DNA of 64,000 nt. Source: Laetmonice hystrix (Eukaryota). Under the pieces are notes generated by a model, which saw only the letters and a program-made list of their open reading frames with translations, had not been told where the DNA came from and did not search any database. The stretch lies in the NCBI GenBank assembly GCA_965235115.1, contig OZ249451.1, positions 10,354,001-10,418,000 of the forward strand. The letters run 5' to 3'. The translations under genes were made by a program, and so were the position numbers. Shown in pieces: positions 1 to 64,000 of the stretch (positions within the stretch are counted from its first letter, which is position 1; every line of letters begins with the position of its first letter).

Positions 1-26
1 TTGTGTATTGTCGACCATAACACACG
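1..26 (+). CDS. Candidate 3' end of the signal-peptide exon of the Cys-loop channel gene
   Basis: CG|gtaagc donor at 26/27. Frame 2 reads CVLSTITH plus a phase-1 G that joins in frame to the exon at 3008 (...ITHA-VSSSQ). The start lies outside the window. Confidence 0.45.
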
Positions 27-153
27 GTAAGCAGGTGCCAACCCTTCTGTGACATCTCGACCTATATGTTAACACTTAGGCCAGCAGGGCGCATATAAAA
101 ACTACTGGGGGGGGGGGGGGCTCCCAAGGGGGACTAAACAACTAGTAAAGCCC

Positions 154-335
154 ATGGCCCTGGTTTTTAGTTTGCAAACCGAGTCTTAAGATTCAAATCT
201 TAAGACTGAACTCTTGTTTCAGAGCTTCTGATTGGTCCTTCAAATCAAGTCAGTCAATAAGAGAGCATAACACATGTCAGTCTTAAAATTCCAGTCTTAA
301 GATTGGTAAAATGACGAACTAAAAACCGAGCCCTG
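154..335. mobile_element. Short MITE-like element with imperfect TIRs
   Basis: Left ggccctggtttttagtt and right aactaaaaaccgagccctg are imperfect reverse complements. The same sequence family recurs at about 52149-52184 and 53350-53415. No TSD seen. Confidence 0.55.
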
Positions 336-520
336 GTCCTCTGGACTTTCTTCCTGCTATTTATAACAGTGGCCGAACCTAAGGAGGGTGGCCACCGTAA
401 CTCCCAGAATCTGTCAATGTAACCTCCCAGCTGGGGGGTTCGAGTTAACAAAGTGCTGTGATTATCCAACCCTTTTATGGAAAGGGCACTAGGGCAGTGA
501 TCACGTATATAGAAGGCCTT

Positions 521-3050
521 GTTTGATAGCCTGTGTGTGGATCTCTGTGTGTCAGCAGTTCACGAGTGGAGATAGGAAGTGTTTGATAGCCTGTGTGTGG
601 ATCTCTGTGTGTCATTCACGAGTGGAGATAGGAAGTGTTTGATAGCCTGTGTGTGGATCTCTGTGTGTCAGTAGTTCACGAGTGGAGATAGGAAGTGTTT
701 GATAGCCTGTGTTTGGATCTCTGTGTGTCAGCAGTTCACGAGTGGAGATAGGAAGTGTTTGATAGCCTGTGTGTGGATCTCTGTGTGTCAGTAGTTCACG
801 AGTGGAGATAGGAAGTGTTTGATAGCCTGTGTGTGGATCTCTGTGTGGCAGCAGTTCACGAGTGGAGATAGGAAGTGTTTGATAGCCTGTGTGTGGATCT
901 CTGTGTGGCAGCAGTTCACGAGTGGAGATAGGAAGTGTTTGATAGCCTGTGTGTGGATCTCTGTGTGGCAGCAGTTCACGAGTGGAGATAGGAAGTGTTT
1001 GGTAGCCTGTGTGTGGATCTCTGTGTGTCAGCAGTTCACGAGTGGAGATAGGAAGTGTTTGATAGCCTGTGTGTGGATCTCTGTGTGTAAGTAGTTCACG
1101 AGTGGAGATAGGAAGTGTTTGGTAGCCTGTGTGAGGATCTCTGTGTGTCAGTAGTTCACGAGTGGAGATAGGAAGTGTTTGATAGCCTGTGTGTGGATCT
1201 CTGTGTGTCATTCACGAGTGGAGATAGGAAGTGTTTGATAGCCTGTGTGTGGATCTCTGTGTGTCAGTAGTTCACGAGTGGAGATAGGAAGTGTTTGATA
1301 GCCTGTGTGTGGATCTCTGTGTGTCAGCAGTTCACGAGTGGAGATAGGAAGTGTTTGGTAGCCTGTGTGTGGATCTCTGTGTGTCAGCAGTTCACGAGTG
1401 GAGATAGGAAGTGTTTGATAGCCTGTGTGTGGATCTCTGTGTGTCAGCAGTTCACGAGTGGAGATAGGAAGTGTTTGATAGCCTGTGTGTGGATCTCTGT
1501 GTGTCAGTAGTTCACGAGTGGAGAAGGAATTGTTTGATAGCCTGTGTGTGGATCTCTGTGTGTCATTCACGAGTGGAGATAGGAAGTGTTTGATAGCCTG
1601 TGTTCGGATCTCTGTGTGTCAGCAGTTCACGAGTGGAGATAGGAAGTGTTTGATAGCCTGTGTGAGGATCTCTGTGTGTCAGCAGTTCACGAGTGGAGAT
1701 AGGAAGTGTTTGATAGCCTGTGTGTGGATCTCTGTGTGTCAGCAGTTCACGAGTGGAGATAGGAAGTGTTTGATAGCCTGTGTGTGGATCTCTGTGTGTC
1801 AGCAGTTCACGAGTGGAGATAGGAAGTGTTTGATAGCCTGTGTGTGGATCTCTGTGTGTCAGCAGTTCACGAGTGGAGATAGGAAGTGTTTGATAGCCTG
1901 TGTGTGGATGTGTGTCAGCAGTTCACGAGTGGAGATAGGAAGTGTTTGGTAGCCTGTGTGTGGATCTCTGTGTGTCAGCACTTCACGAGTGGAGATAGGA
2001 GGTGTTTGATAGCCTGTGTGTGGATCTCTGTGTGTCAGTAGTTCACGAGTGAAGATAGGAAGTGTTTTGATAGCCTGTGTGTGGATCTCTGTGTGTTAGC
2101 AGTTCACGAGTGGAGATAGGAAGTGTTTAATAGCCTGTGTGTGGATACTCTCTGTGTAGCAGTAAACAGTTCACGAGTGGAGATAGGAAGTGTTTTGATA
2201 GCTTGTGTGTGGATCTCTGTGTGTCAGCAGTTCACGAGTGGAGATAGGAAGTGTTTAATAGCCCGTGTGTGGATACTCTCTGTGTAGCAGTAAGCAGTTC
2301 ACAAGTGGAGAAGGAAGTGTTTGATAGCCTGTGTGTGGATCTCTGTGTGTCAGCAGTTCACGAGTGGAGATAGGAAGTGTTTGATAGCCCGTGTGTGGAT
2401 ACTCTCTGTGTAGCAGTAAGCAGTTCACAAGTGGAGAAGGAAGTGTTTGATAGCCTGTGTGTGGATACTCTCTGTGTAGCAGTAAGTAGTTCACAAGTGG
2501 AGAAGGAAGTGTTTGATAGCCTGTGTGTGGATACTCTCTGTGTAGCAGTAAGCAGTTCACAAGTGGAGAAGGAAGTGTTTGATAGCCCGTGTGTGGATAC
2601 TCTCTGTGTAGCAGTAAGCAGTTCACAAGTGGAGAAGGAAGTGTTTGATAGCCTGTGTGTGGATACTCTCTGTGTAGCAGTAAGCAGTTCACAAGTGGAG
2701 AAGGAAGTGTTTGATAGCCCGTGTGTGGATACTCTCTGTGTAGCAGTAAGCAGTTCACAAGTGGAGAAGGAAGTGTTTGATAGCCTGTGTGTGGATACTC
2801 TCTGTGTAGCAGTAAGCAGTTCACAAGTGGAGAAGGAAGTGTTTGATAGCCCGTGTGTGGATACTCTCTGTGTAGCAGTAAGCAGTTCACAAGTGGAGAA
2901 GGAAGTGTTTGATAGCCTGTGTGTGGATACTCTCTGTGTAGCAGTAAGCAGTTCACAAGTGGAGAAGGAAGTGTTTGATAGCCCGTGTGTGGATACTCTC
3001 TGTGTAGCAGTAAGCAGTTCACAAGTGGAGAAGGAAGTGTTTGATAGCCT
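521..3050 (+). repeat. Minisatellite: about 30 copies of a 60-bp unit grading into about 10 copies of a 66-bp unit, derived from the intron/exon junction
   Basis: Consecutive 60-nt lines are in register. The 66-bp unit translates as VDTLCVAVSSSQVEKEVFDS(L/P)C, and the last copy runs directly into the channel exon (EKEVFDSLMANYNRRLRPV). Confidence 0.97.
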
Positions 3051-3761
3051 GATGGCCAACTATAACAGACGTCTAAGGCCGGTCACATCTTACAACCAAA
3101 CTCTGCACCTCAACGCTACACTCAACTTTCAACAACTTCTCGATCTGGTAAATCTTTTATTTTAACGGAAAACGTAGAACCGATCAAGGATTATGTCCTG
3201 ATATCTCATATTCCAGGAAGGAGACGCTAATTAGTAAGTCAAAAGCGAAGTAATCAACTCAAGTGGTCGTGAACCATACACAAAGCCATGCACAGGCGAT
3301 CTCATCTTCCGTATAAACTAGAATGGCTGGAATAGCTGAACTTTCAGCTCTTCATCTTTGAAGAATTTACTTTTTTAAAGTTCCTGAAGCCTGTTATTTT
3401 AGGATGAAAAACGTGAAGTCATGGTCTCGGTCGTATGGCTAGGACAGGTGAGTGGGCATTTACATGTAACATAAACATGAAAACTTCATCAAGAAATACA
3501 AACGTAAAGCGAGCTATCTAGCTTCAAGTGATTCATAGGACGGGGCCGATTTGTTGGGGCCAACGCGGTGGGGGCAAGTGACTGAATGTATGGATGATAA
3601 TTCTGACCCGATTTCTCCAATAGTATTGGACGGACGAGCGGTTCCGGTGGAATCCAAGTGACCATGAAGGCCTTGACGAGTTAGTCGTTCCCGCTGACGA
3701 TTTGTGGGTTCCTGATCTTTACGTCCTCAACATGTAAGTACTCGAGATTGAGAGAGAGATT

Positions 3762-3804
<43 letters not shown>

Positions 3805-6800
3805 AAGAGAGAAGATAGAGAAAGAGAGAAGATAGAGAGAGAGAGAAGAGAGAGAGAGGGGGGGGGGAGAAAAAAGAAAAAGTGAACTTGGTCTTAGTCG
3901 ACTAAATACGTTCATCCTACCGTCTGAGACAACATGTGATAAGGCAATGATAGCCGCCATACGGAACTGTGCCACAGATCGACCCACTGACAGGGAACGG
4001 GTTGTATTGCTACATCCCTCATCATACTCTCAGTGTTTGAACCATCAGCACGTGTTGCCAGACTACGACCGGACGTGGACCCATGCAAGCTCCTTCCGAC
4101 CCATCAGCCAATTCATGGGAGACAGACTCGAGTCTATCTAATCGATACTTTCAGATGTGACAGTTCACTGTACATGTGACCAGTGGTTCCGTGGCTTTAT
4201 ATAGTGGGGAGGTCAAGCTGGACCTGCAGAGTGAGGTGTGACAAACAAACATGGTATTTATAGCACAAGAATTTATTACAGGAGTGCGTATACTGGCATA
4301 TCTTTAACCTACTCTATTTACCACACAGACCTTACTTACTTTTATACAGGAATTCAATAAATTATGCCAACTCGACACAGAGACAGAGACAGAGAGACAG
4401 TGAGACAGAGGGATCCCACTTTTTGGATAAGTTGAGTGAAATAGGGACCCATTTACCCCCCTTTTCTGGAATCCTGTGATAGTATTGTAACTTCCATGCA
4501 GGTGCGCGGATGCAGTCAACATCGTGGCCCCCTTCCTAGGTGCCCAGGACAGCGTGATTGTCCAGAGTGACGGCAGGGTGGCTCGGGTTGCCCCCTTCTT
4601 CCTCCACACGTCCTGCAAGGTCAACCTGGACGCCTTCCCTTTCGACCGCCAGAAATGTGACATTAACGTCGGATCATGGGCTTACAAGGAACACAAACTC
4701 CAGCTCCGGCTGGGCTTAGAGCCACAAATCTTGGCCTCACAACTTTCGGCGGATTGGGTTCTGGATAGTATTGAAGGCGTTGAGAAGAATTTAGAGTTCC
4801 ATGATCCACACCCGAGTAACTTCTCCCTGATAACGTTCACTATCAACATGACAAGGAAGCCGTCCTACCACGTGACTTATCTTATCGTCCCGTCCATAAT
4901 GCTCAATATCGTCGTTTCATTCAGTTTTTTCCTGCCCCCTGAAGCCGGCGAGCGCGTGTCACTTGGGTTAACGGCATTCCTTGCTTATTCCGTGTTTGTC
5001 CTCCTCGTGGCCGACAGGATGCCGGAATCATCCGACTCCGTACCCTGGATTTGTACGTATTCCTCTTCAGGTCGAGTATAGGGGCTTATTCATAATATAA
5101 ATACTAATATCATACGATTCAGACTAAGCTTCCTCTAATGCTTCTACTAGTAGGCCTTTTTGCCCTCCAAAGAATTTAATCTTGCAGATCCATGGCTGAA
5201 TTGTGGTTGAGGAGAGTGTATGGCCGAATGAGGTCCTCAACGGTTACCAATGGGGCCTGAGCCTGGGCCGATAGTTCTCTCCCCGTTAAAAAAATTATGT
5301 TATTTTTATATTCAAATATCCAGTTTTAGTTGCATTAAGAATGGGTGATAGAAAAGCCTGAAGAAAGAGTTAGATTGTAAAATCCCAGAAGCCATATCTT
5401 AAGAGTATCCGGACCACAGACCACAACACCAGGATACATACTCATTTAGCATAGCTTGGCACCTCGAGTACTTGCTGGCATTTCACTGGGCCCATACTTT
5501 ACTAAAGGCTCGCTCTGGCCCTGATGGCTAACACGTGTGTATAGAAATCCCCATTGACCTGCACAATGCTTCAGGCAATGTCCGCTTGCTTATCGTGGGA
5601 CTTCAGTGAAGAGCAAAACAAAAGGCATGACAAGAGAGCGTCCAACAATAGCCTGGCCCTGCGATTAACACCCTAATTTGCATATCAAATGCGTCTCAAG
5701 TCATGCACACGTGACTGCGATGTGGACGCAGACCTCATACTTTTACTGGCGGATTTTCAAAATCTCTGTTTATTTTCACTAAGACAAATTTTACGGATAT
5801 GGAAATGCGTGTTGAAATTGTCTCAGCTATGCCAGTGGCTGGAGCTGTAATTGGGCCAGCCCCTTGCCCTCAGCCAGTTCATCCTCTATATAGGGCAGGC
5901 AAATCATCGAAATCCCCTGTCCCACCCTGACGTCGACGCACACCGTCGACGCACACCGCGTACATGGATGCCTAGCTTTAGTGTCTGATAGTCTGTTGAG
6001 AACCCTATAAGGCCAGCTGGTGTTTTAGAAATGCCGTTTTGAGAAATGTTTGTGTTTTCCTAACGTAAATTTGTTTCGGTTAGTTGAGTAATTTGGCCCC
6101 ACTATGCCACCGTAGTATCTGAACTCCTCCATCATCAACTCTGGCGCCATTGGCTTACAATGCCCTATTTCGACTCGGGATGTTGTTCAAATTTGTTCCC
6201 GGGAGTCAGAATAAGGAACGATTATAGCGACTACGCTACGTGCTTGGGCATTGTCCCCATTGTCTCACTTCAATAGTCTTTCAGACAATCTGAGGGTGAA
6301 GCAAAGGGAGTTCACATAACTTGGGCATATGGCTAAATTATCCAAAATGGGACGATCGGGAGTCATCATCAATCAAGAAGTCTAATGTTTACATCTATAT
6401 ATAGCAGGTAATCGTTTCGTGACTTTCTCTCTTTATTTACAGCGGTTTTCTTTATGATGAACATGACCCTCACCATGGCAACCATTGTGTGGTCCGTTTT
6501 CGCTGTCAGGGTTCACTTCCGGTCCTCTCTCTACGGGCGTCCCCCAAACTGGCTCTTCATCCTAGCCCAGTGGATCGATTCTCCGTGCTGCTGTACCAAC
6601 AAACACACTGAGCAACTGTCCTCTCTTGAGAACACATCTTTGATGCCACAAGGGCGTGTAAAAGAGTCCACATCTCAGACTGACCCGACCCCACGGGTTT
6701 CCGACGTGAGCCGAACGCCAGGACACCTGCATGAAATGAAGCCAGAGGCGACCTTTCAACCACCTGAGGCTCCTCCCCTGAAAAACTTCGAGATGGCTTG

Positions 6801-6900
6801 GAGGATGATTATGCGTGCCTCCGACAGACTGGGTTTCAGCATCTTCATGACGGTGGCATCTGTAGCCGTTATTTTAGTCTTCATGGCGCACCAATATTAA
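3008..6900 (+). CDS. Cys-loop ligand-gated ion channel subunit, nAChR-like, cation-type, non-alpha (no vicinal Cys)
   Basis: Phase-consistent exons 3008-3147, 3403-3447 (45 nt, DEKREVMVSVVWLGQ), 3624-3733 (110 nt, YWTDERFRWNP...WVPDLYVLN), 4502-5052 and 6443-6900, all GT-AG. Motifs: YNRRLRPV, Cys-loop CKVNLDAFPFDRQKC, loop B GSWAY, M1 PSYHV..LIVP, M2 GERVSLGLTAFL, M3 and M4 (DRLGFSIF). Confidence 0.93.
3750..3860. repeat. (GA)n microsatellite
   Basis: Long imperfect GA run in the channel intron. Confidence 0.95.
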
Positions 6901-6999
6901 CTTGTTCATACTACAATCTTCACTACCTCGCAAATATGAATACACATTCTTCCTCTCCAGATATAATAATGTATTATTATTATTGCCAGGTTGGACTTT

Positions 7000-7812
7000 T
7001 GCTGAGAACGAACTCAATAGTATAACATAGGAATCCCTATTTCCAAAAAGCCACCTATTTCTCAAGCTCATGGCCAAACCATCTCTATATTGAGAGAAAA
7101 TGTTCGCCTCTAGGCTTGGTACAAGATAACAAAAGCTCAATTTGATAGACCAATCGGTTGCCAGGTTGGACTGGAAGAGAAGGTGAGAAAGTGATACCAA
7201 AAGCGGAAGTTGATACAGCTAAACAAGTTGGACTGGAATCTGTTTTGCCGAGAATGCGCCCAAATATTACATAGGAATCTCTATTCCCAATTAAAAAGCT
7301 ACCTAGTTCTCAGACTATTCACCAGAACGTCTCCATATTCAGAGAAAATGTTCAACTCTAGGCCTAGTACAGGATACCAAAAGCTCAATTTGATAGCTCA
7401 ATCGCTTCCCAAATTGGACTGGAAGCTGTTTTGCTGAGAACACACGCTATGCTATAACATAGGAATCCCTATTTCCAACTAAAAAGTTACCTAGTTCTCA
7501 GACTAATCACCAGAATATCTCCATATTCAGAGAAAGTGTTAGCCCCTAGGCCTGGTACAACATACTAAAAGATGAAGTTGATACCTCAAAAGCTGACCAA
7601 CTTGGGCTGGAATCTGTTTTGCTGAAAACGCGCTCAATGGTATAACATAGGAATTCCTATTTCCAATGAAAAAGGGACCTAGTTCACAGACCAATGACCA
7701 CAACGTCTTTATTTTCACAGCAAATGTTCGCCTCTTGGCCTGGTACAAGATAACAAAAGCTCAATTTGATGGCTCAAGCGCTTGCCAGGTTGGACTGGAA
7801 TCTGTTTTGCTG
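7000..7812. repeat. Diverged tandem repeat, about 188-bp unit, about 4 copies
   Basis: The marker cataggaat recurs at about 7026, 7269, 7457 and 7645, and aaagctcaatttgat at about 7131, 7380 and 7756. Confidence 0.85.
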
Positions 7813-7889
7813 AGATGATGATGATGAAGATCATTTAGATCGTCAGAACTGGCATAAGCTGAGCCACCTAGCGCAGGAGCTGGGGACTT

Positions 7890-8110
7890 AGTATGTCGTA
7901 ATTACGACAAAGCTATGTCGTTATTACGACATAGCTTTGTCGTTATTACGACTTAGTATGTTGTTATTACGACATATATCTATGTCGTTATTACAACTTA
8001 TAGTATGTCGTTATTACGACATAGCCATGTCGTCAGTATGACTTAGTATGTCGTTATTCCGATTTAGTATGTGCTTATTACGACATTGATATGGCAATTA
8101 TTACGACTTC
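7890..8110. repeat. Short tandem array of the quasi-palindrome atgtcgttattacgacat
   Basis: About 10 imperfect copies of gtcgttattacgac at roughly 20-bp spacing. Confidence 0.85.
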
Positions 8111-8450
8111 TAAAGGTCAGCTAGCAAGAATGGTGGAGTGTAGGACATGCACGTCTTGAAGTAGGCCAAGATCATTTCTTGTGACGTACAAACGGCATCG
8201 CCCCTATGAACGACTTAGGTGGCAATGTAAACAAAGTAACGCGGTAGGCTGATGACTACCTTGCAGCCCTCACTTCACACGTTTAATATCTCCCCAAAAG
8301 TCAAGTTGCATTTGTCTATACCTTAAATCGGATCCAAGTGAAACTGTGTGTTTCCAAGAGAACTTCCAGAGCAGTGTTTCCCAACAATTAAATCATTATA
8401 GATACATTGGTTGTCATATTCATTGTGTTGTTTCCGTTCATGTTTCCGCT

Positions 8451-11400
8451 TTAACAATATAAGAAATGAAGATCCAATCTCTCAAGTACTTCAGGCAGAA
8501 CGAGCCACGAGGCATCAGTGTAGTACAGACGCTGACCTTGAAAGTAATAGGGAGTCAAATCGACGATTCCGAACGGGCCATGTGTCCTCAAGTTTGTGAT
8601 AAAGGTAACAGAGCGGAGGATTGTTGAAAGGATTGGAGAGGTTTGTATGACTGTACTAATCGTTTCGTTTGATTCCAAATAGACGTCGATGACCGACGCT
8701 CCAAACGTCAGTGGTCCAAACGCTTGGCCCGCTGTCTCCCCAAATGTGAACTGCATTCTGTGTGCAATGAAGAAATACCTGGCTCTAAAGTAGATCAACC
8801 TTCTTTGTCGGGTCATTAAAGTAAGCCATTTTGAATTTAGAGCGCCTATAACAATTAATGGTATTTTAGAAAGATATAACCTCACATATAGATATAGACC
8901 CATATATAGCCACAAAACCAGAAGTCATAGCCATAAAAATTAAATGCTTGATAGTGTTTACAAATGTGAAAATTTCTCAGTACATTTTGTATTTGTATCA
9001 ACAGACAAAGACGGCGAGGCCTTAAAACCTTAAAATCAACGCTGTATATGTAATACCCCAATTTTTGAGAGGATCTTTGAATTCGGGTTTACCGCTTCCC
9101 CAAGAGTCGGGGTCATATAAGCGCTCAGTTTAACTGGTGGAGGAAACCATCCTTGGGAATCCCCCCGACCTTATAACTGACTGACAGAGCTTCTCACATA
9201 CAGCCTCTCCCATAGGTTTTAACAGTTGTAGTCACCCAACTATTCCATGGATATTGTGGTAGATTTTGATATGTCGTATGGGTCCTTCCCGCGCGTCCTC
9301 CTTCCCCATGTAGGCCTTCGGTATAAGGGTGAACAATAACAGCCATGGAAAGTTACAGATGTCGGCTTCGGCTTGAAAACGATAAAAACTTTGGATTAGT
9401 GATCCCACGCAAAAAAAAAGAGAACCCCAAAATCACACGGACGTACGACTCCTTGCGAATTCGCACTCATGTGAATGGAGTTCGTAAGCAAACGAGTTCG
9501 TACGATCACCTACGAACGTATAGAAAATTCTTTACGAAATTCGTACGACAGTAAAGTTCATACGGCTAAAATGTTCTGCTCAGTGTGAATGGTCCTTAAT
9601 GCACAAAGTAAATATAGAAAATACCCCTCTAAAAATCTTTTTTCAAAAGAGAAGAAACTCACATAATTCGGGTGCGGTGATTTCTTTCAGCTGCCAGGAG
9701 GGGTCCAGACCGCCGAGGTTTTGTCTCCTCCACAGGTAAACGCTGGTGCACGGTTTGGCGATACACTCACAGAGAAATGTACAGGAGGTTTGCGTGCTGC
9801 CTGCAGTCAGCGCACATCGTTGGAAGTCGCCCCTAAATCCATCCCCAGAGGACGTGGCAGATAGGTACAGGAGAGTTTCTCCTGCGAGACACTGAAGGTT
9901 CTCACCCGAGATCGTCAGTGAAGGTTCCGACACGTTAGGAAGTAACAAGGACACGCGTATCTTGAAATGCCAAGGTGCTTCGTTGAAGGAGTTGGTAACG
10001 AGGCAAGGAGCAACGTCGTTGGCATCAAATAAACAGGGCATGGTTTCTGGTAAGCCATAGTCGTCATGGTAACCGATGAGTCCAGTCGTCACTGAAATCC
10101 CCGAGGCACTAGCCATCGGTCATCTACCGTTTATGACTATACAAACAGTAACCAGTGTAAGATCGCAAATTTCTACGACCTAGTCTTTGGGAGGGCTGGT
10201 GGGGGTGCGGGTGGGATTCATTCCAGGAAGGCAGGTGATGTAACTCACTTTTCTTTTATAGGATAGACCTACAGTTTCCTCTGATATCCTGTGACAGAGT
10301 CAAGCTGACCGCTTGTACCGTCAACATAACATTATATCCTGGCATACAACTCAATTCCGTCCAACCAGTTTTTCATTCCTTGAAACTCTCCTGCTAGGCT
10401 TAGACTCGAACTGCTGTGCCTAAAACAGTGATTCTGGCTCACCTTTACTTGATAACACCCTACCTGGAGGGGCCTCACACACCACGTGTTCCAAGAGCGT
10501 CTCACAGGGTCGCTCGATCCACACGGATGCCAAGGTCAAACTAACACACTGTAGGTAGAGCTGTATGAACGGATGGAGAAACGACCACGCCATGTAGGTG
10601 TAGAACAGCTGGGAGCAAGAGCAAGGAAACATCCCAATAATCATGATGGCAATTCATACACAGGGGTTAAAGCAAACACTGACTATCTCAGAGCTGTTCA
10701 AGGCAATGCCAGGTCAACAACCAACCATGAGACGATCGCTTCATAGCGACAACAGCCAACTGAAATGTTGAATTTCATTAGATTTCTCTATTTCTGTGGT
10801 CATACATTAATTGATTTGTGTAGTCAAACCTAATAGCCCGTGTCTGCATTCTGGAGTCATTGAAATAAGAGGTAGTCAGTATATGCTTTAAGGCCAAGGA
10901 TGCGCTTTTCAGCGTATTTGTTAAAGGCAATTTATACAAGTCGTAGAGGCCATTTAAACTAACACAAAAACTACCCGCAGGAGACAAGAGGCCTCTTTTA
11001 CTTTTACAATATCTTAACCTTGTCTTTATCGTGAAAGTTGACTGAATTCTTCATTTCTTTACCAGATTCAAATAGGATTGACATTTCTTTTACAGGTAAT
11101 CAAAGCTTACGTCAGTTTTATTATGCATTTTGAAGATACTTATTTTTTAGAAGGACAACAAGTTTTATGGACAATGTTTGCTCTATGTAGTTAAACATGT
11201 ACACACAAGATATGGTGTAGGGTCTCTCCATTCGTATATTAACGTAGTGACTTCTCGCAGACCGATCCAAGCATCCCCCTCCAGCTTCAGCTCTACGGTA
11301 AATACAAAAATTGCCAGTTAGTCGGTTGTTATTTAACAGTATACCCTACACTGCTTAGCTAACAAGAATATTGTTCGTTTAGCTTTAATTATTATCGATA

Positions 11401-13020
11401 GCAATTCTGTTCCTGCGGTTCTCCACCAATCGGAACATTCAGGCTTGTAGCCAGGGGGTATCGGACGATACCCCGTGACCACGGGCTGTTATTTTGTATA
11501 TAGCCTCGTCCAGAATTTAGATGCCCCTTTGGATCCGCCACTGGGTAAACTACCGGAAGAGTTCCGCTTACCATATTTAGGATACCTCCCCACACATACT
11601 GACTACGGGTCTGACATTTGAGCAATTCTCGGAAATGGTCCGGAGGTTTAGAATAGCCCAGCTTACAAAGCATTTACTCCTGACCCCAGTCTCCTGTCAG
11701 CTGCCAACGCGCTACTATATTAATGTTGTCGTTGACGTTGCCGGGGGAGGGGCAGGAGTTGCAAACAGAACGAGTTTTAAACTTTCTTTGATTAAACGTT
11801 TCCACAAACCAAGTTGTGTTTATTGTAACAGATTGAGCCGCGAAGATCTTTCGTATAAATACCTATCACAATTCATCCTTTCGTCACCTAAGTTGTCCTA
11901 ATTATAGTGGATACACCAAATAGAGTGACCCGTGCCGGAAGTGCCGGTATTGCTTCGCCGAACCCCCATTTCCGAGGGTGAAACGGCACGTGCTGTGAGC
12001 GCCAGTTTGAGGAAAATAACTGGCGCCACCTGGTGAGTATGCCATGACTATGTACCTAAACAAATCGACGGGGAACCGACACCTCTTGTGAGCGGCATCA
12101 TTTAGAAAAAGGGCAGCATTTGAGATTTTTAGCACATAATTTTCATCAACATAGAATATTTTTAAGGAGCCAGCAGAATGCAAATGACAGAACCCCCCCC
12201 CCCCCCCCCCCGCGCAAGTAGGCATGCATCCATGGTTGTGATAGGACTAGGCCTAGGCCCTACCCTTCTTAATTTTACGACTACCATTTCGAGAATGTAA
12301 AATCACAATTTGCATACATGTATTTGTCGGAAGGTCGTAGGCCTACATTGGAGGATAATGTGTTAAAGTTATACATAGGCCTAGATGAGGTCAAAAATCT
12401 CGGCGAATTAGGCCTAAATGGCTATAGAAGGTATACCTAGGCTATGGCATAGGCCGGCTAATCCAAAGTAGCTTTCGATTATACCGGTATTGCCGGATTA
12501 GGAGACCCATGCCTACACATAAAATACCTTGCATGACAAAGGTTATGGAGCCTGGCGTCGCTAGCGTCGCTAACATGGCTGAGTTAGCCGTGCAGTAAGC
12601 GTCAGCCTCATCCCAAGTGACGCCCTGACTCGCCTTGTGGACCCAGTAGCAGCGACCATAGAAGCGCGCCATCTGGTGGGTGCATCGATAACCTAGCATA
12701 GAGACGCCTACTTGAGTGTCTTTCATGAAGGTGATATGTACAACCTCGTTCCTAACCTAAGTAGGACCTAGGGCCTACTAAAAAGGAATTAGGATATCAG
12801 TTTTCACGACCAGACTAGAGGTCATGCGATCACATGGCAGATGGGCCAGTATTGGCCAATTGGTGCTCTTGTATTTGGCAACTCCATATAACACCGGGAG
12901 TCCGTGTTGTCATGGCAAACATTGTAGACAAAGAAAGAGTCCGTTACCTTGCCATCCGTTGACGAATGTTGATATCAAGACGAGTAGGCCTACTACCAAA
13001 ACTATCAAACATGTCGACAT
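8451..13020 (-). CDS. Secreted multidomain lectin-like protein: signal peptide + C-type lectin-like domain + unassigned Cys-rich domain + jacalin-like domain (about 430 aa)
   Basis: Phase-consistent exons 13020-12948 (MSTCLIVLVVGLLVLISTFVNG), 12692-12528 (C..CYW..TWDEADAYC), 11292-11207 (AWIGL..YEWRD), 10608-10464 (W..HP..C..WIERPC..VCE), 10091-9663 (Cys-rich) and 8845-8451 (MQFTFG, LRSVTFITNLRTHGPFG, LERLDLHF). Total 1293 nt with a single terminal stop. The 11207 donor (gtgtgt) is weak. Confidence 0.78.
9126..9200. mobile_element. Possible SINE fragment
   Basis: cagtttaactggtggaggaaacc...ccgacct...actgac...cacata resembles, from memory only, an abundant SINE-derived repeat of molluscs and other marine invertebrates. 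Not verified by search. Confidence 0.3.
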
Positions 13021-13600
13021 GGCGTTCATGTGCTGTTTGGTCGGACTCTTCTTCCGTGATAACCAACAATTCCATTTCAAACGGAAACAACATAATGCCT
13101 GTGTCATTCATCATTTATACTGTCTTGGTTATGTCTGGGAACATGGATGGAACAACTTAAATATTTACAGGATGTAATGGCAGCAAAGCTTTTAACCGGT
13201 GCTTTTTATGTAGGCACTCACCATAGTAAGCGAGCCGTTTTGTTTGGGAGCTAATAAATCTTTTACAAGCGCAGAAACTTTTGACGCATGCAGTTGCTCT
13301 TCCTTGGTTTCAAGTCCTCTATGGTTTCCATTGTGTATATTCATTGATTGGTAAGCTGAAGGATCAATATATAGACCTCCTACCATGCAGGGTCGCATTT
13401 TCCCGCCACATATAGATCTAGACAAGCTCTAAGAAAGTATTTTAATTCTAATCTAGACACTGACTTCTTAAAATGCTTGCTTGAATGCGAGTACTGTTGT
13501 TTGTATTAATTCTACGCGAGTTGAGGACGCCTCCTCTTGCTGCTCATGGCTTCAAACTTTGCCATCCATGATATTTGCCCTTATGACCTTTTCTTCACTG

Positions 13601-14229
13601 TAGGGTGTAAAAGCACGCTGGAGTGTTCAAAATAGAGGAATATAGGAAAAAGTCATCAAAAAAATATTGGAGAAATAAAGGAGTGTAAATGAGAAATATA
13701 GGAGTGTAGACATTTTATTTATGTATTATGTAGAACTGTCACATACATACACACATACATACACAATACATGCCTACAATCAGAAATCTTAAATGCCAGC
13801 ATCTGCCTTTGCAGGAAGTGTGACAACAGACCTAAAATGTAAAGCTCTGGAGGCCAGGGACGCAACACCCTATCAGTCTTCATTTTGTGACACAAAAACT
13901 ATTAATTTGCATATTTTTAAGAGCCCAAATGTGTATTATTATTAATAATACGTCACTTTGTCTGTTAAAACAATGCAAGCTAACGATTTTTCAGTAATTA
14001 AAATACAGATTTCTACAATGAAGACTGCCATAGCCTTATTAAACATAAAATGAGTTCACCTTGCATTTTGAAATTAGAAAGGATTTGTCATTTAATCCTC
14101 ATACCATGTATCATCAAATTAGCTGAAAAAGTAGTGGTTTTATAGGAGTTTTGCTAAAATATAGGAAGTTATAGGAATTCCTCTGAAATATAGGAAAATG
14201 TAGGAATATAGGAGTTGCTTGACACCCTG
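13601..14229. mobile_element. Non-autonomous TIR element with apparent 6-bp TSD
   Basis: Ends tagggtgtaaaag ... cttgacaccctg. TCACTG flanks both sides (13595-13600 and 14230-14235). Subterminal aatatagga repeats occur at both ends. Confidence 0.6.
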
Positions 14230-17183
14230 TCACTGATGTACATAGGCCTATACAATTTATACAATTGTATAGCAGTGGAGGACCCAGGATTTTGAACAAG
14301 TGTAGGAGGGGGGGCAGCACAAGACTTTTCTCCAGGGGGAGGGGGGAGTTGTCGATTATATTTCTGGAACACACATGACCTATACAGTAAAATAGATGCC
14401 GTACTTAGAGTGTGTTATCATATCTTTATTTCACACCACATGTTGTATTGCACTGGTCTTCCTGCTCGAATTACAAGGATCACTTTTTGAAAGCTCGGAA
14501 TGTGGAAGGCGAATATTGCATACACGTGACAATCAAGTACATGTAGTTGCTCCAATCATGGTCCAATCAAGGAATGACATCCAACCATGGACCAATCAAG
14601 GATTGAGTCCCAGCCCATGGTCCAATCAAGAAGCTGCACCCAATTATAGTTAAATGTGTCACAGATTTCCTAGCCTTCCTTCGATGCTTGCCATTTACTC
14701 TCTGTTCTCATAGCGTGAAACCACCGCGAACTACATTAATTGATACATGAGCTTATGTCACACAGATTTAAACATTTATATAATAACTATATATACACGT
14801 GTATATGCAATAATATAATATATGAAATTAATAAGAATACTATACAAAGAAAAATTCTGAGCTCAAAAACAATATTGCTATGTACACCAAGAAAATACAA
14901 TTATACACAGCCAAAATTATATACAAATATTACGACATATAAGGACACAAATTGAATAATGTCCTCAAATTCTTTACATTTCCATCAAGAAATAATTAAA
15001 CTTTAAAGTACAATCACATCACAATACATACTGAAAACGCGTCCGAATGTTTCAATTTCTTGCAAGCACACACGATATTTCAAATCTTCTGAAAAGCAAA
15101 AAGCCAGAAATCTGTACAATGTGTTAGGTAAAACAATAAATCTCTTCGACTGCATGACTAGGACATGCATACATTGGCTACAAATGATGGAAATTAATTG
15201 ACCATCTTTGTGGAACTCGTGAGCCAGTCCTCCCTGCCATATGTTAAGTAAATATATCTCATTCATCTATCCTAACTTAAACCTAGATTGGATCTCTTTA
15301 GTTGCTAGCTTGCTGGCTCAATGAATACATTTTGACATTAAATCACCACCATTTATTTATCAAGAAATACTCCAAGAACTGTGCAAATACAATTTCTTTT
15401 TGCAGACTGGTCTATCAAGTAAGAATACCATAAAGACAGTACATTGACACGTTTGTGGCTAAATTACCCGCTACTAAATTCACGATTCATCAAAAATAAA
15501 GGTGCAACTTTAACGGCTTATAAAGTTCTACCACTTCACAGTCTTTCAACGTTGAACCTGGCCTTCAGAGCTTGTCACCTCAATCAACTCCCGTAAAGTT
15601 TTAAAACTGTTAAACAGATGCCAATTTCAGGTTCAGACAATTACTGTGTTTGATCATCAATAGTTCGTTCATGAAATTGCATGAGCCCACGATATATCAT
15701 GTTCGAACTTGTTCTTGTCAAACACAACATTACTTTCTTGGAATTCGTCTCACTCAGGCGCTTTGTTGAAAAAAAACACACACACAAAAGAAAAACAAAA
15801 AAAACCAAAAAGAAAAACAAAAAAACCCGAAACCTAAACTATTTCATCTAATCTATTCTGAAGTTTCATAGTTCCAGGCTCTTTGGTCTAGTGCAAAATA
15901 GTGTTTGGTACGGGAAACACGCATTGTGAAAGATCCTTTGGGGAGGCATATTTTTTTTTTGTTCTCAACTCCTCCCTTTCCTCCACGGAACCACGGCATG
16001 ATCCCTTCGTGACAAACGATGACGTCACGTGACAGAGAAAAGAAGCCCTCTGAGACAGGGGTAGGAATGTCGCGACACACCGGTAAACTTAAACTACCTG
16101 ACTGGAATGACTGCTGCAACACGTGGTGTCAGTGACCAGGCAATGTGCCCAATGCTCATCCCACCTAACATAGCTCAAACAATAACATCAAGTTTTCAGA
16201 CAAGACGGAAACAGTTGTAGAAAATGGCTAAGACAAGCCTGGAAGTGATGGACCCCCGTACCTGGTTCTCTATCGTCCTACCATCTGATAAATACCCATC
16301 AATAAGGTATGTCAAATAGAACCTTTCCCGCTCAGTCACATCATCGCCTTCCAAATCGGTTTTAAAAAGAGAATATTGAAAAAAAAACGCTCCAAAAATA
16401 TAAAACTACCTTTCCATCCTCCACGGATGAGACACTGAAATTGGTATGATTTCTCTTTAAACGGAAGCCTGAGAAAGTTTTGAATCGATATTAATCGAAG
16501 TACTCACATTACAGTTCCAAGCACCGACTACTGACACTGCTTTATCTGCCACTCAGAACTTTCAAGTTTAATCATTCTTTGAAAAAACTTGCTACAGAGG
16601 TTGATACCGTCACTAGAGTGAGGACTGGTCAGTAACTGGCCTACCCGACTAGCTACAAACCTACCATTTGTTTCTACATCTCTGCTACTAATTCTTGACT
16701 TCTCCCTAAACATTCTTAAACTACTTGCTATTATAATAATTGAGGAACGCAGTGAATCCATCTTTTGTCTCATATTTTTAAAACCCAATCAATGGTATAA
16801 TATACAGTCATATCGAGATTCTTCATTCATCATGCAGTAGCCTTCAAATTCTGATATATCGCAAAAAAAACAACTCCTACATCTCTGACTAGTGAACCAA
16901 TGCTGGAAATAAATCTTCTCATATAACTGTGCTACATGTCTTCCAAACCTCTCTATCAGAGCATTTGTATACACCGGCATGTCACAAATTGTGATCTACT
17001 TTTACTACTACGATACTCTGCCTGGCAGGGTAGTGAATTCTTCCTTATTATCAATATAAACTGACCACAGTGCCCTTCTATAGAGTTAGTTTCGTACAGA
17101 TTGTGAAGGCCTTAAAGACAGTTGTTTACGGCCCTCACAGCTGGCTTTGTTAACTTACCGTACAGTGAGAACCATTGGTATCA

Positions 17184-20100
17184 TCAGTAATCGTGGTTGG
17201 CGTCCGAAACGGCACCTCGAGGCAATCTCCCGCTTGCTTTATTTTGATTGCTATCAAAATAATTAAACTGATGATTCCCCTCGCTGTAACTCCGCTTGTG
17301 GCTTGTCGCTGAGGCGTCACCATGGTAACCAACTAACACACCACCATTTTCTTTGGCATTTGAAAACTGTCTTGATAACATTTCTACTTCAGTCTTGAGA
17401 GAAATCATCTCTATTTCAGGTTTGGTTTCGCGAGCGTCGACGATGACAGATTTGTTGGTTTTTTTTCCTTTGGGTCGGATGTTTTCTGAGTATTCGGGAC
17501 TAGAACTGTCGGGACTGCTTGACGTGTCCGCACTGTTGGTTGCTAAAATAAACATAAAACAATCATCAAATGGATTCCTAACACGTCGCCAAGTGGTTAC
17601 CGTACTCCCCACTCCCTCATTGCGAGTTTTAGGGGTAGGGTTAGTTTTAGGGATTAGGGCTAGTTTTAGGGGTAGGGATTAGGGGTTTGGGTGATTTTAG
17701 GGGTAAGCATTAGGGCATTATTGAGGTCTACCATCTACAAAAATCAAAACAGAAAATCGAGAGGAAACCTTGATTTGGGATTATAACAAAATAATACTGG
17801 TAGCATTTGTTAACCAATTTTTATATCATACATATTTAGCTTTCATTTTCCTCTAGCTGCACAGTAATCTGTTATAATGCACATAACTATACATATATAA
17901 GAAATACCAACTATACCATTATATGTTGCGGCATGGGCTGCTCGCCGCATCTCGGGACTGCTTCGATAACCACGGGACGTGACAGAGCTTGGCGTCATGT
18001 CGGACGATGAGGGCTCATCTCGGTAGTGGTTGTCCTTGATTTTTATTTCATCCTCATCAAAGATGTTACTCGGCTTCAGGATGCCTTTGAGAACATCCCG
18101 AACCTAGGATAAAATAGGTGAAAACAGATGTAATTAACAGGTTGAAAACAGATGGTAATCAGCAAAAGTTCAAAGGAACACCTTAGTTGGACCGCAGGGT
18201 ATCATCACATACCAGTTATCCTCTTAAAGGAACACCTCAGCTGGACCGCAGGGTATCATCACATACCAGTTATCCTCTTAAAGGAACACCTCAGCTGGAC
18301 CCCAGGGTACCATAACATACCAGTTATCCTCTTAAAGGAACACCTCAGCTGGACCCCAGGGTATCATGAAATACCAGTTATCCTCTTAAAGGAACACCTC
18401 AGCTGGACCCCAGGGTATCATGACATACCAGTTATCCTCTTAAAGGAACACCTCAGCTAGACTCCAGGGTATCATGACATACCAGTTATCCTCTTAAAGG
18501 AAGACCTCGCCCGGTGCCCAGTGTACCCTGACATACTGGTACTGACCTGTTTGAGTCCTGCTATGGCCAACAGGAGCTCATCCTCATTCTGCATGTTCTG
18601 TCGCAGCATCTCCACTTGAAGCTTGTCTGTCATAGTCAATGAAAACAAGAAAAGTAAATATTCTATGACTACTTTTTGCGCTAAGAATTTGATCAGATCT
18701 CTGAGCCAATGTTAGTGGTGGAATGAGTGAATGTATTTTGTACCTATATGTTTATCCATTTTGTGAGAACACTGTTTACACATCGCCTCCATGTCATGTA
18801 ATCGGCCCATCATTATTGCAAGGTCATACTCGGCACTCCGTTCCTGGAAAACAAAACAAAAATTATTCAACTTTATTTCAAGATTAGAGGCAGGTAGTAC
18901 GTTTAAAGAGACAAGAAAACATGTAGTTATTTTGGTCCTTTAGTGGGGTAGTCGTAAAATCGTGTTTTTGAACTTTAATACCTGCTGCTGTCCTTTTTTG
19001 CCCTTTTTCCCCCGTGTGGGAAGTGTGGAGAATTTATAGCCCGACGGTGGAGAATATCGCTCCTCAGGTGAGAGTTGGTCAATGTTGGCCACAGAGCCTG
19101 CAGACTACAACACAACAGAAGTTCGTGTATGCTCGTATATTCTGCCATTTTACAACTGTATTAGCACAGGATAATATATCCATTGCTGTCAAATAAATTT
19201 GTCTGAGAGGATAACTTAAAATTTAATTAAAATTCTATCGTTTTTGTGCTACATAAATCCTATACTGATACATCTATTTTTTGTATTTTTACGTTTTTCT
19301 CCTTAGAATATCTAGGACAGCAGTTTAATACACTGTAATTGATCTCGGTACCGAGTCCTTTGCCTGATAACTGATTAAGTTTCAATCTTACCCGTACACT
19401 GGTAGTCTCGAGCCGGGCCAGGCTCTGGCTGGAGATAGTGGGTCGTAAGTTGGTAACTCCCACCATTCCTGTCTCCAGCTTGGATAGACTTGCTGTGGAG
19501 CCCCGCTTCTCCTGGGCTGGGTGGTACTCTGAGTCAAATCCAACACAAAGGCATCAAGATTTGATTCTTCAGGCACTACAGGTTAAATAAAAAAATAAAA
19601 CCCGGCAGAAGCAAAAATCATATTCTATGTTGAAGGGAACAATGGGATGCGAGTGACATTTTGACTGGCATTACCGTCAAAAAGGCTTCGCTACGTCCAT
19701 TCAAATCCCAAACATAGGAGCTACATGCAACTGTGATTCTAACACTTCTAACAGCATCATGCACTGATTAACGCATACAGAACTTTAAAAAAAAGCAACA
19801 GTGTAACATGTAAAGCTTGGAAATACATAAAAAAAATTACACATTTTTGGAAAACTAGTGAAAGATCAGCAAGGGAACTACAAATCTACATGACTGGTCT
19901 GGATTAGGTGTGGAACGTAAGTGAAATAGAGTAGGCCTACAGAGAGCAGGTGAGGTTTGTGTGGAGAAACCAGGAAAACAATTCATGCATGAGCCAACCA
20001 TATGCAGCTGGCCTATCTTACAACACGTTTGCTTGTTTGTCTCTTGTTTTTTTATTTGCGTTTTCTTTTATTCAGGAAAGGAAGTACGTTTCATATAGAG

Positions 20101-23100
20101 CTTGAAACAGAAAGACACGAAAGATCTAGCAGTAAATGTACAGCTAAGTGTACTATCTACACCTAAGCTCAATATGGTACAGATCTATGGGCCTACAATG
20201 CGTTTTCATGTTCCAGAACCTACCAAATGTAGAAAACTCACATTCCACTAAATGATTCCAGTCAATTCAAAATCAAAAACAATAAATTTTTAAAATATCC
20301 TAAAAATCACCCATAGACTTCTACGCAGCAGGTCAATAAACTCTCACACGAAGCCAAAACAGAAGAGACTAATTTGCATAAAAGAACCTAGCGGTGAGTT
20401 GAGGACCGACCTGGAGACTCGTCTGTGAGTAAGTTCATCGGCTCACTCGTGGACTTGGAGATCTTCTTCGGACTGTTCTCCAAACCAAGCGTGCGAGGCC
20501 GTGTTTGGTTAATTTTGCGAGTCAGTGAGGTTAGACTTGACATGACTGAGGCAGTCACTGCGCCACCTAGTGGATGCAGGGGTTAGTAGTCAGGACAGAT
20601 TGCAGTCAAAGGTCAAAGCGGTGTTAAAACACAGCAAAGTCCTGGAGAGAAACTTCTGCCCTCCCTCAAAATAACAACGGAAACAGTTGTCACTCTCCAC
20701 TATGACACTGGCCAAAGTGGCTCAAGGTCACAATGGTTCACAAAGGCTCAAAACATGCTACAGCAAATCTTGACATGATTCATGGGGGAGGGGGGAGAAA
20801 AGGGTTTTCAAAAATACAACACAACATTTTTCCATCATGAAAGGACTTTAAAAACGAAAATGATATGAGGTATATCACGATTCAACTGTGCTGGCTGAAA
20901 ATTTGTATTTTTTACCGTATCTGGTAGAATTACGTTTTGCAGTTCCCAAATACAAACCCCTTTGAGGAAGCGGTCATGCAACTATTGGTAGAGCCTTTGA
21001 ACATTTGGATGAGTAGGTCAGCATTTGACGCCAGCCTGTGCCCACCCTGACGACGTGTGATAATATAACGTGTATTACATGCACCATGCCACTCCGTACT
21101 CCGGGTTCCACAAGCTTCACGCGAAGGGCTTTACGTGAAGAGCTTTTACACGAAGGACTATAATCCATTCACTACTCTCACTTACCAAACCCAAACTTAT
21201 AATCTTTTATTGGAATATGACTTTAAATTTCACGGATTAACTCTTTTAACGTAAATAATGTCACCAAAAAAATCAATTTATGATTCAGATAGCAAGTTCT
21301 ACCACAAGAAAAAATAACCGTCTAAAACTTTGGTTGGTATGTGTAACCTCTCGGAAGCAAACCCAACAGGCAGTCTAATGTAACTGCAATTATTTCTTCT
21401 GTTATTTAAAGCTTCCTGGGTTAATTATCTTAATTAAAATATCTGATATCCTTAAACCTTTCATTCCTTATACCGTCAGTACATTAGCCTTTCCCACAAT
21501 TCCCACTGTAAATACCTGGTGCTCTTGGCGTGGCTCCTTGCCAAAGTTATGCCAGTAAACTGCTACACGTATAAATTACATAGCTCACCATCAGTCATAG
21601 GGTCTAGATGTCAGACCAATGACTGTCGGCATGACAACAGACCGCCTGCAGCACCCTCAACAGGTGTATGGACACTATGGTCAGTCCTCGTCTGGCTACT
21701 GGCATGGCTAAAACTGTGCTTGCTTCTGACAGTACCATTAACGTAACAGTAACGTGAGTGATAACAATTAAATAAAAAATAGATTAATCTGTACAGATGG
21801 CATAGATTTACAGATTTATCTTTTTTTGGAAAAATTTACAGATTTGCAATTTTCGGGGAGTTCAATGCTAATCATGGAAGAAAGGCACAGATGTCATGCT
21901 GGGATCAATCAGTACAAGGTGGTCTCATTGGTTGTTTTCTAGTTTCAGTAATCGGAACCAGCTTACAGCATTCAATATTAGTCAGATCAGCACTATAGAC
22001 ATTGTACGGGAAATCTTCAGCAGCTACACGCTCCCTTCCTACTTAAACCGTATTTTGTAACTCTCTTCATACTTAAAAAAAACTGTATTTTATTATAGAC
22101 TGATATGTACAATGATTCCCACGCATCATCTTACACCTATTGTAACCATGGTTCCTACAAGTCACGTGACCCACCTGATCTGGAGTACGACTTGGTAACA
22201 CGATCCAGCAGTTGGCTCTGACTCATGCTGCCCCCTTGTGGAGACTTCTGGTACACATAATCATGCGGCCGTGGCTGTTCCTACAAGACCAGTTTCACAT
22301 TCTCAACTGACCGACATACTGATATTAAAGTTACCCTCACATTTTGTACAGCCCCTTGAGTTTATGGATATCCTGACAATTTTACCTTTAAACTTTTTCA
22401 CATGAACCAGGCATGATTTACAAAGAACAAATCTATTACTAGCTAAAAGTTATTTACAAATTGCATGTATTTTTCCTGTTATGTACATAATATTTTTAGG
22501 TTTCCTAGTATCCTAAGACCTAGCAGTTCACTGTCTTACTTGCAATGCCTGTTATCACACACTAGCTATTTCTGATATGTTCTCCCCTGTTCTCAATCTC
22601 TGAGTTCAGTGGGTTTAAACTCAATCTCTGAGGTAAATGGGTTTAAATTCAATCTCTGATGTCAATGGGTTCAAACTCAATCTCTGATATCAATGGGTTT
22701 AACCTCAATCTCTGAGTTCAATGGGTTTAAACTCAATCTCTGAGTTCAGTGAGTTTAAACTTAATCTCTGATATCAATGGGTTTAACCTCAATCTCTGAG
22801 TTCAGTGGGTTTAAACTTAATCTCTGAGTTCAATGGGTTTAACCTCAATCTCTGAGTTCAATGGGTTTAACCTCAATCTCTGAGTTCAATGGGTTTAAAC
22901 TCAATCTCTGAGTTCAGTGAGTTTAAACTTAATCTCTGATATCAATGGGTTTAACCTCAATCTCTGAGTTCAATGGGTTTAAACTCAATCTCTGAGTTCA
23001 GTGAGTTTAAACTTAATCTCTGATATCAATGGGTTTAACCTCAATCTCTGAGTTCAGTGGGTTTAAACTTAATCTCTGAGTTCAATGGGTTTAAACTTAA

Positions 23101-26100
23101 TCTCTGATATCAATGGGTTTAAACTCAATCTCTGAGGTCAATGGGTTTAAACTCAATCTCTGATATCAATGGGTTCAAACTCAATCTCTGAGTTCAGTGG
23201 GTTTAAATTCAATCTCTAAGTTGGTCTACTCACACTGGGTTCCCGCAGATACAGCGCCTTGTCAACAAAGTAGTGGACGTCCCCAACCGGGGGAAACTTC
23301 ATCAGCGTGGTCAGGCATGTCGGGTAGTCGCTCGACAGTACTGGATAATAACGGCCACACATTCAGTAATCAATCCTCAGTAATTTGTCTACCGAATACT
23401 GGACAGTCACTCAGTCACTGCATGGAAATCCTAAACAGTCATTCTGGTGGGGTGTTGAAAAATTGGAGAACAGTTTCACTACAAGCCGATACTTTGGTAT
23501 TAACATTACTTTTTAGACATAAATAATTAAGTCACTTTTAAATTATTTAATTTTCAATTTGATTTACCCCAACTCACATAGTTCTCTAATATACTGCAGC
23601 ATGCCAACAAAGACATAGTCTACGAGGTCAAAGCTGATGCCATCGGCGAAGATGGCATCCCAGAGAACAAGGAGATCTTGCATGGGGAACTCTCGGCCGA
23701 ACAACAGGCGGACCCAGCGACTGAAAAAAAGACGGGACAACTGTTCAATCACTCTTTACTGATAATAATATAACAGCCTTCTTAGGACCAGCTAGCAAAT
23801 ACTGTCAGTGCCCCCTGGTGGCAAAATAAATGATTCATTTCAGGAACAACTCACATTCCATAAATTTGTGGTGCAATCTCCATTTTCTCAAGGTGGCCAT
23901 GCAGTTCAGGGTCAAAGCGTTTAAGGACGTAGTCTTGGATGCGGGTAAGCTTTGTTATGATGACATTGGATGGGTGCATGTCCTGATGCCGGGCAAATGG
24001 CTGCGCTGTGAAGATGTTGGTGTTCTGTATATGATAAAAATTTGATGTACCCTCAAAATTCCTCACTTGAAAATATCAGACTTTTTTTCACATGAGAACC
24101 TGACCATGCATTGTATCTATTTTCATATCAGTTTCTAACTCGCACCATGACATTTGTGTAAGAAATCTGTGATACAAACCTTGACAGTGGGAGAGATTTC
24201 CTTGGACACATACCATGGCTCGACAGTTTCCATGATCTGACAGAACATGGCACTAGAAACGTAACCAAATAAATCATCTCATTATCTGAAACGTTACTTT
24301 TCACAAGGAAGAGTGACGATCAGAAAAGATTTCCTGAACTTTCAAAATACAAGCAGTATTATACCTACACTAGCAGCAGGCCCGCGATACTCAGTCACCA
24401 ATTTGCCAATGGCGAATAGTTTCTTAAATTGGCAAGGAAACTTTCAGAATGGTGATGGTTTTTGCGAATTGCGATCTCTTCCAGCAAAGACACATACGTT
24501 GGCTACTGGGGTTGAATTTTGGCCCATGTAACAATGATTTGGATCATTCACAATTAGTAGAAATAAATAGATTCCAACTTACAATGCGTCATGCTCAATA
24601 AATTCTGGGTTCAACAACTCCTTCACAACAGCTCTGAAATAGAGACAACATTTGATGCTTTAACAGTTGTTTATAAAGTAATTCGGCATTACCCAACAAT
24701 GCAGCTATTTCAACCCTGATTGGTTTTTCCTTTACATCCTACTTTCATATGATGGAATGGCCCAATGAATGGGGGGAAAAAAGATAATTTCAGGCTTTAT
24801 AATTGTGGATTTATATTTTAGTTTTGATGAGTCATCATTCTATTTGATGAAATCATGTGAGAGAAAAACTTTAGTCTGATCCTTATGTAAGAATACGTTG
24901 TTTATTTAAATTATAGTTATTTTGTCTCTACAACAGCTAGAATTTACTGGTGCATAGAAGGAAGGGGCAAGGTTGCTACCCCTTCGGTCATGAAAAAGTT
25001 CAACTTCTAGAAGCCGAAATCAAGCAAAGGCACTGGTATTCTGAGGCTATGGTTACTATTTTTAGGGATGGGTTTGAATGTTGCACTATTTGATGGGTGA
25101 ATGTTGTTAACATTATAACAGAGTAACAAATAGCGTCCTAGTGGTAAACAACTTCTTCCGGGACTGCCAGCCCCACAAATCCCAACATTAGTTAGCATAA
25201 GTCTCAGCTTAAGTACTGCTTAAAGCACTCAGCATTTGATTGAGAAGCTTGTTTTTCAAAACATCGTGCAAGTCATACAAGCTAGATATTTCTTCTCTCT
25301 CTCTTTCCTTTCTCTGCCTCTTAACAATAAGCAACTTGACAATAAGTTAGCCACGTGCAGCCTGTTGTGTAAATATCGAGGGTTTTTGAAAACCACTATT
25401 ATTAATATGATTAACTTCAAACTTCACTCCGTTATGCTGGCATGGCTTCTTCCATGAATTCATGCACATAAAGATATGTTGAACAATTTTTTCCAAACCC
25501 AATAATATTCATTAAGAGTTATTGTACTTAAAACGAAGACACCCAGCAGTAGGAATAACAAAGATTTGGATGTTGAATATGGAGAGTTACTGAGGTATCT
25601 TGGTGAAACAGAGACCCAAAGCATGTAAGTTGTACAGAGAGCTTAAACAGTATAAATCATTCAATAGCTGCACTGTATAACCTTCACAACCTTCAGAATT
25701 TTATTTGGCTTTAATATAAACTGTTGTATTTCAGAAATAAGCTTCTATCAGGTCACAGACCATTATTGTGTAAAAAAGACACACGGGGGGGTTCAGATGT
25801 TTTTGAATTTTTCTGATTGTGAAAATTACTGGTGTGCATACAGTGTCTGTGGGTTTAATAATTTGATTTGGGAATGCAAACCTCTCTTCTGGCTTCACAA
25901 GTCTGCAACAATTCACACAAGTACATATACACTGAATCAATTCCACTCAGAACTCTGGCAAACTTAAATAGATCCAAGTCTTCTTTTGTCCCTTATAAGA
26001 TTATCAAACAAAATCTTTTAAAAACAACTCATTACTATTCTCCCTGCTTTTGCAGTGGAGACAGAATTATTGTTACTACCTCAGCGAGTCCATACTCACT

Positions 26101-29100
26101 CAATGGTTTCTATCTCACAGGCATGGAGGAACGCTTGGTGATCACAGTGGAGCACAAAGATGAGAGGTGCCAGCAGCTCATGCATTCCCTGTAACCATAG
26201 AAACACGTTACCATGGTTACACCCAATAATTGCTTCCTGGTAACAATGTCACATAGCCAAATATCAAAACTACAATCATTTTTTTTAAACTCCTAGCAGA
26301 TGATTTTAAGCTCAATGTACTATTTATATTCATCGCAATAGACCCTTCCACACATGGTAAATGGGTAAATCACAAAATATACGTTTTCCAGATAAAAGTT
26401 TCTTTACAGTATTTTCAATACATATACATGTATTACATTTTCATATATCATATCTTAATATAATTGCAGTCGACCTAAATTACATTCTAAGCCTTAACCG
26501 TTTGTACTAGGAGTAGGAAGCGTAATCTAAGCAGGATACACAGAATGTTAGAAAAATGGGAAAGCTCCGACTGCCAAGTGCGTAGAACATAAGTTAGTAA
26601 TATACTGAAAGTTGAGGCACAATAACCCCTGAACATTATTTATAAATGGTGGGTTAAGAACCTTGTGACTACCTTCATGTATATTTATTTTCATATTAAT
26701 ATATCACTGAAGCAGCCTACGGAAGCAGCTTATGGGAACTTCTGGATAAAAGATTAACAGGGAATACAGTCAGAAACTGGACAATCAAAGCTAGTGCATG
26801 GCGAAAAAAAAATCTTATGGGAAAGTTTCCCATATACGATATCATTAATAAAAGCATGCATAAAACAAGGCAAGTTTTCCATCACCATGGTAACAAAGCC
26901 ACCTATCGTGATGCACATGCTAAGGCCAACCAACCTGCTTGTACATGAGCTTTGTGTTTACACGGGCATAGCAAAACAAAATGGCTAGCATTATCTCCTG
27001 GACAGCCTCACTGTGGAAATACGCTATCTCTGGGAAACTGAAAAAAGGCATACAACAAACAAATGAGATTGAGAGTGTGACTGCCGGGAAAATTAAAGCA
27101 ACAAGGATTTGGAGGATAAAATGACGCGATATTCGGAAAAGTAAATACCAAAAAAATAAACACTAGAAATGGAAAGAAAAATATTGATAAGTATGGATAA
27201 GTAAGGTATCTAAATAACCTGAAAGTTTTTTGTAAGTTGATAAATATCCCGGTCAAAATTCTTGATGGATTGAAACCTCAAGTTATGCACCCGATTTTTT
27301 GGCAGGGGTGGGGGGATGGGGTAGGGTAAGGACGAACAGCACATAACGTTCTCAATGTTGCATCGCTTGATGACACTGCCCCCTAGGGTCGAAGGGAAGA
27401 GCTTGTACCACCCACCCAAAACACATCATTTTACTAGTCCGAGGCAAGATTAATAGGGTAAATGTATCAGTTGAGGGTCACAAACTTGGGCATGGTAAAT
27501 GTTAACTAACAAGGTCTGCTAGAACAAAATACAAGCACATACAATATGATCAACCAAATTAATTAAAAAAACGTTTCATTTTTGACAGCCTCACAAAATG
27601 TCAAACAACACAACACTGACTACAGAGTTACATTCAAAATGAGATATTTATCTACAAAGTTGGTGAGTGTGACCCTCTGCTCATGAAACTCCCTCTCATA
27701 TAACAACCACAGCATGGTGTCTGACACTGGAGAAATTTCAACATATCAAAACACTGGAATAAATTTGTATTGTTGAGACCTTCAGGATACAAATCTCAAA
27801 ATTTTGTTCTTTTTAAATTTGATATAATTTAACTTAAGATGGCTTCAAAAAACTTTGAACTTCACAACACATTCAATTTGCTCTCGGTGAAACAGAATCA
27901 GATACTTCACTGAATGTTGTTATTTTGTTCCATGCAAACACTCTGAGAGAAAGCTTCAGAATAATGTCAGGATCTCTGGCGACTGGCGCCTTTAGTGGCG
28001 ATGAATGGAAGCATGCTGAGCAGACGATATTTTGGTCTCAACTTATTCTGACCTGACGATATGAACAATCAGGGTTCAGTTTGGCGTAGATGAACAAACC
28101 ATCCACCATCATCGTACGGATGTGATCAGTATGAAAAAAATCTATCTTTGGATAGCTGCAGTAGAATAGAAAAAGGTTTAGATAAAAAAAAAGTCATATT
28201 CACATGCCATTACCACTTAATGAGTTTGATTTTCTCATGGATTTATAGACTTACCAGAGAACAGGGGGCCTGACAAGACCTTATTATCCAAGTGCTCATG
28301 TAGTGTAACAGGGTTCCCACAGGTTGGCTATATTGAAATTTCATGACTTTTCCAGACCAAAACTCCCAAATTTCATGTCCAATTCCAGCCAAAATGAACA
28401 AAATACACAAAATCTCAGAACTGTGCCCTAGTACGTCATGGAACTTACAATTTTGGTCTGACAGAAACAAAACTGTGGTTAAAGAGAAATCTCAACTCCC
28501 ATGACTTTTCCAGACCTGGAAAACCAAATTTCATTTCCCTTAACTTTTCATGACCGTGGGAACCCTGTTTAACCCTTTCTCCTTACATATTACGTTGATT
28601 GCTATTGTCTTTTAGACATTTATGTGTCCCAAAATCACGTTTTTCGAAAAGAAAATCCAAAATGGCTCGCCCACGTGGGGTGGTGCGCAAAACTGGGTCA
28701 GCCTCTGTGGCGACTGTGACGTAACAAACGTCGCCGGCATAGGGTTAACGCTGTTTGATTTACGCAGTTTGGTAATCCCAATACCTTTGCTGCATGTACC
28801 AGTATACTAATTCCCATAACAAGACTGTTGGACCCCATCTATTTTTAAATCTATACATTTTCTTTATTAAATGTGGCCAAGACTGTGATAGTGTCGTCTT
28901 ACTTCCTGGTGTCTTTATAAACATTCTTAGTACATGAATACTTGGAATGACAAAATGACTTACACAAAACAAAAAAAAGAAAGAAATTCATAGTACATGA
29001 AGCGTAGACTTACGTGCGTATCACATCCTGTTTGATGGTTAGTCGTAGTTCATTATCCTGGAAAAACTGATTCCAAGGAGACTGTATGGGAGGAAACCGG

Positions 29101-32100
29101 CAGGTATATTGAAAGATAAATAAACTGAGCAATAACGTTTGTCGTTACTCACACCACAGGACAACAGGATGTGCTTTTCTTTACATTTTCATGAGTTCCC
29201 CCTCCCCCTCCTGATTTTAATATTTATCAGAGGATTTCATTATATATACGCCAAGCACACCTCTTGCTCTTGAGATAAGGGATTGTTGACTGACAAGTCA
29301 GCTTTGTCCATGGCCTTTCTGGGGTTGATGATCAACTGAAACAGAAAAGGTAAATTATCGGAAAATCACGCTTGGAAAGTCTATGATAACAACAGGTGAA
29401 TGTGATTCTGACATTGGACATTAAGTAAATCAACATGATGAATTCAGTACCGGTAGATTTGTTACACTTTGACTAGAGGTATTGTATGTAGATGATGAGG
29501 ACTTTAGACAGACCTTTGTTTTCAAGTCTTCATATTTCTTCCTCCATCCTCGTGTTTTGGCCATCCACTCTCTCCTATTCTCAGGTAAACACTCTAGGTA
29601 CACCTTTTGTGACAAAAAAACAATGACTGTAGTTTTACACAATACTGATGTCTAAAGGGTACAACTTCCAGGTTTATACATCTGAGATACAAGAGAGCTG
29701 TAACTAGAAAGTATACCACACATGTACTTTATAAGGTTTGGCGCTGTACAGTTCAAATGATGGTATACATACATTGTACCAGATCAGCCGTGAACATCGA
29801 ATACATGTATAAGACTTTGTTTCGGCGACTTGCCTAAATTCTCCCCTTTTGGGGGTATAGCTTTATTTCCGTCATTAAATACACTTTCACCAGTTCGCCA
29901 TCTTTTCTTCTCTCTTACTCCCCGTAATGCCTAACGGGATTAACTGGAAAAAAACCCGTGCTTACTACACGTGACTCCCAGTGGGATTTTTGTTGGAAAT
30001 AAACGTCCATGTTAACCGGAAACGAAGTTCAAGTTCAAAACATATAAATTATTTAAACCAACAGTTTCTTGTAAAAGCGTTCAGAACATTCTCCCCTCCT
30101 TGATACAATGTATCAACACTGCTTTTAGTCATCTACTGAACTTTCGAGGCGGCACAGCTTCACCACTGGTCGCTTTACTACGGTCCTCCCCACTTGTACG
30201 GTGGCTACCCGCACTTTCTTGTCCTTTCCCGGAAACACTTCCACAATGCGTCCGAGGGGCCATCTACCTCGAGGCGTGTCTGATGACATTACGACCACGA
30301 CATCTCCCGCCTTTAGATTGTCATGGTCCTTGAACCATTTTTTCCTTGGGTTCAATCCTGGAATCCACTCCGCTATCCAACGGTGCCAAAAGTGCTTGGC
30401 CAACTCCTGGACACGTCGCCACCGTCGTCTTGGATGCACAGCTGTTGATTCGTCACAACTGGCTGCAAACTGTCCCCCCATTTGACCCATGAGGAAGTGG
30501 TTGGGCGTCAGAGGCACAAGGTCGGCAGGGTTGCTGGTCTGGTAGGTCAGTGGTCTCGAGTTGATCAGTCCCTCTGCTGCAATCACTGCACTCACAAGCT
30601 CACTGTCTGTGACGTCGGCGTTACCCAGAATGGCATTTATGGCTTTCTTGGCGGCCTTGATCATCACTTCATGAACCCCGCTGAAGTGCGGCGCTAATGG
30701 TGGATTGAAGTGCCACTTCACTTTTTTGCATGCAGTTGCCTCCTGTACCCGGTCTGCATCGATATTGGCAGCTGCTTCCAGTTCCTTTTGCACCCCAACA
30801 AAGTTAGTGCCATTATCCGATACCATTTCCTCTGGCATACCTCTTCTCCAGGCCATCCGGTAGAACACATCCAGGAAGGCGTCGGTGTCCAGGCAATAAG
30901 CAACTTCAAGATGCACGGCCCTGGTTGCCAGGCAGGTGAAAAGACACAGATAACGCTTGGTACGGATCTTGCCTCTGCCTTGCTTTGTAAGGAATGGCCC
31001 AGCAAAATCCACAGAGGCCTGGCTGAAGGCTCGCATAGATTTCTTGAGTCAGCATTCTGGCAAAGGGGCCATGACCTGTGTGGTGGCACGAACCTTGTCC
31101 CTCCTGCACTTCATGCATTCCCTCTCCCACTCACGAATTGCCTCTCTTGAGGCCATGATCCAAAACCTGGAGGAGAGCAAAGCCAGTACCTGGTTGGTTC
31201 CCCCATGTTGAGCTGCTTCATGATAGTCTTTCACGATCAGCTTTGTAATCCTGTGATTCCTTGGGAGGATGATGGGAAACCTGGTTTCCCATGGTAACCA
31301 TTCTGCATACTGTAGCCGACCATCACATCTGATTAACCCATCCTCGTCTAGTTTTGGCTTTAAGGGTGATAACCTTGAGCCAGTTGGCAACTCTCTCTCC
31401 GCTGTCAATGCCTGTAGCTCGTCCTTGAATGATTCCTCCTGGGCCACTCGGATGAGGCGTACTTCTGCTGCATGTATGTCCTCTGAGTCAATGGGCCCCT
31501 TTCTTCGCAACTGTGGTGGAAGTTGGCAGTTCTCCACAAAGCGCATCACCCTTGCCAGAACTCTTGTAAGACGTTTCCAGCTTGAGAATCTGTTTGGGTG
31601 TAAGCGGTCAGCCTCGGACCAGCTGACAGTCAGTAAGACACGATTCTTCACATCACTACAAAATCGCTTCTTGATTTCAGGATCCAGTTCTGTGGGTTCA
31701 TCTATCTTGTTTATGGGCTAGCTCTGTGGCTCCCCTCGCAAGTACTCCGGACCTGCCCACCAGCTGTCCTCGCTGATGAGGGTTTTCACAGCCCTACCTC
31801 TGGTCAACATGTCCGCTGGATTAATCGTTCCAGGTACAAACCTCCACTGGTCAGGGTTTGTCTCGCTCTGGATTTCTCCAACTCTGTTGGCTACAAATGG
31901 CTTGAAGTTGCGACTTCGCCCACGGATCCAGAACAGAGTATCACTGCTGTCGGACCAGAAAGTCCAGTCGTTTTTGTTAAGCTGCAAGGTGCTCCCAATG
32001 GCGATGGCCAGTCTCAAGCCGACCACAGCCGCCATGAGTTCGAGGCGCGGGATACTTATCGCTTTCAAGGGGGTCACGCGAGCCTTTGCTGCCACGAGCC

Positions 32101-35100
32101 GACAGGACACAGTTCCGTCTTCATACTCGTACCTGGTATATCCCACCGCGCCATATGCATCTTGTGACGCGTCAACAAAGATGTGCAGGGAAATCTTCTG
32201 TACCACACCGGTTATCCTCAAGCATCTTGGAATCTGCAGACTTTGAAGGTCCTCTAATTCCTGAAACCACTGATGGGCATTTGCTGACAGAGCTCTTGCC
32301 AACAGGTCGTCCCAGTCCGCCCCACTTGTCCACATGTCTTGGAACAAGATCTTGGCTCTGATCACATATGGGGCTAGAAACCCCAGCGGATCGAACAGGG
32401 TAGCAATTTTCTTCAAGAACCCTCGCTTTGTCTGGCAGCAGGACATCGCTGGTATGTTTGCTTGAAACTTGAACACATCTTCACTTGGTGACCAGAGAAC
32501 CCCCAGAGTTTTCACATGAGGCAGTTCTCCAAGATCCAGATCCACTTCAGATGCACAGTCCCCTGCTGGGACCTGTCTCAGCAGCTCTGCTTCGTTTGAG
32601 AGCCACTTCCTTGCATGCATTCCAGCTGCTTCTAACATGGTTGACAATTGTAGATACAGGTCAATACCAGTCTTCACGTCAGGAAGGGAGTCCATGGTGT
32701 CGTCCATATAGGTGCTTTTCAAGACGGCTTCGGCTGCCCGGGGATACTGATCTTCATGTCTCCTGGCATGCTCCTGGGTGACAAACTGTGCCATAAACGG
32801 TGAAGAGTTTACCCCAAACACCACTCGTGTGAACTCGTATACGTCCGGAGCTCTATGGTCATCAAGGTCTCTCCACAGGAAGCGGTGGTATGGTCGATCT
32901 TCTGGTGCTAGTTTGATTTTGAGATACATTTCAGCCACGTCACATATCACTGCAACCGACTCTCGACGAAAGCGAAGTAGTACAGCGAAGAGCTCGTTTT
33001 GAAGTTTTGGCCCATGATGCAGCTTGTCGTTGAGACACACATCTCCACATTTTGCTGATGCGTCAAACACAATACGTGTTTTTGTTGTTTTCTTGTCTGG
33101 TCGCAAAACCGGGAAATGTGGCAAGTACCACACTTCAGTCGGTAGTCGTTCTTCTCCTGGCACCTTACGTATGTAGCCCTTTTCCTGATATTGGTCAAGT
33201 ACTTTCCTGTAGGCTTCCCCCACAATTGGATCCTTAGTGAGCTTCTTCTCCGTGCTTTGAAGCCGCTTCAGCGCAACCTTGTAGTTGTTAGGAAGTGGTG
33301 TTTTGTCCTTCCAAGGTAGTCCCACACAATAGTTTTCACCGCCCCAACTGAGGCTTCCCGTGACACTCTCCATAGCTGCTTTTTCTTCCGGTCTCATCAC
33401 TGTTGCTTCCTTTGGTTCTTCAAGCTCCCAAAACCTGCGTACCAGGCTGTCCAGGTCTGGTTGGGTGTTTATAAAGCAAGTGCGGTGGGTCTTGGATCTT
33501 CCACCGACATCCTCAATCTTCCCTACACATGTCCATCCCAGAGGAGTCAACCTGCCTATCGGTTCTCCTCCTTGCCCCCGTACATCCTCTTCTGAGCATA
33601 TCAGATCAATGTAGTCTGCTCCTATCAGTAGGTCTACTTTTGCATTCGCCTCGACTCTAGGAAACGGAATCCCAGCTAAGTGCTTCCATCGACTCCTGTA
33701 CCTGTTCCAGTCAACCACCTCTAGGTCTCCAACGATTCCTTGACTCGTTTCTGCTCACATGGTCTGTTTTATCTTCCCGTCAAGGCTCTCAATGGTAAAC
33801 TCTACATCAGCGCTTTGAAAGGTGATTTCTCGATTCTGGAAAACCTTGACAGAAGATTCGTGTGGGATTTTTACCAACCCCAACTCATCAGAAACATCTT
33901 CTTCCAAATAGGTCCGGGTGCTTTGGGCATCAAACAAGGCATATACCTTTAGCCTGGTCCTTCCATTTGAGATGTAGACTGGAGCCGTCCTTAATCCTAT
34001 TAGCGTTCTTGACGTGCTAGCCACCATGGTGTGGTTTTTCGCTGGACTCTCCCCTTCCGTGCTAGGCCCCTTTTGAATCCTTTTTGACATCTTTTCAGAA
34101 GGACTAGTCTCTGTAGTTAGCTGATCCTTGTTCACAGGTCGGTCGAATTCCTCTGGCCTGGTGACTCGTCTGCCAGAATGGAGCAGTCGATGGTGCTGTG
34201 ATTTGCAGTTCTGTATCCCACACATTCTACTTCGTCTGCAGGTCTCTCCCTGATGACCACTTCCGAGACATCTAAAACATAGCTTGTGGTGCTTTGCTAC
34301 TTCCCAACGTTGGTCTGCACTCATATCCTTAAAGCGGTCACAGGCCCATGGTCCGTGACACTGGTCACACAATACACAATTTCTGTTCAATCCTTTTTCT
34401 GGTTTCGCCTCCTGTATGGCAAATGTCCTTTGGCGGTTTTCTCGTGGATTCGTGTTCTGTTGCTCTCTTGCCATTCCTTTGGACGTCTCCTCTGCCTCTA
34501 TCAGGTCTCTGGCTTCTTCATTCACATATTCAAGCAGGCTCTCTACCCTTTCTGGCAGCCCCTTTTCTCGAACCCACCGCTTGTACTTAGCAACCAAAGT
34601 CGTGTCCATCTTCCTCAGGAGCTGTATATAGAAAGCTCCTTTTCTGAGATCAGCCTCATTTCCTGAATCTCGAAGCTTGACAATCACAACATCTACGAGT
34701 TCTGCAAACTGCTCTAGTTCTCTAGGCTTGCCATCTCGCACCTGCTTGAAACGGTCTAGGTCCTCTAGTCTGAGGATGAGTTGACGCTGTTCCCCACCAT
34801 ATTTTAACTCAAGTCGCTTCATAGCACTTTTGTAAGCGGACGGTGAACACCCTAGTTTTTCAATCGTTCGCAGGGCTTCCCCTTCACAATATTCCAGGAG
34901 GCGCAACATCTTGTCCACGTCAGTTAGGTAGCGGGATTTGTCCACACATTGCACGAAAGCAGCATGCCAGGCTTCATACCTCCTTTTGTCACCACTGAAC
35001 TTGTGTAGAGAGACAGGCTTCAAATGTCTTGACGGCTCATAATATCCTTCCATTAATGAGGCACGCTGGGGGCCTTGCTCATTAGAGTCTCTAATCTGAT

Positions 35101-38100
35101 TGATTTGGTCTACCGGCACCAGCAGTGGAGGGTCTGGCCATTTTTGGTCTGGTGGAGTTGATGCAATTGGCCCTCGAAACGAAGGAATGTGGTCTGCAGT
35201 CACCTCATGGGGTGTCTGTGGTCTGCCAGGTACCCATGGCGAGAGTGGACGGAATGACGGAACAACCTGCGGCAAACTCTGAACCTTTGTCATACCTGGC
35301 CTCATTTCATCCCCAACTAACTGCTTTCTTGTGGTCTGTGATTTCTCCAATTGCTCCACTGGTGGAGTGCTCTCCTCTTCAAAGTATACTCTCTCCACTT
35401 GTGCCCTCTTGTTCTGAACCTCTCTCTCAACTTCCCCAGCCTGTTGCTTGAATGCCACAGCTCTCTTAATCTCATCAGCTCGCTGTAGAGGGTCTGATGG
35501 GGTCGATGCAATTACCCTGTGCACTGCAGAAATGGGCCCAGCTGCCCCTTCAAGGTGTGCCTGTGGTCTGGCAGGTAACCATGGCGAGAGTGGACGGAAT
35601 GACTGAACACATGATAAATTTTGATCCTGTGTTATACCTGGCCTCGTCGCATCCCCCCATAGCTGTTGTATGTCGGTTAGTCTCTCTAGCTGACCTCTGC
35701 TTAGCTGGTCCTCAATTAATGGCTGGATCATACTATCATAACTATGTTCACTTATTGATCCTGAGGCGTCTGCTTGGCTAGCTAAGTACTCGCGAGCTCT
35801 TTGGCTTGACTGCTCAAAATCCTCTCCTTGCTTTTGAAGGTCACTGAGAACTTTGCTGGCTCCATCTGCATCTGGAGTCCTCTCATAGTGGTCAAATAGT
35901 TCATTACATACCTTCTGCAAGTTGTCAAATGCTGCCGATAATTCCTCTAGCTTGTCTGCAGCCTGGGTGTTAGATCCTCTCCCACTGTCAATCACACTGA
36001 ACAGCCGATTTTTGGCCTTCGTATAAACACCTTTTCGTGCTGTCTTCTCCCGCTCCAGTTTCAACACATTGAACGCATCCATTGTCCTCAGTCAGTAATA
36101 AAATCCTCAACACAACCTGACTTCCTATCAATCTGCCTGTTACTCCACGGCAGTGCACCAACAGTTCACGTAGAAGTTAGAAGTATAGAGTCTCTGGTAA
36201 CGTAACGTTATCCACGTGGCCCGGCACGCACAGCCACAGTCGCTGACAACTCTGCAGGTTCCCGACTTGAAATCCCACGAACTGAAGTTCCACTTCCAGT
36301 CGACATTAATCCATGAATATTCCGTACCATTTCCAAAACCACGCTCTGCTACCAATGTTTCGGCGACTTGCCTAAATTCTCCCCTTTTGGGGGTATAGCT
36401 TTATTTCCGTCATCAAATACACTTTCACCAGTTCGCCATCTTTTCTTCTCTCTTACTCCCCGTAATGCCTAACGGGATTAACTGGAAAAAAACCCGTGCT
36501 TACTACACGTGACTCCCAGTGGGATTTTTGTTGGAAATAAACGTCCATGTTAACCGGAAACGAAGTTCAAGTTCAAAACATATAAATTATTTAAACGAAC
36601 AGTTTCTTGTAAAAGCGTTCAGAACAGACTTGCTTTTTTAAAACAGAAAATAAATTTGACCAATTTGACAGAGAGGAACCATGGTTTGTTGCGCCTAGAG
36701 CAGATAGCTGGAGCAGGTGTAAAGACAGACCTTCCAGCAGATGCTGCGGAATCGGCTGCTGCGGAGTCTGCCTGCCATGCCGAAGTCCTTCAACCTGCGC
36801 ATGTAGTCATCCTCCATGAAGAGCCGCTCCCACTCGGCACTGTAAACATAAACCAAGAGATATTTATCACAGTTCTAGCCACATTAAAGTTTGTACATGC
36901 TACATGTTCACAGTTATCATACATATAATCTAGCCTTTTTCTCGCTTTTTGAAGTCAAGTATATTTCATATGTTACTTTTTAAAAATTACATGATTTTTG
37001 AAAACAAATGCTCATGCCTTATACAACTTTTGGTTCTAGTGAAAACTTTCAGAAGTTTCCTTAAACAGCAATGTGAAGGAAGAATGTGTCAAAGTACAAC
37101 ATTGTATGAAAATATACTACATGATCTGATTTGAGTTAGGGTTAATAACAACAGGCCCCATGGGTATGGTGTCTCCCGGGCGACCGGGCAAGTTTTTATT
37201 GTCCAAGTCGCATTTTGTGAAGTATATCAGATAGCTGCAAACGGTATTTAACATAGAATGTGCCCCTTCTATTGTTACTCAGTGAGAACAACAGCTGGAT
37301 GTCCATTCAAACCGTTTCTAGAGACACCTGTTCTGATCCTAACAATATATACCCACCCCGGATGATTACATTCAGGTCATGCCTCTACACCAACAGGTGC
37401 GTGCTGCCCCAGTTTATATGTAGGGGGACAAAACAAGATGGCACGTAACTAATTACTTCTACTGCATTGAAGGCGGATCTACCAATGCCATTAGTAGGAT
37501 CACCATCAGCCCCCGTGACATTTATCCAACACTACCAGTAATCCTTCAGTTTAAAACAAAGTGCACAGAACACTTTAAAACAATTGCTCATGGCCCCAGA
37601 CCCTTTTTGCTCCGGCAGTAGGCAATGCTTTCCATTAGAGCACACTGTATTTCTATGCCTATATAAATACAGGAAGTACAGGTACACATTGATCAAGGAT
37701 TTGATGTGCAAAATTACGAAAAAACTTTATTTAGCATGAGACATAAATTCTTTTACATATTTTGTTTGTGTCTTTACAATTTCGCACTCTCTTTAATCAG
37801 AGCCTCACTAAAACTTTAAACAAGACACCAGGCTGCCTAGCATAAAAGCTAATAAGCACCAATAACTAAAACTTTTTCCAAATTTATGTAATTCTCAACC
37901 CTTCCCTGATTCCTATTCTGTTATTCAATTATCTCAAAGTTGAGCCTTACCAATACGCTGTGGCCACGCTGGTACTCTCCACATCCTCCATGTTAGCTGC
38001 TGCTACCCTCCTCATAACATGGTCATCATTGCTAACACAATCTTTGCCGTGGTTTCCATTGTTGCTGACCTTGTTGCCTAGAAAAAGAATGTGGGTCATT

Positions 38101-41100
38101 AAGGTTATTAAGGCTTCCTACACTTCAGGAAAGGCATGAAACTGATCGAATATCAAGGCCTCGAGAACTAGGCCCCCCTACACTGGCCTCAGAGAACTAG
38201 GCCCCCCCCCCCTACACTGACCTCAGAGAACTAGACCCCCCTGCCACACTGGCCTCAGAGAACTAGGCCCCCCTACACTGACCTCGGAGAACTAGGCCCC
38301 CTACATTGGCCTCAGAGAACTAGGCCCCTAGTCTACACTGGCCTCAGAGAACTAGGCCCCCCTACACTGGCCTCAGAGAACTAGGCCCCCTACACTGACC
38401 TCAGAGAACTAGACCCCCCCCCCTGCCACACTGGCCTCAGAGAACTAGGCCCCCCTACACTGGCCTCAGAGAACTAGGCCCCTACACTGGCCTCGGAGAA
38501 CTAGGCCCCTACACTGGCCTCAGAGAACTAGGCCCCCTACACTGGCCTCAGAGAACTAGGCCCCCTACACTGACCTCAGAGAACTAGCCACCCCCTACAC
38601 TGACCTCAGAGAACTAGGCCCCCTACACTGACCTCAGAGAACTTGACCCCCCCCCCCTGCCACACTGGCCTCAGAGAACTAGGCCCCCCTACACTGGCCT
38701 CAGAGAACTAGGCCCCTACACTGGCCTCAGAGAACTAGGCCCCTACACTGGCCTCAGAGAACTAGGCCCCCTACACTGGCCTCAGAGAACTAGGCCCCCT
38801 ACACTGGCCTCAGAGAATTAGGCCCCCCTACACTGACCTCAGAGAACTAGACCCCCCCTCCAACACTGGCCTCAGAGAACTAGCCCCCCCCCCCCCCATA
38901 CTGGCCTCAGAGAACTAGGCCCCCTACATTGGCCTCAGAGAACTAGGCCCCTAGTCTACACTGGCCTCATAGAACTAGGCCCCCCTACACTGACCTCAGA
39001 GAACTAGACCCCCCCTCCCACACTGGCCTCAGAGAACTAGGCGCCCCTACACTGGCCTCAGAGAACTAGGCCCCTACACTGGCCTCGGAGAACTAGGCCC
39101 CCTACACTGGCCTCAGAGAACTAGACCCCCCAAGACTGACCTCAGAGAACTAGGCCCCCCTACACTGACCTCAGAGAACTAGACCCCCCTACACTGACCT
39201 CGGAGAACTAGGCCCCCTACATTGGCCTCAGAGAACTAGGCCCCTAGTCTACACTGGCCCCAGAGAACTAGGCCCCCCTACACTGGCCTCAGAGAACTAG
39301 CCCCCCCCCCCCTACACTGGCCACAGAGAACGAGGCACCCCTACACTGGCCTTAGAGAACTAGGCCCCCTACACTGGCCTCAGAGAACTAGGCGCCCCTA
39401 CACTGGCCTCAGAGAACTAGGCCCCCCTACAGACTACACTGACTGGCCTCAGAGAACTAGGCCCCTACACTGGCCTCAGAGAACTAGGCCCCCTACACTG
39501 GCCTCAGAGAACTAGGCCCCCTACACTGGCCTCAGAGAACTAGGCCCCCCTACACTGGCCTCAGAGAACTAGGCCCCCTACACTGGCCTCAGAGAACTAG
39601 GCCCCCCTACACTGGCCTCAGAGAACTAGGCCCCCTTACAGTTACACTGGCCTCAGAGAACTAGGCCCCCTTACAGTTACACTGGCCTCAGAGAACTAGG
39701 CCCCTACACTGGCCTTAGAGAACTAGGCCCCCCTACACTGGCCTCAGAGAAGTAGGCCCCCTACACTGACCTCAGAGAACTAGGCCCCCTACACTGGCCT
39801 CAGAGAACTAGGCCCCCCTACGTACACTGACCTCGGAGAACTAGGCCCCCCTACACTGGCCTGAAGGAGCCAGGCCCCCCTACACTGGCCTCAGTGAACT
39901 AGGCACCCCCTACCTAGGCAACACTGACTGGCCTCAGAGAACTAGGCCCCTACACTGGCCTAAGAGAACTAGGCCCCACTACACTGGCCTCGGAGAACTA
40001 GGCCCCTACACTGGCCTCAGAGAACTAGGCCCCCTACACTGGCCTCAGAGATCTAGGCCCCCTACAATGGCCTCAGAGAACTAGGAGCCTACACTGGCCT
40101 CAGAGAACAAGGCCCCCTACACTGGCCTCAGAGAACTAGGCCCCCCTACACTGGCCTCAGAGAACTAGGCCCCCTACACTGGCCTCAGAGAACTAGGCCC
40201 CTACACTGGCCTCAGAGAACTAGGCCCCTACACTGGCCTCAGAGAACTAGGCCCCGCTACACTGGCCTCGGAGAACTAGGCCCCCTACACTGGCCTCAGA
40301 GAACTAGGCCCCCTACACTTGCCTCAGAGAACTAGGCCCCCTACACTTGCCTCGGAGAACTAGGCCTCCCACACTGGCCTCAGCTATCTCCAGCAAGCAG
40401 CATTATCCTCAGATCTGTTAGAAAGGCAGTACCACTGCAGCCACCTGGTACAGACTATGATGATATATTGCCCCAGGAATGTTCTAGTTTGCACAGATCA
40501 TCCATCTAAAGGCAGAATTGCGACACATGAAAACACTCTGAGACAGCTATACTTCCTGCGAAGGCCGACTTTAAAATAAAAACATACTGGACTTCATGCA
40601 TAAACCAATGTTCAGCATAAATTCCCAACCCTAAGGACGGTTTTTACACATTTCATTTTCCTTATGCACAATATTATTTTTTAGACTAAGCTACCTTGAC
40701 CGAAAATGTCAAAGAGGTGACATAAATTATTTTTCTACCAATGTTCATCTCTCAATCAACGACGAAACAGGTCAAACATATCATACCATGTACTTATACA
40801 GTAAGTATACGTTTTCTATTTTCTAATTCTTTTATAAACTCTGAATAAATTTTGCTTAATTTCCCTCCAACCTGCTTCATTACATGTTTTACGAAAAGGA
40901 TGTGAATCATACAATTTTCAAGTGCAGCCTGATACTGACAGTGACAAAGTAGGAAACATCCTGCACTCTCAGCATTCAGCATCACACGAACAAACTGTTT
41001 ATGTTATTCAACTCAGGGTCCAACCATTCTGGCTGCATGCACCAAATCAGGAAAAACCATTCACAATTGCAGGGGTTTCCCTAATGGATTATCTGAGTGT

Positions 41101-44100
41101 CTGGTCAACAGACAACATCCAGCGCTTCTTATACTATGACTGACTGGTCTAATGTGTCTCCCCTGTGTACGTTCAGAGCCATGACTAACGTTCAGTGCCA
41201 TGACCTATGCAGAGAGCAGAGCACCCTGCTTCGTCATTTCTTTGTCAAATCTGAAGGTTTTCATTTCTGGTCTTTCAAAATTAAATGCCCACTTGCTCAT
41301 ATTTTTCTTTGTTTGTGTTGCATGTAAAAATCCCTCTTTTAAGGTATCATACTGTGCTATTTCGTAAAGCTGGGGAAAGCACACATTCACTGAATTCAAT
41401 GCTGGGTATGATTTCAGTGTGCCAGTCATAGTCCAGGGCTCTCCCCAACACTGTTATAGAGTATTGAGTTTGCAGACCTGGCACACAATAAGTATATAAC
41501 CTCACGTATGTATATATATGCTGTGCAGAAAAAAATAATGTGTCCCTGCCACCTAAACGATCTGTGATTCACAAAGAAAATAATATCACCTTTTTTTGTG
41601 TATTTAGATAAATGAATTATATATGTAAAGTAAGGAATTATAATGAAGTCCCTGACTTACGACATGACACTCTCTGCCACTAGGTACCTCCACTCGACAA
41701 GACTACAACCAGATAAGAAGTCTACCTGCCTCAACGAAACATGGTTAGCTCTTACAAAAAAAACCTGTTCATTCACAAGAATGGCATTGTCATCAGAGAA
41801 CACTGCCTTCCTCATTCTTCTTACCGGCCACAGTTGTTTACAAAGACACTGTCCTGCCAGACATCACACAATGCCCCTTCTCAGGATCATCAATAATGCA
41901 AACCGTCATACCATGATACCTCCCTTATGAGACAGTCCCTTACGTATCACCGAGACCATGTCAGGTCTGACCCACCATGCATACACACAATTCATCAATC
42001 TAGGACCTACTTTTGGGATACATTCATTGCTGATGAAAGATTTTTTGACATGTCCATGATTACAAAGTTATAATCAATAATACAACACATTCTGTCCCTG
42101 CAGATTAATTGAGGGATTTAATCCATGATGTAAATGTCATCCAAACTCGGGTATTCTTTAGAAATTCTGCCATATTCTACACCTTCTTTGAAACTGCCTT
42201 CATGCTGCTATCTTGACCATTCGGCGATGCTAATTTATAAGTTCAGGGCACCAACATTAGAAAGCGTAGCACAATAAGTGTTGGGCCTGCCTTGATTCTT
42301 ACCTCCATGGTGCTGCTGATGGTGGTGATGATGGAAGATGTTCTGTGGTTGATTCTTTGGTGGGGGGTATGAGAGACTCATCACTGAAACAAAGTAGAAG
42401 ATGTTGCAGAGTTTAATATGCAGGAGTGATTATTTTTATGGAAGTCTGAGATCCATTCTCATCACAGTTTTAGTTTAAGATATATATACATGACTACGTG
42501 TATCTATCAGTATTAGAATTCTACACACATTTCTGAACAAACTCTAAATTTACTTCTACTAATTACATTGTTCAAAATTTTTTGAGATATGATTGACTTT
42601 CAGGCTGTTAATCACATCCTTAAATTACCAACCAGCATACACTACTTTTTGAAGGGAAACACGAGTGTAACTATCCTCATTAGAATTCTGCACTGCATTT
42701 CTTCAATCAATTGCCTTCTAATAAACAAAAGGTCTCTACTAATTCACCTTAAAATATATATGTTCAATATATTATATTATCTTCCTATACCAGTAAGCAT
42801 TTTACATTATCAGAATATGAGTAAGAGTCCACCAGGAGCTTATGTTTGAACGACACTGAGATTAGTCAGCCTTAGGCTTATCATGATAAGATTACAGTCT
42901 CAGTCTGTGACTAGAATCATCCCCCCCCCCCAGACACAATGGCCCGGAACAAGATAATCACACATTCTTTCTGTGACTCACTGATTTATACAACCTTTTC
43001 TTTTTTTATGGTTTATTGGTCTGTCTAGTTTTTCACTTCTGTTTCCAAAGTTAAACAGCTTAAATGGGCCTGGTGTGATGTGCTCTATAATGGACAATTG
43101 TTACTTAGAGTACTGTGCTCTATAATGGACAATTGTTACTTAGACTGTGCAGGGGTGGTTCAAGATTTTCACAAGCACACAAACCGTATGCAAGGGGGGG
43201 GGGAGAGGGGTTAACACCCAACATACACCTTTAAAAAATGGGGAAAAATGTTGATTTGTCATCCTATAATGGCAAAAAAAGACGTTTTCTTATGTACACT
43301 TTCTTTTGAGGGAGGGGCGTCATGGAAAAGAATACTCTTTGTACGCTTGTGAATTTTTTTTATGTTGAACCACCCCTTACCTATACAGTATTGTATTCAA
43401 TGATTTCTTAGATGACAGTACATGTACAGGCCAATACGTGTATGGAATTTGTTCAACCTCATGCACGACCAAAATTACTTGTATTGTATGTCAAAATGAT
43501 ATCTTCATTGAATCGTTAATAAAAGGGGCCTACATCCTGTCGATGCAATCTGATCCTAATAGACCCTGGTTGAGACTGGTAGGTTGGGAGGCAGACCTTT
43601 GGCCCCCACACCTCATCTAACCAGCCCCTTCCAATCCTGGGATGTGCCTGTATTGCCAACTACCCCACCATGGGGGAAAGGGAAAATCTATAGACATCAG
43701 ACCCCTTAGATGTCAGTCGTAGTTTCTTCATTTGACCAGGCAGTCCATAATGCTGTAATTCTTATCTTTTTTTGTTATTATATCTTTAATCATAATCTTT
43801 GACTTCCTTCCCTTAATTGCTGACTTTGATGAGAGCAGCTTGTAAAGTGCACTTCTGCTTCCAGGCTGTGTCATTTGAAAGAGTTACCAAACTTGGCCTT
43901 TATTAATTATGTACACCATCTTGCCGCAGACAATGGCAGCAAGAATGAGACACCCCTGCTAGGTGTTCACCCCACTCCTCAGGTCCAAACAAGGTATATC
44001 ATGCCCTTAAGCTGTAACTTTGTGTGATTTACTTTAATCATGTGATTACTTACCCTTGTCTCCTGCATCTTTGTCTCCAAACTGATCAAGAGTATTTATA

Positions 44101-44174
44101 ATCTCCTCCCTGCTTGGTGGAGGGACGTTACTGCCAGAAGCTCTACGTCCTGTTAACCCACGGAAGCGAGGCAT
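17184..44174 (-). CDS. TBC1D5: TBC1 domain family member 5 (Rab-GAP), 21 coding exons, about 843 aa
   Basis: Exons 44174-44054, 42383-42303, 38077-37951, 36839-36731 (GRLRSSRFRSICWK), 29603-29514, 29335-29261 (NNPLSQE), 29081-29014 (SPWNQFFQD..IKQDVIRT, Arg finger), 28155-28053 (YRQ, Gln finger), 26188-26100 (GMHELLAP), 24633-24583 (EHDA), 24252-24180, 24024-23855, 23720-23578 (RWVRLLFGREF..WDAIFAD), 23340-23234, 22280-22175, 20566-20411, 19528-19392, 18843-18744 (EAMCK.C..KMD.HI), 18626-18547 (AGLKQ), 18103-17917 and 17542-17184. All phases match, total 2532 nt. The first three and last exons rest on phase logic rather than recognised homology. Confidence 0.93.
17627..17716 (+). repeat. Degenerate TTAGGG-like interstitial tract
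   Basis: tttaggggtagggttagttttagggattagggc... in the last TBC1D5 intron. Confidence 0.6.
18172..18505. repeat. 54-bp minisatellite, about 6 copies
   Basis: Unit aaaggaacacctcagctggaccccagggtatcatgacataccagttatcctctt. Confidence 0.95.
22592..23220. repeat. 28-bp minisatellite, about 22 copies
   Basis: Unit aactcaatctctgagttcaatgggttta, with period 28 measured at 22594/22622/22650. It contains an internal AACTCA..TGAGTT inverted pair. Confidence 0.95.
28309..28567. mobile_element. MITE with 12-bp TIR (CAGGGTTCCCAC), hAT-like ends
   Basis: cagggttcccac ... gtgggaaccctg, with internal ttcatgacttttcc repeats. No TSD found. Confidence 0.6.
29818..30088 (-). repeat. 3' LTR
   Basis: Direct repeat of 36356-36626, preceded on the minus strand by the polypurine tract aaggaggggagaa (30089-30101). 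Confidence 0.97.
30125..36082 (-). pseudogene. BEL/Pao gag-pol, single frame of 1986 codons broken by three in-frame stops
   Basis: The four ORFs are in one frame. Motifs: Gag CCHC knuckles, protease-like ALFDAQS, RT YMDD, RNase H HIFVDASQDAYGAV, integrase H..QH..C..C and D-D-E (VDFAGP, SDNGTNF, GVHE). Stops at 33755-57 (TGA), 31718-20 (TAG) and 31049-51 (TGA). Confidence 0.93.
36337..36354 (-). other. Primer-binding site, initiator tRNA-Met-like
   Basis: TGGTAGCAGAGCGTGGTT one base inside the 5' LTR. It is complementary to the ...CTCTGCTACCA 3' end of eukaryotic initiator tRNA-Met. Confidence 0.8.
36356..36626 (-). repeat. 5' LTR
   Basis: Direct repeat of 29818-30088. Contains a minus-strand AATAAA at 36400-36405. 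Confidence 0.97.
38157..40383. repeat. About 29-30-bp minisatellite, roughly 75 copies
   Basis: Unit ctacactggcctcagagaactaggcccc with a variable C-run, in TBC1D5 intron 2. Confidence 0.97.
43151..43377. mobile_element. MITE with TIRs
   Basis: aggggtggttcaa...cacaagc and gcttgtg...ttgaaccacccct are reverse complements. Confidence 0.65.
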
Positions 44175-44763
44175 CTCAGGTTATCCTTCGTGAAAGGGAA
44201 GAGTTTTACATTCTCTGTGAGACAAGGCAATGGTTTTACACTGAACTGGATTATTTATGATTTTACATTACACAAGTTACAACTTTTTCTAATCATTCTA
44301 ATGAGGAAATTAATATCTCGTCGAGAAGCAGAGCATGACACTGGCATGAGACAATAAAAAATGTTTCTACCAGCCCCTCGTACCCATAGACTGGTTTGGG
44401 CGGCCCCTCCCAGCCACCGGCCGGAGGTAGGGCCCCTAACGTACGCCTACACCCCCCCCCCCACCCCCCACCCCCCACCCCGGGGGACCGGAGGCGGAGC
44501 CGTGAGCGTAGGTTCGGGCGATAATACAGTACTTACCACTCTAGGTCGCGCCGCCCATTACCAAGCTGTCAAACCTTCACGTGTTTGTCATTTCAAAGCG
44601 ATTTTTTTATGCAGATATTCTCTCGACACTGGAAATATATCCATGGTGTTTAAACTATCCAGTCTAGAGTGATCATTTCACATTTTCATCACCCCATAAA
44701 CACGGAAGACCTCCGCCTCTGATCCTCACACGGAGCGGGGATCAACGCTACTTCCCACTTAAT

Positions 44764-44915
44764 CCGGTAGATGGCGCTAGAGCTATCATTATGCACGAGG
44801 CTGGTACCCGGCTCACTCGCTAGGTGGCTCTGTGGTCGACAGAGCCACCTGGCGAGTCATCCGGGAACCAACTTAGGAGAGAAGCTACTTCCAACTTAAT
44901 CCAGTAGAGGGCGCT
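44764..44915. promoter_or_regulatory. Cluster of CTCF-like motifs and a 31-bp-arm hairpin just upstream of the likely TBC1D5 5' exon
   Basis: CCGGTAGATGGCGCT (44764-78) and CCAGTAGAGGGCGCT (44901-15). Inverted arms 44803-44833 and 44839-44869 each contain CGC(C/T)AGGTGGC. A minus-strand gtaagt donor at 44536 suggests a non-coding first exon. Confidence 0.45.
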
Positions 44916-46197
44916 CGGTCTATCATTTTGCATACACTTTTCACGAAAACACAACCGAGAGAGGAGCTATTTCCATCAGTATAGAGACCACTCAATTTAT
45001 CATTTTACATGAGGCTGTCGCGATCGTGCATGAAAACGACACGTTTTGAGTGTGACTGGAAGACTAATATTCAGGGCTTAGTTCAGGGCTCTGATTTGTT
45101 GGAGTAGCTAGGAAAGCCCCCGCCCCCCCCCAACCTTATTGGGCGTGTGTGATTCGGGGGGGGGGGGGGGGGGGGTGGCATATAGTGCAGGAGGATTGGA
45201 ACGCGGTTGTAAACTCTTATTAGGGCAACTGGACGTTTATTAGGGCAAGTAGACGCCTTTTAGGGCAAGTGGACGCTTACCTAGGCCTATTGGTCGAATG
45301 GGGTAAATTATGCATGAGCAGGCTATAGCCAGCTTTGATTTTAAAGCATGACACAGAACACATCGGCCTTAGTTTGCTCAAACTAGCTGTATTCATTTGA
45401 CAAAATTGCAGTTCACAGGCATCCTACATAACCGATTCTATACCTATACATTTTTTAAAAAAGCTATACTTGCACTTGTAGGCCTATATTAGTTGTGACA
45501 GGCTCAGAACCTTCTGTACTAACACTGTGATATTGCTACTTTAGTAGGCATAATGATAAGGCCCACCCATTTTATCTCTGATTAATTTTAGACAGGAAAG
45601 AAAATGATCTGCAGAAGCAAAAGCCTATAGGGCTTATATCTAAGCTTAGCCGCCTCCCATTTCCAACCCTTAGCATAGGCCTATAGGAATCTAGTACTAG
45701 GCTTATAGTATTGTTAAAATACCGTCATTTTTAGCATAGGCCTGTATACAGAGGAGGGGTTCATAGGCCTTTAGAGCCCTATTACACAGGGAATGAACAA
45801 GCAATTTAAGGCTTAGAACTTCTAGTGCTTAATAATATATTAAGCTATCGGTCTCGCTACATAAGAGGTAATTAGGCCTAATTAATTAATAATGCCCCTA
45901 ATTACTTTCTGTTATAAACTACTGCCTACTATTATAGACCTATCATCTAACATAGTTGTCCAGGCCAAGAAATAGCCTAAATCCTACGGTTTCAAATGCT
46001 TTTAAAATGAGCAATTCGAACCATCAATTTGAATGTGTTTGATTAAATCAGTACCATGTAGCCCTAACCGAGACATTCGTCCCACGCCCCACTGCTACAC
46101 AACCTAAATCTATAAGATCTATTGTGTAGCACGGTGGGGCACGGGGCCCAACAGCGACATATCCGACCACGTTTGTGCTGAATTGAATCTACAAAAA

Positions 46198-49100
46198 TTA
46201 TTCATGCTCCTGGATGTCACTGCCTTTTGAGGTCGAGCTGATGGTTTTCTCTTTTAGGCCGGCTAGGTCGCCTGTTCCTGGGAAGAGGGACCTACGGCGG
46301 AGACCGGTCTCGCCAAGGACGGTCGTACGGACGATGATCTCCGTCACCCGGTAGGGATCACAGTTAGAAGCCGGTCTCCGGTCCTCCAGGTACCCCTTGC
46401 CCTCCTCCCCGACCGGCCGTGGGATACGGATACTTGCCCCGCGATTAGCGACCCCTGCCGAGAAGTCCGTCATACTGCTAGTTTCGTGAAGTCCCGTCAG
46501 GCGGCGCTCATTGTCTTTGCCTCCTTTTGGGTCGTAGTAGTAGAGATGGAGGGTGTGACGTAGGCGGAGCTTTTCAATGGCTTCCTCAATGTGCCTGAAA
46601 ATAGCAACAATAGAAGAGCAATATCAACCCGATCTGAGAAAGAAAAGATTTGCTTTAGTGATGACAGGAGGATACTATAGTCAGGGGCCTATACCTGGGC
46701 CATTCGGGAATCCTCGGCCATATCTTCGAAAGTAGCCTCGGGTGAAATAGGTGCCATTTTGAGCATTGCATCGCGGGTACATTTAGCCGGGACTCTCGAC
46801 AGCATGGCAGTGCTTGCAGTATTTTTTCTGCATCAGGCATGGAAGCAACTAAAATAGGCCTACAATGCTTTCCCCGAAGTCAGTGGGCAATATTACAATA
46901 GTATCATGTCATGATACAACTTAAATTACAACATGATTACAAGTAGTCCTACCATGTGTCGGGCCAGTGTCGTACATGGGCGCGGCCATATTGCTTCCCA
47001 GAATTTGATAAATTACCGTATTGACGCCCATTTAGGTAAATTGGTTGATTCATTTTTCTTCTTCAAACGTTCCCCTTCATACCAAAAATTTATATCGCCG
47101 AAGGAGCAGGTGTCAATAATGCACTACTTCCTGGCTCGATATGGGATATGACGGTTCACTCAGTGCCTCGCTACACACCTCCATTTGGCCGTGTATCTGG
47201 TTGCCAAACATGGCCGCTATTCCACCCGAGGGTATATTCGAATAGCAGGAAGTGACGTCATATGCCCGAGGGAGTCCCGAATGATACCTGGGCCTGAGTG
47301 TTATTATAGGCCCATTCGGAAAACCTCGGCCCAACTTCCGGTCGCTTCGCTGTAGTTGTGCTCGGACACCCCTCGACGCATTGATATACATGGATTCCAT
47401 GTATCGCCCCAGTGCGCAATGACACAAGACTGGCACAGGTAGTGAGATGCCGGCAAAAAATGAGTCCCTTATATATATAGTGGGTAGAGCCTCTATTAAT
47501 GGTGTTAGTAAACTCATATAGACCAGATATCATTATAAAGTTGTTGTTACGTTAACAACTTTGACCAAACATAGATTAATCGAATAAAATGACCCGGCAA
47601 CTTCGCGACAGCTCTGCAGGGCCGCACGGGTGGCTCCCGGTGGGGATAGCGAGGGTGGCCCGGCAGTCCGCGTGCTCCGAGTCGACCACTTTGAGTATGG
47701 ATTTGCCGTATTATTTACCTTGATTTGACTGGATTCAACACAATTGTGTTCAACATAACGCATAACATGAGAGTCAAGTCGTCAAAATGAACCGTCACAA
47801 TCGGCGTGTTAATGAAAGAAGTCAAAGTTCAAACCGTCACAGAAAAACGGGTGTTACGATTCAACGGTGGCGTGTAACTGTTTGACAGGCTACCTTGATT
47901 CGATCCTCTTATCGCACGGATCATACATGCTAAATAAGGGATTAGTCCACGTTTTCATGGCTAATGACATTGTCAAGAAAGGCTACAATCCGTGACAAAT
48001 TCGGTTTCAGTTTTTTGCCAACTATTAACGAAGAAAGCCGTCTATTGACAGCACCACAGCCCAGACACTGGCCGTTGTTTACATGGGACGCTACGACAAT
48101 AGTGCGCTGACCCCATCTGACCCAATATGGCGACCTCCGATTGGTATCCGAGTCTCTCTACATCGTAAAGGGCTCGGTGTTCCGAATGATTATAGGCCTA
48201 GGCCTACTCCCAGTGGGAGGGAGAGCCACGTGCCCGCGATCGCAGCGCCGTGCAGTGTGTAAAGTGAATGAAGCTCATAGCGTCAATGTTAATTTGTCAA
48301 CCCAGGTGGTTTTCATTGATTCTATCAGTATAAAGTAAATGTTCTATTACATTCAGGAAATCTGCGTTTTTGGCAGCGTGGGCCTCTGATGGAAGATCAG
48401 TCGTCTGAATTTGACATATTTGAATGGAAATTGTGTCTATAGAAATGGGGAAGTTCGGTCACTACCAGCTAGAGAGAAACGTGGCCAACATTAGCAAAAG
48501 GAGTGTATGTCTCGGCTTAGATCCACATGCAGGCTTTAAGAGTTTAGTGAACAGAGAAACTTACTTGAGGCCGCCGTCTTCCCTCATCTCTTGGGTGGAG
48601 AAGTTGGTGTGAGCCCCGGCCCCGTTCCAATCTCCAGGCATGGGTTTGGGATCGAAGGATACGAGTACTCCGAAATCCTCGGCCACTCGATGGAGGATGT
48701 ACCGGGACATCCAGAGCTGGTCTCCCATGTTGATACCTTCACATGGCCCCACTTGGTACTCCCACTGGAACGTACCCACACACAGCCGCGGTTAGGTACG
48801 GACCCTGGGGTTTACAATGTGGTCTACAGTAGGACGGGGTGAAGCTTAGGGGGACGTTATGTATAGAACGTATAGCCGGGTCTAGTATTTCCAAGGAGAC
48901 ACACCGTGTGTATTTCTGGTCTCGATATTTCTCTTTCTCTCCCTCCCTTTATCTCTCCGTCTATTTCTTTATTCTCTCTCTCGCGCTCCCTTTCTTTCTC
49001 TGGGGAGAGAGGGAGGGACGGAGGGTGTTGCAGGGGTCCGACCACCCTGACATTATTCAACCTCATACTAGAACTAAGACTTTAATCCCCACATCCATTC

Positions 49101-50597
49101 ATTTTACCATTTTCCAAAATCATTGCCCCTCCCTATCTATGATATTGCGACTTGGCCCGTACCTGAGCGGGCATGACTTCAGCGTTGGTGCCACTGATTT
49201 CAATACCAGCATATATACACGCCCTGTAGTGGGCCTCCACGATGGCGCGCCCATACACCTTGTCCGTGCCCACCCCGCAGTAGTACGGACCTGAGTAGAG
49301 TCACAGGCCTATATAATTCACCTTATATGATTTAGCAATTATGGACACAAAAAGTAAAGTTTTTAAAAATAAAAATAGCATCCTCGCTGAGTAGAGTAAA
49401 ATTACCTAGAGGAAATGAGATAAGACGAAAAGTCTTGCAATGAATCAGATGAAATTCTCACAACTAATATTTTTAAAACTGTGACAGATAAGTTATACTT
49501 TGGGCTTCATACACATTGCATTGTTTTGGCAACGAGATCCCATGCTCAGCCTGGCCTCGTATACTGAACGGCCACTATTGTCTAAGAAGAATGCAGTGAC
49601 GTCATCGTGGAGTCTCTGACGTCATAAAGTCGGATGTGACGGTGCGTACGTACCTTGTGGTCCCGGGAAGCCATTTTTGGGCCAGCCAAACGGCCGGTTG
49701 TCCTGGTCAAGTAACGTGTACTCCTGCTCGATACCGAACCACGGGTGAGAGCTGGCAGCGCCCTTCATGGCGTCCAAACACTTGTAGCGAAAATTGGATT
49801 CTACAAATGATTCAACGCGAAGGTCAAACAACAAAGGTCAACTATATGTATGCATTGTTATCTCCTACCGTCATAATCTGTAGGCCTATATCTATAGCAT
49901 TTTAACATCTCCCAGGACTCCCCTTCCTCTATACAGGGCCCTCTTGTATAGAGGATATAGGTGGTTTGCCCTACCTACTGGTAGTTTGCGGTAATCAAGA
50001 CATTCACAGAGCACCAGTTTATTCCTGCCCAGTCTGAATGGGTCTCTGAAGATGGCCACCGGCTTCAGGTAGACGTCCGAGTTCATGCCTACAGCCTGGC
50101 CCGTGCTCGATCCGTCAAAGTTCCATACTGGACAGTCTGAAATACAGTTAAACGGGCGATTGTCACGAACCGCAGGAAGTAATTGGGTAGGGGCTGGGAC
50201 CGCAGAACCCTCCCTCATTCCTCACTAATTCCTCACCTGGGGCCCTAGAGGCCCTACAATCTGACCAAACTGTTACAGGCCCGGCTCAAGCGAGGTTCAG
50301 GGGATTAACCCCTTCTGGAGAAGAACAAAGAGTTCCAAAGAACTATAACCTATAGATGTGCCCCCTATTCATGTTTACCAGCTTCTTCACACCCCTCCAC
50401 CCCCAGGGGATATACCTACCTCCGGGAACTCCCGGTTCAAAGTCCATGGTCCGTGTCTTGGATCTCAGCTGCTCACCGGTACCGTCTATCCACACGTACA
50501 TGGCCTGTACCTTCTCCTCAGGTTGCTCCAAGGCAAGGTACCGGTAGAGTACCGTCTTGTCGGTTACAGCGTTCGTCGAAATACCCGAATGCGCCAT
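46198..50597 (-). CDS. GLUL: Glutamine synthetase (GS type II), 6 coding exons, 403 aa
   Basis: Exons 50597-50420, 50136-49975, 49800-49654, 49290-49163, 48764-48565 and 46594-46198, all phase-consistent. Motifs [71 protein letters not shown] and YLEDRRP. Confidence 0.98.
46701..47283. mobile_element. Mutator-like non-autonomous element, copy 1
   Basis: Ends cattcggga...tcccgaatg with 10-bp TSD ATACCTGGGC (46691-46700 and 47284-47293). Confidence 0.85.
47313..48188. mobile_element. Mutator-like non-autonomous element, related TIR, different interior
   Basis: Ends cattcggaa...ttccgaatg with 10-bp TSD ATTATAGGCC (47303-47312 and 48189-48198). Confidence 0.8.
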
Positions 50598-52184
50598 GAT
50601 GCCTGCTGGTTGACGATTGAACTGTTTCCTGGGGTTCAATCTGGAGACACAACAAACAGGATTTTAAATCAACCCCCGGAACGAGTGTCCTCCCCGAAGA
50701 TTTTATTTCTGCAACGATTAGCCTATATGTTATATGTTCGGAAGGCCTATATGTATTAGGCGTGGCCCACGTTTGTACAAGGATGGGTAGTACTTTGATG
50801 GATGTATGGGAATGAAGACACACGTTGCAATTTTGCCAGATGATTATTAATACTTTTACATTGTGTTCTACCGTAAGACCTTAACATAGCTATAGGCCTA
50901 TATGCTGTTAAGGAGGCGTAACGCCCCAATCCAAACCCAAATCTAGCTTGCTCCCACTCTCTCCTACTCTCTCTCTCTCTCTCTCCCTCTACATATACAT
51001 CTCTCTAGATCTTCGCCGCCGCGAAGTGGCCGACATATAGAGGTTCCCTCTAATGTGACAATTGCCCCATTGTTACCACAATAAACATGTAGGCCTACAT
51101 GCTAGGATCACACACACTTTGACGTCGATTTATAGTTGCAAATGTACACCCATTAACCTTCTGCTGGTAAATAATCATGTATTTTAAATAACTCACTCTT
51201 TAAATTACAGCCTTCTGTCCTGAAAGATACAATTTCCTGCTAATAGATCTATAGAGTTGCCATTTAGCTATTTTGTCGAAAATTGAAATACGAACGAAAG
51301 TTTATGCAAGCATCCATGCCCTACATAATAATGTCTGTCATGAGGACCAAATGACCTTGCTGGGGTCATCTGGCGCATCTCCCACATGATCTCATTATGC
51401 TTAATCTTCCACAGTTCACAACGGCCCGGGGTTTGGTTTAGGTGACCTTCCTACAGCTCTATCTAGGATTGTCAAAATGCTCAAATTCAGGTCATGGCCC
51501 CTTGCAGGATCTGCCCAGTTAATGTTTAGGGGCAATGCATGGCCTCGCTTTGTTTTTACTGGGGACGTTATGCATAATTATATCGTCACGAATGACGCAG
51601 ATAGTGGGCAGGCATGCAGGTCTCTGATTGGCTCCAGATGTGTCTTCCTGTACAGGGACGCTGTTTCTGTCTGAAGTTATGTCTACAAAGGGCTACCGTG
51701 CACATGTCGTGAGACAACATGAATTATGGGGGCAAGTACCGGACCGGGCAGTTTAGAATCTCAACACAGGGCCCTGCCCTTAGGCCTATTCAACGACAGA
51801 CGTTTTGTTTTTGTTTTATAAGAGGACCCCCACCTGACCCCTCGTGCCTCATGTCAAACCTGTCTTTGTAATGTATAATATAAGGTCAGAAATGTACCAT
51901 ATGCTCCCCCACAAGCCAGATCCAGGCCCACGCCCGGTCGCCTTGGCCTGCGCCCATCTCGTGACCCTATATTTCATGCCTGGCCCTTCCACCCGTCAAA
52001 GCAACGACCCCAGGCTGTACCATGCCGCCAAAGAATCCCTGCGGTTGGCATCTTCCCTCAGGTCGTTTAGGTTACATGTATATGCCCACATCGTGATGAT
52101 GTGGTGACTCCAAATGCTGATCTCAAGACGACGTAGAGCCTGCGACACCAGGGTCCGGTTTTTAGTTTGCAAACCGAGTCTTAA

Positions 52185-52535
52185 AGGGAATAGAAAAGTT
52201 CAAACTATCAATATAAGGGTGTTCAGCATGAACAAGCTTGTTCTTACCTACAATTCTGTGATTATCTGATCTTTAATAAAGGAATAATCAACCGAAATGT
52301 AGAGACATTCTCCCGCTGGCTTCGTCGGGTTGTTTACTCTATTTGGCCCTTATCTCAATCTATTAATAGATATAGCTCCCGCTGTCTCGCGTGGGGAATA
52401 GCGAATGACCCGGGCGGTATTTTTAAAAAGTCGCCGTTGACAGCTAGTGTTCCACTTATCGGTGTGACCTTAGACACTTTATATGGTGTTACTGGTGTTC
52501 AAAAGGTACGTTAGTGAGGAACTTTTCTATTCCCT
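52185..52535. mobile_element. Kolobok-like MITE
   Basis: Perfect 17-bp TIR agggaatagaaaagttc flanked by TTAA on both sides (52181-84 and 52536-39). The 5'-AG ends with a TTAA target fit Kolobok rather than piggyBac. Confidence 0.8.
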
Positions 52536-52637
52536 TTAAAGCCGCCCTCAAGCGGTGATGCTTTGCTTTAGTATCGTAGCCTACCATACACGATGCGCCA
52601 AGATCTAGCCTAGCTTGATTTTCGCCCCGTACGTGGT

Positions 52638-53207
52638 CATTTGGGAATCCTCGGCCAGATCTTCGAAAGTAGCCTCGGGTGAATTAGGCGCCATTTTGAG
52701 CATTGCATTGCGGGTACATTTAGCCGGGATTCTCGCCAGCATGGCAGTGCTTGCAGTAGGCCCCTATATTGCCTGCATCATGCATGGAAGCAACTAAAAT
52801 AGGCCTCCAGTGCTTTCCCCAAATCAGTGGGCAATATTACGATAGTATCATGTTCATGATACAAGTACTTCTCCCATGTGTCGTGGTGTTGTCGTTCAAG
52901 GGCGCGGCCATATTGCTTCCCATAATTTAATAAATTACCGCGTATCACGCCCATTTAGGTAAATTAGGTGATTGATTTTTCTTCTTCAAACGTTCCCCTT
53001 CACACCAGAAGTTTATATTTGCACATACAACGTACGCCGACGGAGCAGGTATCAATAATGCACTACTTCCTGGCTCGATGGGATATGACGGTTCACTCAG
53101 TGCCTCGCTACACAGCTCCATTTGGCCGTGTATCCGGTTGCCAACATGGCCACTAATCCACCCGAGGGTTCGAAAGTGGCGTCATATGTCCGAGGGAATC
53201 ACGAATG
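52638..53207. mobile_element. Mutator-like non-autonomous element, copy 2 (homologous to 46701-47283)
   Basis: Alignable along most of its length with copy 1, with 9-bp TSD GTACGTGGT (52629-37 and 53208-16). Confidence 0.85.
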
Positions 53208-53494
53208 GTACGTGGTATGCAGAGGCTATACCAGTCTCTACGATACAGGCTGTCGTACGATAGCGTAGAGTTTGGAACATATTCAAAATTTTTCAGTCGT
53301 GCGATATTATATCTTACATAATCGTGTGTGCCCCCCCCCCCCACATCAACTCTTGTTTCAGGGCGTCTGATTGGTTCTTCAGATGAGGATTGGTAAAATG
53401 ACGAACTAAAAACTGTTTGCAAACTAAACACCTCGCCCGATTCCTAAAAATTTAAGATCTTGCTTCTGATTGGCTGATCTAAGCAGACTAGCCA

Positions 53495-53702
53495 ACCGGA
53501 AATCCCATTTCGATCCGATTTCTACCTGAAGGGGGTCGCCATTTTGTCCCCAGGTGGGGTTGTCCGAAGGCCCACCTATGGGTCCGAAATGGGCCCCTTT
53601 TCGGACCCAGCTGGTCCCCCCGGAAACCCCCATCTGGGGCTGAAATGGGTGGCCACTTTGGGCAGAAGTCGGACCGAAACGGGATTCCTTTCAGGGTTAA
53701 CC
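53495..53702. repeat. Degenerate inverted repeat (old MITE)
   Basis: gaaatcccatttcgatccgatttctacctgaag versus the reverse complement of ctttgggcagaagtcggaccgaaacgggattcc. Confidence 0.5.
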
Positions 53703-55854
53703 TTAAGCTATAACATGGAGTTCCGAAAGCAACCACCAGGGGCCTTCAGAACCATCTTATTGTTCGTGTGCATGCCTTATCGATGTATCTCTCATGCATC
53801 GTCTGGAAACTTCAACTTATATTAAAATGCTTTTAAGAAAGCACATACGAGGGTAGCGGAGCTGTTTCCCTGAGAAATATAGGTCGCAGCTTGGGCACAG
53901 TAACTAGGCCTACCCAAAAATAATTCACACCTTGGTTTGCCACCGCGACCACGACCTACCCCCAAACGTAAATACACTTAACCCAACCTGGCAACAAGAT
54001 CGCAAATATGCGAGGATTACCTATTGCTATTCTGTAGTCCACATGATGTTTTTATGTTACGTTCCCTTTCATATGCTTTCATACAGGTAGGGGGTAATAA
54101 TAGGTCTATCTGGCTTCAATGGGGTAAACGATGGAACTCATTCCCCCTTTCCTAACATTTTTCAGACAAGAGATTTTAGAGGCTTCCTTGCCAATCCAAC
54201 CGTATTGTCTGTTCATCTCCAGCGCTTACAGACGTTGTAAACTATAAAATTCCCCATAAACGTTTTCGTTTTCATGGGCATAGACATGCGATAATATGGA
54301 GATAGACAGCTCGACGTGCAGTTGAAGGGTTAATAGAGAGGTCTACTTACCCTGGTCTTCCACTGCCGGTGTGACGACTGGGCCTACCCGGTCCGTGCAG
54401 ATCCCTAATATAGAGGCTGGGGCGGTGCTGGGTGGGTATGGTGGTGGTGCTGGGGTGGGGAGGAGTGGGGGGGGGGGGGGGCTATGGCAGGCCAGTCATG
54501 ACAGGAAGGTCACGTCCGTGGCAGACACAGGCCTCCATGTGACCATCCGAGAGACGCCTGGTCAAACAAAGTAACATGTAGGGGCCTACAGTATGTACAT
54601 TATAGGCAGGCCTATCTACGTCATGCATTACATCTATCCACTCGGATATACCTGTAGCATATCAGGTGTGGTGCCAGGGGAAAGGGACACTACACTAATA
54701 AGTTACTACGTCTCAAGACAAAGTACATGTATACAAATACGCACAGTACCCGATCCACATGCGAGATGTCGATTTCAAACAGAAATTCAGTTTGACGATA
54801 ATTATACATAAAGCATGTATTACAGAAGATAAATGCAGAAAGTCGTGTAAACTTTGTAGACCCCCCTAAAAAAGAAGAAGAAGAAAAAGCAAGTCAAGGT
54901 GAATAAAATGTGGGTAGGCCTATCTGCATTTTTAAAGGGCAGGGTCAATTTTTTTACGGGTATACCCGGGGTCCAACGCAGTATCCATGGTATCTGACAA
55001 TATTATTACAATATTTCTTTGCGCGCAAACAATTATTTATTATTCACGTAACGAAGGTTATAATTTATCGCTCAAAAGTTCCTACGAACGACCTCCCATG
55101 TCTGTGGCGGGTGAGGGGGGCAGGCAGCGGTTATGTGGGTTGCAACCTCCCTTAAACTACGAAGTAATTTGTCTTTTATCTGCTTCAAGGGTTCAAGCCA
55201 AACATACACAACAACAACCCACCCCCGGCGCCAACTGGCATCCGCCCCTGCATTTCAGTTTGTGTGTTTGAAGTTGAATCTTGTATTCTTGAAGAGCTCA
55301 ACTGTGTCATGATCCAGATTCGCTGACACTGTAATCTTCCGTCTCTCTGCTCTGATGGTGTTTCAAACTATCATGAATGTTTCATTGACATGGATGAGAC
55401 ATATAGATGTGTCTGTATATACTTGGGGTCGACCCAGCTGACTCGAATTTCAGGTTTCCCGACAGTGATCGAGGGAGTATGTAGTGCTTGATATTAGGGT
55501 CACCATGTGTACGGTGGGACGTGGGAGAGTCTGGGATGACAGGGGGTAAGGGGAACATTGTTTGTATTATAGACCAGAACCCGGGTTCAGAAATGCTCTA
55601 ATCACCAAGCTTTAAGTTAAGCAGACCAGAAAATCAGAAGCGTTGAACTAAAACTTTAGCAAAGTCTGAAGTTTTTAAGAGCTGGGTCTCGTCATAATCT
55701 CACAAGGAGAGGGGAACGAAGTGAGGGTAATCCCTCCCTACTCTCCCCCACAGGAGGATGCAATGGACTAAACATGGCATTTATAATTTTATGGTTTTTT
55801 TTATTGATATCCAATGAAATACCTTCGTTCACATCTTGTTGGCCGAACCTGCGG

Positions 55855-55980
55855 TCCATGGGTGAACCATAATTGGAAATGACAACCATACTGTGGTCCA
55901 TGGGTAAACCATAATTGGAAATAATAACCATATTTAACTGCGGCCCATGGGTGAACCATAATTGGAAATAATAACCATAT
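55855..55980. repeat. Short tandem repeat, about 41-45 bp x3
   Basis: ccatgggt(g/a)aaccataattggaaat occurs three times. Confidence 0.8.
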
Positions 55981-56258
55981 TTATATCTCCGGTTTGTGGT
56001 ATACCGTGACATCCCCCATAAAAAAAACATCTTTATTTGTATGGTTACATAATGCGGCGTAGATGTTCCTCTCCAGATTTAAAAACAATGAATCTGAGGA
56101 ATTAAAATACAAGCAATGACGTAATATAGAGACACAGAGGTCGATCTAGGAGTCTGAAATGGACTCCGTCAAAGAAAACAAAACTGGCGTTAAAGTCGCG
56201 GTTGATCCCCTCCCCATGCATTCGCCCTTTATGTGTTTAAATTGTGTGTTTCTGCCCA

Positions 56259-59200
56259 TCACACAAAGCATTGTATCGCGGTCAAAGCGAGGAGAACCGT
56301 CAGTGGTTGACCATAGAGGTGGCGGGGTGTACCCCCCAGTGGTGGGGGGACTGGGGGGTCTGACCCGTCTCCACCATTGCAGAGTTCCCCCTTGCAGAAG
56401 GTAAAGCAGTAGGTGGCAGTGAAGTCGACAAGGCAGCCGTTTTCTCGGTTCCCTTTCGGTCCACAGCCACGAACGAAGTTGCGAATCGTTTTCTCGTCTG
56501 AAATTATGTTACAACAGCACCATAAGTTGTTTTTTAAATTACAAGTTATTTTTCTGTTGAAGTTTACTTTTCTTATACAAGAGTAGGAAGAAAGTTAATT
56601 ACGTGTAAGTGTCTCCCGAATAATGGTGCAATACTTGTCCGGATCGGCAGACTCACAGAACGTCTTTTCCAGTGTCTCTGGTTTATCTACACACGCCTTA
56701 CCATCTCCGTCGTATGTACACAAGTAGCAGTTGAAGCCCGCTAGCAGCGACAAAAAAAATAAATATTATTTTAACGTGTATTTGCTAGTAAGATATGTAG
56801 GCTTATATCATGTAGGCCTATATACGCTGACATTCAATGAGGTCGACTTGAACTGATCATGATACTGGTAGTAGGCGATACGATGAACGCTAACAATCTT
56901 TTCGACATCAGGGGTGGAAACTATACATGTGTATTTAGGGGGAAAGAGGGTCCAAGAGGAAAGTCTTGCGAAAAGAGGCCAATCAAGGTCATTTCAGGAC
57001 ATTATGAGAAATATGAGAAATGGAAGAATTTCTGCCAACCAGGGACTGACCACCTGAATCCCCCGTCCCCCTGGACATATCTTAAAATCGACGTGTTCCT
57101 CATCGCTCCTAACATACGGACCGACCTTCTATCTCCCCGGTAAAAGTTTCGTCAAATACCTGGAGGGGGCGCGTCGGATGGTGCATACGGTGGCTCCGGT
57201 ACGAGATCTCCATCGTTACACAGTCTCTGGTCATCACAAAACTCCACACAAGTCTGTTGATTCCAGTCCGTTGAACAGCCTGTCGTAGTATTAGTCACGC
57301 CCCATTCACATCCCCTGCTTACGCGATCAAGTACGTCATCGCCTTAGAGAAAAAAAGGGACAAAATTTACCATTTGTGCTCCTACAACCTGGCCTACCTA
57401 GCCCTATAGTCTGGATTTCCCCCAACACACGTTCTCCTATAAGCCTATAGATAGGAACTCGTTTAATATTGATTTCATAATCATAATTCTGGAAAAACTG
57501 TAGCAATTCCTCCCCAGACTCGTATACCATTTATGGAACTAAAGCGACCGTCTCGCCTATATAGAGAGTTTATAGGCGAGACGGACCTATAGGCCTAGGC
57601 TCAACTAAATACAGGCCTATAGGCATAGTTCTATATACTAGGCCTAAATACTGTAGAATGACATACTATATAGAAAAACGTATTATGCCGATATGCTCGG
57701 GTGATGGTCTGCTTACCTTTGTTATAGACTCGTTCTGTTCTGCAGCGTCCTCCGGGACATTCTACCTCATGATACCCGGTCAGATTCCATGGAGACGAAA
57801 TACAGGGATCGGTGTCATTAAATCCCGATATCTTTCGGTTACACTCGTAACACGCGAGGTTATCTGAAAATACTCATGCATGAGAAATATGAGCGATGGA
57901 AAAGTCTCTGCCAACCAGGGACTGACCACCTGAATCCCCCCGTCCCCCTGGACATATCTTAAAATCGACGTGTTCCTCACTGCTCCTATAACATACGGAC
58001 CGACCTTGTCTTCTTGCTCCCCGGTAATAGTTCCGTCAAATACCTGGAGGGGGCGCGTCGGATGTCGGATACGTTGGCTCCGGTGCGAGATCTCCATCGT
58101 TACACAGTCTCTGTTCATCACAAAACTCAACACAAGTCTGGAGAGGTCCGTCCGTTGAACAGCCCGTCGTAGCATTAGTCCCGTCCCATTCACATCCCCT
58201 GCTTACGCGATCAAGTACATCCTTGACTTAGAAAGAAAAAAAGAAAAAGAATTCAACATTAATTTTTGTGCTCCTACAATAGGTAGCTGGCCTATACCTA
58301 GCAAAGCCCTATATAGCCTGGATTACCCCAACACACGTTCTTCTATAAGCCTATAGATAGGAACTCGTTTTAATATTGATTTCATAATCATAATTCTGCA
58401 AAAAACTGTAGCAATTTCTCCCCACACTCGTAAGGCGATGTTCCTTGCGACGACCATGCCATTTGGACATCACCCTTTTATTTTACTGTAATTTTGAGAT
58501 TAAAGGATGGAACCCATTTCCTGAAACGGAGAAGGCCAGCCAGGAAAGATTAGGGGGAATCGCCTTAGTGGATAGGGCCTTTTAAGCGACCGTCTCGCCT
58601 ATATATAGAGAGTTTAGGCCTATAGGCGAGCCGGTCGCTTTAGGCCTATAGCCTACCGCAGGGTTCTAGGCTTACATGGATCGCCAGCCTCTACCTGAGT
58701 GCTTTCACATCTCAACTGGTCACTGACTGGCCCGCTGAACGGCCTCGCCCTCGTCTTCCCATGCCTCCCATGTTAATCTTGGCGGCAGCAGTCGGGACAC
58801 TTTGCTTTTTGTTGTGTCCACTTACACTGGTGTAGTTCCAATAATGACCGCTAGCTGGTTTCAGCAAAGCCAGGTATTAACTGAGTGAAATTCTCTAGAA
58901 GTATACCTCCTCTTTTGAGATATAGGCCACTGGGTTTCCAAACGAGCCAGGTTTTGAAACCTCGCAGAAATCTTGCGATGGTAAAGCTCGAATTCCACTG
59001 GGAAAATCGGACGCAGCGGATGGCATCTGGCCAAGACTATAGAGTGAGTCAAAAAAAACTAGACACTTTTTAAAAAGCCCACTGTTTTATTGTGTACCAA
59101 TATATACAATATATTTTTGCTTGTACTTATGGAGAAATTCTTCCTGCATCTTTTGGTACCAGTCATGCTTGATTGGTTTTCATGCATGACCGCACAGCAG

Positions 59201-62200
59201 ACAATTAAGGGACAAGGGTGAAATCTGACCTGCGCCAACTGACCAGAGCTGGGTATGAACAAAAATCAACCAAGGCTCTTCTGACCAGAGCTGGGTATGC
59301 TGCATAAGTACAATCAAAAATATATTGTATATATTGGTACACAATAAAACAATGGGCCTTTTAAAAAGTGTCTAGTTTTTTTTTTACTCACCCTGTATAA
59401 CGATGCCCAGAGTGACATCGGGGCGCATCGTATATATTATAGTGGTTGTAGTAGGGCCTATACTTAACCACTTGCGTATTTAACTACTTGTATTTAACTA
59501 TTATTTTGTTTAGCTTGTATTTAACTTTGTATTTAGTGTGTATTTATGCACTTGTATTTAAGCGATGCGTCCGATTTCCCCAGTGGAATTCCAGCTTAGG
59601 ACAACGATGTGAATTGAATATAGAGAGGCTACCACTTCACGGTGACGGTTCCGTGATGGCACAAATCGCCAAGGTCGTGACGTCAACACATGAGCGATAG
59701 CGTCTCTCAGATCTCATGATGACGTCACGGCCATTTGGCGACTCAAGCCACGGGCACAAGCTGTAGATAGTATATCAAGCAGATACATTCTCAATGTTTT
59801 AACCTCGTTTTAAAACAAAACTCCATGTGAGCGGTTAACCGGCCTTTATTCCTAAATAGAGCAGCCTAGGACAGCCTATATATAGGCCTAGGCTCAACTT
59901 AATATAGGCCTAGGGCCTATAGGCCTATAGGCCTATAGGCCTATAGGCGTAGGCCTATAGTTCTACATAGGCCTCTAGGCCTAAATAGAATGACAGGTCA
60001 CTATATAGAAGAACTTATTAGGCCGATATAAATAAAACGCTCGGGTGATGCTTACCTTTGTTATAGACGCGTTCTGTTTTGCAGCGTCCTCCAATACATT
60101 CTACCTCATGATTCCCGGTCAGATTCCATGGAGACGAAATACACGGATCGGTGTCATTAAATCCCGATATCTCTCGTTTACACTCGTAACACGTGAGGTT
60201 ATCTGAAAATATTTATGCATGTAAAAGATGGCATAAAACCACCTGAATCTCCGAGCCCCGTCCCCCTGGAGTCTTAAAATCGACGTGTTCCCCACTGCTC
60301 CTGTAACATACGGACCGACCTTGTCTTCTTGCTCCCCGGTAATAGTTCCGTCAAATACCTGGAGGGGGCGCGTCGGAGGGTGCATATGGTGGCTCCGGTG
60401 CGAGATCGCCATCGTTACACAGTCTCTGTTCATCACAAAACTCAACACAAGTCTGGAGAGGTCCGTCCGTTGAACAGCCCGTCGGAGCATTAGCCCCGTC
60501 CCATTCACATCCCCTGCTTACGCGATCAAGTGCGTCATTGACTTAGAAAGAAAAAAAAGGAAAAGAATTCAACATTTGTGCTCCTACAATAGCTGGCCTA
60601 TAGCAAGGCCCTATATATAGTCTAGATTTCCCCCCAACACACGTTCCCCTATAAGCCTATAGATAGGAACTCGTTTTAATATTGATTTCATAATCATAAT
60701 TCTGCAAAAACTGTAGCAATTTCCCCACACACTCGTAAGGCGATTTTCCTTGGGACGCCCATGCGATTCCGACATCACCCTTTTAAGTTACTGTAATTTG
60801 GAGATTAAAGGGCGACCCCATTTCCTGAAACGGAAAAGGCAAGACAGGAAAGATTTTCGAGTGAAATTCCACCATTACATTAAAAATCGCATGGCCGTCG
60901 CAAGGGGAATAGCCTTAGTGGATAGCTTAGGTCAACGATGTGAAATGAATATATGATATAGATTCCGTGATGGCACAAAATCGCCAAGGTCGTGACGTCA
61001 ACACATTAGCGATAGCGTCTCTCAGATCTCATGATGACGTCGCAGCCATTTGGCGACTCAGTTTTTAGCCACGAGCACAAGCTGTACGTCTATATATCAA
61101 GCCACTATATACATTCTCAATGTTTCACCTCGTTTTAAAACTCCATGTGAGCGGTTAACCGGCCCTTATTCCTAAATATAGCAGCCTAGGACAGCCTATA
61201 GGCCTAGGCCCAACTAAATATAGTCGTAGGCCTAGAGCCTATATAGGCCAATAGCCGTAGGCCTATAGTTCTACATTAGGCCTCTAGGCCTAATACTATA
61301 GAATGACAGGCAGGGCCGTAGCCTGCAGGGGGCAGCTCCCCCCCCCCCCACCTGGGATTTCCAGTTTTTTTAACCCACACCCCGGGTCAGCTCGACCGGC
61401 GCAATGACGGCCTGCCATCACGTGGCAGGCCTACTGCCCCCCCCCCCCCCCCCACGTATACTTGGGCCAGGCCATGGCCCTGACAGGTCACTCTATAGAA
61501 AAACGTATTAGGCCGATACGCTGGGGTGGTGGTCTGCTTACCATTGTTATAGACTCGTTCTGTTCTGCAGCGTCCTCCGGTACATTCTGCCTCATGATTC
61601 CCGGTCAGATTCCATGGAGACGAAATACAGGGGTGGGTGTCATTAAATCCCGATATCTTTCGGTTACACTCGTAACACGTGAGGTTATCTGAAAATATTC
61701 ATGCATGTAAAAGATGGCATAAAACCACCTGAATCTCCCCGTCCCCCTGGAGTCTTAAAATCGACGTGTTCCCCACTGCTCCTATAACATACGGACCGAC
61801 CTTGTCTTCTCGCTCCCCGGTAATAGTTCCGTCAAATACCTGGAGGGGGCGCGTCGGAGGGTGGCTCCGATGGCTCCGGTGCGAGATCTCCATCGTTACA
61901 TAGCCGTTCATCACAAAACTCAACACAAGTCTGGAGAGGTCCGTCCGTTGAACAGCCCGTCGGAGCATTAGCCCCGTCCCATTCACATGCCCTGCTTACG
62001 CGTTTAAGTACGTCCTTGACTTTGAAACAAAAAAAGGAAAAGAATTCAACATTTGTGCTCCTACAATAGCTGGCCTTTACATAGCAAGGCCCTATATATA
62101 GTCTGGATTTTCCCCAACGCACGTTCTCCTATAAGCCTATAGATAGGAACTCGTTTTAATATTGATTTCATAATCATAATTCTGCAAAAACTGTAGCAAT

Positions 62201-63480
62201 TTCTCCCCACACTCGTAAGGCGATTCTCCTTGCGACGGCCATGCGATTTGGACATCACCCTTTTAAGTTACTGTAATTTGGAGATTAAAGGGTGAACCCA
62301 TTTCCTGAAACGGAAAAGGCCAGCCAGGAAAAATTTCCGAGTGAAATTCCACCATTAAATAAAAAATCGCATGGCCGTCGCAAGGGGAATCGCCTTACTG
62401 GATAGCTTAGGACAACGATGTGAAATGATTATAGAAGTAGATTCCGTGATGACACAAAATCGCCAAGGTCGTGACGTCAACACATGAGCGATAGCCATTT
62501 GGCGACTCAGTTTTTAGCCACGGGCACAAGCTGTACGTTTATATATCAAGCAGATACATTCTCAATGTTTTACCTCGTTTTAAAACAAAACTCTATGTGA
62601 GCGGTTAACCGGCCCTTATTCCTAAATATAGCAGCCTATAGGACAGCCTATATATAGGCCTAGGCTCAACTAAATATAGTCCTATAGGCCTAGGGCCTAT
62701 ATAGGCCAATAGCCGTAGGCCTATAGTTCTACATTAGGCCTCTAGGCCTAATACTATAGAATGACAGGCAGCGCCGTAGCCTGCAGGGGGCAGCTCCCCC
62801 CCCCCCCCACACCTGGGATTTCCAGTTGTTTTTTTTAACCCACACCCCGGATCAGCTCGACCGGCGCAATGACGGGCTATCACGTGGCAGGCCTACTGCC
62901 CCCCCCCCCACGTACTTCGGCCAGGCCATGGCCCTGACAGGTCACTATATAGAAAAACGTATTAGGCCGATAGGCTCGGGTGATGGTCTGCTTACCTTTG
63001 TTATAGACTCGTTCTGTTCTGCAGCGTCCTCCGGTACATTCTGCCTCATGATTCCCGGTCAGATTCCATGGAGACGAAATACAGGGGTGGGTGTCATTAA
63101 ATCCCGATATCTTTCGGTTACACTCGTAACACACGAGGTTATCTGAAAATATTCATGCATGTAAAAGATGGCATAAAACCACCTGAATCTCCCCGTCCCC
63201 CTGGACATATATCTTAAAATCGACGTGTTCCTCACTGCTCCTATATAACATACGGATCGACCTTGTCTTCTTGCTCCCCGGTAATAGTTCCGTCAAATAC
63301 CTGGAGTGGGCGCGTCGGAGGGTGCATACGGTGGCTCCGGTGCGAGATCTCCATCGTTACATAGCCGTTCATCACAAAACTCCACACAAGTCTGGAGAGG
63401 CCCGTCCGTTGAACAGCCCGTCGTAGCACTAGCCCCTTCCCATTCACATGCCCTGCTTACGCGATCAAGTAGGTCCTTGA
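56259..63480 (-). CDS. GPI-anchored multi-three-finger (Ly6/uPAR, LU) protein, at least 6 domains, 5' end beyond the window
   Basis: Phase 1-1 exon pairs. B exons: 63480-63301, 62019-61840, 60541-60359, 58226-58044, 57342-57160 (RVSR.CEW..GCSTDG..TCVEFCD..LCNDGD + Pro-rich linker). A exons: 63142-62996, 61688-61542, 60202-60056, 57863-57717 (NL.CYEC..D.PC..EC.GGRC). A divergent final pair is 56740-56603 (FNCYLC..) and 56497-56259 (..CFTFCKGELCN..LGGTPRHLYGQPLTVLLALTAIQCFV*). Each domain has 10 Cys ending in CN. All copies are stop-free with GT-AG. Confidence 0.88.
59040..59395. mobile_element. Tc1/mariner-like MITE with about 90-bp TIRs
   Basis: TA-flanked. (t/c)ag(a/g)gtgagt..aaaaaaaactagacacttttt..aaaag.ccca.tgttttattgtgtaccaatatatacaatata is mirrored at the right end. 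Confidence 0.85.
61311..61482. mobile_element. Small MITE with 5-bp TSD
   Basis: TIR cagggcc(g/a)t(a/g)gcc and TSD ACAGG (61306-10 and 61483-87). The empty site gaatgacaggtcact is visible at about 59990. Confidence 0.85.
62769..62936. mobile_element. Same small MITE in the neighbouring unit
   Basis: Identical insertion point and ACAGG TSD (62764-68 and 62937-41). Confidence 0.85.
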
Positions 63481-63744
63481 CTTATAAAGAAAAAAAGGAA
63501 AAGAATTCAACATTTGTGCTCCTACAATAGGTAGCTGGCCTATACATAGTAAGGCCCTATATAGTCTGGATTTCCCCCAACACACGTTCTCCTATAAGCC
63601 TATAGATAGGAACTCGTTTTAATATTGATTTCATAATCATAATTCTGCAAAAACTGTAGCAATTTCTCCCCACACTCGTAAGGCGATTCTCCTTGCGACG
63701 CCCATGCGATTTGGACATCACCCTTTTAATTTACTGTAATTCTG

Positions 63745-63810
63745 CGGTCCGGGTTGGCGATGGTCCTAGGTGTCATGAGCACCTTAGACCACTCGGCCAC
63801 CCGAGGCCCC
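63745..63810 (-). mobile_element. tRNA-derived SINE head (truncated)
   Basis: The minus strand reads gggtggccgagtggtctaaggtgc, a tRNA-Leu/Ser-like 5' end with A-box TGGCCGAGTGG. There is no B-box or cloverleaf, so it is not a tRNA gene. Confidence 0.5.
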
Positions 63811-64000
63811 CTCCCCTCTTTTGAGATATAGGCTACTGGGTTTCCAAACGGGCCAGGTTTTGAAACCTCGCAGAAATCTTGCGATGGTACAACGATGTGA
63901 GGTGAATATAGAGAGTCTACCGCTACACGGCGACGGTTCCGTGATGGCACAAATCGCCAAGGTCGTGACGTCAACACATGAGCGATAGCGTCTCTCAGAT

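What the first reader, a model, noticed from the sequence alone, without database searches (positions are those of the whole stretch)
56259..64000. Hidden gene inside the satellite: a GPI-anchored string of at least six three-finger (LU) domains growing by exon-pair duplication
Seen: the repeat unit carries two minus-strand phase 1-1 exons (147 nt and 180-183 nt). Spliced, they give a 10-Cys domain (L.CYEC...C...C....C / C...C...C...C...CN) plus a Pro-rich linker (DGDLAPEPPYAPSDAPPP). Four complete copies and one half copy are all stop-free with intact GT-AG, and the array continues past 64000. A divergent last domain ends in a small-residue, spacer, hydrophobic-tail C-terminus. The ORF track mostly shows this region in the wrong frame, so automated annotation could mask it as a repeat. 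Established: Ly6/uPAR domains have this Cys pattern and are often GPI-anchored; uPAR has 3 and CD177 4 LU domains. Inference: a lineage-specific, copy-number-variable, glycosylated (NDT, NLT, NAT/NTT sequons) surface polymer of three-finger modules, perhaps for multivalent recognition. I cannot tell whether it has been described.
Basis: partly seen in the sequence, partly recalled or inferred. Interest (0 to 1): 0.88.

Follow-up and report, generated by a model that had tools for sequence, protein, structure and literature searches.

The report
Fourteen-domain three-finger surface protein gene
The 1.3-1.5 kb "satellite" is the body of one unannotated animal (annelid-like) gene whose 29 exons encode a signal peptide, 13 near-identical three-finger (Ly6/uPAR) domains, a 14th divergent one and a lipid-anchor-like tail; the array has grown by recent duplication of two-exon units, but I found no RNA data to show that the gene is expressed.

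Summary

With 20 kb fetched beyond the window, the array resolves into one coherent gene (G000:C21:10410259-10432041, minus strand):
- a 46-nt signal-peptide exon;
- 13 exon pairs;
- a divergent exon pair ending in a GPI-signal-like tail.

This gives 29 exons and 1560 aa, with 14 domains of 10 Cys each.

The spliced domain aligns end to end with an uncharacterised annelid family of two-LU-domain proteins (Helobdella, Capitella and others). An AlphaFold model of one member matches uPAR, C4.4A, CD177, TEX101, GPIHBP1 and Lynx1. A canonical two-domain paralogue with the same exon design lies 880 kb away. The array therefore looks like an amplified first domain in front of a retained second domain.

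Unit identities run from 85% to 99%. They show a dimer repeated three times and a monomer repeated three times, so expansion is recent.

Coding constraint is moderate: omega about 0.6, no stops where about 7 are expected, and all 130 Cys kept.

Not shown: expression (no RNA run holds it), GPI anchoring, copy-number variation and function.

It is a new variant of a known kind, multi-LU surface proteins.

The parts
56259..56497 (-). Last exon (239 nt, enters in phase 1). It holds the second half of the divergent 14th LU domain (D2 type), a Pro-rich spacer and a hydrophobic C-terminal tail of about 14 aa. Stop TGA at 56261-56259.
   Evidence: splice sites, frame; best match to the second domain of two-LU annelid proteins, E 2e-14; sister to the paralogue's D2, support 98/91.
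56603..56740 (-). First half of the 14th LU domain (138 nt, phase 1-1).
   Evidence: 49% identical to the D2 first-half exon of the paralogue; weak DUF753 match, E 0.018; the other haplotype carries an in-frame 3-nt insertion.
57160..57342 (-). B exon of unit 13 (183 nt): second half of the LU domain plus the Pro-rich linker. This is the oldest and most divergent unit.
57717..57863 (-). A exon of unit 13 (147 nt): first half of the LU domain.
58044..58226 (-). B exon of unit 12 (183 nt).
60056..60202 (-). A exon of unit 12 (147 nt). Its long intron (1829 nt) carries a foldback-type repeat insertion.
   Evidence: (very high read depth at 58958-59548).
60359..60541 (-). B exon of unit 11 (183 nt).
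61542..61688 (-). A exon of unit 11 (147 nt).
61840..62019 (-). B exon of unit 10 (180 nt).
62996..63142 (-). A exon of unit 10 (147 nt).
   Evidence: co-folds with the unit-10 B-exon product, score 0.45 against best control 0.02 (weak support).
63301..63480 (-). B exon of unit 9 (180 nt). Its A exon and units 1-8 lie beyond the window (L011, L013). The signal-peptide exon is at L013:3996-4041, which is G000:C21:10431996-10432041.
56032..56037 (-). AATAAA about 220 nt after the stop codon: a candidate polyadenylation signal.
   Evidence: Read from the sequence; not tested.

Best explanation
This is one protein-coding gene of an annelid-like animal. It spans 21.8 kb on the minus strand and has 29 exons.

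Shown from the sequence: a 15-residue signal peptide is followed by 13 tandem LU (Ly6/uPAR, three-finger) domains. Each is encoded by a 147-nt plus a 180/183-nt exon in phase 1, and each is followed by a Pro-rich linker of about 17 aa. Then comes one divergent LU domain and a C-terminus built as small residues, spacer and short hydrophobic tail. All 14 domains keep the full 10-Cys pattern.

Inferred from relatives: the ancestor was a two-domain gene (signal peptide, D1, D2, tail) of a family conserved in annelids. One such gene, with the same exon design, sits 880 kb away. Because the D1 exon pair is symmetrical in phase 1, unequal crossing-over between introns could copy it without breaking the frame. 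The oldest copies lie next to D2 (85-90% identity). The youngest are a two-unit block present three times (about 98%) and a single unit present three times (about 99%). Exchange between units has shuffled A-exon variants.

Inferred function, not shown: the product is secreted into the ER, N-glycosylated (28 sequons) and most likely GPI-anchored. It would form a long beads-on-a-string ectodomain that offers many copies of one binding module, that is, a multivalent adhesion or recognition protein.
For: - Exons, phases, splice sites and open frame.
- The signal-peptide exon joins in phase 1.
- The spliced domain aligns over residues 3-105 of 109 with LU domains of two-LU proteins from Helobdella, Capitella and transcript-like contigs, E down to 2e-12 per domain.
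- The family model (AlphaFold2, pLDDT 83) matches uPAR, C4.4A, CD177, TEX101, GPIHBP1 and Lynx1 and nothing unrelated. Atlas leads are all LU-clan families.
- A paralogue has the same four-exon, phase-1 design and a GPI-like tail.
- Domain 14 is sister to the paralogue's D2 (98/91), inside the D2 group.
- Constraint: 35 synonymous against 71 non-synonymous events (omega about 0.6, one-sided p 0.012); 0 stops where about 7 are expected (P about 0.001); 130 of 130 Cys kept; the only exonic indel is 3 nt.
- Unit identity matrix and tree.
- Unit-specific short-read contigs from three DNA runs match the assembly exactly. A second haplotype differs by substitutions and one in-frame insertion.
- The gene design matches the LU consensus described in PMC6600238.
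Against: - There is no expression evidence. No run on record as RNA holds the exons.
- Run X4 is small and of unknown kind. It holds 41% of the neighbouring glutamine synthetase region, which may mean it is RNA. It has zero depth on every LU exon.
- No close relative (above 50 bits) exists among 1.84 billion representative proteins, so no transcript-derived protein from this or a sister species supports the splicing.
- Pfam models do not hit the single exons. They hit relatives only below the curated cut-off (QVR 26.7 against 27.3 bits).
- A PDB sequence-profile search found nothing.
- omega of 0.6 is only moderate constraint.
- The assignment of the repeated module to D1 rests on position, motifs and a weakly rooted tree.
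- GPI anchoring was not tested with a predictor.
Confidence: 0.78

Rival explanations
1. The array is a young, transcriptionally silent or decaying expansion. It would be a pseudogene, or a gene in which only a few terminal exons are used. The open frames would persist simply because the copies are too recent to have been hit.
For: No RNA support. Many units are 98-99% identical, so they have had little time to decay. omega of 0.6 is not strong constraint. Exons differ more than the short intron.
Against: The older units (85-90% identity, pS about 0.1) are also intact. About 7 stops would be expected from the synonymous rate and none is seen. All Cys, all 56 splice dinucleotides and the frame are kept. 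The only exonic indels, in the array and in the second haplotype, are multiples of 3.
Confidence: 0.12
2. The gene is real, but the 13 cassettes are used variably. Every cassette is phase-symmetrical, so skipping any exon pair keeps the frame. The locus would then yield a family of isoforms with different numbers or combinations of LU modules, rather than one 1560-aa protein.
For: All internal exons are phase 1-1 with near-identical splice sites. A-exon variants are shuffled among units, and exons differ more than the adjoining 154-nt intron (3.3% against 7.0%; within units 1/3/5 the A exon differs by 5.9% against 0-1.2% in introns).
Against: No transcript data exist either way. Constitutive splicing of long repeat arrays is common. 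The shuffled pattern is equally explained by gene conversion.
Confidence: 0.25
3. The copy number, or the array itself, is an assembly artefact of a repeat.
For: Units 7-9 are 99.2% identical, and the dimer block is about 98% identical, which is hard to assemble. The only reads available probably come from the sample that was assembled.
Against: Units differ in length (1280-2339 bp), in intron insertions and in 1-15% of bases. Unit-specific contigs in three runs match with 0 differences. Depth over the exons is several-fold the single-copy depth.
Confidence: 0.05

Closest known systems
Annelid two-LU-domain family (uncharacterised): Helobdella robusta T1FUU1 / XP_009024657.1, Capitella teleta R7TIG6, transcript-like contigs P0003, P0004, P0030-P0043, and the paralogue at G000:C21:~11289500-11290810
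   Same: Same domain subtype: C-x2-C ... C[IV][ST]SP ... RGC ... GC ... C-x3-C-x4-CN. Signal peptide at the start. Pro/Thr-rich linker after D1. D2 carries the I-R-x-F-x-R-G-C motif. Several members have a hydrophobic C-terminal tail. The paralogue has the same phase-1 two-exon design.
   Different: They have 2 domains. One contig-derived protein, P0030, has 3, with D1 duplicated. This gene has 13 D1-type copies before D2. Identity is only about 30-45%.
Vertebrate GPI-anchored multi-LU proteins: uPAR/PLAUR (3 LU), C4.4A/LYPD3 and TEX101 (2), CD177 (4 in the human ectodomain structure)
   Same: Proteins made only of consecutive LU domains, each added domain keeping the generic two-exon structure, and GPI-anchored (PMC6600238). 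They are the top structural matches of the family model.
   Different: There are far fewer domains. In all human multi-LU proteins the N-terminal domain lacks the 7-8 disulfide (PMC6600238), whereas here all 14 domains keep 10 Cys. Cys8 and Cys9 are not adjacent here (C-x3-C-x4-CN instead of CC-x4-CN, PMC4839075). No sequence-level relation is detectable. Here Pro-rich linkers separate the domains, which suggests independent beads rather than a packed multi-domain binding cavity.
Single-domain invertebrate Ly6 proteins (Pfam QVR / UPAR_LY6, e.g. Drosophila Quiver/Sleepless type)
   Same: 10-Cys LU domain and a GPI-type tail. Relatives of this gene touch the QVR and UPAR_LY6 models (P0007: QVR E 1e-5).
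   Different: They have one domain, the scores are below Pfam's cut-off, and no functional link was tested.

Membership tests
LU (Ly6/uPAR, three-finger) domain | Ten-cysteine pattern with N-terminal L-x-C-x-x-C and C-terminal C-N (PMC4839075, PMC6600238) | tested here: met
   All 14 domains have 10 Cys, begin L/F-x-C-Y-x-C and end L-C-N. Deviation: Cys8 and Cys9 are spaced C-x3-C rather than adjacent.
LU (Ly6/uPAR, three-finger) domain | Gene design: a signal-peptide exon, then a set of two exons per domain flanked by phase-1 introns, with the inner intron at the tip of loop 2 and the GPI signal in the last exon (PMC6600238) | tested here: met
   There are 29 exons, and every junction is phase 1. 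The inner intron falls between Cys5 and Cys6, in the turn between two predicted strands. The tail is in the last exon.
LU (Ly6/uPAR, three-finger) domain | Three-finger beta fold | tested here: inconclusive
   Not tested on the spliced unit itself, because the tools take only contiguous references. Homologue P0004 (E 1e-12 to the spliced domains) was modelled at pLDDT 83 and matches uPAR, C4.4A, CD177, TEX101, GPIHBP1 (TM 0.67) and Lynx1 (TM 0.69). The window's own A-exon and B-exon products co-fold with score 0.45 against best control 0.02, runs agreeing in at least 92% of contacts and partner pLDDT 68. On the tool's calibration this is weak support.
LU (Ly6/uPAR, three-finger) domain | Match to Pfam UPAR_LY6 / QVR / related models above the gathering score | tested here: not met
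   The single exons give no hit apart from a weak DUF753 match. Relatives P0007 and P0013 hit QVR and UPAR_LY6 below the cut-off, and P0003 and P0004 hit nothing. The whole spliced domain could not be submitted, so this is a failure of the available test, not of the domain.
GPI-anchored protein | N-terminal signal peptide plus a C-terminal signal: small omega-site residues, a polar spacer of about 8-12 aa, and a hydrophobic tail of 10-20 aa at the very end with no cytoplasmic residues | tested here: inconclusive
   By eye the sequence fits: a G-G-D-G-S / G-G-T small-residue stretch, a spacer, then 14 mostly hydrophobic residues ending the protein. The paralogue and P0010, P0021 and P0003 have similar tails. 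No GPI predictor was available. The other haplotype has Cys-to-Arg three residues from the end.
Annelid two-LU family (D1-D2) | The last domain is orthologous to D2; the repeated domain derives from D1 | tested here: inconclusive
   D2 is met: domain 14 groups with the paralogue's D2 (98/91) inside the D2 clade. D1 is probable only. The repeats group with the D1 of P0010 (96/82, long branches). They match the paralogue's D1 first-half exon best (44% identity, E 5e-9). The deeper node is weak (63/59).

The most novel reading that the evidence does not exclude
The array may be a diversity-generating cassette locus. Phase-symmetrical LU exon pairs would be kept different from one another by selection, while their introns are homogenised. 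The pairs would vary in number between haplotypes and be combined by alternative splicing. This would give each individual or cell its own repertoire of multivalent three-finger surface proteins, for example for gamete, self/non-self or microbe recognition.
Probability: 0.1. Interest if true: 0.8.

Novelty: new variant of a known kind. Interest (0 to 1): 0.48.

Why it matters
LU/three-finger domains are described as occurring mostly singly or in small sets. The two invertebrate surveys I read report one to three per protein wherever they give counts (sponges, starfish), and human proteins have up to four. A 14-domain protein shows that the phase-1 two-exon LU module can behave as a freely amplifiable unit. 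It also catches the process in progress, with copies 99% identical.

It gives a concrete example of how a repeat-masked 'satellite' can hide a large gene, and it flags an uncharacterised two-LU family in annelids.

If the gene is expressed, it would be a natural multivalent three-finger scaffold, and a good system for studying exon-pair amplification, gene conversion and possible copy-number polymorphism.

Tried and rejected
- **RNA evidence.** Two run searches (the LU terminal region, and the neighbouring glutamine synthetase gene as a control) found only four runs of one sample, none on record as RNA. Laying them on 56200-62100 gave DNA unitigs only. Run X4 covers nothing but high-copy repeats there. 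So splicing could not be tested. The joints listed all sit in dispersed repeats and say nothing about copy-number variation.
- **Pfam on single exons.** Nothing useful.
- **Exhaustive profile search with the B-exon alignment.** The top hits P0001, P0002, P0005 and P0018 were repetitive proteins unrelated to LU domains: summed weak matches, a bacterial cadherin-like protein and similar. They were discarded.
- **PDB sequence-profile search with the family alignment.** No hit.
- **Whole spliced domain or protein.** The homologue P0004 and the two exon products as separate chains were used instead.
- **Complex prediction.** Only 'weak support'.
- **Domain tree.** It did not settle whether the repeats belong to the D1 clade.
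- **Earlier notes of the scan.** A word search found nothing on RNA runs.
- **Reading each unit as a separate gene.** Rejected. Only one signal-peptide exon exists, upstream of unit 1. The units have no start codon of their own. Reading through either intron hits stops.
Full report
**Observation**

- Four 147-nt 'A' exons and five 180/183-nt 'B' exons. Each is preceded by a polypyrimidine tract plus AG, followed by GTAAGC or GTATTT, and read in phase 1.
- After them, a divergent pair: 56740-56603 and 56497-56259.
- Spliced, these 11 exons are open for 623 codons.
- There are no N's in the window.
- TRF does not list the array because its period is above 500 bp.

**Extension**

The window is G000:C21:10354001-10418000, in a 627-Mb genome of 35 contigs. 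The repeat continues for about 13 kb. I fetched the next 30 kb.
- tblastn with one A and one B peptide finds 13 A and 13 B exons, strictly alternating and all open.
- About 930 nt upstream of the first A exon lies a 46-nt exon. It begins with ATG (G at -3), encodes 15 residues with a typical hydrophobic core, and ends at G|GTAGGT in phase 1. It therefore joins the first A exon in frame.

The full model has 29 exons, 4683 coding nt and 1560 aa. It contains 141 Cys (14 x 10 plus one in the tail) and 28 N-x-S/T sequons. Every internal junction is AG/GT. An AATAAA lies about 220 nt after the stop codon. The downstream neighbour on the same strand is a glutamine synthetase gene.

**What the domain is**

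Pfam sees nothing in the single exons except a weak DUF753 match. A whole spliced domain could not be handed to the tools.

An exhaustive HMMER search of 1.84 billion representative proteins with a profile of the B exons gave 23 hits.
- The four long, many-stretch hits are unrelated repetitive proteins.
- The rest are small Cys-rich proteins, most with two LU-like domains. They include Helobdella robusta T1FUU1, Capitella teleta R7TIG6, an Owenia protein and a three-domain Clavelina protein.
- A second search with P0004 added 14 more two-domain relatives, none annotated.

Locally, the spliced domains align with these proteins over essentially their whole length (residues 3-105 of 109; E down to 2e-12 per domain). 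This is independent support for the A+B splice.

Structural evidence:
- An AlphaFold2 model of P0004, built with the family alignment, has pLDDT 83 and two all-beta domains.
- Foldseek against the PDB returns uPAR, C4.4A, CD177, TEX101, GPIHBP1, Lynx1 and TGF-beta-family receptor ectodomains, that is only LU-fold proteins.
- ESM Atlas leads are all LU-clan families.
- The window's own A-exon and B-exon products, given as two chains, co-fold with score 0.45 against a best control of 0.02. The runs agree in at least 92% of contacts and the partner pLDDT is 68. On the tool's calibration this counts as weak support.

The gene design matches the published consensus for LU genes (PMC6600238):
- a signal-peptide exon;
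- two exons per domain;
- phase-1 introns;
- the inner intron at the tip of loop 2;
- the anchor signal in the last exon.

**Origin**

In the same genome the best match to the D2 half of the family lies 880 kb away on the same contig. That locus is a four-exon gene segment with D1 and D2 each split into two phase-1 exons, ending in a G-S-A / hydrophobic tail.
- In a domain tree, the window's 14th domain is sister to that paralogue's D2 (98/91), inside the D2 group.
- The 13 repeats form one clade. It joins the D1 of P0010 (96/82), but its deeper placement is weak.
- The repeats' position, the shared C-[IV]-[ST]-S-P motif and the 44% match to the paralogue's D1 exon make a D1 origin the likely reading.
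- P0030, from another organism, has D1-D1-D2 with the two D1 as sisters (99/91). D1 duplication is therefore recurrent.

**History of the array**

Whole-unit identities:

| Units | Identity |
|---|---|
| 1, 3, 5 | 98.4-98.6% |
| 2, 4, 6 | 97.5-98.8% |
| odd against even (units 1-6) | about 96-97% |
| 7, 8, 9 | 99.1-99.3% |
| 10, 11 against units 1-6 | about 95% |
| 12 | about 90% |
| 13 | about 85% |

So a two-unit block was triplicated, a single unit was triplicated, and the oldest units lie next to D2.

A-exon variants do not follow the unit tree. For example, units 1, 2, 4 and 6 share one haplotype, and unit 3 equals unit 11. This points to exchange between units.

**Constraint**

On a parsimony count there are 35 synonymous and 71 non-synonymous events.
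- omega is about 0.6 (one-sided binomial p 0.012).
- From the synonymous rate about 7 stop codons would be expected, and none is seen (P about 0.001).
- All 130 Cys are kept.
- The only exonic indel is one codon.

Oddly, the 154-nt intron is less diverged (3.3%) than the exons (7.0%). Within units 1/3/5 the A exon differs by 5.9% against 0-1.2% in the introns. I cannot tell gene conversion from diversifying selection with these data.

**Reads**

Only four runs of one sample hold the region, and none is on record as RNA.
- Three are short-read DNA unitigs. They reproduce unit-specific stretches without differences.
- They also show a second haplotype, with 9 differences in 191 nt of the last exon. 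Of the 7 differences listed there, 4 are non-synonymous and 3 synonymous.
- That haplotype also carries an in-frame 3-nt insertion in the preceding exon.
- The fourth run (58 Mb of contigs) holds 41% of the glutamine synthetase region but has no depth on any LU exon. If it is RNA, which I could not confirm, the gene was not detectably expressed in that sample.
- No close relative exists in the protein libraries, so nothing transcript-derived supports the model.

**Function**

- Shown: architecture, fold family (through a homologue), constraint and recent growth.
- Inferred: secretion, N-glycosylation, GPI anchoring (tail shape only), and an extended beads-on-a-string ectodomain whose repeated module gives multivalent binding.
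- No ligand can be proposed.

**Comparison with what is known**

- The multi-LU GPI proteins described in the papers I read have two to four domains: uPAR 3, C4.4A and TEX101 2, human CD177 4 in the solved ectodomain.
- Mouse Cd177 is described as larger, with 17 exons (PMC4839075).
- An invertebrate survey of 387 genomes reports one to three LU domains in sponges. It lists annelids with only standard architectures and mentions no long arrays (PMC13719153).
- A starfish survey found at most two (PMC11595613).
- Unlike the human multi-LU proteins, whose first domain lacks the 7-8 disulfide (PMC6600238), all 14 domains here are complete.

I therefore rate this as a new variant of a known kind. 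It is of moderate interest, and is held back mainly by the lack of expression data.

Noticed in passing
window 46198-50639, minus strand: Exons of a glutamine synthetase gene, recognised from ORF translations with typical GS motifs, lie directly downstream of the LU gene on the same strand.
   Followed up: partly
window 58985-59595: A foldback/MITE-like element with terminal inverted repeats and an internal palindrome is inserted in the long intron of unit 12. Read depth there is 10,000-45,000, so it is a very high-copy element of this genome. Other high-depth repeats are at 58367-58563 (depth about 283,000), 60731-60927 and 61322-61518.
   Followed up: partly
short introns of the array, e.g. 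window 63143-63300, 61689-61839: The 154-nt B-to-A intron is more conserved between units (3.3% difference) than the exons on either side (7.0%). Among units 1, 3 and 5 the A exon differs by 5.9% while the introns differ by 0-1.2%. No explanation was settled: gene conversion, selection for exon diversity, or a constrained intron.
   Followed up: partly
G000:C21:11289500-11290810 (+), in L028: Canonical two-LU paralogue: D1 and D2, each in two phase-1 exons of 147, 195, 147 and 239 nt, with a GPI-like tail. Its signal-peptide exon was not located.
   Followed up: partly
G000:C21:7628472-7631342 (+), L016/L017; also C21:15504733 and C21:8004385: Further LU-like second-half exons lie on the same contig (E 3e-5 to 4e-3).
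   Followed up: no
window 56240-56711: Heterozygosity is very high: two contigs of equal depth differ at 9 of 191 positions in the last exon. The variant haplotype carries L-to-R in the L-C-N motif and C-to-R near the C-terminus.
   Followed up: partly
window 55849-55983: A 47-bp tandem repeat, 3 copies at 87% identity, lies just downstream of the gene's candidate polyadenylation signal.
   Followed up: no
window 63255-63320 region (query positions 680-745): A stretch of about 65 bp inside the repeat unit matches dozens of places on many contigs at 94-97% identity. A short dispersed repeat is embedded in the unit.
   Followed up: no
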